Translations under genes and position numbers: made by a program
Shown here: piece after piece, positions 1 through 64,000 of the stretch
Numbering within the stretch: position 1 is the stretch's first letter
Layout of the letters: each line of letters starts with the position of its first letter
Source of the DNA: Malacoraja senta
Taxonomy: Eukaryota
NCBI GenBank assembly: GCA_038087875.1
Contig: CM075992.1
Location: forward strand, 2,482,001-2,546,000
DNA length: 64,000 nucleotides
Direction: 5' to 3'
Notes under the pieces: generated by a model
Database searches by the model: none
Told to the model about the DNA's origin: nothing
The model's input: only the letters and a program-made list of their open reading frames with translations

Positions 1-116
1 CAAAGAATGGCTCAATTGTAATCATGTATTGTCTTTCTGCTGACTGGATAACATGCAACAAAAGCTTTTCACTGTACCTCCATATATGTGACAATAATAA
101 TAATAAACTAAACTAA
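1..116 (+). repeat. 3' end of a dispersed retroposon (LINE 3'UTR-like) with (ACTAA)n tail
   Basis: The motif 'tgtaatcatgtattgtcttt..gctgactgg..aaaagcttttcactgtacctc..gtgacaataa..actaaactaa' recurs at ~11700-11880, 14705-14889, 19570-19690(-), 20320-20450(-), 56590-56815 and 61510-61600(-). Confidence 0.75.
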
Positions 117-1204
117 GTTGGACTTTGACCATGGAGGCAAGAAACAGACCAGGACTCAAGGCAGGAGCATTAAAATTAACAGGCACATTCGAGTGGTTGC
201 TAACACAGATGTAAAGGAAACTGATAACTTTCAGCTATTCAAATAAGTACTTCCTGAAAAATGTAACTCCAGCTTAATTCCAAAACAAACTAAGATATCA
301 ACATATCTGTCATTTGGCTCAATTACTTGAATAAACATAGAATCCAGCGGCGGAGCACAATCAGGCCGTTTTGCATTACGCCAGGGAATTTCTCCCTCTG
401 ATCATAAACTGATCTGATGTCGTGTAGGACCTGGTTCCTAATTGATCTGATCCTGAAGATTAAGATGGTGAAAACTAAAATTTGTTAATTTATATTTTTA
501 CTTAATTTAATATGTTTAGATATTTATTCGTGTTTAAATGCAATTTAGCTTTTTAGCAATTTTAGCTCAGTTTAAATTTCTAAGTTTCTAGAGACAATTT
601 GAATAATTTTGGAAAATGCATGTATATTGTAGACTTTTCACTCTTACAAAAATCTCACAGATTATGCCAGGATTCGAGCCTAGACATGCCTTCTGTCAAA
701 GTTAACCAAATATTCAGGAGGGTGGGGCCTAATGGGAAGCTGCCTGAGGCCCAGTTATGACTGAGGCCTCACTAATACTTCACCACCCAACTTTAGGGTC
801 AGAAGGTCAAGAACGTAACGATAAACACAACTATAAAATGATATTTTGGGAATGGGAACAGGACACAGGTTGAGTCCTGGCAGAGCCAAGATAACAATAA
901 AATCTTTTTTTAAGATATATTGCAATTCTGCTTGTTTGAATTAACAGTGCACAGACTAACAGTAAAAACACTGATCAATACTGAGCATGTACTTGAAAAA
1001 ACACTGCTGAATTTGCAAGTCTTCCCACTTGGAATTTTGTAATTGTGGTATATGTATCTTACCGAGAATATAGACTAACGCTAACTGTTTTTCCTTTTCT
1101 AAGCAGAGGATCAAGAAACTATAGAACATTAATGACACTCGGCCCAGCATATCCACGTTGATAAAAAATACATTTTCAAGTTGACTGTTGTTCTTTATTA
1201 TATT

Positions 1205-1925
1205 AATAATTTAGATGTGAATGCTGATGGCTTGGTTAGTAAAATTGATAAATAGTTAGTGAGTTTGCAAATGATAGTAAAGTAGCAACATAAGTAGACA
1301 GGGTGATAAGAAGGCATTTGACATGCTAGCCTGCATTGGTCATGACATTGGATACAGGAGTCGGGAGGTCATGTTACAGTTGTACAAGATGATGATAAAG
1401 CCACATTTGGACTACGATGTACAATTCTGGTCTCCCTGCTATAGGAAGGATGGCATTAAACTGGAAAGGGGCCTAAAGAGATTTCTGAGGATGTTACTGA
1501 GTCTGGAAGGTTTAAGTTGTAAGGAGAGGCTGTGTAGGTTGAGTTTTTTCTCACTAAGGTGCAGGAAGCTGAGGAATGCACTTATAGAGTGATATAAAAT
1601 CATGAGGGGCATAGATAAGGTGAATAAACACAATCAATTTTCCGAGGGTAGGGAAGTCTAAAATGAGAGGGCATAGGTTTAAGGGAACAGGGGAAAGATT
1701 GAAAAGGTACCTGAGGGGCAACTTTTTCCACACACAAGGTGGTACGTATATGGAGTTACCAGTCAGAGGAAGTGGTAGAAGTGGGTAAAATTATGACATT
1801 TAAAATACACTTGAACCGATACATGGATAGGAAAGGTTTGAGGTATATAGGCCAAGTTCACTTGGACAGTATGGACATAATGGGCCGAAGAACCTGTTTT
1901 CCCCCAGGCTGTATGACTGTGACGG
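1205..1925 (+). mobile_element. Degraded CR1-clade LINE 3' fragment (RT C-terminus + 3'UTR)
   Basis: ORF 1323-1592 (YRSREVMLQLYK..KPHLDYDVQFWSP..RKD..KLER) is homologous to the CR1 RT at 8831-9790; stops and frameshifts present. Confidence 0.85.
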
Positions 1926-2293
1926 TTATGATAACGATTACATCAAACGGAAATTCTGGAACTGAACTAACAAACAAACAGTCAATGAATGGATTTATTC
2001 TACACAGTTTCAGAGAAAACTCAACAAGAATTCACTCGTCCATTCACCAGATAGGAAATGCCACAGAGTATGAAGCATAGAATGACGTGGTATAGGAGGC
2101 TACTTCTCCTGCTTGTGCCTGAGTTTCCCACAGCTCTGTAAAACAAAATCTCCTTTAAGGGACATGGGGACTAGAGTTAGTTATGCAAATAAGTAGGGTC
2201 TTTGCAGGTTACTCTGGAGTCCATACTTAAAGCTGGTGGGAAGACATATATTTAATTGAGATTAAGCTAGATTAATTGTGACGACAAATTAAT

Positions 2294-2341
2294 TAATTGA
2301 TTCGTTAAAGTGAAATTAATTCCACTTTAACGAATCAATTA
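2294..2341. repeat. 48-bp near-perfect loopless palindrome
   Basis: taattgattcgttaaagtgaaatt|aattccactttaacgaatcaatta; one mismatch between the arms. Confidence 0.9.
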
Positions 2342-2404
2342 TAAAGTTATAGTTCCCCTTTAATACTATATGCATATGCCAGTTCTATGGCTATGTTCAT
2401 TGTG

Positions 2405-2547
2405 TCAGGTGTCAGGGGTTATGGGGAGAAGGCAGGAGAATGGGGTTAGGAGGGAGAGATAGATCAGCCATGATTGAATGGTGGAGTAGACTTGATGGGC
2501 CTTATGGCCTAATTCTACTCCTATCACTTATGACCTTATGACCTTAT
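2405..2547 (+). mobile_element. CR1 LINE 3'UTR fragment with short tandem tail
   Basis: 'ggggagaaggcaggagaatggggtt..gatagatcagccatgattgaatgg..gacttgatgggc..' with a (ttatgacc)n tail; the same sequence follows CR1 RT remnants at ~22790, 35850(-) and 63160(-). Confidence 0.8.
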
Positions 2548-2876
2548 GGCATTGCATTCTAAACCTAGAAATGTATGCACTCTTGCATCAAACTTCTGTG
2601 TAGTACTTTGTTTTTAACACATGATCCTGACATGCAAGGTTATAGTTCCATTCTTATTTAATGTTAGCTACACATGTGGTAAGATCTGTCTTTTAGATAT
2701 ATTTTAGATATATTACACCACTTTAGAGGCCCATAAATTATATAAAACAAAGGATTTTGAAAAATAGAATGACACAGTATAGGAGTCTATTCAGCTGATT
2801 GAACCTGTGCGGGCATTCTTCGCTTGTCAATAAATAATGTTTCCCCCCCACAGCTCCCTACAACGACATCTCCTTC

Positions 2877-3079
2877 GACTGAGATAAGCACAAAGTGCTG
2901 GAGTAACTCATCGTGTCAGGCAACATCTCTGGAGAAATGGAATAGGTGACGTTTCGGGTCGAGACCCTTCTTCCGGCCCACCTACTCCTTTTCTCCAGAG
3001 ATGCTGCCTGATCCGCTGAGTTACTCCAGCACTTCATGTCTATCTTCGGAGTAAACCAGCATCTGCAGATCCTTCCTAC
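2877..3079. mobile_element. Penelope-like element terminal repeat in inverted (hairpin) arrangement, with TSD
   Basis: Arm 'cacaaagtgctggagtaactca..catctctggagaa' faces its reverse complement; ACATCTCCTTC is duplicated at 2866-2876 and 3080-3090. Confidence 0.75.
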
Positions 3080-3518
3080 ACATCTCCTTCAAATCACTAC
3101 AGAATCAGCTTGCACATTCCATTCCTGATCACAACAGAGTGTTCAATAAAAATATACTTCCTCATCTGTTCTGGTTGTTTTGAATTTTTTCTCAGTTAGG
3201 TATCTTTGAATTACTAATGTATAACTGGAATTATTTATTTTTGCTTATCCCTTCAAATCAATCCAGAATTTTCCTGGATTAGCCATCCTCTATCATATGT
3301 CCTTATTTTTTTCTGATGCAAGGAATATAACCTGTTTTTCCTTCTCTCCGTATAATTCGTTAAAAAAAGTACCTCACCCCTGAAATTATTAATAAATATA
3401 TTGTACAGCTTCAACAAGGCCTGACCTCCTTCCTAAGGCACCATATCCCCAGAACTGAACACCATATTCCACCTATGGCCTAACCAGTGCTTTATACTAG
3501 TGTAAGTATGAAGAGAAA

Positions 3519-3716
3519 CAGACACAAAAAGCTGGAGTAACTCAGCAGGTCAGACTGCATCTCTGGAGAAAAGGAATAGGTGACGTTTCGGTTCGAGACC
3601 CTTCTTCAGAATCTGAACTCGACCCGAAATGTCACCTATTCCTTTTCTCCAGAGATGCTGTCTGACACCCGCTGAGTTGCTCCAGCTTCTTGTGTCTATC
3701 TTCAGTTTAAACCAGC
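3519..3716. mobile_element. Penelope-like terminal repeat, inverted pair
   Basis: agacacaaaaagctggagtaactcagc... faces ...gctgagttgctccagcttcttgtgtct; followed by an HE1-like SINE 5' fragment on - (~3717-3785). Confidence 0.75.
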
Positions 3717-4157
3717 CAAGCATCCGTAGTCAGGATCGAACACGGAACTCTGGCGTTGTAAGGCAGCAGCCACTGTGCCGCCCATGTATTGGGTAATTGA
3801 TGGTGTGCATTGTTTTGAACATACTTATCAACTTCTCACTATGTAAGCACCATGATGAATGTAACCTAATAAATGACTTACATTGACAATGATATATTGC
3901 TTAATGGTAGAAACTGAACTGTTAGCAGGATATTACCTCTAATTATTTTAATTTAAGAAATGCATCCTTTCAATCAATCATCATGCATTCCTCTTCTTGC
4001 AGCCTGCACCACTCTGCACAGCTGCAATAACAACATCAGGCTCTTTCCCAGGACCCCATGATCTATATTGTCGAATTGTTGTGTGACATTTGTATTGTGA
4101 AATAAATCAACAGAAAATTTAACACTATGAGGATTATTCCGGACTGGCTAACTTGAA

Positions 4158-7100
4158 TGAATGAATGAATGAATACTTTATTGTCATTATAACATGTAAA
4201 CATGTACAACGAAATTAGAAATGCCAACCAGTCAGTGCACAATTCACACATTTTCTAAAAGCAAAAGTCTAAGATAAACAACTAAAATAAATAACATGAA
4301 AAAAAAACACATTCTTCTGTCGATTTCACAGTCCCTTTGGAGTGTAGCACACCTGTACTCATTTGGTGGCTACATTAAGTGTATTTATTGCTGTGGGATA
4401 AAAACTGTTTTTGAGTCTGTTTGTCCTTGTCCTCATTGATCTGTACCGTCTGCCTGACGGCAGCAGTTCAAACAGGGAGTGACCGGGGTGGAAAATGTCC
4501 TTTATGATCTTCTGGGATTTTTTGAGACAGTGGGAACTGTGTAGGTCCTCCAAGGTGAGGAGAGGGCAGCCGATAATCTTCTGGGCGTTGTCAATAGCCC
4601 TCTGGAGCGCTTTCCTCTTAGTCGCTGTGCAGCTGGTGTACCACACGCATACACAGTATGTTAAGATGCTCTCTATTGAGGATAGCAGCAGTCTCTGGGT
4701 GATGTTGTTCTTCCTGAGCACCCTCAGGAAGTACAGTCTCTGCTGGACCTTTTTCAGCAGCGCAGAGGTGTTCACGCTCCATGTCAGGTCCTCCTCAATG
4801 TGGATTCCCAGGAAGCGGAAATCCGCCACGCTCTCCACACAGTCCCCATCGATGATTAGTGGTGTAATGTCCGTTTTCTTCTTTCTGTAGTCTATTATGA
4901 GCTCCTTGGTCTTTGAGGTGTTGAGGAGCAGGTTATTTTCTCCACACCACCCTGTCAGCTGCTCCACCTCATCCCTGTAGGCGTACTCATCCCCCCCAGA
5001 GATGAGCCCCACCACCGTGGTGTCATCTGCGAATTTGACAATGGTGTTACTGTGGTGGGCGGGGGTGCAGTCATATGTGTAGATGGTGTAAAGCAGGGGG
5101 CTCAGCACGCAGCCCTGTGGAGAGACGGTATTGAGGCTGAGGGCCGTAGATGTGTGATGGCCCACTCTGACTCTCTGACTGTGACCCGACAGGAAGCTCT
5201 TTATCCACATGCAGGTGGAGTGTGGAAGTCCCAGGTCCCCCAGTTTGTCCACCAGTTTGTGGGGAAGGATGGTGTTAAAAGCAGAGCTGTTGTCCACAAA
5301 GAGCATCCGCACGTAGCTCCCCCGCTGCTCCAGATGTGACAGTGCAGCATGGAGGGCTGTGGCTACAGCATCCTCTGTGGATCTATTCGCTCTATACGCA
5401 AACTGGTGGGGGTCAAAGCTTCGGGGCAGGAGTGATGTGATGTGACCCCGGACCAGTTTTTCAAAGCACTTCATCACCACTGGTGTGAGTGCGACTGGCC
5501 GGTAGTCGTTGAGACTGGAAATGTGGGTTTTTTGGGGCAAGGGGACTATGTTGGAGGACTTCAGACAGGATGGGACAGTGGACTGGGCCAGAGACTGGTT
5601 GAAAATCCTCGTAAAGACTCCAGCCAGCTGGTCTGCGCAGTCCTTCAGCACGCGTCCAGAAACGCCGTCGGGTCCAGCAGCCTTCCTCGGATTGATGGCC
5701 CGCAGCGTGCGCCTCACCTCATGCTCCTCTATTTTGAGGGATAAGCTGCTGTGGACCATGTGGTGTGATATGGCTGTCTCTGGTGGCTCCACTTCAAAGC
5801 GAGCAAAGAAGAGGTTCAGCTCCTCTGCCAGCGAGGCGTCACCTTCAGCAGCTCCAAGGTTGGTCTTGTAGTTGGTGAGATACTGGATCCCCTGCCACAC
5901 CTGCCTGCTGTTGTTACTGTCCAGGTGGTCCTCTATCCTCCTTCTGTAGTCTGATTTGGCCTCTCTGATGCCTCTCTTCAGGTTAGCTCGGGCCGTGCTG
6001 TATAAAGCCCTATCGCCAGACCTAAAAGCGGTGTTTCTCTCTTTTAACAGCCGCTGGACCTCCCTGGTCATCCAGGGCTTCTGGTTGGGGTAGACCTGGA
6101 TGCGTTTGTCCACTGTGACAGTGTCCATGCAGTTTTTAATGTAACATAGTACACTGTCTGTGAACACCTCCAGGTCCTGGTGTTCAAACACATCCCAGTT
6201 GGTCCTGTCGAAGCAGTCCTGCAGCTGCTGAGAGGCGCCATCAGGCCAAGTTGTGATGGTCTTTGTGATGGTAGGAGCAGTTTTCCTGAGGGGGGCATAT
6301 GCAGGAATTAAAAGCAGGGACATATGGTCAGACTGGCCCAGGTGTGGTAGTGGTCTAGCCCTGTAGCCCAACTTGATGTTGGAGTAGACCTTGTCCAATG
6401 TGTTAGCTCCTCTTGTAGCACATTTAACATGCTGATAGAATTTGGGTAGCATTCCCTTCAAGTCCGTGTGATTAAAGTCCCCTGCTATGATGTGAACAGC
6501 GTCAGGATATGTGCTCTGATGGCTGCTAGTGCTACCATACAATTGTCCGATAGCCGAGTTCGCATTAGCATCCGGTGGTATGTATACCACAGTTATCATG
6601 ACGACAGTAAACTCTCTAGGGAGATAAATGGGCCTGCATTTAACAGTCACATACTCCAGGTCCTGGGAGCAGTGACTGTCTACAATCACTGTGTTAGTAC
6701 ACCAGTTGTTGTTCACGTACACACAGAGCCCTCCTCCTCTGGTCTTACCAGAGTCTCTTGTCCTGTCATGACGCTGTGCGGTGTAGCCTGTTAGCTCGAT
6801 AGCAGAGTCCGGAATGAATGAATGAAGCCAGGTCTCTGTGATCAACAGAATGCAGCTGTCCTTCACGGCGTTGTTAGCTGCAGTTTGTAGCCTCAGTTCA
6901 TCCATCTTGTTAGCGAGGGATCTGGCGTTCGTGAGAAACAGGCTGGGAAGCGGTGGTTTGAGTGGCTGCCTCCATAGCCTGGCTAGCGCGCCGGCCCTGC
7001 AGCCTCGCTTTTTCCTTCTCTCTCTGCGCCGCCTTCGCCTCCTCCCCGCTGGGATGGTAATCCACGGAGAGCCGGGGCTCCTCGCTATGTCCACCGGGAT

Positions 7101-7286
7101 CTTATGTAAACGGACAAACTCGGCTGTCACACTCCGCTCGCGACCAGCTCCAATCCTAAGGAGATCATGCTTGCTATAGACGTTGTTCGCCCGACAGTAA
7201 GTATACAGGACAACATGTGCGAACACAAAAAACACAAAGCACCGACCGGGAGAACATTGAGCCGCTGCAACTGTGTGCGCCGCCAT
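4158..7286 (-). mobile_element. Near full-length Rex1/Babar-clade non-LTR retrotransposon
   Basis: Single APE+RT ORF, 3'UTR with AATAAA and (TTCA)n tail, and TSD (T)AACTTGAA at 4149-4157 and 7286-7294; visibly more GC-rich than its flanks. Confidence 0.92.
4359..7286 (-). CDS. Rex1-type polyprotein: AP endonuclease + reverse transcriptase (975 aa)
   Basis: APE motifs TNARSL, ITETWL, GGGLCVYV, VYIPP, AGDFN, TLD, SDH; RT motifs [42 protein letters not shown]; Rex1-type C-terminus LLPSGRRYRS..RLKNSFYP. Confidence 0.93.
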   Translation of the reverse strand: MAAHTVAAAQCSPGRCFVFFVFAHVVLYTYCRANNVYSKHDLLRIGAGRERSVTAEFVRLHKIPVDIARSPGSPWITIPAGRRRRRRRERRKKRGCRAGALARLWRQPLKPPLPSLFLTNARSLANKMDELRLQTAANNAVKDSCILLITETWLHSFIPDSAIELTGYTAQRHDRTRDSGKTRGGGLCVYVNNNWCTNTVIVDSHCSQDLEYVTVKCRPIYLPREFTVVMITVVYIPPDANANSAIGQLYGSTSSHQSTYPDAVHIIAGDFNHTDLKGMLPKFYQHVKCATRGANTLDKVYSNIKLGYRARPLPHLGQSDHMSLLLIPAYAPLRKTAPTITKTITTWPDGASQQLQDCFDRTNWDVFEHQDLEVFTDSVLCYIKNCMDTVTVDKRIQVYPNQKPWMTREVQRLLKERNTAFRSGDRALYSTARANLKRGIREAKSDYRRRIEDHLDSNNSRQVWQGIQYLTNYKTNLGAAEGDASLAEELNLFFARFEVEPPETAISHHMVHSSLSLKIEEHEVRRTLRAINPRKAAGPDGVSGRVLKDCADQLAGVFTRIFNQSLAQSTVPSCLKSSNIVPLPQKTHISSLNDYRPVALTPVVMKCFEKLVRGHITSLLPRSFDPHQFAYRANRSTEDAVATALHAALSHLEQRGSYVRMLFVDNSSAFNTILPHKLVDKLGDLGLPHSTCMWIKSFLSGHSQRVRVGHHTSTALSLNTVSPQGCVLSPLLYTIYTYDCTPAHHSNTIVKFADDTTVVGLISGGDEYAYRDEVEQLTGWCGENNLLLNTSKTKELIIDYRKKKTDITPLIIDGDCVESVADFRFLGIHIEEDLTWSVNTSALLKKVQQRLYFLRVLRKNNITQRLLLSSIESILTYCVCVWYTSCTATKRKALQRAIDNAQKIIGCPLLTLEDLHSSHCLKKSQKIIKDIFHPGHSLFELLPSGRRYRSMRTRTNRLKNSFYPTAINTLNVATK

Positions 7287-8730
7287 AACTTGAACTTCTA
7301 ATAAGTATTAAAGATTCTGCAAACTTTTATACATTTCTCCATCTGCTTTCCATAATAGCTTGGCAAGTTTCCACCTTTAGCCAACTTGTTCTTCAGAAAG
7401 TAGACTAAAATGCTGGAGAAACTCAGCGGGTGAGGCAGCATCTATGGAGCGAAGGAATAGGTGATGTTTCAGGTCGAGACCCTTCTGGTTTTAGGGACCT
7501 TTGCTGATCAAGCATGGCTATGAAAGTTCAAACGTAACAGGTAATAAGGGGCTGTGCAATCAATTGCTGATAAATTATTTAAAATAAATTTCTGTATTAG
7601 CTCAGAATAGCATTCCCGTCCCATTAGCTAAGAGATTCATGATTTCAGCCATGTTGCAGAGACTTGACCATCCAATGTAGGCTGACATTTTAAAGCAATA
7701 TTGAGAAATGTTAGTTCATTAAAATGAGACTGCAACTATCCTCTCGATGGGCATAAATATACCATACCATTGGTCTACATTCAAAATGCCAGTCCAAGCT
7801 CAACATTTCAAAATACATCATCAGAAGAAATGATCTCAGATATTTGGTTCATTGCTGTTTTTTTGTTGTATCTTGCAATACACTGCTCCTGTACAATTCA
7901 ATAGCCCAAACACCATGAAGCACTTTGAGACATCCTATGGTTTTCGAAGATGATATATTCATGCAAGTTATTTTCATCATTTTACAGCACTAACTGATTA
8001 ATTTGCAATATGAACCAAAACATTGCAGTCGCCATTTTATTAAGCACATAGCTTGAGCAGTGAAAGCAATCTGTTTGGGATTGCAAGACATACTATTATT
8101 ACCACCAAACAATTAACATAGAAAATAGGTGCAGGAGGAGGCCATTTGGCCCTTCGAGCCTGCACCACATTCATATAGCATTCAATAGCATTCATTCTGT
8201 CTTCAGTATGAAGCAGGTGTGATTTAGGCAAGTCCGCACAAGATATGAACTTTACTGTAATTTGAAAAAAATAATGAAAGAGTGCATAGTCTGTAAGTAC
8301 ACAGTGAATTGATAATTCCCTTTCAAAGTATACTGGCATGCCAGCCTTTGCAACCTAAGAATATAATTTCATTGAAATGTTATATGTTGGTCCATGAATC
8401 TAAATTGGGGAAGTTAGATTGGTTTTTACTTGTTTTCTCCTTTAACCCTAAACTCCAAAGCAATCCAACAAATTATTCACAGTGGATAAAAGATTTGATT
8501 CTAGACAATAGAAATTAAAATGAAGAAGTTAGAAACAAGAAGAAATTCAGGGTAAATATACTCACAACCAATAGTTTTGTTGGCATAATACTTCAATATG
8601 TACACATTATACATGTTCAGTGCACTGATACATCAGGACAAATTCAAGTTGCTATATTAGCATTTCACACTCATTCTGAATTCATTTTGCATTATCTTTC
8701 AAAAATTGTGATTTTCATTTTACCAATTAA

Positions 8731-9804
8731 CCATATAACCAAAACAGCACGGAAACAGGCCATCTTGGCCCTTAAGTCCGTGCCGAACATTTTTTAAATT
8801 TTTTTAAAAATTAAAAATAAATACTTCCCCCTAGTCCCATCTACCTGCACTCAGACCATAACCCTCCATTCCTTTCCCGTCCATATACCCATCCAATCTA
8901 TTTTTAAAGGATAACATCGAACCTGCCTCCACCACTTCCACTGGAAGCTCATTCCACACAGCTACCACTCTCTGAGTAAAGAAGTTCCCCCTAATGTTCC
9001 CCCTAAACTTCTGTCCCTTAATTCTCAAGTCATGTCCCCTTGTTTGAATCTTCCCTACTCTCAATGGGAAAAGCTTATCCACGTCCACTCTGTCTAACCC
9101 GCTCATAATTTTAAAGACCTCTATCAAGTCCCCTCTTAACCTTCTGCGCTCCAAAGAATAAAGACCTAACTTGTTCAACCTTTCTCTGTAACTTAGTTGC
9201 TGAAACCCAGGCAACGTTCTAGTAAATCTCCTCTGTACTCTCTCTATTTTGTTGACATCCTTCCTATAATTAGGCGACCAAAATTGTACTCCATACTCCA
9301 GAATTGGCCTCACCAATGCCTTGTACAATTTTAACATTACATCCCAACTTCTATATTCAATGCTCTGATTTATAAAGGCCAGCACACCAAAAGCTTTCTT
9401 TACCACCCTATCTACATGAGATTCCACCTTCAGGGAACTATGCACAGTTATTCCTAGATCCCTCTGTTCAACTGCATTCCTCAATTCGCTACCATTTACC
9501 GTGTACGTCCTATTTTGATTTGTCCTGCCGAGATGTAGCACCTCACATTTGTCAGCATTAAACTCCATCTGCCATCTTTCAGCCCACTCTTCCAAATGGC
9601 CTAAATCTCTCTGTAGACTTTGAAAATCTACTTCATTATCCACAACACCACCTATCTTAGTATCATCTGCATACTTACTAATCCAATTTTCCACACCATC
9701 ATCCAGATCATTGATGTACATGACAAACAACAGTGGACCCAACACAGACCCCTGAGGCACCCCACTAGTCACCGGCCTCCAACCTGACAAACCTGACAAC
9801 CTGA
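8731..9804 (-). mobile_element. 5'-truncated young CR1 LINE (open RT C-terminal half)
   Basis: W.PVTSGVPQGSVLGP, YADD, W.MEFN..KC, DLG, QFWSP, LE.RRLRGDLI with an open frame to the stop at 8831; TSD CAATTAA at 8724-8730 and 9805-9811. The ORF start upstream of ~9800 is flanking DNA. Confidence 0.92.
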
Positions 9805-11009
9805 CAATTAATCTTGCAAGTTTCATTGTTTTTCCCCTGCCCTTTACTATCCTCAGCCAAGAGAACATACAATATAGATGGACCACAAGTTGAATTCGCA
9901 ACTGAGTCTAAAATATCACATCAGCAGCAAAGTATAAGGAAATTCAATATTCATTTCATTTACAAAAGAAGATTTTTCGGTCAATGGTTATTTTTCACTC
10001 TTATCACAAAATTTCAGTTGCTGACAAGCCCAGAAATCAAAGTTGAAGTGTTCCCACACTAGCAGTGCTGTTTTCTTACCACTACAAATGCTTAAGAGAT
10101 GCAGTCACTTCCTGACTGTGCTCCATTGCTGCAGCCAAATGCTCACACTGGACTAGGCGATGCCACCCACAAAAATAGGCAAGGTTTAGAACTCACTATG
10201 AGGGATGATCAGTTTATATGTTAGCATATTGAACAGTACCAGGACCTGTCAATTAATATATTACTAATTAATCAGATTACTTTCCGTCAAAATCTTCTCG
10301 CAATCTGAATAAAACATTAAGGTGTCATTCTAATTCACCGGCCGCTCAAAGAAGAACAAATTGAAATAGACTAATGGAGTTTCATTCTAAATTGATTTGT
10401 ATTAACAATAAGACCATATGTTATGTGCCAGTCTCTGCAGGGTCAGCGCCATTGTTCTGTATTAATTGTAGAACAACACTATTCATAAATGTTTTCTGTA
10501 TAAATTATAGAAATTACTTGAGGCTTCAAGAATACACGCATATAATATTAGCTCCACTGTAAAATATATATTTCCGTTAATATATTTGCTTTAGGTTCAC
10601 TAAGAAAGATCTGATTAGATTGTGTCCAACATTTTAGATAAATGGCAACACAAAATTCAACGAAATATTTTAATAATGTTACTGTTTGAAAAAATGACCA
10701 GATTTTTGGTATAGAGACATATTGATAGGGTGGTTTATTGATAGAATATTTTCCTATATTGGAATTCTGTTTAAAATGAATGAAAAAATATTTCTCTTCA
10801 TAAAATCAAACACTCTTTGTTATTACTCTGTTCATTTATAAATAGAAGCATTGAGAATATGCAGAGGCTTTTAAAAAATGCTAAAATCTGATAGGGTAAA
10901 AAATTTGGTGAAAGACAAGTAAACACAGGTAGGAAGTCAGAAAAATCAAAGGAACTGTGAAATGTAAGCTTGTAGTCAGTTACTTGCAATGGAGATACGC
11001 TGCAATAGA

Positions 11010-11638
11010 ACCCCCCGCTGCTGAAAGACTCATCCATGCCTTCATCTCCTCCCGACTGGACTACTGTAACTCTCTTCTTTTCGGAATCAATTCCAGCAGC
11101 ATCAAACGACTCCAACTGGTCCAAAATGCAGCCGCTCGACTCATTACCCACACCAAATCCTGGCACCACATCACCCCAGTTCTCAAAGAACTTCACTGGC
11201 TTCCCATTTCCCACCGGATCACCTACAAAATCCTGGTCCTCACCTACAAAGCCCTCAACAACCTGGCCCCCCCTTATCTCATTGACCTCCTCTCCCCCTA
11301 CCAACCCTCACGGTCCCTCAGATCCACATCAGCTGGTCTCCTCTCCACTCCGAAATCAAACCTCTGCACTTTTGGAGGCAGAGCCTTCTCCAGGGCAGCT
11401 CCCAGGCTCTGGAATTCCCTCCCACAACCGGTCCAAAATTCTGAGTCCCTCACCATCTTCCAGTCCCGCCTCAAGACCCATCTCTTCACCTCTGCATACC
11501 CTTAGTCTCATGTTCCCCTCCCCTCTGTCTTACTGCTCTATTTTGTTTTGTTTATTCCTGACTCTCAATTGTAAAGCGACTTTGAGTCCTGAAAAGCGCT
11601 ATATAAATAAAATCTATTATTATTATTATTATTATTAT
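11010..11638 (+). mobile_element. 5'-truncated L2-clade LINE
   Basis: LIHAFISSRLDYCNSLL, LQLVQNAAAR, HITPVLKELHWLP, RAFS.AAP.LWNSLP, F.SRLKTHLF are typical L2 C-terminal motifs; AATAAA and an (ATT)n tail end at ~11638. Confidence 0.92.
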
Positions 11639-11880
11639 CCTGTCAACAACTAGAGAGCAGTTCTGAGCTACTATCTACCTCACTGGAGACCCTCAGATTA
11701 TCTTTAATTGGACTTCACTTGACGTTATCTTGCGCTGAACGCTATTCCCTTTATCATGTATCTCTACACTGTGGATGGCTCAATTGTAATCATGTATAGT
11801 CTTTCCGTTGACTGGTTAGCATGCACAAAAGCTTTTCACTGCATCTCAGTACATGTGACAATAAACTAAACTAATCTAAA
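11639..11880 (+). repeat. Dispersed retroposon 3' end with (ACTAA)n tail
   Basis: Same family as 1-116 and 56590-56815. Confidence 0.75.
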
Positions 11881-12984
11881 TGAATCTAAGCTTGTACAAG
11901 TATAGTTTAAATGTGACCTAAATCAGCATTTGGATATCGAGAGGTTGTCTCATATTTTTCTTTTTCTCAAACAATTGCACCAAGGCAACCAATCTGCAAT
12001 TCAAGTTCAGTCTTGGTATTAAATAGTTCAAGAGATTACAAAGTACAATTAATCCAAACTATCTGGTGCAATGTCAGCACCATTGAGCTGAAGATGCCAT
12101 AGAAACACAAGCATCTGTGGATGCTGGTTAACAATAAGAGACACAAAGTGCAGGAGTAACTTTGCGTGTCAGGTAGCATCTCAGGAAGACATGGATCGAC
12201 GTCATTTTGGGTTGGGACCCTTCTTCAGACTCATTGTAGTAAGGGAGAGAAAGCTGCTAAATGGGTGGGGAAGGGTGGGGTGGAATAAACACCTGGCAAG
12301 TGATAGGTGAATACAGGTATTTGGCTCCAGGCATCAGTCAAGAGCCCAAAGTCAATTCCTGCAACCACCCCTCGTACTCTATTCAAAGAACCCTTATGAC
12401 TGAAATCAATGTTGATGAATCTAATCTGGGAAAGGTTGAACAATAAATCCCCATGAGAGAGAGAGAAGGTCTCAGTGGTTTTCTAATACTGCATTATTTT
12501 AATAAAACAGAAAATTATGGATTTACTCAGCAAGTCAGGCAGCATCTCTGGAACCAATATCAACATTTCAGATCGATCATCTTTTAGTAGCACTGGAGAA
12601 AATGAGGGGAAAAAAAGTGAGTTCTAAGTTGCAGAGCAGAGAAGACATGGAGAAAACAAAGGGAATGTCTATAATAGGGTGGAGATCAAGGTTGCCCAGG
12701 TGATACAGACACTGTTGATGCCATCAAAGAGAATTTCATGAATGTTTATTAATCATCGTTGATCTGTATGGAAAGAGAAAGATGAAAGAGAAAGAGAGTG
12801 GAAAGAAAGTAAAGGAATAATTGAACTTTGAAATGCAAACACAGCAGTTGCTGGGAATGTGAAATAAAAGAGAATGCTAGAAATACTCAGCAGGTACCAT
12901 CTGCAGAAAGAGAGAAACTGAGTTAATGTAACAAGCGGATGCACTAGTGAAAGAACTGGCTAGTGTTGAATGAAACAGGAAAAG

Positions 12985-13230
12985 CTGGTTATCTAAAATT
13001 GATGAATTTGTTATTAAGTCACAAGAGCTGCGTTATGCCTAGACAGAAGATGAGACACTGTTCCTTGAACTTAAGTTCAGCTTCACTGAACATGTAGAAG
13101 AGCAAGACAGAGAGGTCAATGTTGGCTTTGGATAGAGAATTAAAGTGACAGGCAACTGGAAGCATGGGGTAACCCTTGTAAACTGAATGGATGTGTTCTG
13201 CAAAGTGATCACTCAGTAGAGGCTTATAAC
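12985..13230 (-). mobile_element. Penelope-like element, degraded GIY-YIG endonuclease C-terminal remnant
   Basis: LSDHFAEHIHSV....LPVACHFNS...KFKEQCLIFCLG resembles the PLE R.AEH...PVA.HFN...EQ.LI..LG motifs. Confidence 0.7.
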
Positions 13231-13592
13231 CCTGTGGTATAAATATTAATTTCTCTAACTTCAAGTAACCCTTGCATTCCCTCTCTCCCCATCCCTCTCT
13301 CCCCATCCCTCTCTCCCCATCCCTCTCCCCTTGTTGAGTCTCATTGTCTGTGCTCATTCTCACCTAACACACAGCTAACAATGGCCTCTTTCCTTTATCA
13401 TCATTACTTTTTTCATGCATATCTTTCATTCATTTGTTCTATTTCTCTCTATATTACCATCTATATCTCTCGTTTCACTTTCCCCCATGACTTCTCAGTC
13501 TGAAGAAGGGTCTCGACCCAAAACGTCACCTATTCCTTTTCTCCAGAGATGCTGTCTGACCCACTGAGTTACTCCAGACTTTTGTGTCGATC
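13231..13592 (+). mobile_element. Penelope-like pseudo-LTR/terminal repeat with 14-bp pyrimidine tandem
   Basis: 'tctctaacttcaagtaacccttgc' ... (ctctctccccatcc)n ... 'cagtctgaagaagggtctcgaccc..aaacgtcacctattcc'; similar copies at ~20920-21305 and 24110-24385. Confidence 0.75.
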
Positions 13593-16359
13593 ATAGGCTT
13601 CACTTCTTCAACGTCAAAGAAACCGCATGGTGAGCAATGAACAAAGTACCCTAAAACTGGAAGAAACCCAAATGAATTGCTTGTTCAGCTGGAGGGACCT
13701 TTTGGGACCCTGGATCTTGAAAGAGATGAAGAGGCCCAGTCGATGCACCTACAGTTGCATGAGAAAGTGAAGAGAAATGGGATTAGTTGGATGAGATGGA
13801 AGAACAAACCTGACAGTCGTGGAGGGAAACATCCCTGTTCAATGCTGAGTGGAGAGAAGCAGTGCAGATTGATATTATAGTAGGCCCCCCTAGGTCATGA
13901 CTGACTATGGGTGATGCATCCTAGTTTGCAGGTGATGTGTGGTCAGATGCAAGCCTGGGCAATGTCATATGGAGGACAGGCTGTTGCCCATGCAGCACGT
14001 CCCCCCTCTCCATGTCGCTGATTGATCCAAAGGAACAGCAGGGCCGTTACAGTTTGGCACCAGCGCAGTCGCAGGAGACTCAAGGGGGCAGGAGCGTTTA
14101 CCTTCCCGTGCAGGTCTATAGCACCTGCCCACATATAACCGTCTGAGAAAATAATGTTGCGACTGTTTGCTGCTGAAATCAATCAGATATAATCTATAAA
14201 CATTACTGATTAGTTGAGATTATTGTTGTCTCGACCTGAAATGTCACCCATTCCTTCTCTCCAGAGATGCTGCCTGACTCGCTGATTTACTCCAGCATTT
14301 TGTGTCTATCTGCAGATTTCAACCATCCATTCATCACATATCAACATGCTAACCTCAGCTGAATTGGTTGAAAGGAAGAGCACATGACACTTTTCCCATC
14401 GGGAAGTTTAAATCGCTGGGAAAAAGAGGGAAGAAAAGGGCTCTAGATCCAATAATATGATTCCACTTTTTTTTTGCAATTTAGGGAGAATACCATTATA
14501 ACCAAAAAATCTTGAAACAATTTGGAGTAGAATTAAGCCATAATGGGCCACATGTCACTTAAATCTGTTCTGAATGGTTAAATGTGAGTTTTGGAATTTA
14601 CTCCGCTAAATTTGTTTGTCCAGATTAGTCTGTAAAACTTATCAGGATTTGAACTATTAAAATGTGTTTGCCACAATGTGTACAATAAATGTGTGTGTCA
14701 GGAGGTTTAAGACTATCTTTGATCGAACGTTACTGGCTTTACCTTGCACTAAACGTTATTCCCTGATCATGTATCTATGCACTGTAAATGTCTCGAATGT
14801 AATCATGTGTTGTCTTCCCGCTGACTGGATAGCACGCAACAAAAGCTTTTCACTGTACCTCAGAACAGGTGACAACAAACTAAACTAACTTTAGAGTTAA
14901 ATGAGTGCATCTTTATTTGTTCTTTAAGTTTTGTCAGGATTTGTAACTATTTCCTCTATTGGTGCAACTTGTACAGACACTGCGTGACAATAGTTTATTT
15001 CAGCAACAATTAAGAGTTCAATAATGTAGCAATAAGCATGTGTGAACATGTGTGTAGGTAGCTTTGCATGCTGTGTCATTGAAGTGATGGCTGAGTAAAT
15101 TCTAAGTCACTTGTGTACTTTGGCCAAAGACTTAGCATTGGCAAGCATTTAGATACTGTATAACTACTTAAACAAAAATAAAAACAGAAAAGATTTCAAA
15201 ACATTTGGCAGATCAAGCAATACGTGTCAATTTTATTAACTGTTTCCTTCTCTGAAAATTTTGCTGGACCTTATCTTTATCAACATTTTGATTTTACTTC
15301 CAATTACCTAGAACAACTGTTTTTGGATTTAAAGTTACAGAATCCAAATACTCTACAGCACAGAAACACTCTTCTGCCCACCTTGTCCATGCCAGCTAAA
15401 TTGGCATTCTGGGCTAAAGTGAGAGGGGGGAAATTTAAAGGGAAAGGGACAACATTGTCACAAGAGGCTGGTGGGGATGTAGAATGAGTTACCGGAGGAA
15501 GTTTTTAGAGGGAGGTACAATTATGACTTTTAAAGTACACTTGGATAGGTACATGGATTGGAAAGATTTGGGGGGATATGGCTAAACACAGACAAAGGGA
15601 ACTTTTGTCTCTGTAGATAGATATCATGGTTGATAAGGATGAGTTGGGCTGAAGGAACCTATTTCCGTCTCCTAACTCCATATGAAACAAGTTTCCATTA
15701 AAGGAAGTTAATTCTATCTCAAATGAACAGCTGGGTTTTTGCGTTTATTGTGAGTATATTAGATCCAAGTAGATCAACACAATTTGAAAAAAAAAAGTTA
15801 AAATGTAGAAGGCATTGGTTTGTTTAACGTAAAATAACAGCTTAAAATTAAACTCTCACCATAGATAATGATCAAAAACTCTTGATTCTCGAGACTTCTA
15901 AAGTGTTTTAAAGAAAATGTATGCTGACAAATGCATAAAAACATAAGTCGTGGTTCACTGTATTATGTTTAGAAATTGAATTGGTTTATTGTTTGGTGAC
16001 AATCTGAACATTTAAAAAAATAGACTGTTAATACTATTCGTAACTTTCTTAAAGCACCGAGAAACATCAGTAACTAGATTATGTGCGGTTAAGATTTTAA
16101 AAAGTACCTTGTACGCTTTTGCACGTTACCCTGGTGACCAAGTGCCACCACCATGTGATATTTACTACCTGTCTACATTTATCCGCCATTGGGGATCTTG
16201 GTACTTCGGGTGACTTTTGTCTAGTCCATGATCTGTTACTCAAAGAATTCCAAATTTGGAGTTTGTTCATTCCTTCTTGAACTGTTACATCTCTCCGTTT
16301 TCTCTGCCTCTCTCCCCTCCTAGTTCTAATCATTATTTTTAATAAGAGACTTTCTCTCT

Positions 16360-16627
16360 TGTGTAGGAAGGAACTGCAGATGCTGGTTTGCACCAAAGAT
16401 AGACACAAAAAGCTTGACTAACTCAGCGGGACAGGCAGCATCTCTGGAGAGAAGGAATGGGTGACGTTTAGGGTCGAGACCCTTCTTCAGGTTCTTTGCC
16501 TCCTTCCATATCTCTAGTCTCGCTCTCCACTGACTGTCCGAATAAGGGTCTCGACCCGAAACGTCACCCATTCCTTCTCTCCAGAGATGCTGCCTGTCCC
16601 GCTGAGTTACTCCAGCATTTTGTGTCT
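16360..16627. mobile_element. Penelope-like terminal repeat, inverted pair
   Basis: Arms ~16400-16480 and ~16545-16627 are reverse complements. Confidence 0.75.
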
Positions 16628-17446
16628 CACTCCAGGTGACTTGTCGTTTTTTGCTGACTGAGCTGCCGCCTGTGTTTACTGCCAATCGCGAGAGAAGGTT
16701 TGAACCCTCCCACTGGCCCGCCCCAACAAAATATGATCTGATTGTGATCGGCATACTTAACCTTCGCCAGCTGTGTGTAGTAACATCTCCACAGGGCATC
16801 CGAGAGTGACCTGCCACCCACCCAGCGTCCCGACTGCCGCAGCCCACTGCTAGTCCATCCCCAACAGTAAGTGTGCGCCGATTCATACTTCAGCCAGTGC
16901 CGTACTGTCTCTCATTTAACGTGTAGGAAGGAACCGCATATGCAGCTGGTTTACACCGAAGATTTACACCCATAAACGTCCCGATCCAAAACGTCGCCTA
17001 TCCAGAGTCAGAGACGGTGCCTGGCCCGCTGAGTTACTCCAGCTTTTTTTCACCAGAATTCACCGTCTGATTTTCTCTTTTATAATAGTGAGCCCAGAAG
17101 ACCCCCTATATTTCATTCCGACCACAACATATAGACACAAAAAGCTGGAGTAACTCAGCGGGACAGGCAGCATCTCTGGAGAGAAGGAATGGGTGACGTT
17201 TCGGGTCGAGACCCTTCTTCAGACTGAGTGCAGTCACTTCTCAACCCTTTCACCCACTTTCCCTCCTAAGATGTTTTACGTCAAAATATTTACTGGCAAG
17301 TGGCAACACATGCATTTAAAATGAAAACGCCTTCAAAGATGCTGCCTCACCCGCTGAGTTTCTCCAGCATTTTTGTCTACCTTCAAAGAGTGAAAACGTG
17401 TATTTAAGGGACTAAATGAGGATTTTTGTTTTCCTTTCTCCATTAG

Positions 17447-17771
17447 AATTGCGCCTTCTATGATCTCTGGTGAATTTGGAACCGGAGACCACTGCTGAAT
17501 TTTGTGGGCTCCCTGAAAGTGGACTACAATATTGGTGCAGAGTGCATGGGCTGCGAATCCTTCTCCTTGTTTAGATCCTAACCGGAGCTTCTGTCACGCC
17601 AGTCTCTCTCCCAAAACTTCATTGATTGCAAAACTGTGATATCGACCTGCTAGGCGGCAGCCACTGAATTGCCAGCGTCGACTTCATGCATTAATTTCTC
17701 GCCGATACCGAGCTGGGGAGCGATTTTTAAAAAAGGCTAGAGGGGAACAGCGGTCACAAAGACCGGGGAGG
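17447..17771 (+). other. Probable 5'UTR part of the S1PR5 coding exon
   Basis: Strong acceptor ttttgttttcctttctccattag ending at 17446; S1P receptor genes typically have non-coding upstream exon(s). Candidate upstream donor gtaagt at 16867. Confidence 0.5.
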
Positions 17772-18896
17772 ATGATCTTGGGGTTGGGTGAAAGATTGAG
17801 ACTGAACTTCGGGGACTATTCAAACAATGAGACTGTGAGCCTGCATTATAATGCCACCGGGAAGCTGACCCCCGGCAGGTACAAAGCAGGTCTGAGGGTC
17901 CACGCGGTGATATTTTTGATAGTCTGTGTGTTTATAATCTTGGAGAACCTGCTGGTCTTCATCGCCATCCGGAAGAACAGCAAGTTCCACACGCCCATGT
18001 TTTACTTGCTCGCCAACCTGACTATGTCCGACCTGCTGGCGGGGGTGGCCTACTTGGTCAACATCCTGCTGTCCGGTGCCAACACGGTGAAGCTGACGCC
18101 GCTGCTGTGGTTCCTGAGGGAGGGCGGCGTTTTCATCACCCTCACCGCCTCGGTCTTCAGCCTGCTGGCCATCGCGGTGGAGAGGCATGTCACGATGGTG
18201 AGGATGCAACTGCACAACGCGGACAAGAAGTGGCGCACTCGGCTCTTCGTGGGCGCCGACTGGGTCTTCTCGCTCTTCCTCGGGAGCCTCCCAATCTTGG
18301 GTTGGAACTGCATTGGGAACCTGCGCGTTTGCTCCACCATGCTGCCGCTCTACTCGAAGAAATACATCCTGGTGTGCATCCTGATCTTTATCTTTGTCCT
18401 ATGTGCCATCGTGATACTGTACGTTCGCATCTACCTTAAGGTCAAGACTAACAGCCTCCCCATAGGCACTTCCAGAACGACCATGACCAAGAAGTGCCAG
18501 AAATCTCAGGCGTTGCTGAAGACTCTCACCATCGTGGTCGGTACTTTTATCGGCTGCTGGCTACCGCTCTTTATCGTGCTGCTACTGGACGTCGCCTTAA
18601 CGACGAGGAGCTCTTTGATTAGTAACTTGTCCGATTATTGCCTAGGACTGGCCATGTCCAATTCCGCCTTGAATCCCATCATTTACACCCTGACCAACAG
18701 GGACATGCGCCAGACCATTGTGCGCCTGCTATGCCTGACCAAAGTAGGGGAGCAACCTCGCTGTTGCGGGGTGATCATCTCCGAGTGTAGCAGCACACAG
18801 CAGGACAGGTCCTCCATGCACAGAAACGAGCTACTCCACACCACCCTCAGCTCCGGTAACGGACCGCAGTCTCCCACCAGGATCTCGCTGGTCTGA
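17772..18896 (+). CDS. S1PR5: Sphingosine-1-phosphate receptor (EDG family class A GPCR), S1PR5-like, 374 aa
   Basis: 7 TM segments; LHYN.TGKL, LENL, FH.PMF, SDLLAG.AY, WFLREGGVF (R3.28/E3.29 S1P-type), ERH, LGWNC......CST.LPLY, CWLP, LGLAM.NS.LNPIIYTLTNRD. EGGVF and LGLAM..NPIIYTLTNRD match S1PR5 better than S1PR1-4 (recalled alignment). Confidence 0.88.
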   Translation: MILGLGERLRLNFGDYSNNETVSLHYNATGKLTPGRYKAGLRVHAVIFLIVCVFIILENLLVFIAIRKNSKFHTPMFYLLANLTMSDLLAGVAYLVNILLSGANTVKLTPLLWFLREGGVFITLTASVFSLLAIAVERHVTMVRMQLHNADKKWRTRLFVGADWVFSLFLGSLPILGWNCIGNLRVCSTMLPLYSKKYILVCILIFIFVLCAIVILYVRIYLKVKTNSLPIGTSRTTMTKKCQKSQALLKTLTIVVGTFIGCWLPLFIVLLLDVALTTRSSLISNLSDYCLGLAMSNSALNPIIYTLTNRDMRQTIVRLLCLTKVGEQPRCCGVIISECSSTQQDRSSMHRNELLHTTLSSGNGPQSPTRISLV

Positions 18897-18920
18897 CACC
18901 AACACTCTCTAGTCTACATC

Positions 18921-19152
18921 TTAGATAGACACAAAATGCTGGAGTAACTCAGCGGGACAGGCAGCATCTCTGGAGAGAAGGGATGGGTGACGTTTCGGGT
19001 CGAGATGGGGTTAGGAGGGAGAGATAGATCGATCAGCCATGATTGAATAGCGGAGTAGACTTGATGGGCCGAATGGCCCAATTCTGCTCCCATCACTTAT
19101 GACCTTATGAGATCCTTCTTCGGAAAACCAGCATCTGCAGTTCCTTCCTACA
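18921..19152. mobile_element. Penelope terminal repeat interrupted by a CR1 3'UTR fragment, just after the S1PR5 stop
   Basis: PLE arm 18921-19003, CR1 3'UTR ~19004-19109, PLE sequence resumes 'gagatccttcttc..aaccagcatctgcagttccttcctacac'. Confidence 0.7.
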
Positions 19153-21324
19153 CGTTTAGTCTGCGCACGGTCTTCTCAAACGTCCGGGACAGGACTCCGC
19201 GAATGCAAAACTGCACTGATTACAATTAAGTGAATGGACGGTGGCGGTGGGTGTTACGTGCCTGGAGGAACATTTCTCGTGGAATTTATATGGAAAGTGA
19301 TGAGAAATTACTAAACGCGCGCGTGTATTTAAAAACAAATCTCTCAAAATCAAAACAGTTCGAAGATGTAATTAATCGAACAGTCGAGTACTGCATGGAC
19401 CGATACTAGGTCTTAATCTTTTCAATCCATATACATGACTTGTGATTGCAGAGAGAAAAACGGTTGCTAATTTTGCTGATGCCACAAAGATCGACAGGAA
19501 AGTAATCTGTGATGAGGACATGAGGAAACTCCCAAAGGATATGAAGGTTAAATAAGTGGGCAAAGATTAGTTTAGTTTATTAATGTTGTCACATGTACCG
19601 AGGTACAGTGAAAAGCTTTTTGTTGCGTGCTAACCAGTCAGCAGAAAGACAATACATGATTACAATCGAGCCTTTTACAGTGTATAAATACATGTTTGGC
19701 AAATGGGGTATAAAGTGGGATATACGAAACTGTCCATTTGGTTGGAAAAAATGTTTACAATCTGAGTGCCTAAGATACAGAAAGATCGTGATGTCCATCA
19801 GTTGTGATTTCCAAAAGGCTAGTGTACCAGATAGCACGCAAGTCATTAGGAAAACAAACAAGATTTATGGTTTATTGCAATGGGGATTTATACAAAAGAA
19901 CATAAAGTGTAGGATATCAGGTCATTGGGGAGACATTAACTGTAGAGTATAGCTCTATCTTTACAGAAGGAAGTTCATTTTTTGGAGGCAATTTGGAGAA
20001 AGTTTACTTGACTAATAACCTGAAATAGACAGTCCTTCCTATGAGGGACAGTTAAAAGACTGGCTGAACTCATAATGTTTAAGAGAGTGAGAATGGACTC
20101 CATTGAAACATGAGATCTTGAAGGGTATGTAGGATGTGGTGAGGATGTTTGCTGCTGTTGGAGAATTGGGTGTAACCAGTTAAAAAGAAAGGGTCACCCA
20201 CTTAAGACACAAATATGTTAATATTGTCATTTCTTTTCCTCAGAGTATTTTGAATCTTTGGAATTGTTCCTCAGAGGTCACTAGAAGAAAATGTTTGAAT
20301 ATTTATATTGAAATATAGACTGAGTTTAGTTTATTGTCACGTGCACTGAGATTCAGTGAAAAACTTGTGCGTGCTAACCAGTTAATGGAAAAAAATACAT
20401 GATTACAATCAAGCCATTTACAGTGTACAGATACATGATAAAGGGAATAACATGATAGTTTATTGATAAGGAGGGAGGTGAAATATTACCATGAGTAGAT
20501 AAGACTGTGGAGTTAATGCCACAATTTGGTGTTACTAAATGGTGGAACAAGCTTGCGGGCCAAATGGCCTGTCCCTGCTCCTAATTCATATTCCAATTTT
20601 CAATCAAATTATTTTGAAGGTGACGTCAACACAAAGACTGGCTGTGTACCTCTACCAACCCAAGCTGCAAATTAGATAAAATAGCAACATAACATTCCAA
20701 CTTATGCTGTTTTACATCAAACAGGAAGCTTTGCAATTCTGTCCTGATTTTGTAACATGTAAAGTTGCTCAATTAGTATCATAAATGTTGTACACTTTTA
20801 CTGCATAGCTCTTCGTTTTCCTGTGCTCCAACATACCACGGTTTGGTTCAGTCTGGTTGGACTATGGCAGTTATGCTCATAGTGCTTTGACACCCTAGAG
20901 GACAAGTTTGTCCAGACAGCATCAGCACATCATATTTCGCTTGGGCAGCTTACAACCCAGTGATATCAATATTGCTTACTCTAACTTCAAGTAACCCTTG
21001 CATCCCCACTCTCTCCATCCCTCCCCTACCCTGGGCATTGTACTAATTTCATCATCGTCCTGTTGAGTTTCATTGTCTGTATAACTTGTTAACAGCTAGC
21101 CCACAGCCAACAATGGACTGTTTCCTTCATCATTGTTCCTTTTTTTGCATATCTTTCATTCATGTGTTCTATATCTCTCTACATCACCGGTTTTATCTCT
21201 CGTTTCTCTTTCCTCCGATTCTCAATCTGAAGAAGGGTCTCAACCTGAAACGTCACCTATTCCTTTTCCCCAGAGATGCTGTCTGTCCCGCTGAGTTACC
21301 CCCAGTTTTACTTGCACTGATGAG

Positions 21325-21841
21325 TAAATTAACCAAACCTTGGCTCACCCATGAAAATCCAAGCACATATTTTAAGCTCCACTCTATAGAGTAGACCATA
21401 ACTGCAAATTGTCTTCCAAATATTTCACATATTAAAGAATTGAATTTATAAAAGTACCATTTTGTATTTCAGGAAAAGATGATGCCCTTTGAATTTTTTG
21501 CTAACTATTAGAGGTGGGAAAATGAAACAAAAGCCTGATATATTCATTATTAAACTATTTGAAAAAGACTTCCTACCTTATAATAATACTGATGTTTTTT
21601 TTCTTCGTGGCTCATAATTCCCATTATTCAATCCATTTACACCCTTGGAGTTCCAATCTTTGCTAATTTGGATGAGACACCTTTTAGTATTTCTACCAGA
21701 CTTAACTTTTCCATACGAGTATGGGCAATGACTTGCAACTGAGAATGACTAAATTAACCAAACCTTGGCTCACCCATGAAAATCCAAGCACATATTTTAA
21801 GCTCCACTCTATAGAGTAGACCATAACTGCAAATTGTCTTC
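21325..21841 (+). repeat. Identical 92-bp direct repeat (21325-21416 and 21750-21841)
   Basis: taaattaaccaaaccttggctcaccc...actgcaaattgtcttc is present twice with no mismatch seen. Confidence 0.92.
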
Positions 21842-22599
21842 TTTGCAGTTATGACTAACTTTAATCATGATCCACATTTGCAATTTGCAGCAGGGTTGCA
21901 TGGAGAGCAACCAAGCTGTTCCTGCTTCCCTCTGGCAAATGTTAGTCTTTATCCTCCATCCCCGCCACTGCTCCACCTACCACTTCATCTGAGCTCACTA
22001 GCAATTGATTGAGTTTCTCCTTTGAGAGGGAAGCACGTACAGTTAACACTGACCGTGGTCTAGGACTGAACAATTCATTTTCCTGCACAATAGAAAGACA
22101 ATATTCTCAGTGATACAATGTTGTTCAGTCAATGACCACGGCAAATCTGTAAGTGAGAATATAGTATTATATAACATTGAGAATTGAGGTTATGTCGGTT
22201 GTCTGTACTGGCAGCACTTTAACTTCCAAATCATTCCTGGTGGCAATGTATGAGGTTAGAGAGGGACGAGTGGGATTGATCCTACCTGTTACTGTTTATA
22301 TGGAGAAGATGCTGCCACTATTGCACTGCAGCTTCTCAATGTGGCATGGAATTGGTAGCAGCTTTGAAATGCAATGCTGTAAATTCTGCTTCGGCTCAGG
22401 CTATGACTGCCTAGGAATGAATTAAATTTCAGATTATCCTAGACTATGAATGACCTAAATATGTTGAAGTAAATGTATAATTCTAACCATTATTTCAACT
22501 GTGATAATTGTGGATGTGAAGAACTTAATTATGTTCCAATTTTTAATAAAATGTTATCAATCAGCAGTTACATGTTTATCTTAACAGTTTATCTGTATG

Positions 22600-23160
22600 T
22601 TATGATGGATGTGGAGAGAATGTTTCCACTAGTGGGAGAGTCTAGGACCAGAGTACGTTCCTTTACGAAGGAGATGAGGAGGAATTTATTTAGTCAGAGG
22701 GTGGTGAATCTGTGGAATTCATTGCCACAGAAGACTGTGGAGGCCAAGTAAATTGATATTTTAAAGGCAGCGATAGATAGATTCTTGATTAGTACGGGTG
22801 TCTGGGGGGGGGGGGGAGGCAGGAGAATAGGGTTAAGAGGGAGAGATAGATCAGCCATTATTGAATGGGGGATTAGACTTGATGGGCCGAATGCTCAATT
22901 CTGCTCAATAGACAATAGGTGCAGGAGTAGGCCATTTGGCCCTTCGAGCCAGCACCTCCATTCAATGTGATCAATGCTGATCATCCCCAATCAGTACCCC
23001 GTTCCTGCCTTCTCCCCATATCCCCTGACTCTGCTATTTTTAAGCCCTATCTAGCTCTCTTGAAAGCATCCAGAGAACCGGCCTCCACCGCCCTCTGAGG
23101 CAGAGAATTCCACAGACTCACCACTCTCTTTGAGAAAAGCTCCTATCACTTATGAACTTA
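22600..23160. mobile_element. CR1 3' fragment (+) interrupted by a second CR1 3' fragment (-, ~22905-23137)
   Basis: DVERMFPLVGESRTR...FSQRVVNLWNSLP on +; the opposite-strand CR1 3'UTR splits 'ctgctc|..|ctcctatcacttatgaa'. Confidence 0.75.
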
Positions 23161-24494
23161 ACACTTTGCAATAAAGAGCAAAAATGGTTGTAAAACTTAC
23201 ATATGTAGCTTAGTTAGAATATCATCCAAGACTCTAGTTGCAAGTTGAAATTAGCAGTTTTCTACAGAGTGGGGCTGGAGAGGCAGCAGGTGGATCAATA
23301 ATTACGCAATTTAGTAAACTAAAATGTCCAATGCACCTGCTAGGCAATTCATGCAAATTGTGAAATGGATTAGAAAGTTCATGCACTGTCATGAACTGAG
23401 ATATACAGAAGAAAGATCTCAAGAGTAAGCTTCTCAGTCAATGCTAATTTTAGGCAGGAAATAGCTACATTCTATAATTAATTTTAACGGCCCACGTCAA
23501 CAAAAGAAGAATTCTAGATTTCTGCTCCAGTTACATATCGAGTGATCAAGGCAGGTGGTGACAAGAGCAAGGTTGGTTGTGGTGATTTTGTGAAATTAAA
23601 GGCTTTTCTATTGTGTCTTTCACATAACCTTAAGAATGTGTCAAAGCACTCTGTGGCCACTAAAACAGTCCTGCAAAGTAGCAATTGTGATTATACATTT
23701 GCAAGATTCCAAAAAGGACAATGTGATAATGACTAGATAATCTGCATTGGTTGTGTGGAGATAAAAAGAGAAAGAGAGCGAACCCAAGACAAATAATCAC
23801 ATGAAAGAATTGTTGGCAGACTCCTGCCATCTCTAGAATTTTGTTAGGCATTAGTAATGCACAATTTCAACATAGAGCCCAGAAGATAAATAAACACTGT
23901 TCACCTTTTACCACTAACATGCAGAATCATTAGGCAAGAACCATTTTATGCCAGCAACTATATCTCAAATGCAGCTCTATATTTTGAAATGCTTGTGCAA
24001 TCGCAAGAGCAACGATGGCAAACTGCAACTCTGTCTACAACTTAAAGTTTTCAAATTAAAATACAAGGTAGACACAAATGCTGGAGAAACTCAGCGAGTG
24101 AGGGTGAACGGTATGAACATTGACTTCACTAATTTCAGGTAGTCTTACTTTCTCTTCCCCTTCTCAGCTCTCCCTCAGTCCTCTGGCTCCACCTCTTCCT
24201 TTCTTCCTTTCTTCCCTCCCCTCTCCCCCCCCCCCCCCCCCACCCTCACATCAGTCTGAAGAAGGGTTTCGACCCGATACGTTACCTATTTCCTTCGCTC
24301 CATAGATGCTGCCTCACCCGCTGAGTTTCTCCAGCATTTTGTCTACCTTCGATTTTCCAGCATCTGCAATTCCTTCTTAAACAAAATAAAATACATTTGG
24401 GTTCTGCAAACATTCCCTGTCTTACAGCACTAAGGAAGCACTGAACCAAACAAATGGCATTTGTTTTCCTTCAAGTTAATTTGAAGGCCACTTT

Positions 24495-25170
24495 CAAGGC
24501 CACAGCTATGCCCTGCATTTTGGTTGATTACGTCAAACAGTCCTTGTTCTAAATGTACACTGGCACCATCCTCCAACTCTTCCTCCGCTACATCGACGAC
24601 TGCTTCGGGACTGCCTCCTGCACTCTTGCAGAACTTGTTGATTTCATTAACTTTACCACTAGCCTACCCTGCCTCATATTCACTTGGACTATCTATGTCA
24701 CCTCTCCCCCCTTTTCTAATCTCTCTGTCTCCATCACAGGGGACAGACAGGCTATTGACTGACATCTACAACAAACTCACCAACTCCCACAGTTATCTGG
24801 ACTACACCGCCTCCCATCCTGCCTCTTGCAAACATGCCATCCCCTACTCTCAATTTCTCCGTCTCCATCATATCTACTCCCAAAATGAGGACTTCCATTC
24901 CAGGACATCCGAGATGTCCTTTTTTTGGGAAACGTGGCTTCCCCATGCTGTCGTAGAAGGATCCTTCACCTGCACCTTCTCTGTGTCCCAGAGTTCTGCT
25001 CTCACTCGCCCTCTTCCCAGATGGAAGAAGGTTAGAGTTCCCATGATCCTCAACTGTCAGCCCACCGGCCTCCGCATCAACACATCATTCTCCAACACCT
25101 CTGCCACTTTCCATACTATTCCACCACCGTTCACATCTTCCCATTCCAATCCCTTTCCATTTCCAACTGG
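24495..25170 (+). mobile_element. Penelope-like element RT/thumb pseudogene fragment
   Basis: LFLRYIDDCFG (RT YxDD), then DIYNK.TNSHSYLDY.ASHP.SCK.AIPYSQFLRL (PLE-typical); frameshifted; followed by a PLE terminal repeat at 25170-25310. Confidence 0.85.
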
Positions 25171-25759
25171 ATGATGTTTGGGTCAAGACTTTTCTTCAGA
25201 CCCAAAACGTCACCCATTCTTCTCTCCAGAGATGCTGCCTGTCCCGCTGAGTTATTCCAGCATTTTGTGTCTACCTTTGGTGTTAACCAGCATCTGCAGT
25301 TGTTTCCTATACCTACTCCTTTAACTCTTGTTGTGTCTGTTTCACCTTGGACATTGGACAACTGGCATTATCAATGGAATGCTTTTGTTCTATATCAAAG
25401 ATATTTTCATTGCCAAGAAAGCGTAACCAACCATTTAGATTTTTACTGCCTTAAATATCATTTAGAAAGCATCAACAATAAGCAAATAGTAATTTAAAAA
25501 ATTATGCCCAACCACAAATTAACATTGCCACAGAGCTGTAAATTTCTCACAGGACTCCTCCCAATTGCCGAAATTGGTTAATGCACCTAAATGCAACTCC
25601 AAATCATCCAAACCAAGACTATCTATAATAGTGTAAATCCTTGCCCGTGCTTTGTGAATCTAAGCTGAACAACATTAATCTCCATTGCCGGGTCTAAGAA
25701 TTAAAGTCAAAGAGTCATGTTACTCCTAGTCATCATAGAGTGACTCCAATAGCTTGACC

Positions 25760-26240
25760 AATTTGATGGATAACCAGAGAGTTGCAAATACCACGCAGTG
25801 TTGGGTAACAGTCTTCACGGCATGAGTTGTAACTGAAGGATGAAAGTAAAAATATCCCATAGGATGTTGTACATCTGTGACCTAATTTGTAAGTGTATGA
25901 CTAAGGTACTGCTATAGTCCTGGACAATATATAGTGCTACATCCTGGACAATACAGCTCACCCCATCCATGACACACTGGTCAACCTGACGAGCACCTTC
26001 CAGCAAAAGACTGGTTCACCAAGATGCAGGACAGAATGCCACAGGAGATCCTTTTGGAGATCCTTCTTCCCTGTGGCAATCCAACTTTACAACTCCTCCC
26101 TCTTCTGTCTAGAATGAGACTGACTCCTCTCCCCGATCTTTGCACATCCCCCAAGCCTTTCCACTCGTCACTTTAATTTCATGTTTCATGTATTTGTGTT
26201 TTTATGACTGTTGGCATATCAATTTCCCTCCTGGGATAAA
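25760..26240 (+). mobile_element. Rex1/Babar-type LINE 3' remnant with (ATCGT)n tail
   Basis: HPIHDTLV..R.RTE.HRRSF.PVAI.LYNS-like translation with frameshifts, then AATAAA and tatcgtatcgtat. Confidence 0.6.
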
Positions 26241-28199
26241 TAAAGTTCTATCGTATCGTATTAGGGGAGAAGTGACATGTGTACAAAGCTATTCTGGTGG
26301 AATGCTTATTGGGCATTGTATCTGCAAGCTGGAGAAGAGGATGTACCTGCCAAACTATCAGATTTTGTTATATTTATCCAAGCCATAACCAGGGTAGATG
26401 TTGAGATGATTTAACTCGTGGAAAAGTTTCAAATGTGGGGACACAGTTCTAATGGGTGGTGAGCATTTGAAATTGAGCTACAGTATGTAGGATTTCCTTT
26501 CACATACAGGGGTTGTGGAGTCCGGGTTATTGGATGTATTAGAGGTAGTGTTTATCTTTGAAAGATCATGGAATTGAGGGCAATGGGGAACTGGTACAGA
26601 AGAGGAGTTGTAGCCTGGAGCAGATTAACCATAAAGTAAACTCCCTATCTCAATCATGATCCTTGTAAATGGCAGTGCCAGGCTTGATGACCCAGAGCCT
26701 ATTCCTACTCCGATTGTCTTGTTCTTCTGCATCAACAAGCTACATTTCTTTAGTGCTATCTTCAAAGGGAAAGATATAGAAATATGGACGGTATTTTTGT
26801 ACAAGATAAACAAGTTTATTTATCTTCCATTCATCTTCTTAGTGGTTCCTATGAACTACTTATGAACAATATCAATAAAGCTCAATCAACAAACTAAACA
26901 GTGAGATGTAACTGGACTATAACAAAGGATGGGACATGGCTGTTAGATATTACAATCATTTATCACTCCTAAGCCAGTTGTAGGGCCTGGTGCAATAAGA
27001 GATGAATATTTCAATTAAAGTCACAGCCAGATCAAAGCTTTACAATTCTCTTAAGAAATAATTATGGGTCATGCACATTGTCTATTCACATCTACAAATT
27101 CCTGCAGCACAAAGGTAGTAGACATGTACAGGCTTGAGTTTCGAGGATAGGTCTCCATAAAAGCCAAACTTATGAGTCCATAATGTAACTGAACAACATC
27201 CTGCAAATTATTTATTTTAATAATTCAATTAATTCACTCATTTAATCCCTGGGATCCTAATTTGAATCATCTTTGATATATAGTACAACTCTTCGCTCTC
27301 TGCTGGCTGGAAAGTTTTGAAGTTTCTTTGTGTTACATATACGTGTAATTATAGTGCAGAGAAGATAGACTTTGTGGTTGCTTCTGCTCCACATGAACCA
27401 ACGCCCATCCTATTAAATCTGCATTTCAACATTTGGTTCTGTGCTTTTCTACCACTTAACGAGGCAAGGCATAATTAACCTTTCAGCATTAAACAATTAA
27501 GCACAATATCTAGCCAGAAACATCTGAAAGGATGATTTGTGTTGAAGATGGGAATGTTGGACTGAAGGATGTGGGTGCCCTTCTGAAACTGGAGGTTAAG
27601 ACATAGTGCTGGTGCTAAGTAAAGCCGTCTTTGCCCAGTACCTATGTTCTATCTGACCAGAGGTGCTTAACTGAGTGGTAATAATATAATTAAATGCTAA
27701 ACTAGACTATTCGTGTGGTTGACCTAGGAATCAAGAAATTGAGGCAAAGAATAGAAAACTTTTCAGCCTCCCAAACATACATCCTTTACCTTGTTAATAT
27801 CAAAGCATACCCACAACTGCATTTTCATTTTGTCTGAGGAAATATAAATTCTAATTCTTACATTGCTGTGGTATAGGGTTGTTGACTATGAGTTTATATT
27901 AAGATTCAAAGGTTGATTTTTATCACAATTTTTGAAAAACAGCATGTTAATGAAAGTGGTTTGGGCGTTGCACCATGCAAGTTATATTAAAGCTAATTTT
28001 AGTCTTGCAATAACTGTTACAGTTTCTGGAAAAGTCAAACCACTTGAAGCTGCAGGAGTGATTGCTAAGTAAACAACATATAATTGAGTGAAATATTATT
28101 TCATGTTTAAGTGATGGTAACCAACTAACATGCTGTAGACTTCAGCACTAGAGAGTTATCAATCCTTCACTGTTATGGTTTTCTTGTCAACAGTTGTTA

Positions 28200-28685
28200 A
28201 GTGTTTAGTTTAGTTTGGAGATACAGCATGGAAACAGGCCCTTCGGCCCACCGACCAGTGATCCCATGCATTAACACTACCCTACACACATTAGTGACAA
28301 TTTTACATTTATACATTCATATCAAGCCAATTAACCTACAAACCTGTACGTCTTTGGAGTGGGGGAGGAATCTGAAGATCTCGGAGAAAACCCCGCAGTT
28401 CACTGTGAGAACGTACAAACTCCATACAGTCAGGATCGAACCCGGGTCTTTGGCGCTGTAAGGCAGTAGCTTCTTCTTCTTCTTCTTCTTCTTATCGAGT
28501 CCACACACAAGATTAGAAGTCGTTCAGCCAGAGATGAACACACTTCTCGGCATCTGCAGACAATGGTGTCTGTCTTGCGCTTCTGTGCGTGGTGGTGGAA
28601 AGATTGGTGAAAACAGGGCCGCGACATGAACGCTCTTTCCTTAACCCCAGGCAGTAGCTCTAACGCTATGTCACTGTACCGTCCA
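28200..28685 (-). mobile_element. HE1/V-SINE-like tRNA-derived SINE with a nested insertion
   Basis: B-box ggttcgatcc, central 'ggagtttgtacgttctc', CR1-like 3' tail and (ACTAA)n; split by the insert at 28472-28648. Confidence 0.8.
28472..28648 (-). mobile_element. Short (GAA)n-tailed retroposon insertion with 11-bp TSD
   Basis: AGGCAGTAGCT at 28461-28471 and 28649-28659; (ctt)n at the left end. Confidence 0.8.
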
Positions 28686-28852
28686 GAGTTCTTTGTTTAA
28701 TTTTAAAATGTGACTTAAATCTTACAATTTGCAAATAGATATTATGCAGCATATTAATTTGTCACTTTTTCTTCAGATCAGGCCCCATCAGTCTATTTAC
28801 ATTCTGTCAGGATGACATGAATTTTATGTTGCATGCATTACTTGAGCAAATA

Positions 28853-30075
28853 GTCAAGTCAAGAGAGTTTATTGTCATGTGTCCCAGATAGGACAATGAA
28901 ATTCTTGCTTGCTGCAGCACAACAGAATATTGTAAACATAAAACAGAACAGTTCAGTGTGTCTATATAGCATAGACCACACATATACACATAAATAAACA
29001 GATAAAGTGCAATAGGCTGTTATAGTTCAGAGTCTGTTTGTTGGCGAGTTTAATAGCCTGTTGGCTGTGGGGAAGTAGCTGTTCCTGAACCCGGATGTAC
29101 CAGATTTCAGGCTCCTGTACCTTCTACCCGATGGTAGCGGAGAGATGAGTGTGTGGCCAGGATGGTGTGGGTCCTGATGATGTTGGCAGCCTTTTTGAGG
29201 CAGCGATTGCGATAGATCCCTTCGATGGTAGGGAGGTCAGAGCCGATGATGGACTAGGCAGTGGTCACAACTTTCTGCATTCTTTCCGCTCCTGGACGCT
29301 CAAGTTGCCGAACCAAGCCACGATGCAACCAGTCAGCATGCTCTCTACTGTGCACCTGTAGAAGTTTGAGAGAATCCTCTTTGACATACCGACTCTCCGT
29401 AATCTTCTCAGGAAGTAGAGGCGCTGATGTGCACTCTTTATAATTGCATCAGTGTGCTGGGATCAGGAAAGATCTTCGGAAATGTGCATGCCCAGGAATT
29501 TGAAGTTCTTGACTCTTTCCACCATCGTCCCGTTGATATAAACGGGATTGTGGGTCCCTATCCTACCCATTCCAAAGTCCACAATCATATCCTTGGTTTT
29601 GCTGGTGTTGAGAGCCAGGTTATTGTGCAGGCACCATTTGGTCAATCGGTCGATCTCACTTCTAAACTCTGACTCTTCCCCATCAGTGATTCGTCCACAA
29701 CAGTGGTGTCGTCGGCGAACTTGATGATGAAGTTCGCACTATGTCCGGCTACGCAGTCATGAGTACAAAGTGAGTAAAGCAGAGGGCTGAGCACGCAGCC
29801 TTGAGGTGCTCCCGTGCTGATTGTTATCAAGGATGACACATTTTCACCAATACGGACAGACTGTGGTCTGTGGATGAGGAAGTCGAGGATCCAATTGCAG
29901 AGGGATGCGCAGAGACCCAGATCTGAGAGCTTGGTAACCAGCTTGAGGGGATGATTGTATTAAATGCCGAGCTGTAGTCAATGAATAACAGCCAGACATA
30001 TGAGTTTTTGTTGTCCAAGTGGTCCAGAGCGGAGTGGAGAGCCAGTGAGATCGCATCCACCGTTGATCTGTTATG
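28853..30075 (-). mobile_element. 5'-truncated, frameshifted Rex1 LINE
   Basis: [50 protein letters not shown]; (CTTGA)n tail; same family as 45826-46885. Confidence 0.88.
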
Positions 30076-30227
30076 GCTTTTCAAGGTTTTTCTTGATACA
30101 GGTCCCTAACCACAATTTCCAATGGCAAAAAAGCTGTAAACTGTGACCATTATCCACAAAGCCTATGGAATGGTTAGACCAAGCTTCAGCATATCCCTCT
30201 GTATGCAGCCCTGAACCTTAAAGTGAG

Positions 30228-30560
30228 ACAAGACACAAAATGCTGGAATAACTCAGCGGGACAGGAAGCATCTCTGGAAAGAAGGAATGGGTGACGTTTC
30301 GGGTCGAGACTCTTCCAAAAGGTCACCCATTCCTTCTATCCAGAGATGTTGCCTGAAGAAGGGTTTCGGCCGAAACGTTGCCTATTTCCTTCGCTCCAAT
30401 AGATGCTGCTGCACCTGCTGAGTTTCTCCAGCACTTTTGTCTACCTTCGATTTTCCAGCATCTGCAGTTCCTTCTTAAACATATTGCCTGTCCCGTTGAG
30501 TTACTCCCGCATTTTGCGTCTATGATCAGTGTAAACCAGCATCTACATTCCTTCCTACAC
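30228..30560. mobile_element. Nested Penelope terminal repeats (two subfamilies)
   Basis: An inverted pair of the 'gagtaactcagc' subfamily is interrupted at ~30354-30483 by a 'gagaaactcagc' subfamily copy flanked by ttgcctg. Confidence 0.7.
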
Positions 30561-33509
30561 CTTAAAGTGAGGCAGTCTGCAGCATTTATTTGGGGACAGC
30601 TCCTGTCACTGAAAGATCACTAGGATACAGGCTGACCAGAGGACATCAATCACAGAGTTGATGTTCTTCCAATAGCAGTTGATATTTGCCCTCCTTGTGA
30701 GTCTCTCATATCAACCCATATAACACAGTTTTGCACTGTGCACCTTGGATGAATTTCGACCAAGACAAATGAATCTCTTTGCAGACTTCCATGGCAAACA
30801 CACATTCATCAAAAAAATGACCTTATTCCCAGAGTAGCCACCTCTATGGCAACACTCCAGCTGTACAAGAAGAATGTGATGGGGAGTTCTGATGAAAACA
30901 TTCTGCCAAATATCTGTTACAGGCTTTTCAGTGAATCATGTGACAAGAGCCATTGTCACCATTTACCAATGAGCCTCAATGACATTTTGTGCAAATCTTT
31001 GCCTTGTGGTCAAAGGTAATCTTTTGGATAGTATTCTATGACAGATAAATGGAATGGCATGGTCACTGAAAGGGGCCATTTTGTTTGCAACATGACAGAC
31101 CCACCCTTTTCAACACTAGGGAGTGAGAATACAGAGGGTCTTTGCATAACGGTGCAGCCATACACAAAGGCAGCAACCTCATCATATTTGTACATCATGT
31201 TACAAAAATCTCCATCAGGGCCCCAACAATCTCCTCACTCGCTTCCTATGACACGGCGGGATAGATTTCGTCATGCTTAGGGGATTAGTCCACTTTAATA
31301 TGTACCAATATCTCGAACACTTCCTCTTTCCTGATACACGTGTTCCAGACTGTCAGTGTACTACTTCCCCTAACTCTCCACCCTCCTTCCTGATGCAAAT
31401 TATTCATTCAGGACATCACACATATTTCTGGCTCCACACACACAGACTTCCCTTTCAGAAGGAAAAGGAAACCGAGGAGCCTACTCTTTCTTGTTTCTAA
31501 TACATTTATAAAAGCTTTTGGGAATTCTCTTTAAATCTGCTGACCAGGGCCATTTTGAGTCATACAGCGTGGAAACAGGCCCTTCAGCCCAACTTGCCCA
31601 TTTCATGTCACATTTTGCCCTCATATACTGTAATTCCCTATGTCCCATCACTTGAAACTAGAGGGGCAAAAGATGTGACTGGTAGCAGAGGAAACAAGCC
31701 AGGATTTCTTCTAGGTGATCCTAATGTCCAGCGGCCTTTGCAGTTGTGAGGTCTAACCCAGACAGATCCAATGATGGATAACTAATTTTCCCCCAAATTA
31801 GTCAAATTTCCATTGAATGCAACAGGCTGAGATAATGAATGACGAGAGACAAAATCAAGATCTTGATTAATACGGGTGTCAGGCGTTATGGGGAGAAGGC
31901 TGGAGAATGGGGTTGAGAGGGTAAGATAGATCAGCTATGATTGAATGGCGGAGTAGACTTGATGAGCCAAATGGCCTAATTCTGCTTCTATAACTTAGGA
32001 TGTTCGGTTCTCAGCATGATCTGAATGAAGGGTCTCAACCTGAAATGTCACCTATCGATTGCTGGCTGACCTGCCGAGTTACTCCAATACTTTGTGTCCT
32101 TTTAGTGGTTGAGTTAAATGCCTGGTTTAACTACGCTTGCCCTTACATGGCCTGTTTTCATTTAAATACATTGCTGAGCTGCTACAAATCTGACCTGTAA
32201 ACTGTTTGGGTGATGAGCACTTCTCAGTAACAGAACCGTCGCAACTTAGTGAGGACCCTTACAATGGTACAGCTGTTATGCAGCATGTATGCACAGTGGA
32301 GTGGGCATTGCACAATGTGGCTGGCACAGAGAAATGTATATAAAGTGGGTTTAGCATGGTGCAGCAGTTTATATAGTGCGGATGGCACAGTGGAATAACA
32401 CTTATATACGTGGGGTGGGTAATGCAGCAATGCACTTGGTGGTGTGACCACAGGGGGCAACACTTTCAGTGTGGTTGGAAACACTGCAGCAATACATACA
32501 GTTCCTGTTCTACATGTATATTTCGAGAATTTTGTACATGATACTACCTTGCAAGAGTCAAGTTGTTCTGCTGCTATGCATTTCAACAGCGGACAGACTT
32601 CACCCACACCATGTAAGTTGAGAAGGAGAAAAAAAATGAATTTGCAGAAAATGTAACCTCAAATGCCATATACAGACTGTACACATGAAGATTATTAAAA
32701 TGATGCCCAGTCGTACTGCATTCTTTTGTTCTCTACTGTTAGTGTAGAAACAGGAGGGAACATGGGGCAACCCACTCCCTGTTCTCTATATATACTATTC
32801 TACAACCAGTTACTGAAGTCAACGCTTCTGATTTTAACTCCATTTGAAACAGAAGTACCATGCTTCTCTTGCTTTGTGAGGCCATCTTACATACTCATCT
32901 GCAACAATCATTCTACGGTGCACTTCAGTGAACTAATTTGTCTAAATTGGAGGTCTAAAGCTATTCTACCATCTACAAAGCATAAATTAAGAGCATGAAT
33001 GAGTGCTCTTCCTTTGCCCAGATGAGCATAGATCCAGCAACACCCATGAAGCTCGACAACATCCCAGGCATGCAAAGCAGCATTCTTGGTAGACAGAAAA
33101 GGACACAAAGGGCTGGAGTAACTGGAGTCAGACAGCCTCTCTGGAGAACATGGATTTGGGCTGGGATCCTTCATCAGACTAATGGACATCCTTTAACCAC
33201 ACTAATATTTATTGTCTCGACTGCTGGTGACTACCTACAAATCTACTGCAGCTACTCATATAGGCTACTCTGACAGAAGCTCCAATTCCTCACCAGGGAT
33301 AATGGCAGCTGGTTAATGAGAATACCACCACCTGCAGGTTCTTCTCCGTATCACATGATTTGGAAATGTATTGTTCAAATTCTCAAACCGCCAACCCTGT
33401 GGAGATAAATCCACCAGGACAGATGTTAAAAAAGGCAGCCCACCACAATCTGTTAAAGAATAATCAGGCACAAAAGGCTGAGTAACTGAGCTCGACCTGA
33501 AACTTCACC

Positions 33510-34067
33510 TATTGTGTGCAGTTTTGGTCCCCTAATTTGAGGAAGGACATTCTTGCTATTGAGGGAGTGCAGCGTAGGTTTACAAGGTTAATTCCTGGGA
33601 TGGCGGGACTGTCATATGCTGAGAGAATGGAGCAACTGGGCTTGTACACTCTGGAGTTTCGATGGATGAGAGGGGATCTCATTGAAACATATAAGATTGT
33701 TAAGGGTTTGGACACGCTAGAGGCAGGAAACATGTTCCCAATGTTGGGGGAGTCCAGAACCAGGGGCCACAGTTTAAGAATAAGGAGTAAGCCATTTAGA
33801 ACGGAGACGAGGAAACACTTTTTCTCGGGGAGTGGTGAGTCTGTGGAATTCTCTGCCTCAGAGGTGGAGGCAGGTTCTCTGGATGCTTTCAAGAGAGAGC
33901 TAGATAGGGCTTAAAAATAGCAGTCAGGGGATATGGGGAGAAGGCAGGAACAGGGTACTGATTAGGGATGATCAGCCATGATCACATTGAATGGAGTTTA
34001 GAAGGATGAGAGAAGGATGAGAGGGGATCGAAGGGCCGAATGGGCTACTCCTGCACCTATTGTCTAT
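33510..34067 (+). mobile_element. CR1 LINE 3' fragment inserted in a Penelope repeat
   Basis: QFWSP.LRKDI.A.E.VQRRFTRLIPGM..LSY.ER..LGLY.LE..MRGDLIETYKI; tail ctattgtctatt. Confidence 0.88.
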
Positions 34068-34859
34068 TCCTTTTCTTCAGAGATGCTGCTTAAACCGCTG
34101 AGTTATTCCAACTTTTTGTTTATCTTTGGTGTAAACCAGCATCTGCAGTTCCTTCCTACACAAAGAAAAATTAGGGATGGGTAATAAATACTGGCCACTG
34201 ACCACATCTAAAAAAAATGTATATATAAAAATATAATTTTGATTTAAACTAAACACCAAAATGGTTTTCTGGAGCTGAGCTATATATAGACTTGCATCCC
34301 AAGGTCATTCTGTGTACCAGCACTCCTAAGATCCCTGCTATTTGCCATATGTCCCAAGAGAAATTGACCCCCCAAAACACATTACCTCACACTGCATAAA
34401 TTCCAACTGCTGCCACTCAGTTAAAATGTTCAGTTAATCTATGTCCTGCTGTATCTTTAAACAACTATCTTTGCTACGTATGACTCCACCCATTTTCATG
34501 TTTTCAAACTTACCAATCATCCTCCAATATTCTCATCCATATATATATATATATATTCATATATACATACATATATGTATATTTTAATTCGTCATTATGT
34601 CACTTTTTCATATTTACCAGTCCTATAGGTTTGACGATTTTGCTTTTACTCGGATTTTGTGGATTCTGAGGTGGCAAATGAAGCCAATATGGGAATGTGG
34701 ACACTACATAAGACACCTATTTATTAATTATAGCTCTGCCTTCAATACCATCACAACCAAACATCTCTAAACTCCTGGTCAAAGGGTCAGAACTTCTCAG
34801 CAACCGGATCCTCAACCTCTTGACACAGAATATAACGAGTGAAAATAGGTGACACCACA

Positions 34860-35150
34860 TCCTCCACGATATTGGTGGTATTTTTCCAATGGCTTGCGAT
34901 ATCTGCACTGCAGAATCTAGGTCGTTGCAGTTAGGAAGGCAAGGGTCATTAATGTCTGGTAGACTACGCATTTGTGCTCTGTGAGGTCTTGATCTTCAAA
35001 TACACTTTTCCTCAATCAACCAGAGTATGTTAGCATATTGAAGTGGTAGTGAACTTTATCATCGATGACGATCTCGACAGAGATATCTCCCAAGTTATGG
35101 GAAGTCAGCCATTTTCTCCTTGGTTTTGATGTTATTGAACTGTAGTATTG
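34860..35150 (-). mobile_element. Old RTE (BovB-like) LINE fragment
   Basis: The minus strand translates LRKSVFEDQDL..K.VVYQ....T*....RYRKPLEKYHQ, resembling the RTE LRKRVF.D.D....K..VY....LE.YHQ region; decayed. Confidence 0.55.
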
Positions 35151-35849
35151 TGCAGCAGGAGTGGCACAGCAGCCACTATTACAGCCGTAATTTTTTAGAA
35201 ATATGGGTTCAATACTGACCATGGGTGCTACCTGCATGGAGCGTGTGTATCTTATTATCATTCATGTCCACTACAAATTAGAGCATCGCTCAATGCAGGC
35301 AAATTAAATAGTCAACAATTATGCAGTTATATTAATTGTAATATTTTCAGCCCAAAAGATGTTAACGTTGAAAAATCAAGGCAAATTGTTTACAAAGAAT
35401 GTAGCTGGGTTAGAACAAGTGAGGGAAGTTCACCAGTTGGAGTAAAATGTGCTAGTAGCAGCTTTGTTTGGAGAAATAGAAAAGCAGAATGTAGTTTGAA
35501 TGGAGAGAATGGGTGTCTTGTATATGAAGCACTGAAACTCAGTGTATAATTCAGCAAATAATTAACAAGGCAAGTGGAATAAAAACTAAAATTCCTGGCA
35601 AGGCAACAGTAGTTTCCCAACTGGACTTTAGTTTATGTCGAGTTCAGGTTTGTGGGTTCTGCCTAAGTGTATTTTGTTTTAACAAGATATGCAGAGTACA
35701 GCAAATACTATGGAGATAACTAAGTTTAGAATGCATTTGTCCAATGCAATTTAACTATTAGATTTTTTTAATCTTATTATTTTCATTCGCAGTGGTGAAT
35801 TTATAATGTAAAGTGATGACCAAGTAGATAATTAGTAACTAAAGCAAGT

Positions 35850-36200
35850 TAATTCACAAGCTATAGGAGTAGAATTAGTTCATTCGGTCCATCGGGTCTA
35901 CTCCGCCATTCAATCATGGCTGATCTCTGCCTCCTTATCCCATTTTCCTGCCTTCTCCCCATAACGCTTGACACCCGTTCTAATCAAGAATGTGTCTAAC
36001 TCTACCATAAAAATATCCACTGACTTGGCCTCCACAGCCCTCTGTGGCAATGAGTTCCAGATTAACAACCCTCTGACTAAAGAAGTTCCTCCTTACCTCC
36101 TTTCTAAAAGAGCGCCCTTTAATTTTAAGGCTATTACCTCTTGTCCTAGACTCTCCCACCAGTGGAAACATCCTTTCCACATCCATTCTATCTATGCCTT
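35850..36200 (-). mobile_element. CR1 LINE 3' fragment
   Basis: DVERMFPLVGESRTRG.SLKIKGR.F.KEVRRNFFSQRVVNL plus the CR1 3'UTR. Confidence 0.85.
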
Positions 36201-37479
36201 TTATTAATTGGTTCAGAACCCATAGGACTAAGGAACTGTGGATTCTGCTAAAGTACAGCTTGCTTTAGGCCATTAACTATTATTAAATAAAACTATAACC
36301 AATAAATGTGTTGACTTTCCCCTTTTCAATAAATTAGATAAAACTGTACAGTAAAACTAGTAAATTCAAGCTATGGAGATACCAGCACTCTACTTGATTC
36401 CCCGCTTACTGGCGGTGCTACTCAGATGCAGGGGCAGTCCAATGGTGAAAGGAATACATATCCAAAATGATTGAATGCAAGAACTCTAAAGAAAGCTTTG
36501 TATGTATAGCCCCTTTTTATCCTTTGATGCTGAATGGAATATTTCTAAAGAGCAGGCATTGTTGTAACTACAAAGGATTTTGTTATATGTAGCACATTTG
36601 CTGCAGAATTTCATGTGTATCTGTAGCAATTATTATAATACATGCAACACTGCCATGATTGAGAATTTGACTACAATTTGACTCATATCTGGGAGAAAAA
36701 CTATCTGCATTATAAATGTATATATTTACTATTTTACTTACCTTCCTTAGCTGTCATATGATGCGGATCAAACATGCAAGCTTCGGTGATGTATATATCA
36801 CTGACCCAATGAGATTTTCTTTCAATTAATTTGTGTATCCCATACATTCGCTCAATTGTTGAACTTAACAATGGTTTAACAACATACTCCAACTTACACT
36901 ATCAGTAAACTAAAAGAACAAAGCAGGAAAATTTATGTTCTTGCTACTTAACAGAGCCAGTTGCTTCCAGGACTTCCGCTGTTGGGTAGTGCCATTTTCA
37001 CTTGGCTTCACTTATACATGGAACAATTACTTGAGGATCCGATGCTAAATTGCTGCAATGGCAACTGGCAAAATTGACTTTGCATCATAAGTATTATTCC
37101 CGAGAATAGTGCAGCCAGTTTCTCAAAGATGTTGAATGCCATCTCTGACCAATACAGAGGTCAGATGGCAGTGGGGTTGATGTGCCTCGAGGTAAATATG
37201 CAACAAATTACACAACCCTGTGCAAAATTATAACAATTTCAACTTGGGGATAAAAGGAAACGGTGCACTCTGCTTGGAGTAGTTAGCTACACCTAACCAA
37301 TCACCTATAAATGTGATTAAAAACGGTTTAACATTATAACAGTCTTTGAAATGCTAATTAAACAGATACAAATAGACAAATGCAGAGCAGTGCAAACCAG
37401 CCACCCACATCTCACAAAGCCAGAATTAGATTACCGGTACTTCAATTTTATTAATGTGGTTAGTTGAAAAGTCAATAGC

Positions 37480-37850
37480 AGTTTAGTTGTCACATATGTA
37501 ACTGCACAGTGAAATTCCTTTTTTCATATTACACATGTGGGTGTCGCCATTATTCAAAGTCGAAAGTCCAGACTGCTCGCTCGCTCAATGCACTGGAGCA
37601 TTTCCCGCGAACAGACGTCCCTCTCCTCTCCATCTTTATATCCTGGGGCACCTCCTGAAGATGCTGGAGGCATTACCCCGGTACATCCTCCTCGCGTCCG
37701 ACTTCACCAGCTCATCCTGGTTACGCTGTCTACCAAGCCTTCGGGTGAGTTCCTGATCCCGCTGACCAACAAGCCTTAGGGCGAGGTCCGGAGATCGCGG
37801 CGGGCTAGCCGGGCCTGCTTGTTGGGGGCATCCCGGCCTGCTGCTAATCA
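37480..37850 (-). mobile_element. CpG-rich non-coding retroposon with TSD
   Basis: LINE-like 3' end 'aatttcactgtgcagttacatatgtgacaactaaact' on -; TSD CAATAGC at 37473-37479 and 37851-37857. Confidence 0.65.
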
Positions 37851-39712
37851 CAATAGCCTGAGGAGTTTCTCACCAAAATATAATCTGCAATCACATTTTA
37901 AAATCCTCAACAACAAATTTGATTCTAGCCGTGCCCGACTTCTTCTGAGAGATAACTAAGATTCCATCTCAACATAGCTGCCAACTAGCATCAGTTTGTG
38001 AAAATGAGTCAAAATGAATTCAATTATCTGCACATGGAAGTCATAATACACAGCTATTCTTGTAACTAAAGTTTTAAAAGTTATTTACTATAGAATCCAT
38101 GTTTGCTCTTCCAGAGCCTCCTGAAGTTACAGTTGCCTAAATGGAGTCCAAACTGCACGTGAAAAGAGTAAGGGACAGAAAAATCATGGGTGCATAAGTT
38201 GCATATAACACCACCAGTTTCAGATACTATTTAATAAATGATCACAACTCCTCTGTAAAACAAATTTAAATACATAATGTAGAAATCCAGAAAGTAAAAG
38301 ATTATTCCCACAATGGAAGTGGAAGCAAAAACACTTTATTAGAACAGATTTTCAGTGCAAGCCCAAAATACAGTTTATTTCACAATATTGTTGCTTCGCA
38401 TTGTATGAAAACCCACAAAAACCTTATTATATACTCGGGTTTCAATACTCATGGCTCTTACTAAAACCCAACATTTTTCATGTCAAAGCTTCTTGTTTTT
38501 TCACTGTTATATTTTCATTTACCGTAGCCACATATTTCCCACCTTGACTAACTTGGAAAGACAAGCCATGCATACGGAAGGCAGTAATTAGAATCTGAGG
38601 AATCCAGAAGGCCCATTATTTGGAAAGTGAACCAAAATGTCAGACACGTGACCAGATGTCATCACAAAGTGATACATTAAAAAGTTCTTGTAAGAGATTA
38701 ATCTTATTCATTGTTATTTTCCTACCTACAGAACTACGATGCATGTCTGCTAAATATGAACATTCTAGCTTTTTAAAATTCAGTTTGTAAAATGCTTCTG
38801 TGATGTCACACACGTGACCAGTCACACTTGACCTCTTACCCTAAATATTGTCAGCATAAAAATGTCAGCTGATAAACCGAAAAAAATACAAATCATATAT
38901 GCAGCACAAAACAACATACCTGTAAAGCTTCCAGAATTAGAAGAGATGTATTCCTCAATTTTTCATCCTTTTGGTCACATACATGACTAAGAATGGGCCA
39001 GAACCAGTATTGTCAATTCATGTCTATTCAATGACCTTACTACAGAACTATGGAGACACAAGGAATCTTGGGCAAAACACAAACTGCTGGAGTAACTCAA
39101 TGGGTCAGCATCTCTGGAGGGCAGGAATAGACAATGTTTTGGGTCGGTACCTTTATTCAGACTGATTGAGTGGGGGACACAGGAAGGAGAGGGTTTTTTT
39201 TTTAAACTGGGAGGGGGGGGGAATATTACTCCTCTTCTCTCCTTATTTGACACCCTCACTCTTGTCTCCTTTTCATATCTCGCCTTTGACCACCCGTCAG
39301 CCAATCAAAACCCCACACCTGCATGCACACATCACTTGTTCTATCTTTCCCGTCCCCACCTCCTTTCCAGCTTTCTTCCACCTATTTCAATCAGGCTGAA
39401 GAAGGGACTCGACCCAAACTGTCATATCCATGCCCTCCAGAGATGCTGTCTGACCTGCTGAGTTACTCCAGCACTGTGCGTTCCAATACAGATCTAGTTA
39501 CGTAGCAAATATTGGCAATTTTCATCTAATAACAACTCTACGGTTCTCATGCCCATGGCAGCAATTTTTTTTTAAATTTACATGTGCCAAAACAAATAGA
39601 TCAATCATTTCTGTAAATGTTTACATTAAATATATATATATATACACACACACAGTGATTAATAGCATTTTACAAAATTCTAGTAATTTGACACAGAGTG
39701 GTAGTAAACAGA

Positions 39713-39718
39713 TTTATT
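39713..39718 (-). terminator. Candidate SPC24 polyadenylation signal AATAAA
   Basis: First AATAAA noticed on the minus strand downstream of the stop codon (~265 nt). Confidence 0.4.
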
Positions 39719-39983
39719 CCGGCATGTTTGTAGATGAGAAGATTTTCAATCACCACCACTCCATTAGGGAAAACACATTGTCCAACTTACTTTGTTGTAC
39801 AATAAGTCATCTTTTAAATATGGCCTTACAAAAATACCACATCCAAAGAATCTGTTGAATCAACTTTTCACTCATGAAAGCTATATTTTCCAAGATCGAA
39901 GCCATATGACTGGAAAGATTTCATTCAAAACGTGGATACACAAAATATGTAATTCACTTATAGTTCCAGGCCCAGAAAATAAT

Positions 39984-40090
39984 TTACCAATCCGTGCTCA
40001 CCAGACTCCACAGGTAATCGCAGATGAAACTGTCGGAGTGCTTAGTAGAATCAATGTTAATGGGTTGTGCCAAACCCACTCCAAAGTGAA
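39984..40090 (-). CDS. SPC24: SPC24 coding exon 5
   Basis: Branch TTCCTTAAC (40111-40103), cag acceptor, [14 protein letters not shown]. Confidence 0.95.
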
Positions 40091-43000
40091 CTGGAAAGTA
40101 TAGTTAAGGAAATCACTGCATTCTCATCAATCCGAAAAGACACCCTACTTTCCAACACTTGAATAATTAAAAAGGATTGAATGTAAACTTAAAATATAAG
40201 AATCTACTGGCATGTTTTGACCAAAAATAATGTAATAATTTTTTATAAAAGGCACATTGATCAGTTGTTATACTTGTGCATGCAACGTAAGAAAATGGCA
40301 GTGTGGAACATAATAATTACCAATATTCTCAAATTTAACCAGAATGTCAGAAGAGAAATGAAACTTAAAGGCCCAAAACAGACCTTATTAAAACACAACT
40401 TTTAAGCAATTAAAAAAAAATCATTAATCCATTTTCTGTGCTATTCATTAATAAAATTACTTTAAATATTAGCTGTTATTAACTGTCATAAACTGTTTCT
40501 CTGGTAATTCTGGCTTGCCTGAAATTTATTTCTTCTTATCTCTTCCAACCTTTATGATATGTTAATTTTTCATCAATTTACCTTAGATTACAACCATTAT
40601 TGCAAAGATGTTTCAGTTCTCTTACAGAGTAGTTCATGAATTTTAACATGTTCATCCAGGTCAGTAGAGCATATGGTCTTTCAAAATGATCCAATTGTAT
40701 TTCAACTGATCAACCCAATTAGAACCAAAATAGTTTGCAGCTTGGAAAGTAGCCAGTCTGCCCATGTCTCCACCATTTATTTTTAAACTAGTTTTCTTCA
40801 CACTGCCTTTTATAATTAATTCAAATTAAATACCCATATCTATGGAAGTGAAGGAAAAAATGTAAACCTACTGATCTATTTTATGGCAGGCAAGTTATTA
40901 GAAACTATAATTAAAAATTGAGTGGCTGATCATAAATAAATCTTTGGGATCGCAATTTTTGAGTGGTACATGACAGGCATTTTTAGGATTTCAAATATAA
41001 TGAATAGGATAAATGGGGTGAGCTGGTGTGTGGGACAAATGGATATACGGGTGTAAGCAGTTCTGGGGAGAAGGCAGGAGAATGGGGTTAAGAGGGAAAA
41101 ATAGATCAGCCATGATTGAATGGTGGAATAGACTTGATGGGCTGTATAGCCTGATTCTGTTCTTATTACTTATCACCTTATAACTTAAAAAAATACTGGA
41201 AATTAAGCATAATTAAGGATGAACCAATCTCCCGTCTATTGCTTTAAACATGTTAAATCTGCAATTAATGGATGTGTTCTAATGGGATAAAAAAGACAAA
41301 GCAAGTGGAAGGATCTATTGAAGATTTTTTTTGATAGATCTTCAATATATCTGTTGAATATATAGATTCAACATATGAATCATAATATCATAATACCATC
41401 TTGTACTCCAATTCATTTGTTCCCCTTGAAACACCAAGCTTTTTTCTCTGGAAAATTTTGAAAATCTGTGCCACCACTGCTCAATTTACCCCCTTTTATT
41501 TTGAAGATATCGGCCCCAAGCATAACCTTCAATTCATCAGCAGAATTCATCTTTGTAGTCGCATATGAAAGGATACCGCCTCTTACAAGTGAAGGATCGC
41601 AGTCATAGTCCCAAATGATCTTAGTAACCTTGTGGAAGATGTGGGCCAAGTACCTATGCAAACCATATTTAAATATAAGTACTCCACAAAAAGAAACACG
41701 TGTTGCCAACAGCAGCAAATCTTCAAGTTGAGACAGCAACATATCTCTTACATACTATGTGCTATACCATATCTTACAGTCAAAGGCTTGATTATTGCAG
41801 AATGCTCCATGCTTTGTAAGCAGGTTGCTAGTGCATCTGGAGGTCAGGTGCTCATTTTAAGTACTGCACAATTCTACTGCAATCTATAACCACAACTTAC
41901 CATTACGACGATTCCCAATCCTTCAAACTGCACTCAGGCTGTCATGAAGACTGAATTATTTATCCTCGCTGTGCAAAGATGCTGGTTGATCTCCCTCCAC
42001 ACATCACTTAATCCATTAGTCAATCCATATCCGAATATAATACTAAAGACAGTGAAGGTAGAAGTGGCTTTTCAACATAATTTTAAGTATTTTAACTTAC
42101 TTAGTTGATGGAATAACGACTGTAGTATCTTCATCTACCTCCTCTTCCAATTTAGACATTTCTTTTTCAGACTTCTCAAGCACCTCCAGTTCTTTCTGTA
42201 ACAATGTGATCTTTATATATTAAGGAAATTAATTGGTTTAAGTTGGTTATTGTAAATTGGCTCATTTTGCAACATTATAAACCTTTTCCTTTGATCCACA
42301 TACTGTTGGCTTTGCTTAAAAATGTGTTCATCAACAATTATGTATTTATCCTAAATTGTTAGCCATTGCTTGTTGTCATTTTAATGTAGCTTCCCCATCT
42401 ATTATAGCCAAATCACACCATGCCTTTGTAATTTAGCTGTATTCGGATTTGAGGCTCGAGTATCAGATTGGACTAAATCACTATCAATTTGTGTATAAAT
42501 CTTTACAGTATGGGTGGCAATAAATACAGGCCTTGCCACTGATGCCCAAATTCCAATAATGAATATAAACACAAACCACAAGAATCTTATCCTCCATTTC
42601 AATCAACCCTTTGTCACATTTTTAGATCCAAAATTCTTGAGTTGGTTCAACATACTCAACTACAAAATGTCTTCGCTATGCTTGAGTTCATCCTCCACAC
42701 TGTTATTGCTCATTTGGTTTAAAGTTGGTGTGGATTAAAGTTCTCCATTATTATTGTTATACTTGTTAATGCATCTGAATGCATCTACATCTAGCACCCT
42801 CGTCAGCAGGATAACTCAGCTATTCTTCAAAGGTCACACCAAGAAACTCTAAACAAAGCAAATTCCACTAAATGCAGGAAATGCAAACCAAAAGCACAGA
42901 ATGCGACCAATGCTCAGTCAACCACCCATTATTTACCGTGATACATTCGTTTTGAACCAAAGCTAGAAATAATAATTTCCCTCTCCAAAGATGGCGTTCA

Positions 43001-43907
43001 ATTTACTGAATATTTCCAATTTGCTGTTTTACGATTGAAACTGGACTGGAAATCAATCTGCAATTAAGAGCTGGAAAAACACAGGAATTTGCATGCCAGA
43101 GCATTACTGTTTCAGCTAAGGAAAGTACTGAAGTTTTTCTATCTTAAGCACAACATAGTAATAAAGGATATTCAAGTTCCATTTCATTCTTAGAATTCTG
43201 TTGTTGAGTCTCTTTCCACTTTTCTTTAATCTTCTGTAATTCCAGTAAACTTATCTCTCTTTCTTCTCCCACATCTATAACCTCCTGTGCCACGTACTCC
43301 TGTGATTGCTGGATCTCTGAAAATACCAAAATATTATTATATCAAACTTCTTGGACAAACCACATCTATTTCAGAAACTGTACATTGTTTTGTAAGCATG
43401 AAAAAGTCCCTTCCATTCCAAAAACAGTGATTTGCTTGGAATTTGAATTCTATAATGATTATAAAAATTGATGAAAGAGTAAGATTGCAAATAAAAAATG
43501 ATCAATTCACATACATACACAAATCTAATTTCTTCCAACAGTTTTGAACAACGCACACTCAATTTGCCCTTCCAAACAATAACAGAATTAAGCAATGATG
43601 ACTTCAAAGTCAGCAAGTCTGCTGCAAAATCAAACCTTCAAAAGTCTAGTTTCAGATTATAATTATTTTCAAACTTTTACGACTAGGCTTACTAATGGGC
43701 GATTTTAGATAATTCACTTAAAATTCCAAATTTGCTTGGCTTACCTCTTAACTGCTGCTTCACACATTGTTCTACTTCCATATAGACATTCACCATTTTT
43801 GCCTTATAATTCATGGCATTCTGCAGAAGTACTTCCCCTTGACAACCAGAGAGGATAATCATCATCTCATCTGCTAATGCCTTAATCTCTTGCATTTGTG
43901 CCTCCAT
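39984..43907 (-). CDS. SPC24: Kinetochore NDC80-complex subunit Spc24, 198 aa; join(43907-43745,43316-43172,42205-42101,41653-41577,40090-39984)
   Basis: Exons of 163+145+105+77+107 = 597 nt splice in frame to MEAQMQEIK...KQQLR/EIQQSQE...[102 protein letters not shown]-terminal coiled coil plus Spc24 signatures [30 protein letters not shown]. Confidence 0.96.
40091..41576 (-). other. U12-type GT-AG intron (1486 nt)
   Basis: 5'SS GTATCCTTT; consensus branch TTCCTTAAC 12 nt from the AG end. Confidence 0.93.
41577..41653 (-). CDS. SPC24: SPC24 coding exon 4
   Basis: tag acceptor; ends G|GTATCCTTT (U12 GT-AG donor). Confidence 0.94.
42101..42205 (-). CDS. SPC24: SPC24 coding exon 3
   Basis: Branch TTCCTTAAT then CAC| acceptor; AA|gtaagt donor; encodes [14 protein letters not shown]. 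Confidence 0.94.
42206..43171 (-). other. U12-type AT-AC intron (966 nt)
   Basis: 5'SS ATATCCTTT, branch TTCCTTAAT at 42227-42219, terminal AC; the reading frame is preserved only with these termini. Confidence 0.93.
43172..43316 (-). CDS. SPC24: SPC24 coding exon 2
   Basis: ttttcag acceptor; ends GA|ATATCCTTT (U12 AT-AC donor). Confidence 0.93.
43745..43907 (-). CDS. SPC24: SPC24 coding exon 1 (exon starts at 43923 after a cag acceptor)
   Basis: tttcag acceptor at 43924, aagATGg Kozak context, G|gtaag donor. Confidence 0.9.
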
Positions 43908-43989
43908 CTTTGCAGTACACAACCTGAAACAGAAGGCAGTTTAATTTGTTGACATTCATTGACAAATTGAGAGCAATGGCACCTCAATA

Positions 43990-44450
43990 GTCCATTGCTC
44001 CCACTCTTATTAGTGGGTCATTGGTGGAGAGAGTTAACAGCTTCAAATTCCTGGAAGTTACACCTCAGATAACCTGTCCTTGGCCTAGGATCACGAAGAA
44101 GGCACGCCAGCACCTCTACTTTCTTAACAGTTTAAAGACATTCAGCATGTCACCAAACAAACTTATACAGATGCGCTCGACAGGTTGTGTCATGGCATTT
44201 CCAATGCTACAGGAACGCAAGAGGCTGCAGAGTGGTTTACTCAGCCCAGTCCATCACAGGCACAGCCCTCCTCTCCACCAAAAGTATTTATATGAGGTGC
44301 TGCCTCCAGAAGGTAGTGTGTGTCATTAAGAACCCAACCATCCAGGCCATGCCCCTTCTCAATACCACCATTGGGCAGGGTGTACGTAATCATGAAGTCC
44401 CGCACCAGCAGGTTGAGGAACTGCTACACTACAACTATCAGATTCTAGAA
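43990..44450 (+). mobile_element. Old Rex1-type LINE fragment in the SPC24 5' intron
   Basis: VERVNSFKFL...ITKKARQHLYFL..L..F.MSP; decayed. Confidence 0.7.
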
Positions 44451-44669
44451 CATATAATAATAAACCCAGCTTGGCCTACTGCTGACCTTCTGTGAAATAC
44501 CATGGTGACCACATCTCCATTCAATTAACAATAGGAGGAGGGTGTCAAGCATGGGGGAAGGGGCTGATGCCTTTTCCAAGGTTGTGAAGGGAGGGTACTG
44601 ACAGCAACCATTCGCAGGGTTACAAGGGGAGGCAACCCCCACCCAACATCTAGTGGGTGCAAGAGGAAA

Positions 44670-45040
44670 GACTAACATTTCCCCCCTCACTCCAAGGGAT
44701 GAAAGGGAGGTAGACATCTTCCCCACCATTCGGGATAAGGGGGGGGGGACTACATCTCCCCCCCCCCCCCCATGTTGGAAGGGGAGGAACTGACATTTCT
44801 CCCTCACACTCACGGGGATGAACAGACATCTCTCCCACTCTTTGGGGTGAGGGGGTACTAACATCTCCCCCCCCCCCACCACCACCCTCCCCCTTCCTCA
44901 GGGACGCAAGGGGAGGGACTGACATATCCTCCTCCTCATCCCCAACACCTAGGAGCTGCAGTGGGAGGGACAGAAATGTCCCCACTCTCCCACAGGGATG
45001 ATGGGGAAGGGACGGACATCTCCCCCCCCCCTGCCCCACA
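44670..45040 (+). repeat. Degenerate GC-rich minisatellite (~40-60 bp units)
   Basis: Repeated 'ggggg..(act/g)gacat(c/t)tccccccc' units with alternating G- and C-runs. Confidence 0.65.
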
Positions 45041-45099
45041 CTGGGCTGCAAACCCTCTCCACCCGGACGGCTGGGATGAGGGTATCGTTGGGGGGACGG

Positions 45100-45735
45100 G
45101 GTAAGATGGCCGAGGTTGGCGTTGCACTGACCTGCCACCGAGCAGCAGCTAGCTGACGAGTTGGTGCCCCCTCTCCCCGCTGTCCTTGAGTCTGCCCCTC
45201 GTCCCAGAGCCGCGGTTCCTCTCCGCTCCCCCTTGGGCCCAACTCCTGCCCCCAGTTCCTCTCTTCGCTGTCCCTGTCCCTGTCCCTGTCCCTGTCCGAC
45301 CGCCGTTCCTCCTCTCCAATGTCCCTCCCTCTCGCTCTCTCTCTCTCTCCGCTGTCCCCGTCCCTTCACTTGCCGCTGCGGCCCCTCTCCCCTGTCCCTA
45401 CTCCCCCCTCCTCTCTACCCCCTGTCCCTGTCCCTGTCCCTGTCCCTCTCCCTCTCCCAGCGCGGCTCCTCTCCACCGGGTTTCCCGCCTCCACCTCCCG
45501 CGCGCAAACCATTCAAACAGCGCGCGCCCAACGGCCACCGCCGCCTCCGCCAACGGTCATCCGAAGACCCCGCCCGCCTGCCCAGTAAGCTGCCGCATCA
45601 CAAGCAAACTCATATATATATTTTAAATTAAAATCCTTTTTTTCCGATCGCATATCTATTAATTCACTGGGTTTTTTCTCGACGGTAAGGAGGGAGGGGA
45701 GGGGAGGGGGGGGGAGGACAACGGGGCTCCAATTC
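45100..45735 (-). promoter_or_regulatory. CpG-rich SPC24 promoter / non-coding first exon with CHR, E2F, GC-box and CCAAT motifs
   Basis: CpG cluster 45460-45600; TTTGAA (CHR) on - at 45517-45512 preceded by GGCGCGC; TTTCCCGC at 45481-45488; GC box 45568-45575; CCAAT 45729-45733; candidate donor CAG|gtcagt at 45131; (ctgtcc)n low-complexity tracts. Confidence 0.7.
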
Positions 45736-45825
45736 AGTGGGCAAATAAAATAGACACCTAAAAATTACAACTACAACAACTTCACAGCTGGCTGTTGCTG
45801 GAGCAAACCCAACCAAAGGTGAAGA

Positions 45826-46885
45826 TAGACACAGTGGAGAGCATGCTGACTGGTTGCATATATACTCATGACTGCGTAGCCGGACATAGTGCGAACTCCA
45901 TCATCATCTTCTTCTTCTTGCTTATGGCGTGCACAGCCTAAAGTTGTAGGACAACTTGTTCTATTTGATCTTATTTGATTGTGCACGCCGGGTTGATTGC
46001 ATTAGTCGAAACAGGGCGGACCACGCGAAGGTTGCAATCTTCATGTTCGCTGACGACACCACTGTTGTGGGACGAATCACTGATGGGGACAAGTCAGAGT
46101 ATAAAAGTGAGATCGACCGATTGACCAAATGGTGCCTGCACAATAACCTGGCTCTCAACACCAGCAAAACCAAGGAACTGATTGTGGACTTTGGAAGGGG
46201 GAGGATAGGGACCCACAATCCCGTTTATATCAACGGGACGATGGTGGAAAGGTTCAAGAACTTCAAATTCCTGGGCGTGCACATTTCCAAAGATCTTTCC
46301 TGGTCCCAGCACACTGATGTAATCATAATGAAAGCACATCAGCGCCTCTACTTCCTGAGAACTTTACGGAGAGTCGGTATGTCAAAGAGGACTCTCTCGA
46401 ACTTCTACAGGTGCACAGTAGAGAGCATGCTGACTGGTTGCATCGTGGCTTGGTTCAGCAACTTGAACATCCAGGAGCGGAAAAGGATGCATAAAGTTGT
46501 GTCCACTGCCTAGTCCATCATGACCTCCCCACCATCGAAGGGATCTATCGCAGTCACTGCCTCAAAAAGGCAGCCAACATCACAAAGGACCCACACCATC
46601 CTGGCCACACACTCATCTCTCCGCTACCATCGGGTAGAAGGTACAGGAGCCTGAAATCTGTTACATCCAGGTTCAGGAATAGCTACTTCCCCACGTCCAT
46701 CAGGCTATTAAACTCGCCTACAAACAGACTCTGAACTGTAACAGCCTGTTGCACTTTATCTGCTTATTTATGTGTACATTGAACTGAACTGTTCTGCATT
46801 TTTGCTTACAATATTCTGTTGTGCTGCAGCAAGCAAGAATTTCATTGTCCTATCTGGGACATGATAATAAAACTCTCTTGACTTC
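45826..46885 (+). mobile_element. 5'-truncated Rex1 LINE with a nested (GAA)n-tailed insert (~45907-46040)
   Basis: [44 protein letters not shown]; 3'UTR ending actctcttgact. Confidence 0.88.
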
Positions 46886-48574
46886 TTAAATGCTGGAGCA
46901 ACTCAGCGGGTCAGGCAGTTTTCTGTGGAATGAAGGAATGGGTAACATTCCGGGTCGAGATCCTTCTTCAGACTGGGAGAGGGAAAGGAGAGATGTGTAA
47001 GAAAGAACTGCAGATGCTGGTTTAAATCAAAGGTAGACACAAAATGCAGGAGCAACTCATTGGGACAGGCAGAATCTCTGGAGAGAAGGAATGGGTGACG
47101 TTTCTGGTCCAGACCCTTCTTCAGATATGGACAGGAAATGAACGAAAGATATGCAAAAAGCTGCGATGGTCAAGGACAGGTGGAGCCCACAATGGTCCAT
47201 TGTTGGTTCTGGGGTAGATGATAACATGTGGATACAGACAGTGAATCTCAACAGGTCGACAATGAAACTAGATGTTGATATATAGCACAAATGAATGAAA
47301 TATATGCAAAAAAGCAACTATGATCAAGGAACACAGTAAGCAACAGTAACAGTTGCTGTAACAGTCCTGCAGTTCAGAGATGTATAATTTCCAAGGTAGA
47401 CAAAAGTGCTGGAGAAACTCAGCGGGTGAGGCAGCATCTATGGAGTGAAAGAAATAAGCAACGTTTCGGGTCGAAACCCTTCTTCAGACCCTTCTCCATT
47501 TCCAATGTAGTTCAATGTTTATAATGTATTTCAGGGTGACCTATGATCATAAAGAGTATTAGAGAATTGTAAATGAAAATTAAAACACAGCGAATGCTGG
47601 GAAATCTGAAAGAAAAATTGAAAATGTTGGGATCACTCAGGCAGCATGAGTGGAAAAAGATACATTAATTCAATGATGCAAATGCAATTTTATTTTGTAA
47701 CTTAGAGTTGGGCACCAGGTGGCAGTGTGACACTGTGAGCTAAATAACATGTAATCGCAAGTTTATAGCTTTGCAAAAAATGGAGACAAGAATGTTTAAT
47801 TATCAATGCACATGAAATTCTTTCATATTGCAACTTTACATGAATGTTAAGTTCATGTAAAGTTACACAACAAATAAGTATACAATAAATTATCAGTTAT
47901 ACTCGGTAAACCAGACCATGATAGTGCATGCCAAAGTATAGAGGGCATCTTGTATGCATTGTCCATAAAAGTTTGGTGCTGAGGTAGAGTGTTGTGCAGG
48001 ATGGTCAACCCTAACCACTTGATGGAACAAGCTGTCTTGAACCTGGACGTTATGGTTTTCAGGCTCCTGTACCTTTTTCTCAATGGCAGCAGCAATGTAG
48101 CCAGGGTGTTGTAGTTCCTCGATGATATTCATCATAGAAAGATGCAGCATAGAATCAGGACCTTTGGCCCACCCATTTACACTAATCCTACATTGATCCT
48201 ATTCTCTCCACATTCCCATCAGCTACCCCAAATTCAACCAGGCACTTACAGACCCCCCCAGGGTTACAAATGCCTGACTTATGGACACCGTACATATACA
48301 AACAAGCGTTTGGATGGCTGGCCAGATGGATTTGCCGGTCGCTATGTTGCTGCAGGCATCTTTTCCAAGTGGGGACGGTGTGTTTCCATGTGATTTTGCT
48401 CCCCACATCCCCCACCACTACTGAGCCACAATAACTGGGGGATAAGTTGAGCCAAGCAGAGCTGGGAGCGCCGAGCAAACTCACTCACTCACTGAATTAC
48501 TGAGCTCGCCTGCTCCCGCTCGATCCCCCATCACAGCTGTTTCTGTGATCCTCTGCCACGCATTGTTCTTCAGT

Positions 48575-48866
48575 TTCATTTTTTTAGTTTTAGAGATACA
48601 GGGCGGAAACAGGCCCTTCGGCCAACTGAATCTGCGCCGCCCCTGCAAACTAACACGATCCTACACCCACTATGGACAATTTACATTTATACCAAGCCAA
48701 TTAACCTACGTAAGTGTGGGGGGAAACCGAAGATCCTGGCGAAAACCCATGCAGGTCACAGGGAAAACGTACAAACTCCATACGGACAACACCCGTAGTC
48801 ATGATCGAACCGGGGCCTCTGGCGCTGTAAGACAACAACTCTACCGCTGCTCCACCATGCCACCCT
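48575..48866 (-). mobile_element. HE1/V-SINE-like tRNA-derived SINE
   Basis: 5' gggtggcatggtggagcagcggtagagttg (A box), ggttcgatc (B box), conserved central domain, CR1-like tail; an older copy lies at ~48960-49150. Confidence 0.8.
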
Positions 48867-51714
48867 TGTTCATTTCCGAATCACCAACATTTCAGGTTAC
48901 AAACAATTCTCAGTGATGGAACACATCTGTAACCTGGGGACTGCATACACACTGTTGGGGGTATTTTATCAATAGCCAACCCGCACAGTTTTGGCATGTG
49001 GGAGGAAACCAGAGCATCTGGAGGAAGTCCATGTATTCACAGAGAGAACAGGCAAACTCCACACAGACAGAACCCAAGGTCAGGGATGGATTTGTTTCTC
49101 TGGCACCATGAGGTTGCGACTCCACCAGCTGCATCACTGCACCACCCATTGAGCGACACACAGGAAGAGCTCTCTGTCGCTGGCTTCTGCTGAACAGACT
49201 GATTTTACCTGCGTGAGGTTGGGGAATGCACTCAGTTCCCCTGCTCAAAGAAAGTGAAGTTAAAATCTCAATAAACCTCCCAAACCCAATTTACATCCTG
49301 GGGTCATGCTCTCTGATCTGGAAACATGTGTACGTGAACAACAACAGATTCACTGTGATACTCCATAAGTGAATAACCTTATCCTGGCTGTCCACTGACC
49401 ACATCAGTGGGCTGGAGTGTGTAGGAAGGAACTGCAGATGCTGGTTTACACCAAAGATAGGTACAAAATGCTGGAGTAACTCTTTAGGACAGGCTGCATC
49501 TCTCGTTAGAAGGAATGGGTGAAGAATGGTCTCAACCTGAATCATCACCCATTCCTTCTATCCAGAGATGCTGCCTGTCCTGCTGAGTTACTCCAGAATT
49601 TTGTGTCCACAGTGTGATGGAGCACTGGCACCTCGCATCTCGGAGAGAAGTGGAAATGACAAAATAAGTTTGAAATTCAAACAACAACCCTCCTCTTTTC
49701 ATCATTGTCCATTACATAGATACTCCAAAAATGAAATAAAATTCAGATGTTCCTTGAGCACAGAAGTGGCGCAGTGGCAAAGGACACCACGGCTACGCTT
49801 TGCCAGGCCAGCCCTGCAATACCACCAGGACAGCAAGGCCAGGCCAAGAACTCTGCACTTACAAACTGGGACTTTTAAATGGTGCCAAAACTAGCTGGCT
49901 CTGTATACTGTCTCAATGTATTATTGCTGAACATTTGTACTGTCTCTGAGATACTTATCTAAGATGTATCTAAGTGCTTATGTATTGTGATACTTGCACT
50001 GAACTGTATACAAAAATGAATTTCGCTGTAGGAAGGAACTGCAGATTCTGGTTTACACCGAAGAAAGACACAAAATGCTGGAGTAACTGCAGGGCAGGCA
50101 GCATCTGGATAGAAGGAATGGGTGACGATTCAAGTCGAGACCCTTCTTCAGACCCTGTCTCGACCCGAAACGTCAGCCATTCCTTCTCTCCAGAGATGCT
50201 GCCTGCCCCGCTGAGTTACTCCAGCATTTTGTGTTTACCTTTTGAATTTCACCGTACCTCAGTACATACGACATTAAAGTACCATTGAACTTTCTTTTTT
50301 CTTTGTTTGATGGTTTTGCATCATCTTACTAATCTATCACATGGAAATGCTCCTTGCAATTTGGATAATGCACCATTCTCGAAAAGTAAATTATTGCTCT
50401 GCTGCTAAGGTAGCACTGGGTACCTTAAAACTTTAAAACGACAAACAAATTATTCTAAATAGGGACACTTAGGTCAATGAGCAATTGATGAAGGAAATTG
50501 CTTCATACCCCCAGCCTGCTTGGGGGTATGAAGGCGCAGAGAGGCAGCCAGCTTCGGTGCCTGCTATCTGTTGCCGGCTATGAACAAATCAGGGCCAGCA
50601 ACAGATTAACTCAGGAAGGGTGGAGTTCATAATGGAGTTACTTGAAATTAGAGAAATCAATCATATTGCTGGTAGGGTTTCGGCCCGAAACGTTGCCTAT
50701 TTCCTTCACTCCATAGATGCTGCCTCACCCGCTGAGTTTCTCCAGCACTTTTGTCTACCTTCGATTTTCCAGCATCTGCAGTTCCTTCTTAATCATAATT
50801 TTAATCATAATCATAGTTGGGCCGTAAGCTGCCGAAGTGAAATATGAGATACTGTTCCTCTAATTTGCGTGTGGCCTCACTCTGACAGTGGAGGTCCAGG
50901 ATCATGACCCGAAATGTCACCTGTTCCTTTTCTCCAGAGATGCTGCTTGACCCGCTGAGTTACTCCAGCTTTTTGGGTCTATCTACAGAAAGGTCAGCGT
51001 GGGAATGGGAGTTTAAATGTTTACCCCTTGGCAGCTCTTGCCACACTCCTCTCCCTCACCTTTCACACCGGCTATCGCCACAGCACTTTTTGAGTCCAAA
51101 GGAAAGGTCTCAATCTGACACATTGACAGTCCATACCCTTCCACAGATGCTGCCTGACCTGCTGAGTTACTCCAGCAGTTAGCTGTTTGTTTGCTCCAGA
51201 TCCCACCCTCTGCAGACTCTTGGTGTCTCCAACTCCGATGAAGAGGATGGAGCTCCATGAAATTCTGCCCACAGAGATGGTCTCACAACGTTTCTAAAGC
51301 AGAAAGGTGTGATGCCCAAATCCACTAAAATAAGGACTGTATGGCAAATGGAATCCTCTGCATCCTAAGTGTCTTAAGCTATAATGTGGGTCATGTAGGA
51401 AGGAACTGCAGATGCTAGTTTACACCGAAAATGCTGGAGTAACTCAGCGGGTCAGGCAGCATCTCTGGAGAGAAGGAATGGGTGACGTATCAGGTCGAGA
51501 CCCTTCATCAGACTGAGAGTCAAGGAGGGGGCACTGTTGGTCTGCGAGCCCTATAATGGGAGCTCATACATGCCATACATGGAAGTGCCAGGGTGAACTA
51601 AATGAATGGTAGAATCAAGCCAAGTGATTGATTCTGCAATGAATGCATTCAAAAGATTGACGTTAAGTTTGCACTCATAAACATAGCACCACACGGATGA
51701 ATTTCTGGCCTCAG

Positions 51715-51790
51715 ACGTCTGTGGTGTCACTATATATAGAGTCACTCCTCTCCGAGTAGCACGTCATACATCATACTTCCTATACAGTCT
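51715..51790 (+). promoter_or_regulatory. Candidate DENND1-family promoter (TATA-like, RUNX, AP-1/CRE-like and ETS motifs)
   Basis: tgtggt 51720, tatatatag 51731, gagtca 51739, cacgtca 51760, acttcct 51775; about 200 nt upstream of the ATG. Motifs are short. Confidence 0.35.
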
Positions 51791-51948
51791 AACGGAAGGA
51801 TCACGGCGTAAGGTACTGACAGAAAAACTTATCTCATCTGACAACTTGCAGCGCCAGCACCCTCCCTGCCCCCTTCCCAAAATCCATGATCCATCCAAAT
51901 CCAGACCAGGATTCTTTGCAGCTGTGATCACCGGCCATGTAGACAACC

Positions 51949-51965
51949 ATGGGATCCAGGATCAA
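51949..51965 (+). CDS. DENND1C: DENND1 coding exon 1
   Basis: accATGg Kozak context; AA|gtaaga donor. Confidence 0.85.
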
Positions 51966-54900
51966 GTAAGAAACTCAAAACGCTTTCAAGGCTAAGTTGC
52001 GACACACTTATATTTTGTCCGATTTCTTCTCTTCTCTGTGATTGCCGCGCTCAGCTGCTGCTCGGTGACAGAGAGTTGTTTGAAGAAAGCTCTTGGTCTG
52101 AGGGGAAGGAACTGAGACTGTAGCCTTGCCGATGTTTGAAACAACTGCCACCTTGGTATTAAACAAGCAAATTTGAACAATGATTTCCTTTGGATAGTTT
52201 AAAACTTATTTTCTCTGCCGTTGCTCAATCTTTGCCAACTATTGTGGTGGGTGAGCAAGGACTGACTTCAAGCCAGTGCAGGGTATCTGGTGATGACAAA
52301 ATGGTTGCTAAAGAACGGAAGTTGATGTAAGATTTCTACCTTCCCTGCAGATTTGTCACCTGATAGATTCCGATGATTTTCAAGTTTGTTCTGTTGTATG
52401 CATTTTGTTTCACCCAAAGTGTTTATACAAAGTTCAAATGATGCGAGTCTCTGAATAATTTGACAGCAGCTTGATCTGCACAAATGAAACCTTTAAAACA
52501 CCACAGAGGGTGGATGTGAAACAACCTTCAGCGAACAGGTTATTAGTCATTGCTGATGGCCTGATTTCTGAATATGTTACTTTATTGCATGCTATTGCTG
52601 AAAACTAACCTCTCTTTCTCAATTCAGACAAAGGGTCTTTAGCCTGATCTGTTACGGTTTCTCTTTCCACAGATGCTGCCTGATCAGCTGAGTGTCTGCA
52701 GCATTTTCTGATTTAACTGCATAATAATTTCTAAATCAATTACTTTTACAGGACTGTATTTAACCTAATGCTGTTGCACCCGCTGAGTTTCTCCAGCACT
52801 TTTGTCTACCTTGTATTTAATCTAATCTGTAAAATGTTTAGAATAAGATATTTTGCTGGCAGAGGGAGCAGAAAAGAGGGAAATCTTTCCTTTTGTTTAA
52901 TAAATATTTATTCTATAACACTTTCTGATAAATGAATTTGTTTCACTAGTTAATCAATAGAATTTTTGCACGTATGAGCTGGAGATCTGTTTTCTTTTTC
53001 TGCATTTCTTTCCTTAGGCACAATCTTACATAGAGCCCAAATTTGGCTACTCCTGAATTAAATGCTTTTGACTACCTATGTTCAAATATTTTTTTTCCTC
53101 CAAATTGCTGGCAACCGGCAGCACAATGTTGAGCTAATCATCACAGCTTTTAATAAAGGCATTCAATTTAAGAGATCTCTACAAGTGATCTACCCTCTCT
53201 GTTTATTAAGCTTCTTTTTCATTGAATTATGTCTTTTGCAGTGTTAATAAGTTTTTCTTCCGGTTTATCATGAGAAGTCTCTGTATCAATTAGACAAGTC
53301 CTGGTTCGGATTCCAATTTGAATTCTCATGTTAAATCTAGAGCTTAGCAGCTATGGTGACAAAAATCAGAGTATCATGAGAGGAATAGATGCACAGAGTC
53401 TCTCGCCCAGAGTAGGTGAATCAAGGACCAGAGGACATAGGTTCAAGGTGAAGGGGAAAAGATTTAATAGGAATTTGAGGGGTAACTTTTTCATACAAAG
53501 GGTGATGGCGGTATGGAACAAGCTGCCAGAGGAGGTAGTTAAGGATGGGTCTATCCCAACATTTATGAAACAGACAGCTACATGGATAGGACAGGTTTGG
53601 AGGGATATGGACCAAACGCAGGTAGATGTGGGCAAGTTGGGCTGAATGGTCTGTTTCCATGCTGTATCACTTCATGACTATCTGAATGAACTGTGCTACA
53701 GATGGTACTGAAACCATCTTTGTCTTGGTTTCTTTCTTGATCCAATCTTTTACCTTTCTGTCCAGTGGAAATTGATGTGTTAGGATGTCGTCCTTGTCTT
53801 CCTGTTTGCTACCTTCTGGTTCTGAGCCCATGACAGTTCTGTCTTTGTAAGATTAAAGAATGAAAACAAAGATGGATAATGAATTGGGCTTCACAGGAAA
53901 CCAATGTTTCTCTTTCTACCCATGGATCCTACACTCTTCTGCATGCCAGCACTCGGGTTTAGCTAATGGAAAAGAAATTAGACCACATACTATCTATGGG
54001 CCATTATCAGTTGACCCTGGGTCATCTGTTGCCAGCTATTATTTGTTCTGGCCTTTTCCTACTTCTAGTACCCCCCACCCCCCTCTACTTTCAGGCTGAA
54101 GAAGGTTTCCCACCCAAAATATTACCCATCCGTTTTCTCCAGAGATGCTGCCTGACCCACTGAGTTAGTCCAGCATTCTAGAGTCATAGAGTGTGGAAAC
54201 AGGCCCTTCAGTCTAACTTGGCCACACCGGCCAACATGTCCCAGCTACACTAGTCCCACCTGCCTGCATTTGTTCCATACCCCCCCAAACGTTTTCTATC
54301 CATGTACCTGTCTAACTGTTTTGTAAACGTTGGGATAGTCCCAGCCTCAACTACCTCCTCCAACATTTTGTTCCATAGACCCACCACCGTTTGTGCGAAA
54401 AAGTTACCCCTCCTATTAAATCCTTTCTCCTTCACCTATGTCCTCTGGTCCTCGATTCACCTACTCTGGGCAACAGATTCTGTGCATCTAAAGTGTCTGA
54501 ATTTAAATTACATATTCGGTGTAAACCAGCATCTGCAGTTCCTTCTTCCACATACGATGAATTCTTTTTTATTTGCTCCTTTTCAAGGAGCTTTTGTTCA
54601 ATCCCATACCTAAGTTTCCAGGTGTGCTCTTTTGCATTTGAGCATTTCCTTTCACTTCTCTTTCTGCGGTTCAGTGTAAAGCTTTATTCCTTTTCTTGAC
54701 ATGTGTACCTGTTCAGTTCCCATTTCCTACCTCTGCTTTTTAATATATTTTCGAAAACATGCAATTTCAATTAATTTTGTTCAAACCTCTAATTGTATTT
54801 TTAAACAAACATATGCAACCTTTAGCTAAGGCCCCTTACGAAAGGGTGAGTGGTTTCAATAAGTGGGTGATAAAGGAGAGGCCGTTTTAAGATCCAGAAG

Positions 54901-57900
54901 ACATATTTTAAAGGCAAGGATACACGGGACGTGGTTTGAGGGAAAGACAAGATGTCAATGGAGCAAAGTAAAGATCTGACACTTTTAATGGAGTAGAATA
55001 GTGCAGTTGTGCCTAGTGTATGCAGGATAGTGTCGGGCCGAAGGGCCTGTTTCCACGCTGTATCACTAAACTAAACTAACTTAAACTAGTCAAGCTAAAA
55101 CCACCACACTAGATATGTATCAACAACTACAGCATTTCTGGAATCACCAACTCAGTTTCAGCCCAATCACCAATTCAGTTTCAGGATGTGGACTTTTGCC
55201 ATCTCTTATGTGTAGGAAGGAACTGCAGATGCTGGTTTAAACCGAAGATAGACACAAAATGCTGGAGTAGCTCAGCGGGACAGGCAGCATCTCTGGAGAG
55301 AAGGAAAGGGTCTCGACCTGAAACGTCATCCATTCCTTCTCTCCAGAGATGTCAGTCCCGCTGAATTACTCCAGCATTTAGTGTCTATCATTGCCATCTC
55401 TTACTCCAGCCAGACGCAGGCCAACATTGAAATCCACCATTACCTGCCATCGCCCTAATCAATGACAATGTGAGCTTTATGCCATTCTGGTTAGTCCACC
55501 TTCATTGGGAAGCAGCCCCCGTGGCTTGGGAAGAGGTTCAGGTTTTCTATGGTATGGTCAATTATGTCTGGAGGGTGGAACCGTGAGGCTATGCAGCTGG
55601 GAGAAGATCAGTGATGGATCTTCACCTCCAGTAAACAAATCAACAATAACTTGGAGCTCCAAACTGTGCTCATCTTCAAGCATTATCTTTGCACAATGAC
55701 TGAAATTGGAGCTGATTTGGTTCTGAATTGGGTGCCACAAAGGTTAAACAATTTTCTATTTGTCCTGTACATTAGCTCCACTTCAGGAGGGGACTTGTCG
55801 TCACTGAGATGCAGCATCATAGGGAGAAGGATTGAGTAAGGCGTTGAAACAATGGTGCAGCTTTGCTTGATACCAACTGCACCATAACTGTCCAAAGTGC
55901 CTCCTCTTGGTTAAGATAATGGTTTGCATATAAGGGTAGGTGGTAACGGAACCCTACAGCATAGAGGCAAGAAGGAAATTGAGAAAGCTCAGCTAAGATA
56001 GCAAAGCTCAGTTAATCACCCAGCTATCACTGTTTGACAGGGACACTCTCAAAGCTGTGTGTAAGTTAGAACCCATCATAAATCACTGATAATAAGAGAG
56101 ACTTTGTGAAACAGATTCACCAATCTAAAGGATAAACAGAAAGTTGAAGTTGATGTAGTGTTCGGAGACTGGAGTTTTAAAGGAGGGGACTATGAGGGGT
56201 GTTTCTAAGAGGGTGGAAATACTCCCTAAAGATCATTCAATGGTCCTGACCACGGGGAAAAATGGAGGAGGACTGACTAAACTTTGTGGCTTGCACCACA
56301 GTGATGAATGCTGTGGTGGATGTTTTGTGTTAAATTTTTTATTGTGTATTGTGTGTTCTTTTTTATTGTACCGCTGCTGGCAAGTTCATTTCACTGCACT
56401 TCATTGTGTATGTGACGAATAAATCTGACTATTGACTATTGACAATGCTTTCAGCAGCAGAGGCACAAGAGCGGACAGAGTGGGAGGAGCTGGGTTGAAA
56501 GAGCTGGGTTGAAAGAAAGCAGAAGGGATTTATTGGAAAGCCAAGACTTATTATTCTTAAATTTGCACTATGGTGCAGTATGCAAACAGGTTACTACCAC
56601 AACTAGAGAGCATTCCTGAAATACTATCAACCTCATTGGTGACCCTCTGACTAACCTTGTTGGCTTTACTTTGCACTAAACGTTATTCCCTCATCATGTA
56701 TCTGTACACTGTGAATAGCTTGATTGTAATCATGTATTGTCTTTCCGCTGACTGGTTAGCACACAGCAAAAGCTTTTCACTGTACCTCGGTACACGTGAC
56801 AATAAACTAAACTAAAGCCTATATGAATATGTGTGTCTGCATGTTAAAGTATCTCCTAGGTACATAAAAATAGTCAAGAAAGTATGTTACTGTGCAGGTG
56901 GGAGCAACCCTTTCAGATGATGCTATGAATTAATAATTTTCTATTTCCTTTTCTTTATTTTCAGAGAGAACCCTGATAGGACATTTGAATGGTTTATCGA
57001 AGCCTTGTGTCCTAAATCAACAGATGTTGGTAAGTGTAGAAAATATTTACCTGAAGGAAGAATAAAAAAGTTGTTCTCAAGTTGATTCTTGAATATATTC
57101 ATGAGCTAGATAGCAACCACTTGATCTTACAGGGTCCATCTTCACAAAGTTTCTCCATCTCTGAACTGTTTCATTCATTAGAGCAGGATGTGACCTTTCA
57201 GAACTACAATCAGACTCTAAGATCCAGTGGGTCTTTGCATCAACTATTTTCTTGCCTTTGATCCAGTGAAACAATGTATGTAACCGACATAGATATATTG
57301 TGTCTATTGAGTCTGAAGAAGGGTCTCGACCCGAAACGCCACCCATTCCTTCTCTCCAGAGATGCTGCCTGTCCTGCTGAGTTACTCCAGCATTTTGTGT
57401 CTATCTTCAGTGTAAAATAGCATTTGCAGTTCCTTCTTGTAGGTCTATTGTTCATTGTTTTGAAAGCTCCAATTGCCTATGAGAGAGTGTTACAGATTTT
57501 TCACTATCTTCCGTGTGTATATATGATTCCTGCCATTAGCCGTGCAAGATGAGATTGGTCCTGACAGGAGAAGTAAGATGGGTGATTCAGTAGTTTCAAA
57601 TTTAAGATATAGTTCCTATTTCTATACATCTCATTAGAAGATATAGTTTCTGTGTTGACTCTACTGAACCCTTTTTCTCATTTTGAAACATCAGAATTGA
57701 ACCATCCTTCAGTTTTCTAAACCCGAGGGAATACAAAGTATAATTTAACCCCTTTGATATCATTCTGGAGTGAATGCATGCACTCCAAGGGCAGGTGATG
57801 GGGCAGGGAGTGTAGAGGAAGCCTGCAGAGGGACTTAGGTCTGGAAAGTGGCTAAAGACGGCACACGGCACAGCAATGTGTGCGGTCATGCACTTTGCTA

Positions 57901-59560
57901 GTAAGAATAAAGGCGTAGATGGGGAGATGATTCAGAAATCCAGCGTAGAGGGGGTATCTTGGTCCGAATGGGCAAGTTGAGCTGAAGGTCCTGCTTCTGT
58001 GCTCTGACTCTATAAATCATTTGGAAGTAAATTAATGCCAGAGGAACAGGGCTAAGGGTGCACTCAAAGAGCAGAAAGTTAGAATTCAAATCAACTATGC
58101 TGCCATCAAAATCAAGGGTAAACTTGCAATTAATTTATTTGTAGGTATGGTATGGCTTTTGCAAAGTTCTATTTGGCAAATCATCAGTAAAGTAAAACTC
58201 CATGGGATCCGAGGGAAAGTGAAATTTGGAATAAAACCGGCTCAGGGGCCTGCAGTCTTCAAAATTCAGAAGACCACATTACCAAAGATGGACACAAAAT
58301 GCTGGAGTAACTCAGCGGGACAGGCTGCATCTCTGGAGAGAAGGAATGGGTGACGTTTAAAGTCCTGAAACGTCACCAATTTCTGTTATCCAGAGATGCT
58401 GCCTGTCCCGCTGAGTTACTCCAGCATTTTGTGTCTATCTTTGGTGTAAACCAGCATCTGCAGTTCCTTCCTACACAGCACATTACCAACTCAATTTAAG
58501 ATTTCATCATAATTTAAAGGGCCTGTCCCACCAGCATGCGACTGCATGCGGCGAGCGCGACCAAACCGGAAGCGGGGGCTGCGCGGAGGTCGAGTGAGTG
58601 ACGTGAAGTTCGAGCGAAGTCCGTGGGAAGTTCGCGCGTGACGTACGGCGTCAAGACGCTGCGCACGCCCGTCGAGGCGGTGCGTAAGGCGTTGAGGCGG
58701 CTGCGGGCCGGCAGGCCGTTGCCGCGCGGAATTTTTGAACAGTGTCAGTTTTTCGGAGCCCCGCGCAATGTCGGGACCAGCTCCGCACAACTCCATACCG
58801 TTCCAGCGATCGAAGTGGGACCGGCCCCGCGAGGCCGTACGGCTCAAGCGACCACGTTAGGTCGCGCTTGCCGCATGCAGTCGCATGCTCGTGGGACAGG
58901 CCCTTAACTGTCTGAAGCCGGATTGAACAATGACAATCCCAAGGCGGCAGCTTAGATACTACAATGTATTGACACAATACTCAGGCACAGTGGAATTGGC
59001 GATACATGTCTAGTATTTCAGTGCAGTCTCCCATCCAGATACTAACCAAGCCTTGAATCTATTTCATCTGAGATCAGTTAGGAGCAGATGATCAGACTGT
59101 AACATCACCAGACGGGCTCAAAACACGACACATTTTAAAAACATGGGTCCTGAAGATAAGTAGAACAGACCAAATATACTGTTGCTGCCGTTAACCAAGT
59201 GCCACAGGAAATGTGTTTCCGCTTTCTCCGGTTTCTTTTAAATCTGGTTGTCTAAAAATTTATGACTTAAAAAAAAAAGAGCTACCTTAAATTTAGTTGT
59301 ATTTGGTTGGGTAACTATGGTAGGGTGAAGATTATTCCATGCTTTCATTGTGCGGGGGAAGTACGAATTTCTGTACACATCTGTCTTGGTGGCTGGAATC
59401 TCAAATTGGATCGAATGTCCTCAAGTGCTCCTAATTGGTTTGGGTTTGGTGTAGGTTTTGTAATTCATTCTGAGTCATTCGTAACTGTCACTATGTCATG
59501 TTATTACTTGTGGGCGGAGCACCAAGGCAAATTCCTTGTATGTGAATACTTGGCCAACAA

Positions 59561-59611
<51 letters not shown>

Positions 59612-62600
59612 AAGGAGGTGTGAGCATTGCTGAACACTGTGCTGGAACGTGTGGGTGCGTGAACAGGACCTATTTGGCATGGATGCATATTCTGGTCAAA
59701 TCTCTGGCAACCCTCACTCAATAATGAAGAACTCCCACTCTGTGGTGCCCGAATTCCAACAATGGGGTGATTGGCTGGGGTTGAGGGAAGAGAGGAGTAA
59801 AAACAAAAATGGCACTAAGGCAAGGGAGCGTGACTTCAAGATTTGGAGTGGGCCACAAAGACCGACTCATTTCTGCAAATCTGAAGGTTTTTTTCTTAAA
59901 GTTGTGCTGAAGCCACAGGTTTCCTGTTGAGTTCCTCAGTAGAACAGCATATGGGCAGGACAAGGCCCCACAGATAACAGAGGCCGGCTCCCAGCATGGT
60001 GACGTGTTCACTGGAGCAGGTGCCATGGAGTTTTCAGGGAGTGGGTTGCAATGCGATGTGTAGAGCAGACATTTTATGTGAGAAAAATAAACTGAATCAC
60101 GTTCCAGTTGACGATCAACCTCATGTAGCGTTAAACCATATCCTGTCTGCTCGGAAGCAGGCCCAAGCCTCTGCTGGTGTCATGCAGGGATTTATGACTA
60201 ACATCTACAACCATGTGTGGAGTTCCCCTCCCCCCCCCCCTTCTCCTAAAAGAACCGAGATACATTGCTATTAGAAGTAGTAACTTCTTATAACGAAACC
60301 ATCCAGCTGAAGAAGGGTCTCGACCCAAAATGTCACCCATTCCTTCTATACAGAGATGCTGCCTGTCCCGCTGACTTACTCCAACATTTTGTGGCTAGCA
60401 TCAGCTTATGGTGCTTAAGAGGAATAGAACATAGTACAGTACAGCACAGGAACAGCCCCTTCAGCCCACAATTTCTGTGCTGAACATGTTGCCAACCTAA
60501 CTTAATCTCCTCTACCTGCACATAATCTATATCCCTCCATTCCCTACATATCTATGTGCCTATCTGAAAGCTTCATAAATGCCACTGTCCTATTTGCATC
60601 CACCACCCCCAACAGCATATTCCAACATGGATGAGGAATGTTATACATAATCCATAAGCATTGTGGAGGAACAATATGGTACAATTCCTGGGCATCTCAG
60701 CCTTCCTTCCATTGAATGGTTTAATGGTTGAAAGCTTAAGGTTGATGTAATGAAGGTTAAATATGTTAATTGGAGACATTAGCTAACAATTATAGAAGCT
60801 AGCTGAGCTTTGAAGGTGCAGGAAGGAACTGCAGATGCTGTTTTACACTGAAGTTAGACGCAAAATGCTGGAGTAACTCATGTTCATAATTTATAGGAGC
60901 AGAATTAGGCCATTCGGCCCATCAAGTCTACTCCGCCATTCAATCATGGCTGATCTATCTCTCTCTCCTAACCCAATTCTCCTGCCTTCTCTCCATAACC
61001 TCTGATGCCTGCCAGTGGGTCAGGCAGCATTTCTCAGTCTGAAGAAGTGTCTCGACCAGAAACATCACCTATTCCTTTTCTCCAGAGATGCTGCTTAACC
61101 CGCTGAGTTACTCCAGCATTTTGTGTCTAGCTTTGAGGATTCAAGGGACCCGACAAGAATGAAAGGAGGCAGCCAAAGATTGAAGAGCTATTTCAAGAAG
61201 GAGGAAGAGAAAATTACGGACTTGTAAACCTAACACAGTGGTGGGGACAGTATGAGCATCTGTTGTGAATGATGCAATCACTGAATGTTTGGGAAGTATT
61301 AATGGTATTGGTTGAATTAATTTATGAAAGGAAAATCATATTTAATAAATCACTTGTAGTTCTTTTGGTTATAACAATTAGAATAGATAGTGCAGTATAT
61401 TTGGTATAGTTGGACTTTCAGAAGACTTTTGATGAGGTGCTATCTAAGAAGGTAGTGTGTAAAGTAAAGCAAATTGGAACAGAAATTGTTTGACAGACAG
61501 AAAACAGAGTTTAGTTTAGTTTATTATTGTCACGTGTATCTAGGTACAGTGAAAAGCTTTTGTTAGCATGCTATAGAGTCAAAGAAGAATACAGTCAAGC
61601 TGTCCACAATGCACAGATAACGGATAAAGGATACAACATTTAGTGCTGGATGTAACAATGCCATCTCCTCCATCCCAGAGGGACAGGTCAAACCCAGCTT
61701 CTGTGAATGGAGGAGACAGGTATGTTACCTGTTGGTTTGGCAACATCAGGTGGAGAGTTGCAACCAGGTCAATGGGACACCATGGCCTGATGCTTGCAAG
61801 GAACCGTTTGCAAAGTCAACTGGCCTGGGACCCAATTCAGTGCCAAAGTTGACTCCGGATAGTCTGTCTTGTTTTATTCTTACTGCTGTTTCAACATGTT
61901 GATCTGGGAATTAAAGCCTGCCGACTTATCCTGAGCACAACAAGACCTGACTGAAAATAGACACAAAATGCTGGAGTAACTCAGCGGGTCAGGCAGCATC
62001 TCTGGAGAAAAGGAATGGGTGACGTTTCCTTCAAACTGTGAGTCAGGGGAAAGGGAAATAAGAGTTGTAGACGGTGACATAGAGAGAGATAGAGCAAATG
62101 AATGTAAGATATGCAAAAAAGTAACCATGATCAAGGAAAGGTGGAGTTCACAATGGTCCATTGTTGGTTGTGGGCTAGGTGATGAGTTATCCAGACCATG
62201 AAACTATAACGTGTTATACAGACATTGAAACCTGACTGATATCTGCCAGGATAAACTGGTTATCAATATATTTATGTTCTCAGGCTTGGAAGGGTTGTTA
62301 ATTTTATATCCCAACAAACATTTACAAGGTACACAAAAATGCTGGAGAAACTCAGCGGGTGCAGCAGCATCTATAGAGCGAAGGAAATAGGCAACGTTTC
62401 GGGCCGAAACCCTTCTTCAGACTGCTGAATCTGAAGAAGGGTTTCGGCCCGAAACGTTGCCTATTTCCTTCGCTCTATAGATGCTGCTGCACCCGCTGAG
62501 TTTCTCCAGCTTTTTTGTGTACCTTCGATTTTCCAGCATCTGCAGTTCCTTCTTAAACATTTACAAGGAATGGTTTCAACCACAAACTGTTGACATCAGC

Positions 62601-62845
62601 ACAGTTTCTGCATTTGGTCAAGGTGACCAACTTTCATCTCAGCTGCTGCATTATCCTCTAGCATGCCTTGCAACAAAAGATCCCCAGGTGCTCTCAGAAA
62701 GTCAGTACATGAACCGGTAGATCAGAGAGGTGCCACGGGCATAGTGTACATGTTGACTGTGGAGACTGGTGGCTGTTTGACGGTTCTGTCATCCCTTGCA
62801 GATCCTGCCGTGCTGAAACAATATCCTGAAGATTACAATGACCAG
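51949..62845 (+). CDS. DENND1C: DENN domain-containing protein 1 (Rab35 GEF family), 5' part; join(51949-51965,56965-57029,62802-62845,...)
   Basis: Exons of 17, 65 and 44 nt with canonical sites splice in frame to MGSRIKENPDRTFEWFIEALCPKSTDVDPAVLKQYPEDYNDQ, the uDENN N-terminus of DENND1 proteins. F.WF.EA.CP favours DENND1C; MGSRIK is shared with DENND1A, so the paralog call is less certain than the family call. Confidence 0.85.
53350..53682 (+). mobile_element. CR1 LINE 3' fragment
   Basis: GESRTRGHRFKVKG.RF..NLRGNFF.QRV..VWN.LPEEVV; a related copy lies on - at ~54180-54490. Confidence 0.85.
55209..55390. mobile_element. Penelope-derived inverted repeat with 13-bp TSD
   Basis: TTGCCATCTCTTA at 55196-55208 and 55391-55403. 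Confidence 0.8.
56965..57029 (+). CDS. DENND1C: DENND1 coding exon 2
   Basis: Long polypyrimidine tract + cag; G|gtaagt donor. Confidence 0.9.
58286..58478. mobile_element. Penelope-derived inverted repeat with 11-bp TSD
   Basis: CACATTACCAA at 58275-58285 and 58479-58489; arms are reverse complements. Confidence 0.8.
58518..58904. mobile_element. PIF/Harbinger-type MITE (387 bp)
   Basis: 45-bp TIRs AGGGCCTGTCCCAC(C/G)AGCATGCGACTGCATGCGGC(G/A)AGCGCGACC with 2 mismatches; TAA TSD at 58515-58517 and 58905-58907; CpG-rich interior, no transposase. Confidence 0.88.
59561..59611 (+). repeat. (ACTT)n microsatellite tail of a retroposon 3' end
   Basis: Follows 'gcaccaaggcaaattccttgtatgtgaatacttggccaa'. 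Confidence 0.9.
62330..62554. mobile_element. Young Penelope-derived inverted repeat with 14-bp flanking duplication
   Basis: Near-perfect ~95-bp arms; AAACATTTACAAGG at 62316-62329 and 62555-62568; two opposed hammerhead-like cores. Confidence 0.85.
62802..62845 (+). CDS. DENND1C: DENND1 coding exon 3
   Basis: cccttgcag acceptor; CAG|gtaagc donor; encodes DP.VL.Q.PED..DQ. Confidence 0.9.
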
Positions 62846-63157
62846 GTAAGCTGCATCTTCTATCTGGCTCTGTGGTTCATTGATCCTCATTGATGGTTGT
62901 GAATTGGTTAGTGATTGAGCTCTGGCCATGTCCAGGCATGAGTGGGCATCGAAGGATTCTGCTTCCCAATTTACCAACACAAAAACAGGTTATCCAGTGC
63001 AAGTGATCTATCCATCTGCACATGCTCCATTTAACCTGCCTCCCATTGTCTGTCAACTTGTACTATATTCCTGTCAGATGCTCCATTCCAGTTTTAGCTA
63101 TTTACCTCCACTCCTCTTTTTGAAGCACATTCCACATTCTTACCACTCACTGGGTTC

Positions 63158-63418
63158 ATAATTTATAGGAGCAGAATTTGGCCATAAGGCCCATGAAGTC
63201 TACCCCACCATTCAATCATAGCTGATCTATCTTTCCCCCAACCCCATTCTCCTGTCTTCTCCCCATAACCCCTGACACCCACACTAATCAAGAATCTGTC
63301 AATCTCTGCCTTAAAAATATCCATTGACTTGACCTCCACAGCCTTCTGTGACAATGAATTCCATAGATTCGCCACCCTCTGTCTCAAGAAATTCCTCCTA
63401 ATCTACTTTCTAATGGTA
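63158..63418 (-). mobile_element. CR1 LINE 3' fragment
   Basis: QRVANLWNSL.QKAVE.KS.DIFKAEIDRFL plus 3'UTR. Confidence 0.85.
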
Positions 63419-64000
63419 AATACATTTTTCACGACTTCCCGATGGATTTTGAATGAATGAATGAATGAATATGTTTATTGGCCAAGTATTCACATACAAG
63501 GAATTTGCCTTGGTGCTCTGCCCACAGGTGCCCGAATTTATATTTATAGCCAAACATTTTGGAATTTCCCACAGAAATATCTCTACATGAACTCTGTCAA
63601 AAAACTGCTACCTAATCTTAAAGACTCAGGTTACCTCTCAAAATTCCTTTTTTTTCCCCAGTGAAATTAACCCAGTGGCACATTCATGGTTTTTACTTTG
63701 AACTCCGATTAAATGAGGGAGTTATATTTAAGTGTGCATTTACACTTGTTTGTGGGATGATTATTTGGATCACAATAATGGTCAATGTTCCAATGGATAT
63801 TTATTGTCACCTACCACAACCACAAATGTACAGTTGCCAAAATTTGGAGCCTTTAAATGCAAACTGAATGCAAAACCTTTTTTTTATTAGTTTGTGAATG
63901 AATCTCTTTGTCAGGTTTACAATTGAAAAATGACTATTTCTCCCAACAGCAACCATCCAATGCTGAGTTTATACCTGCTGACTCCGATTAGAAACCGCCC

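What the first reader, a model, noticed from the sequence alone, without database searches (positions are those of the whole stretch)
40091..43171. SPC24 carries two minor-spliceosome introns of different subtype (AT-AC and GT-AG)
Seen: the gene assembles into an open 198-aa Spc24 only if coding intron 2 is ATATCCTTT...TTCCTTAAT..AC and coding intron 4 is GTATCCTTT...TTCCTTAAC..AG, alternating with two short U2 introns (428 and 447 nt). Established: U12 introns are rare, genes with two are rarer, and mammalian SPC24 is a known minor-intron gene. Inference: the arrangement dates to the gnathostome ancestor and ties kinetochore assembly to minor-spliceosome activity. GT-AG-only gene predictors would misannotate it.
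Basis: partly seen in the sequence, partly recalled or inferred. Interest (0 to 1): 0.72.

Follow-up and report, generated by a model that had tools for sequence, protein, structure and literature searches.

The report
Conserved minor-intron pair in skate SPC24
The chromosome-segregation gene SPC24 of what is likely a skate has two introns with the signals of the rare "minor" splicing machine, one with AT-AC and one with GT-AG ends, and they sit at the same two places where human SPC24 is already catalogued as having minor introns, so the feature is real but not new.

Summary
Confirmed, but already known. On the minus strand, SPC24 (198 aa, 193/198 identical to little-skate Spc24) has an AT-AC intron at 43171-42206 and a GT-AG intron at 41576-40091. 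Both have U12-type donors and branch sites 12-13 nt from the 3' end. Spliced contigs from related animals join exactly the proposed exons in 4 of 6 transcript-like runs laid; the other two lack exon cover. Published tables give human SPC24 an AT-AC U12 intron and a GT-AG intron at the same codon positions and phases (flanking exons 105 and 77 nt in both species). The GT-AG intron is 'minor' in two papers and 'U2' in a third. About 45-50 human genes carry two U12 introns. Corrections: an open frame alone does not force AT-AC; there is an extra 5'-UTR intron; and the AT-AC intron is probably older than jawed vertebrates, because an amphioxus model reads into the same donor. The predicted mis-annotation is real in public models. 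The scan noted this AT-AC position earlier in an oomycete. Minor-spliceosome dependence in the skate is inferred, not shown.

The parts
45132..45290 (-). Non-coding first exon (upstream end approximate)
   Evidence: Spliced contigs of X1 and X2 join 45130^43921 with 5 bases of ambiguity; the retrocopy also crosses this junction
43924..45131 (-).
43745..43923 (-). First coding exon; ATG at 43907
   Evidence: 54 of 54 residues identical to little-skate Spc24
43317..43744 (-). Coding intron 1, GT-AG, U2-type, 428 nt, phase 1
43172..43316 (-). Coding exon 2, 145 nt
42206..43171 (-). Coding intron 2, AT-AC, U12-type signals, 966 nt, phase 2 in codon 103
   Evidence: 966-nt skip in X1, X2, X10, X12; orthologous to the human AT_AC U12 intron
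43163..43171 (-). U12 donor ATATCCTTT
   Evidence: predicted pairing with the genome's U11 and U6atac
42219..42227 (-). U12 branch motif TTCCTTAAT, 13 nt before the intron end
   Evidence: predicted pairing with the genome's U12
42101..42205 (-). Coding exon 3, 105 nt (human exon also 105 nt)
41654..42100 (-). Coding intron 3, GT-AG, U2-type, 447 nt, phase 2
41577..41653 (-). Coding exon 4, 77 nt (human exon also 77 nt)
40091..41576 (-). Coding intron 4, GT-AG, U12-type signals, 1486 nt, phase 1 in codon 164; last intron
   Evidence: 1486-nt skip in X1 and X2; X10 and X12 continue from exon 4 directly into exon 5 letters (table 7)
41568..41576 (-). U12 donor GTATCCTTT
40103..40111 (-). U12 branch motif TTCCTTAAC, 12 nt before the intron end
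39449..40090 (-). Last exon: coding part 40090-39984 (Pfam Spc24 C-terminal match) plus 3' UTR to at least about 39449

Best explanation
This is the intron-containing SPC24 gene of what is likely a skate, in which coding introns 2 (AT-AC) and 4 (GT-AG) carry U12-type signals at the same positions as the two catalogued minor introns of human SPC24 and are likely removed by the minor spliceosome. Shown: sequence signals, spliced junctions in related animals, position and phase shared with human, and U11, U12 and U6atac genes in this genome. Predicted: U11 and then U6atac pair with each donor and U12 pairs with each branch site, while U1/U2 handle the three flanking GT-AG introns, so exons 3 and 4 each bridge a minor and a major site. 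Inferred consequence: full-length Spc24 needs the minor spliceosome twice. Retaining intron 2 would stop translation after 111 aa and lose the C-terminal head (likely an NMD target). Retaining intron 4, the last intron, would give a 217-aa protein with an altered end. Both introns were inherited at least from the jawed-vertebrate ancestor (inferred), and the AT-AC intron is probably older.
For: Motifs and spacing; 12-13 nt spacing against the 11-13 nt optimum in Turunen 2013. All five junctions in X1 and X2. Intron 2 and 3 junctions plus the exon 4-5 join in X10 and X12. A processed copy on G000:C2 is colinear with the spliced model across the AT-AC junction. Human chr19:11148118-11149093 is AT_AC U12 with donor ATATCCTTTT and branch GTCCTTAAC. 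Human 11147290-11147817 is GT_AG and listed as minor. Human exon sizes 105 and 77 follow, and the protein alignment to human is ungapped. U11, U12 and U6atac over Rfam cut-off in G000. Predicted duplexes are stronger for introns 2 and 4 than for the two coding U2 introns: U11 -6.5/-6.2 vs -4.6/+1.5; U12 -8.3/-9.1 vs -3.4/-5.8 kcal/mol. Read-through peptides in faulty public models mark the same donors in other species.
Against: No knock-down or lariat data exist for this animal, and no laid run is shown to be RNA of the window's own organism; the tool labels X1 and X2 'RNA? (probably DNA)' and X10 and X12 'RNA?'. Contigs show presence, not which junction dominates. De Wolf 2021 lists the human intron-4 orthologue as U2, and the Merico 2015 row gives only the 976-nt intron. 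In Olthof 2024 the human intron 4 is not scored responsive to U12, U4atac or U6atac morpholinos or in MOPD1 and Roifman cells. Intron 4 here has an 80% pyrimidine 3' end, compatible with U2AF binding. U4atac was not found in G000 (0 matches among 51 candidates scored; inconclusive).
Confidence: 0.92

Rival explanations
1. Only intron 2 is a true minor intron; the GT-AG intron 4 looks U12-like but is removed mainly by the major spliceosome.
For: Human orthologue classed U2 in de Wolf 2021; absent from the Merico 2015 row; not responsive in 6 of 9 human perturbation columns of Olthof 2024 Table S6; pyrimidine-rich 3' end here.
Against: Exact donor and branch motif at 12-nt spacing in this genome. 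Classed minor in Olthof 2021 and 2024 and responsive to CENATAC loss and ZRSR2 mutation. An alternative-splicing event at this intron responds to U4atac and U6atac blockade. G/S-I-L read-through, which implies a GTATC(C)T donor, occurs in raccoon dog, aye-aye, sturgeon and poison-frog models.
Confidence: 0.06
2. Intron 2 is really spliced at nearby GT/GC-AG sites and the AT-AC reading is a coincidence.
For: 40 of 552 GT/GC-AG pairs keep the frame open, one giving 198 aa.
Against: Four runs skip exactly 966 nt, and the three possible registers read AT-AC, TA-CA or AT-AT, none GT-AG. The AT-AC model is ungapped against little-skate, other elasmobranch and human proteins.
Confidence: 0.01
3. The spliced contigs come from a processed pseudogene in DNA rather than from transcripts, so they do not test current splicing.
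For: A processed copy exists in G000 and a similar joined form lies in DNA-like runs X19 and X20; the runs' RNA status is only guessed.
Against: The spliced contigs differ from the window's exons at only 1-5 letters per exon and reach exons 4-5. The processed copy is 85-88% identical and its match ends in exon 3. A retrocopy would in any case record the same splicing event.
Confidence: 0.01

Closest known systems
Human SPC24 minor introns chr19:11148118-11149093 (AT-AC) and chr19:11147290-11147817 (GT-AG), hg38; Olthof 2021 (PMC8034651), de Wolf 2021 (PMC8280824), Olthof 2024 (PMC11347168)
   Same: Same gene, same two positions and phases, same subtypes, same 105- and 77-nt internal exons around one U2 intron.
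   Different: Intron lengths (966 and 1486 nt here, 976 and 528 nt in human; middle intron 447 vs 118 nt). This gene has a 5'-UTR intron. The human GT-AG intron is classed U2 by one of the three papers, while the skate copy has exact U12 motifs. I did not see the human intron-4 donor or branch sequence.
Mouse Spc24 as a U11-dependent gene (Baumgartner, bioRxiv 10.1101/182816)
   Same: Published link between minor splicing of Spc24 and mitosis: it was the only minor-intron gene more than twofold down in U11-null cortex.
   Different: Shown in mouse only; I did not determine which of the two introns the listed 821-nt mouse intron is.
[quoted passage not shown]
   Same: Two U12 introns clustered in one gene, a known non-random pattern (Moyer 2020, PMC7367187).
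   Different: SPC24 is short, with 2 of 4 coding introns minor. Mixed subtype is expected in about a third of such genes if subtypes are independent (my arithmetic from the 24% and 69%).
Callorhinchus milii SPC24 in Olthof 2024 Table S8
   Same: A cartilaginous-fish orthologue of one human SPC24 minor intron is already scored 'minor'.
   Different: The other column reads 'protein_ortholog' (no orthologous intron recovered). I could not see which column is which intron. The UniProt model mis-splices junction 2, which would explain the gap.

Membership tests
U12-type (minor) intron | Conserved 5' splice site RTATCCTTT (consensus recalled; human SPC24 example) | tested here: met
   Both introns match 9 of 9
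U12-type (minor) intron | Conserved branch sequence able to pair with U12 snRNA | tested here: met
   TTCCTTAAT and TTCCTTAAC; predicted duplexes with the genome's own U12
U12-type (minor) intron | Short branch-to-3'-end distance (optimum 11-13 nt) | tested here: met
   13 and 12 nt after the motif; 14-16 nt counted from the adenosines
U12-type (minor) intron | AT-AC or GT-AG termini used in spliced RNA | tested here: met
   966- and 1486-nt skips in contigs of related animals; the AT-AC register is one of three equivalent ones and the only one with the consensus donor
U12-type (minor) intron | [quoted passage not shown] | tested here: inconclusive
   Intron 2: 55% pyrimidine in the last 20 nt; intron 4: 80%, partly due to the branch motif itself; U2 introns 55-70%
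U12-type (minor) intron | Minor snRNAs present in the genome | tested here: inconclusive
   U11, U12 and U6atac found over cut-off; U4atac not found, and that search cannot show absence
U12-type (minor) intron | Excision depends on U11/U12/U4atac/U6atac | not testable with these tools
   Only human and mouse perturbation tables were seen
U12-type (minor) intron | Score above threshold with intronIC or U12 weight matrices | not tested
   No such program or matrix on hand; exact-match and pairing tests used instead
SPC24 orthologue (Ndc80 complex) | Coiled coil plus C-terminal Spc24 domain, full-length homology to Spc24 | tested here: met
   193/198 identical to Leucoraja Spc24; that protein aligns ungapped to human Spc24, E 6.5e-42; last exon alone hits PF08286 at E 4e-4, below the whole-protein cut-off; the only other copy found in G000 is a broken processed one
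Orthologue of the human SPC24 minor introns | Same aligned codon and phase | tested here: met
   Human split in codon 102 (phase 2) vs codon 103 here with an alignment offset of 1; +105 and +77 nt put intron 4 at phase 1 in human codon 163 vs 164 here

The most novel reading that the evidence does not exclude
The alternating AT-AC / U2 / GT-AG block of SPC24 is a coupled switch kept by selection since early vertebrates: the inefficient AT-AC intron, itself of pre-vertebrate age, gates removal of the two downstream introns and so ties Spc24 output to minor-spliceosome activity. Hints: in human cells, loss of the A-type factor CENATAC raises retention of intron 2 (0.06 to 0.57), intron 3 (0.08 to 0.25) and intron 4 (0.16 to 0.46); donors at both sites leave read-through traces across vertebrates, and the AT-AC one also in amphioxus. 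Plain inheritance without a regulatory role explains the same data.
Probability: 0.15. Interest if true: 0.5.

Novelty: already known. Interest (0 to 1): 0.17.

Why it matters
Modestly. It extends a catalogued human arrangement to a skate with transcript-like support, so both introns date at least to the jawed-vertebrate ancestor. The exact U12 signals at intron 4 favour 'minor' in the published disagreement over the human orthologue. In practice, public Spc24 models in chimaera, amphioxus, two frogs and an electric eel are wrong at the AT-AC junction, which also hides this intron from orthology surveys. SPC24 is a compact natural reporter carrying both subtypes.

Tried and rejected
Open-frame argument as proof: rejected, many GT/GC-AG alternatives are open. 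Motif counts in the window: not significant alone. The run search listed no holder on record as RNA (no RNA holder listed). X5 and X6 gave no cover of the exons. Motif conservation in the DNA-like runs X19 and X20: no difference inside the three covered motifs among the 40 of 81 rows shown, so inconclusive. Using the retrocopy to fix the register of intron 2: the 12 best-scoring shifts all kept the 966-nt length but scored 50-52 of 60, so the register is not resolved. Metagenome scan for other SPC24 loci: 205 pattern matches, none confirmed. U4atac search in the own genome: no match, inconclusive. The two other RTATCCTTT matches (19542, 61634) and two near-matches were read in three frames by eye only and showed no evident exon. 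No read-through trace of intron 4 was seen in the distant, invertebrate-like proteins, which says nothing on its age. Olthof 2024 Table S8 rows for lamprey, hagfish, amphioxus and Albugo were not read at the SPC24 columns (supplement cap reached). bioRxiv supplements were not seen, and file 13 of de Wolf 2021 was not searched. Earlier notes in this genome: none fit.

Full report
Observation. On the minus strand the window holds a donor ATATCCTTT at 43171 and GTATCCTTT at 41576, and branch motifs TTCCTTAAT at 42227 and TTCCTTAAC at 40111. With exons 43907-43745, 43316-43172, 42205-42101, 41653-41577 and 40090-39984 the frame is open for 198 aa. Introns are 428 (GT-AG), 966 (AT-AC, phase 2), 447 (GT-AG) and 1486 nt (GT-AG, phase 1). 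The branch motifs end 13 and 12 nt before the intron ends. Taken alone the motifs are barely above chance in 64 kb (donor 4 vs 1.71 expected; branch 3 vs 1.94); their placement at the splice ends is what counts, about 6e-9 per intron as a rough product.

Gene and organism. The model is 193/198 identical, ungapped, to Leucoraja erinacea Spc24 and 171/198 to Pristis, so the window is likely from a skate. The Leucoraja protein aligns without gaps to human Spc24 in PDB 8ppr (E 6.5e-42). A protein search of the own genome gave 7 matches: five in this gene and two in one broken copy on contig C2.

Splicing evidence. I laid 8 of the 23 listed runs; all are contigs. X1 and X2 (organism A, one study) join all five junctions, including skips of 966 and 1486 nt and a further 1208-nt skip that reveals a non-coding first exon. 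X10 and X12 (two more studies) join introns 2 and 3, and their loose end at 41577 is the start of the last exon. X5 and X6 do not cover the exons. X19 and X20 behave as DNA and hold the introns. The 966-nt skip has two bases of ambiguity; the registers read AT-AC, TA-CA or AT-AT, none GT-AG, and only AT-AC has the consensus donor. Limits: RNA status is a guess (X1 and X2 are labelled probably DNA), the organisms are relatives, and contigs cannot show which junction dominates. The C2 copy is a processed pseudogene, 85-88% identical, with stops and an insertion, crossing the UTR, first and AT-AC junctions without the introns; its match ends in exon 3. It supports the intron length but not the register, and it is too diverged to be the source of the 97-99% identical contigs.

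Machinery. U11, U12 and U6atac genes pass the Rfam cut-off in this genome. U4atac was not found, which that search cannot turn into absence. Predicted duplexes with these snRNAs are stronger for introns 2 and 4 than for the two coding U2 introns (the UTR-intron boundaries in that call were 2 nt off and are not used). Dependence on the minor spliceosome in this animal is inferred. Retention of intron 2 would stop after 111 aa; retention of intron 4 gives a 217-aa frame with an altered end; skipping exon 3 stays in frame (163 aa), while skipping exon 4 or both shifts the frame.

What is known. Olthof 2021 (PMC8034651; passages and supplement rows seen) lists two minor introns in human SPC24, chr19:11148118-11149093 and 11147290-11147817, an alternative-splicing event at the second that responds to U4atac and U6atac blockade, and a mouse Spc24 event that rises in U11-null tissue. 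De Wolf 2021 (PMC8280824; supplement rows seen, file 13 not searched, no SPC24 hit in the main text) gives the first as AT_AC U12 with donor ATATCCTTTT and branch GTCCTTAAC, and the second as GT_AG but of class U2; the intron between them is 11147895-11148012. These coordinates give human exons of 105 and 77 nt, the same as here, and the printed donor and acceptor put the human split at phase 2 in codon 102, aligned to codon 103 here. Olthof 2024 (PMC11347168; passages and supplement rows) classes the second intron as minor, responsive to CENATAC loss and ZRSR2 mutation but not in the other six columns, and lists SPC24 twice among human minor introns. In its Callorhinchus row one SPC24 column reads minor and the other protein_ortholog (675 columns recovered). 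Merico 2015 (PMC4667643; one supplement row) gives only the 976-nt intron. The kinetochore link is published: Spc24 was the only minor-intron gene more than twofold down in U11-null mouse cortex (bioRxiv 182816, passages), and SPC24 is a core-essential minor-intron gene (PMC6865273, passages and supplement rows). Restoring SPC24 alone did not rescue CENATAC-depleted cells (bioRxiv 2020.08.06.239418, passages), which argues against SPC24 as the single link. Two U12 introns occur in 45 human and 46 mouse genes (PMC1557818, passages) or about 50 (PMC3584512, passages), and clustering is general (PMC7367187, passages and section 15). PMC10639083 (passages) gave nothing on sharks. Seven searches listed no paper on skate SPC24 introns; most subscription papers and online intron databases were not searched.

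Mis-annotation and age. If a predictor reads through the AT-AC donor it makes Y-P-(F/L); through the GT-AG donor, G/S-I-L. Among 124 named or unnamed vertebrate-like Spc24 proteins, 6 have a length anomaly at junction 2, 3 at junction 1, none at junctions 3 or 4, and 2, 0, 0 and 0 at four control sites. Four of the six begin their insertion with Y-P: Callorhinchus, Ranitomeya, Xenopus tropicalis and Electrophorus voltai. Among 146 further proteins from the representative search, many models break at these two positions; of ten looked up, gecko and cobra models show Y-P-F at junction 2, and raccoon dog, aye-aye, sturgeon and poison-frog models show G/S-I-L at junction 4. The Branchiostoma lanceolatum model has the same three-residue Y-P-F insertion at the same column as Callorhinchus. 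I infer that the AT-AC intron was present in the chordate ancestor; this rests on one protein model, not on DNA. An earlier scan note reports the same position in an oomycete (not checked here). For intron 4, nothing older than jawed vertebrates was found or excluded.

Verdict. The feature is real and correctly mapped, both introns meet the sequence definition of U12-type introns, and both are orthologous to introns already catalogued in human SPC24. New here are only the skate instance, support for the minor class of intron 4, the mis-annotation tally and the amphioxus hint. Interest 0.17.

Noticed in passing
G000:C2:49403716-49404221 (L008, minus strand): Broken processed pseudogene of SPC24, 85-88% identical, crossing three exon junctions including the AT-AC one, with an insertion; match ends in exon 3. 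A similar joined form occurs in DNA-like runs X19 and X20, so it may predate those species' split.
   Followed up: partly
   Followed up: yes
P0015, P0029, P0050, P0111, P0166, P0143, P0204: Public Spc24 models (chimaera, two frogs, electric eel, amphioxus, cobra, gecko) read through the AT-AC donor and carry a spurious Y-P(-F/L) peptide.
   Followed up: partly
window 17640-18896 (+): Single open frame encoding a sphingosine-1-phosphate receptor-like GPCR (best PDB hits S1PR1 and S1PR5, E about 1e-100); paralogue not determined.
   Followed up: no
window 4359-7307, 8831-9907, 29642-29959 (minus), 45950-46513 (+): Reverse-transcriptase frames, probably LINE retrotransposons, one of 982 aa.
   Followed up: no
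G000, many contigs: 46 of 46 scored candidates match U6atac over cut-off, suggesting many U6atac-derived copies, against 2 for U11 and 1 for U12.
   Followed up: no
human tables: CENATAC depletion raises retention of human SPC24 introns 2, 3 and 4 together, although the factor is described as A-type specific.
   Followed up: no
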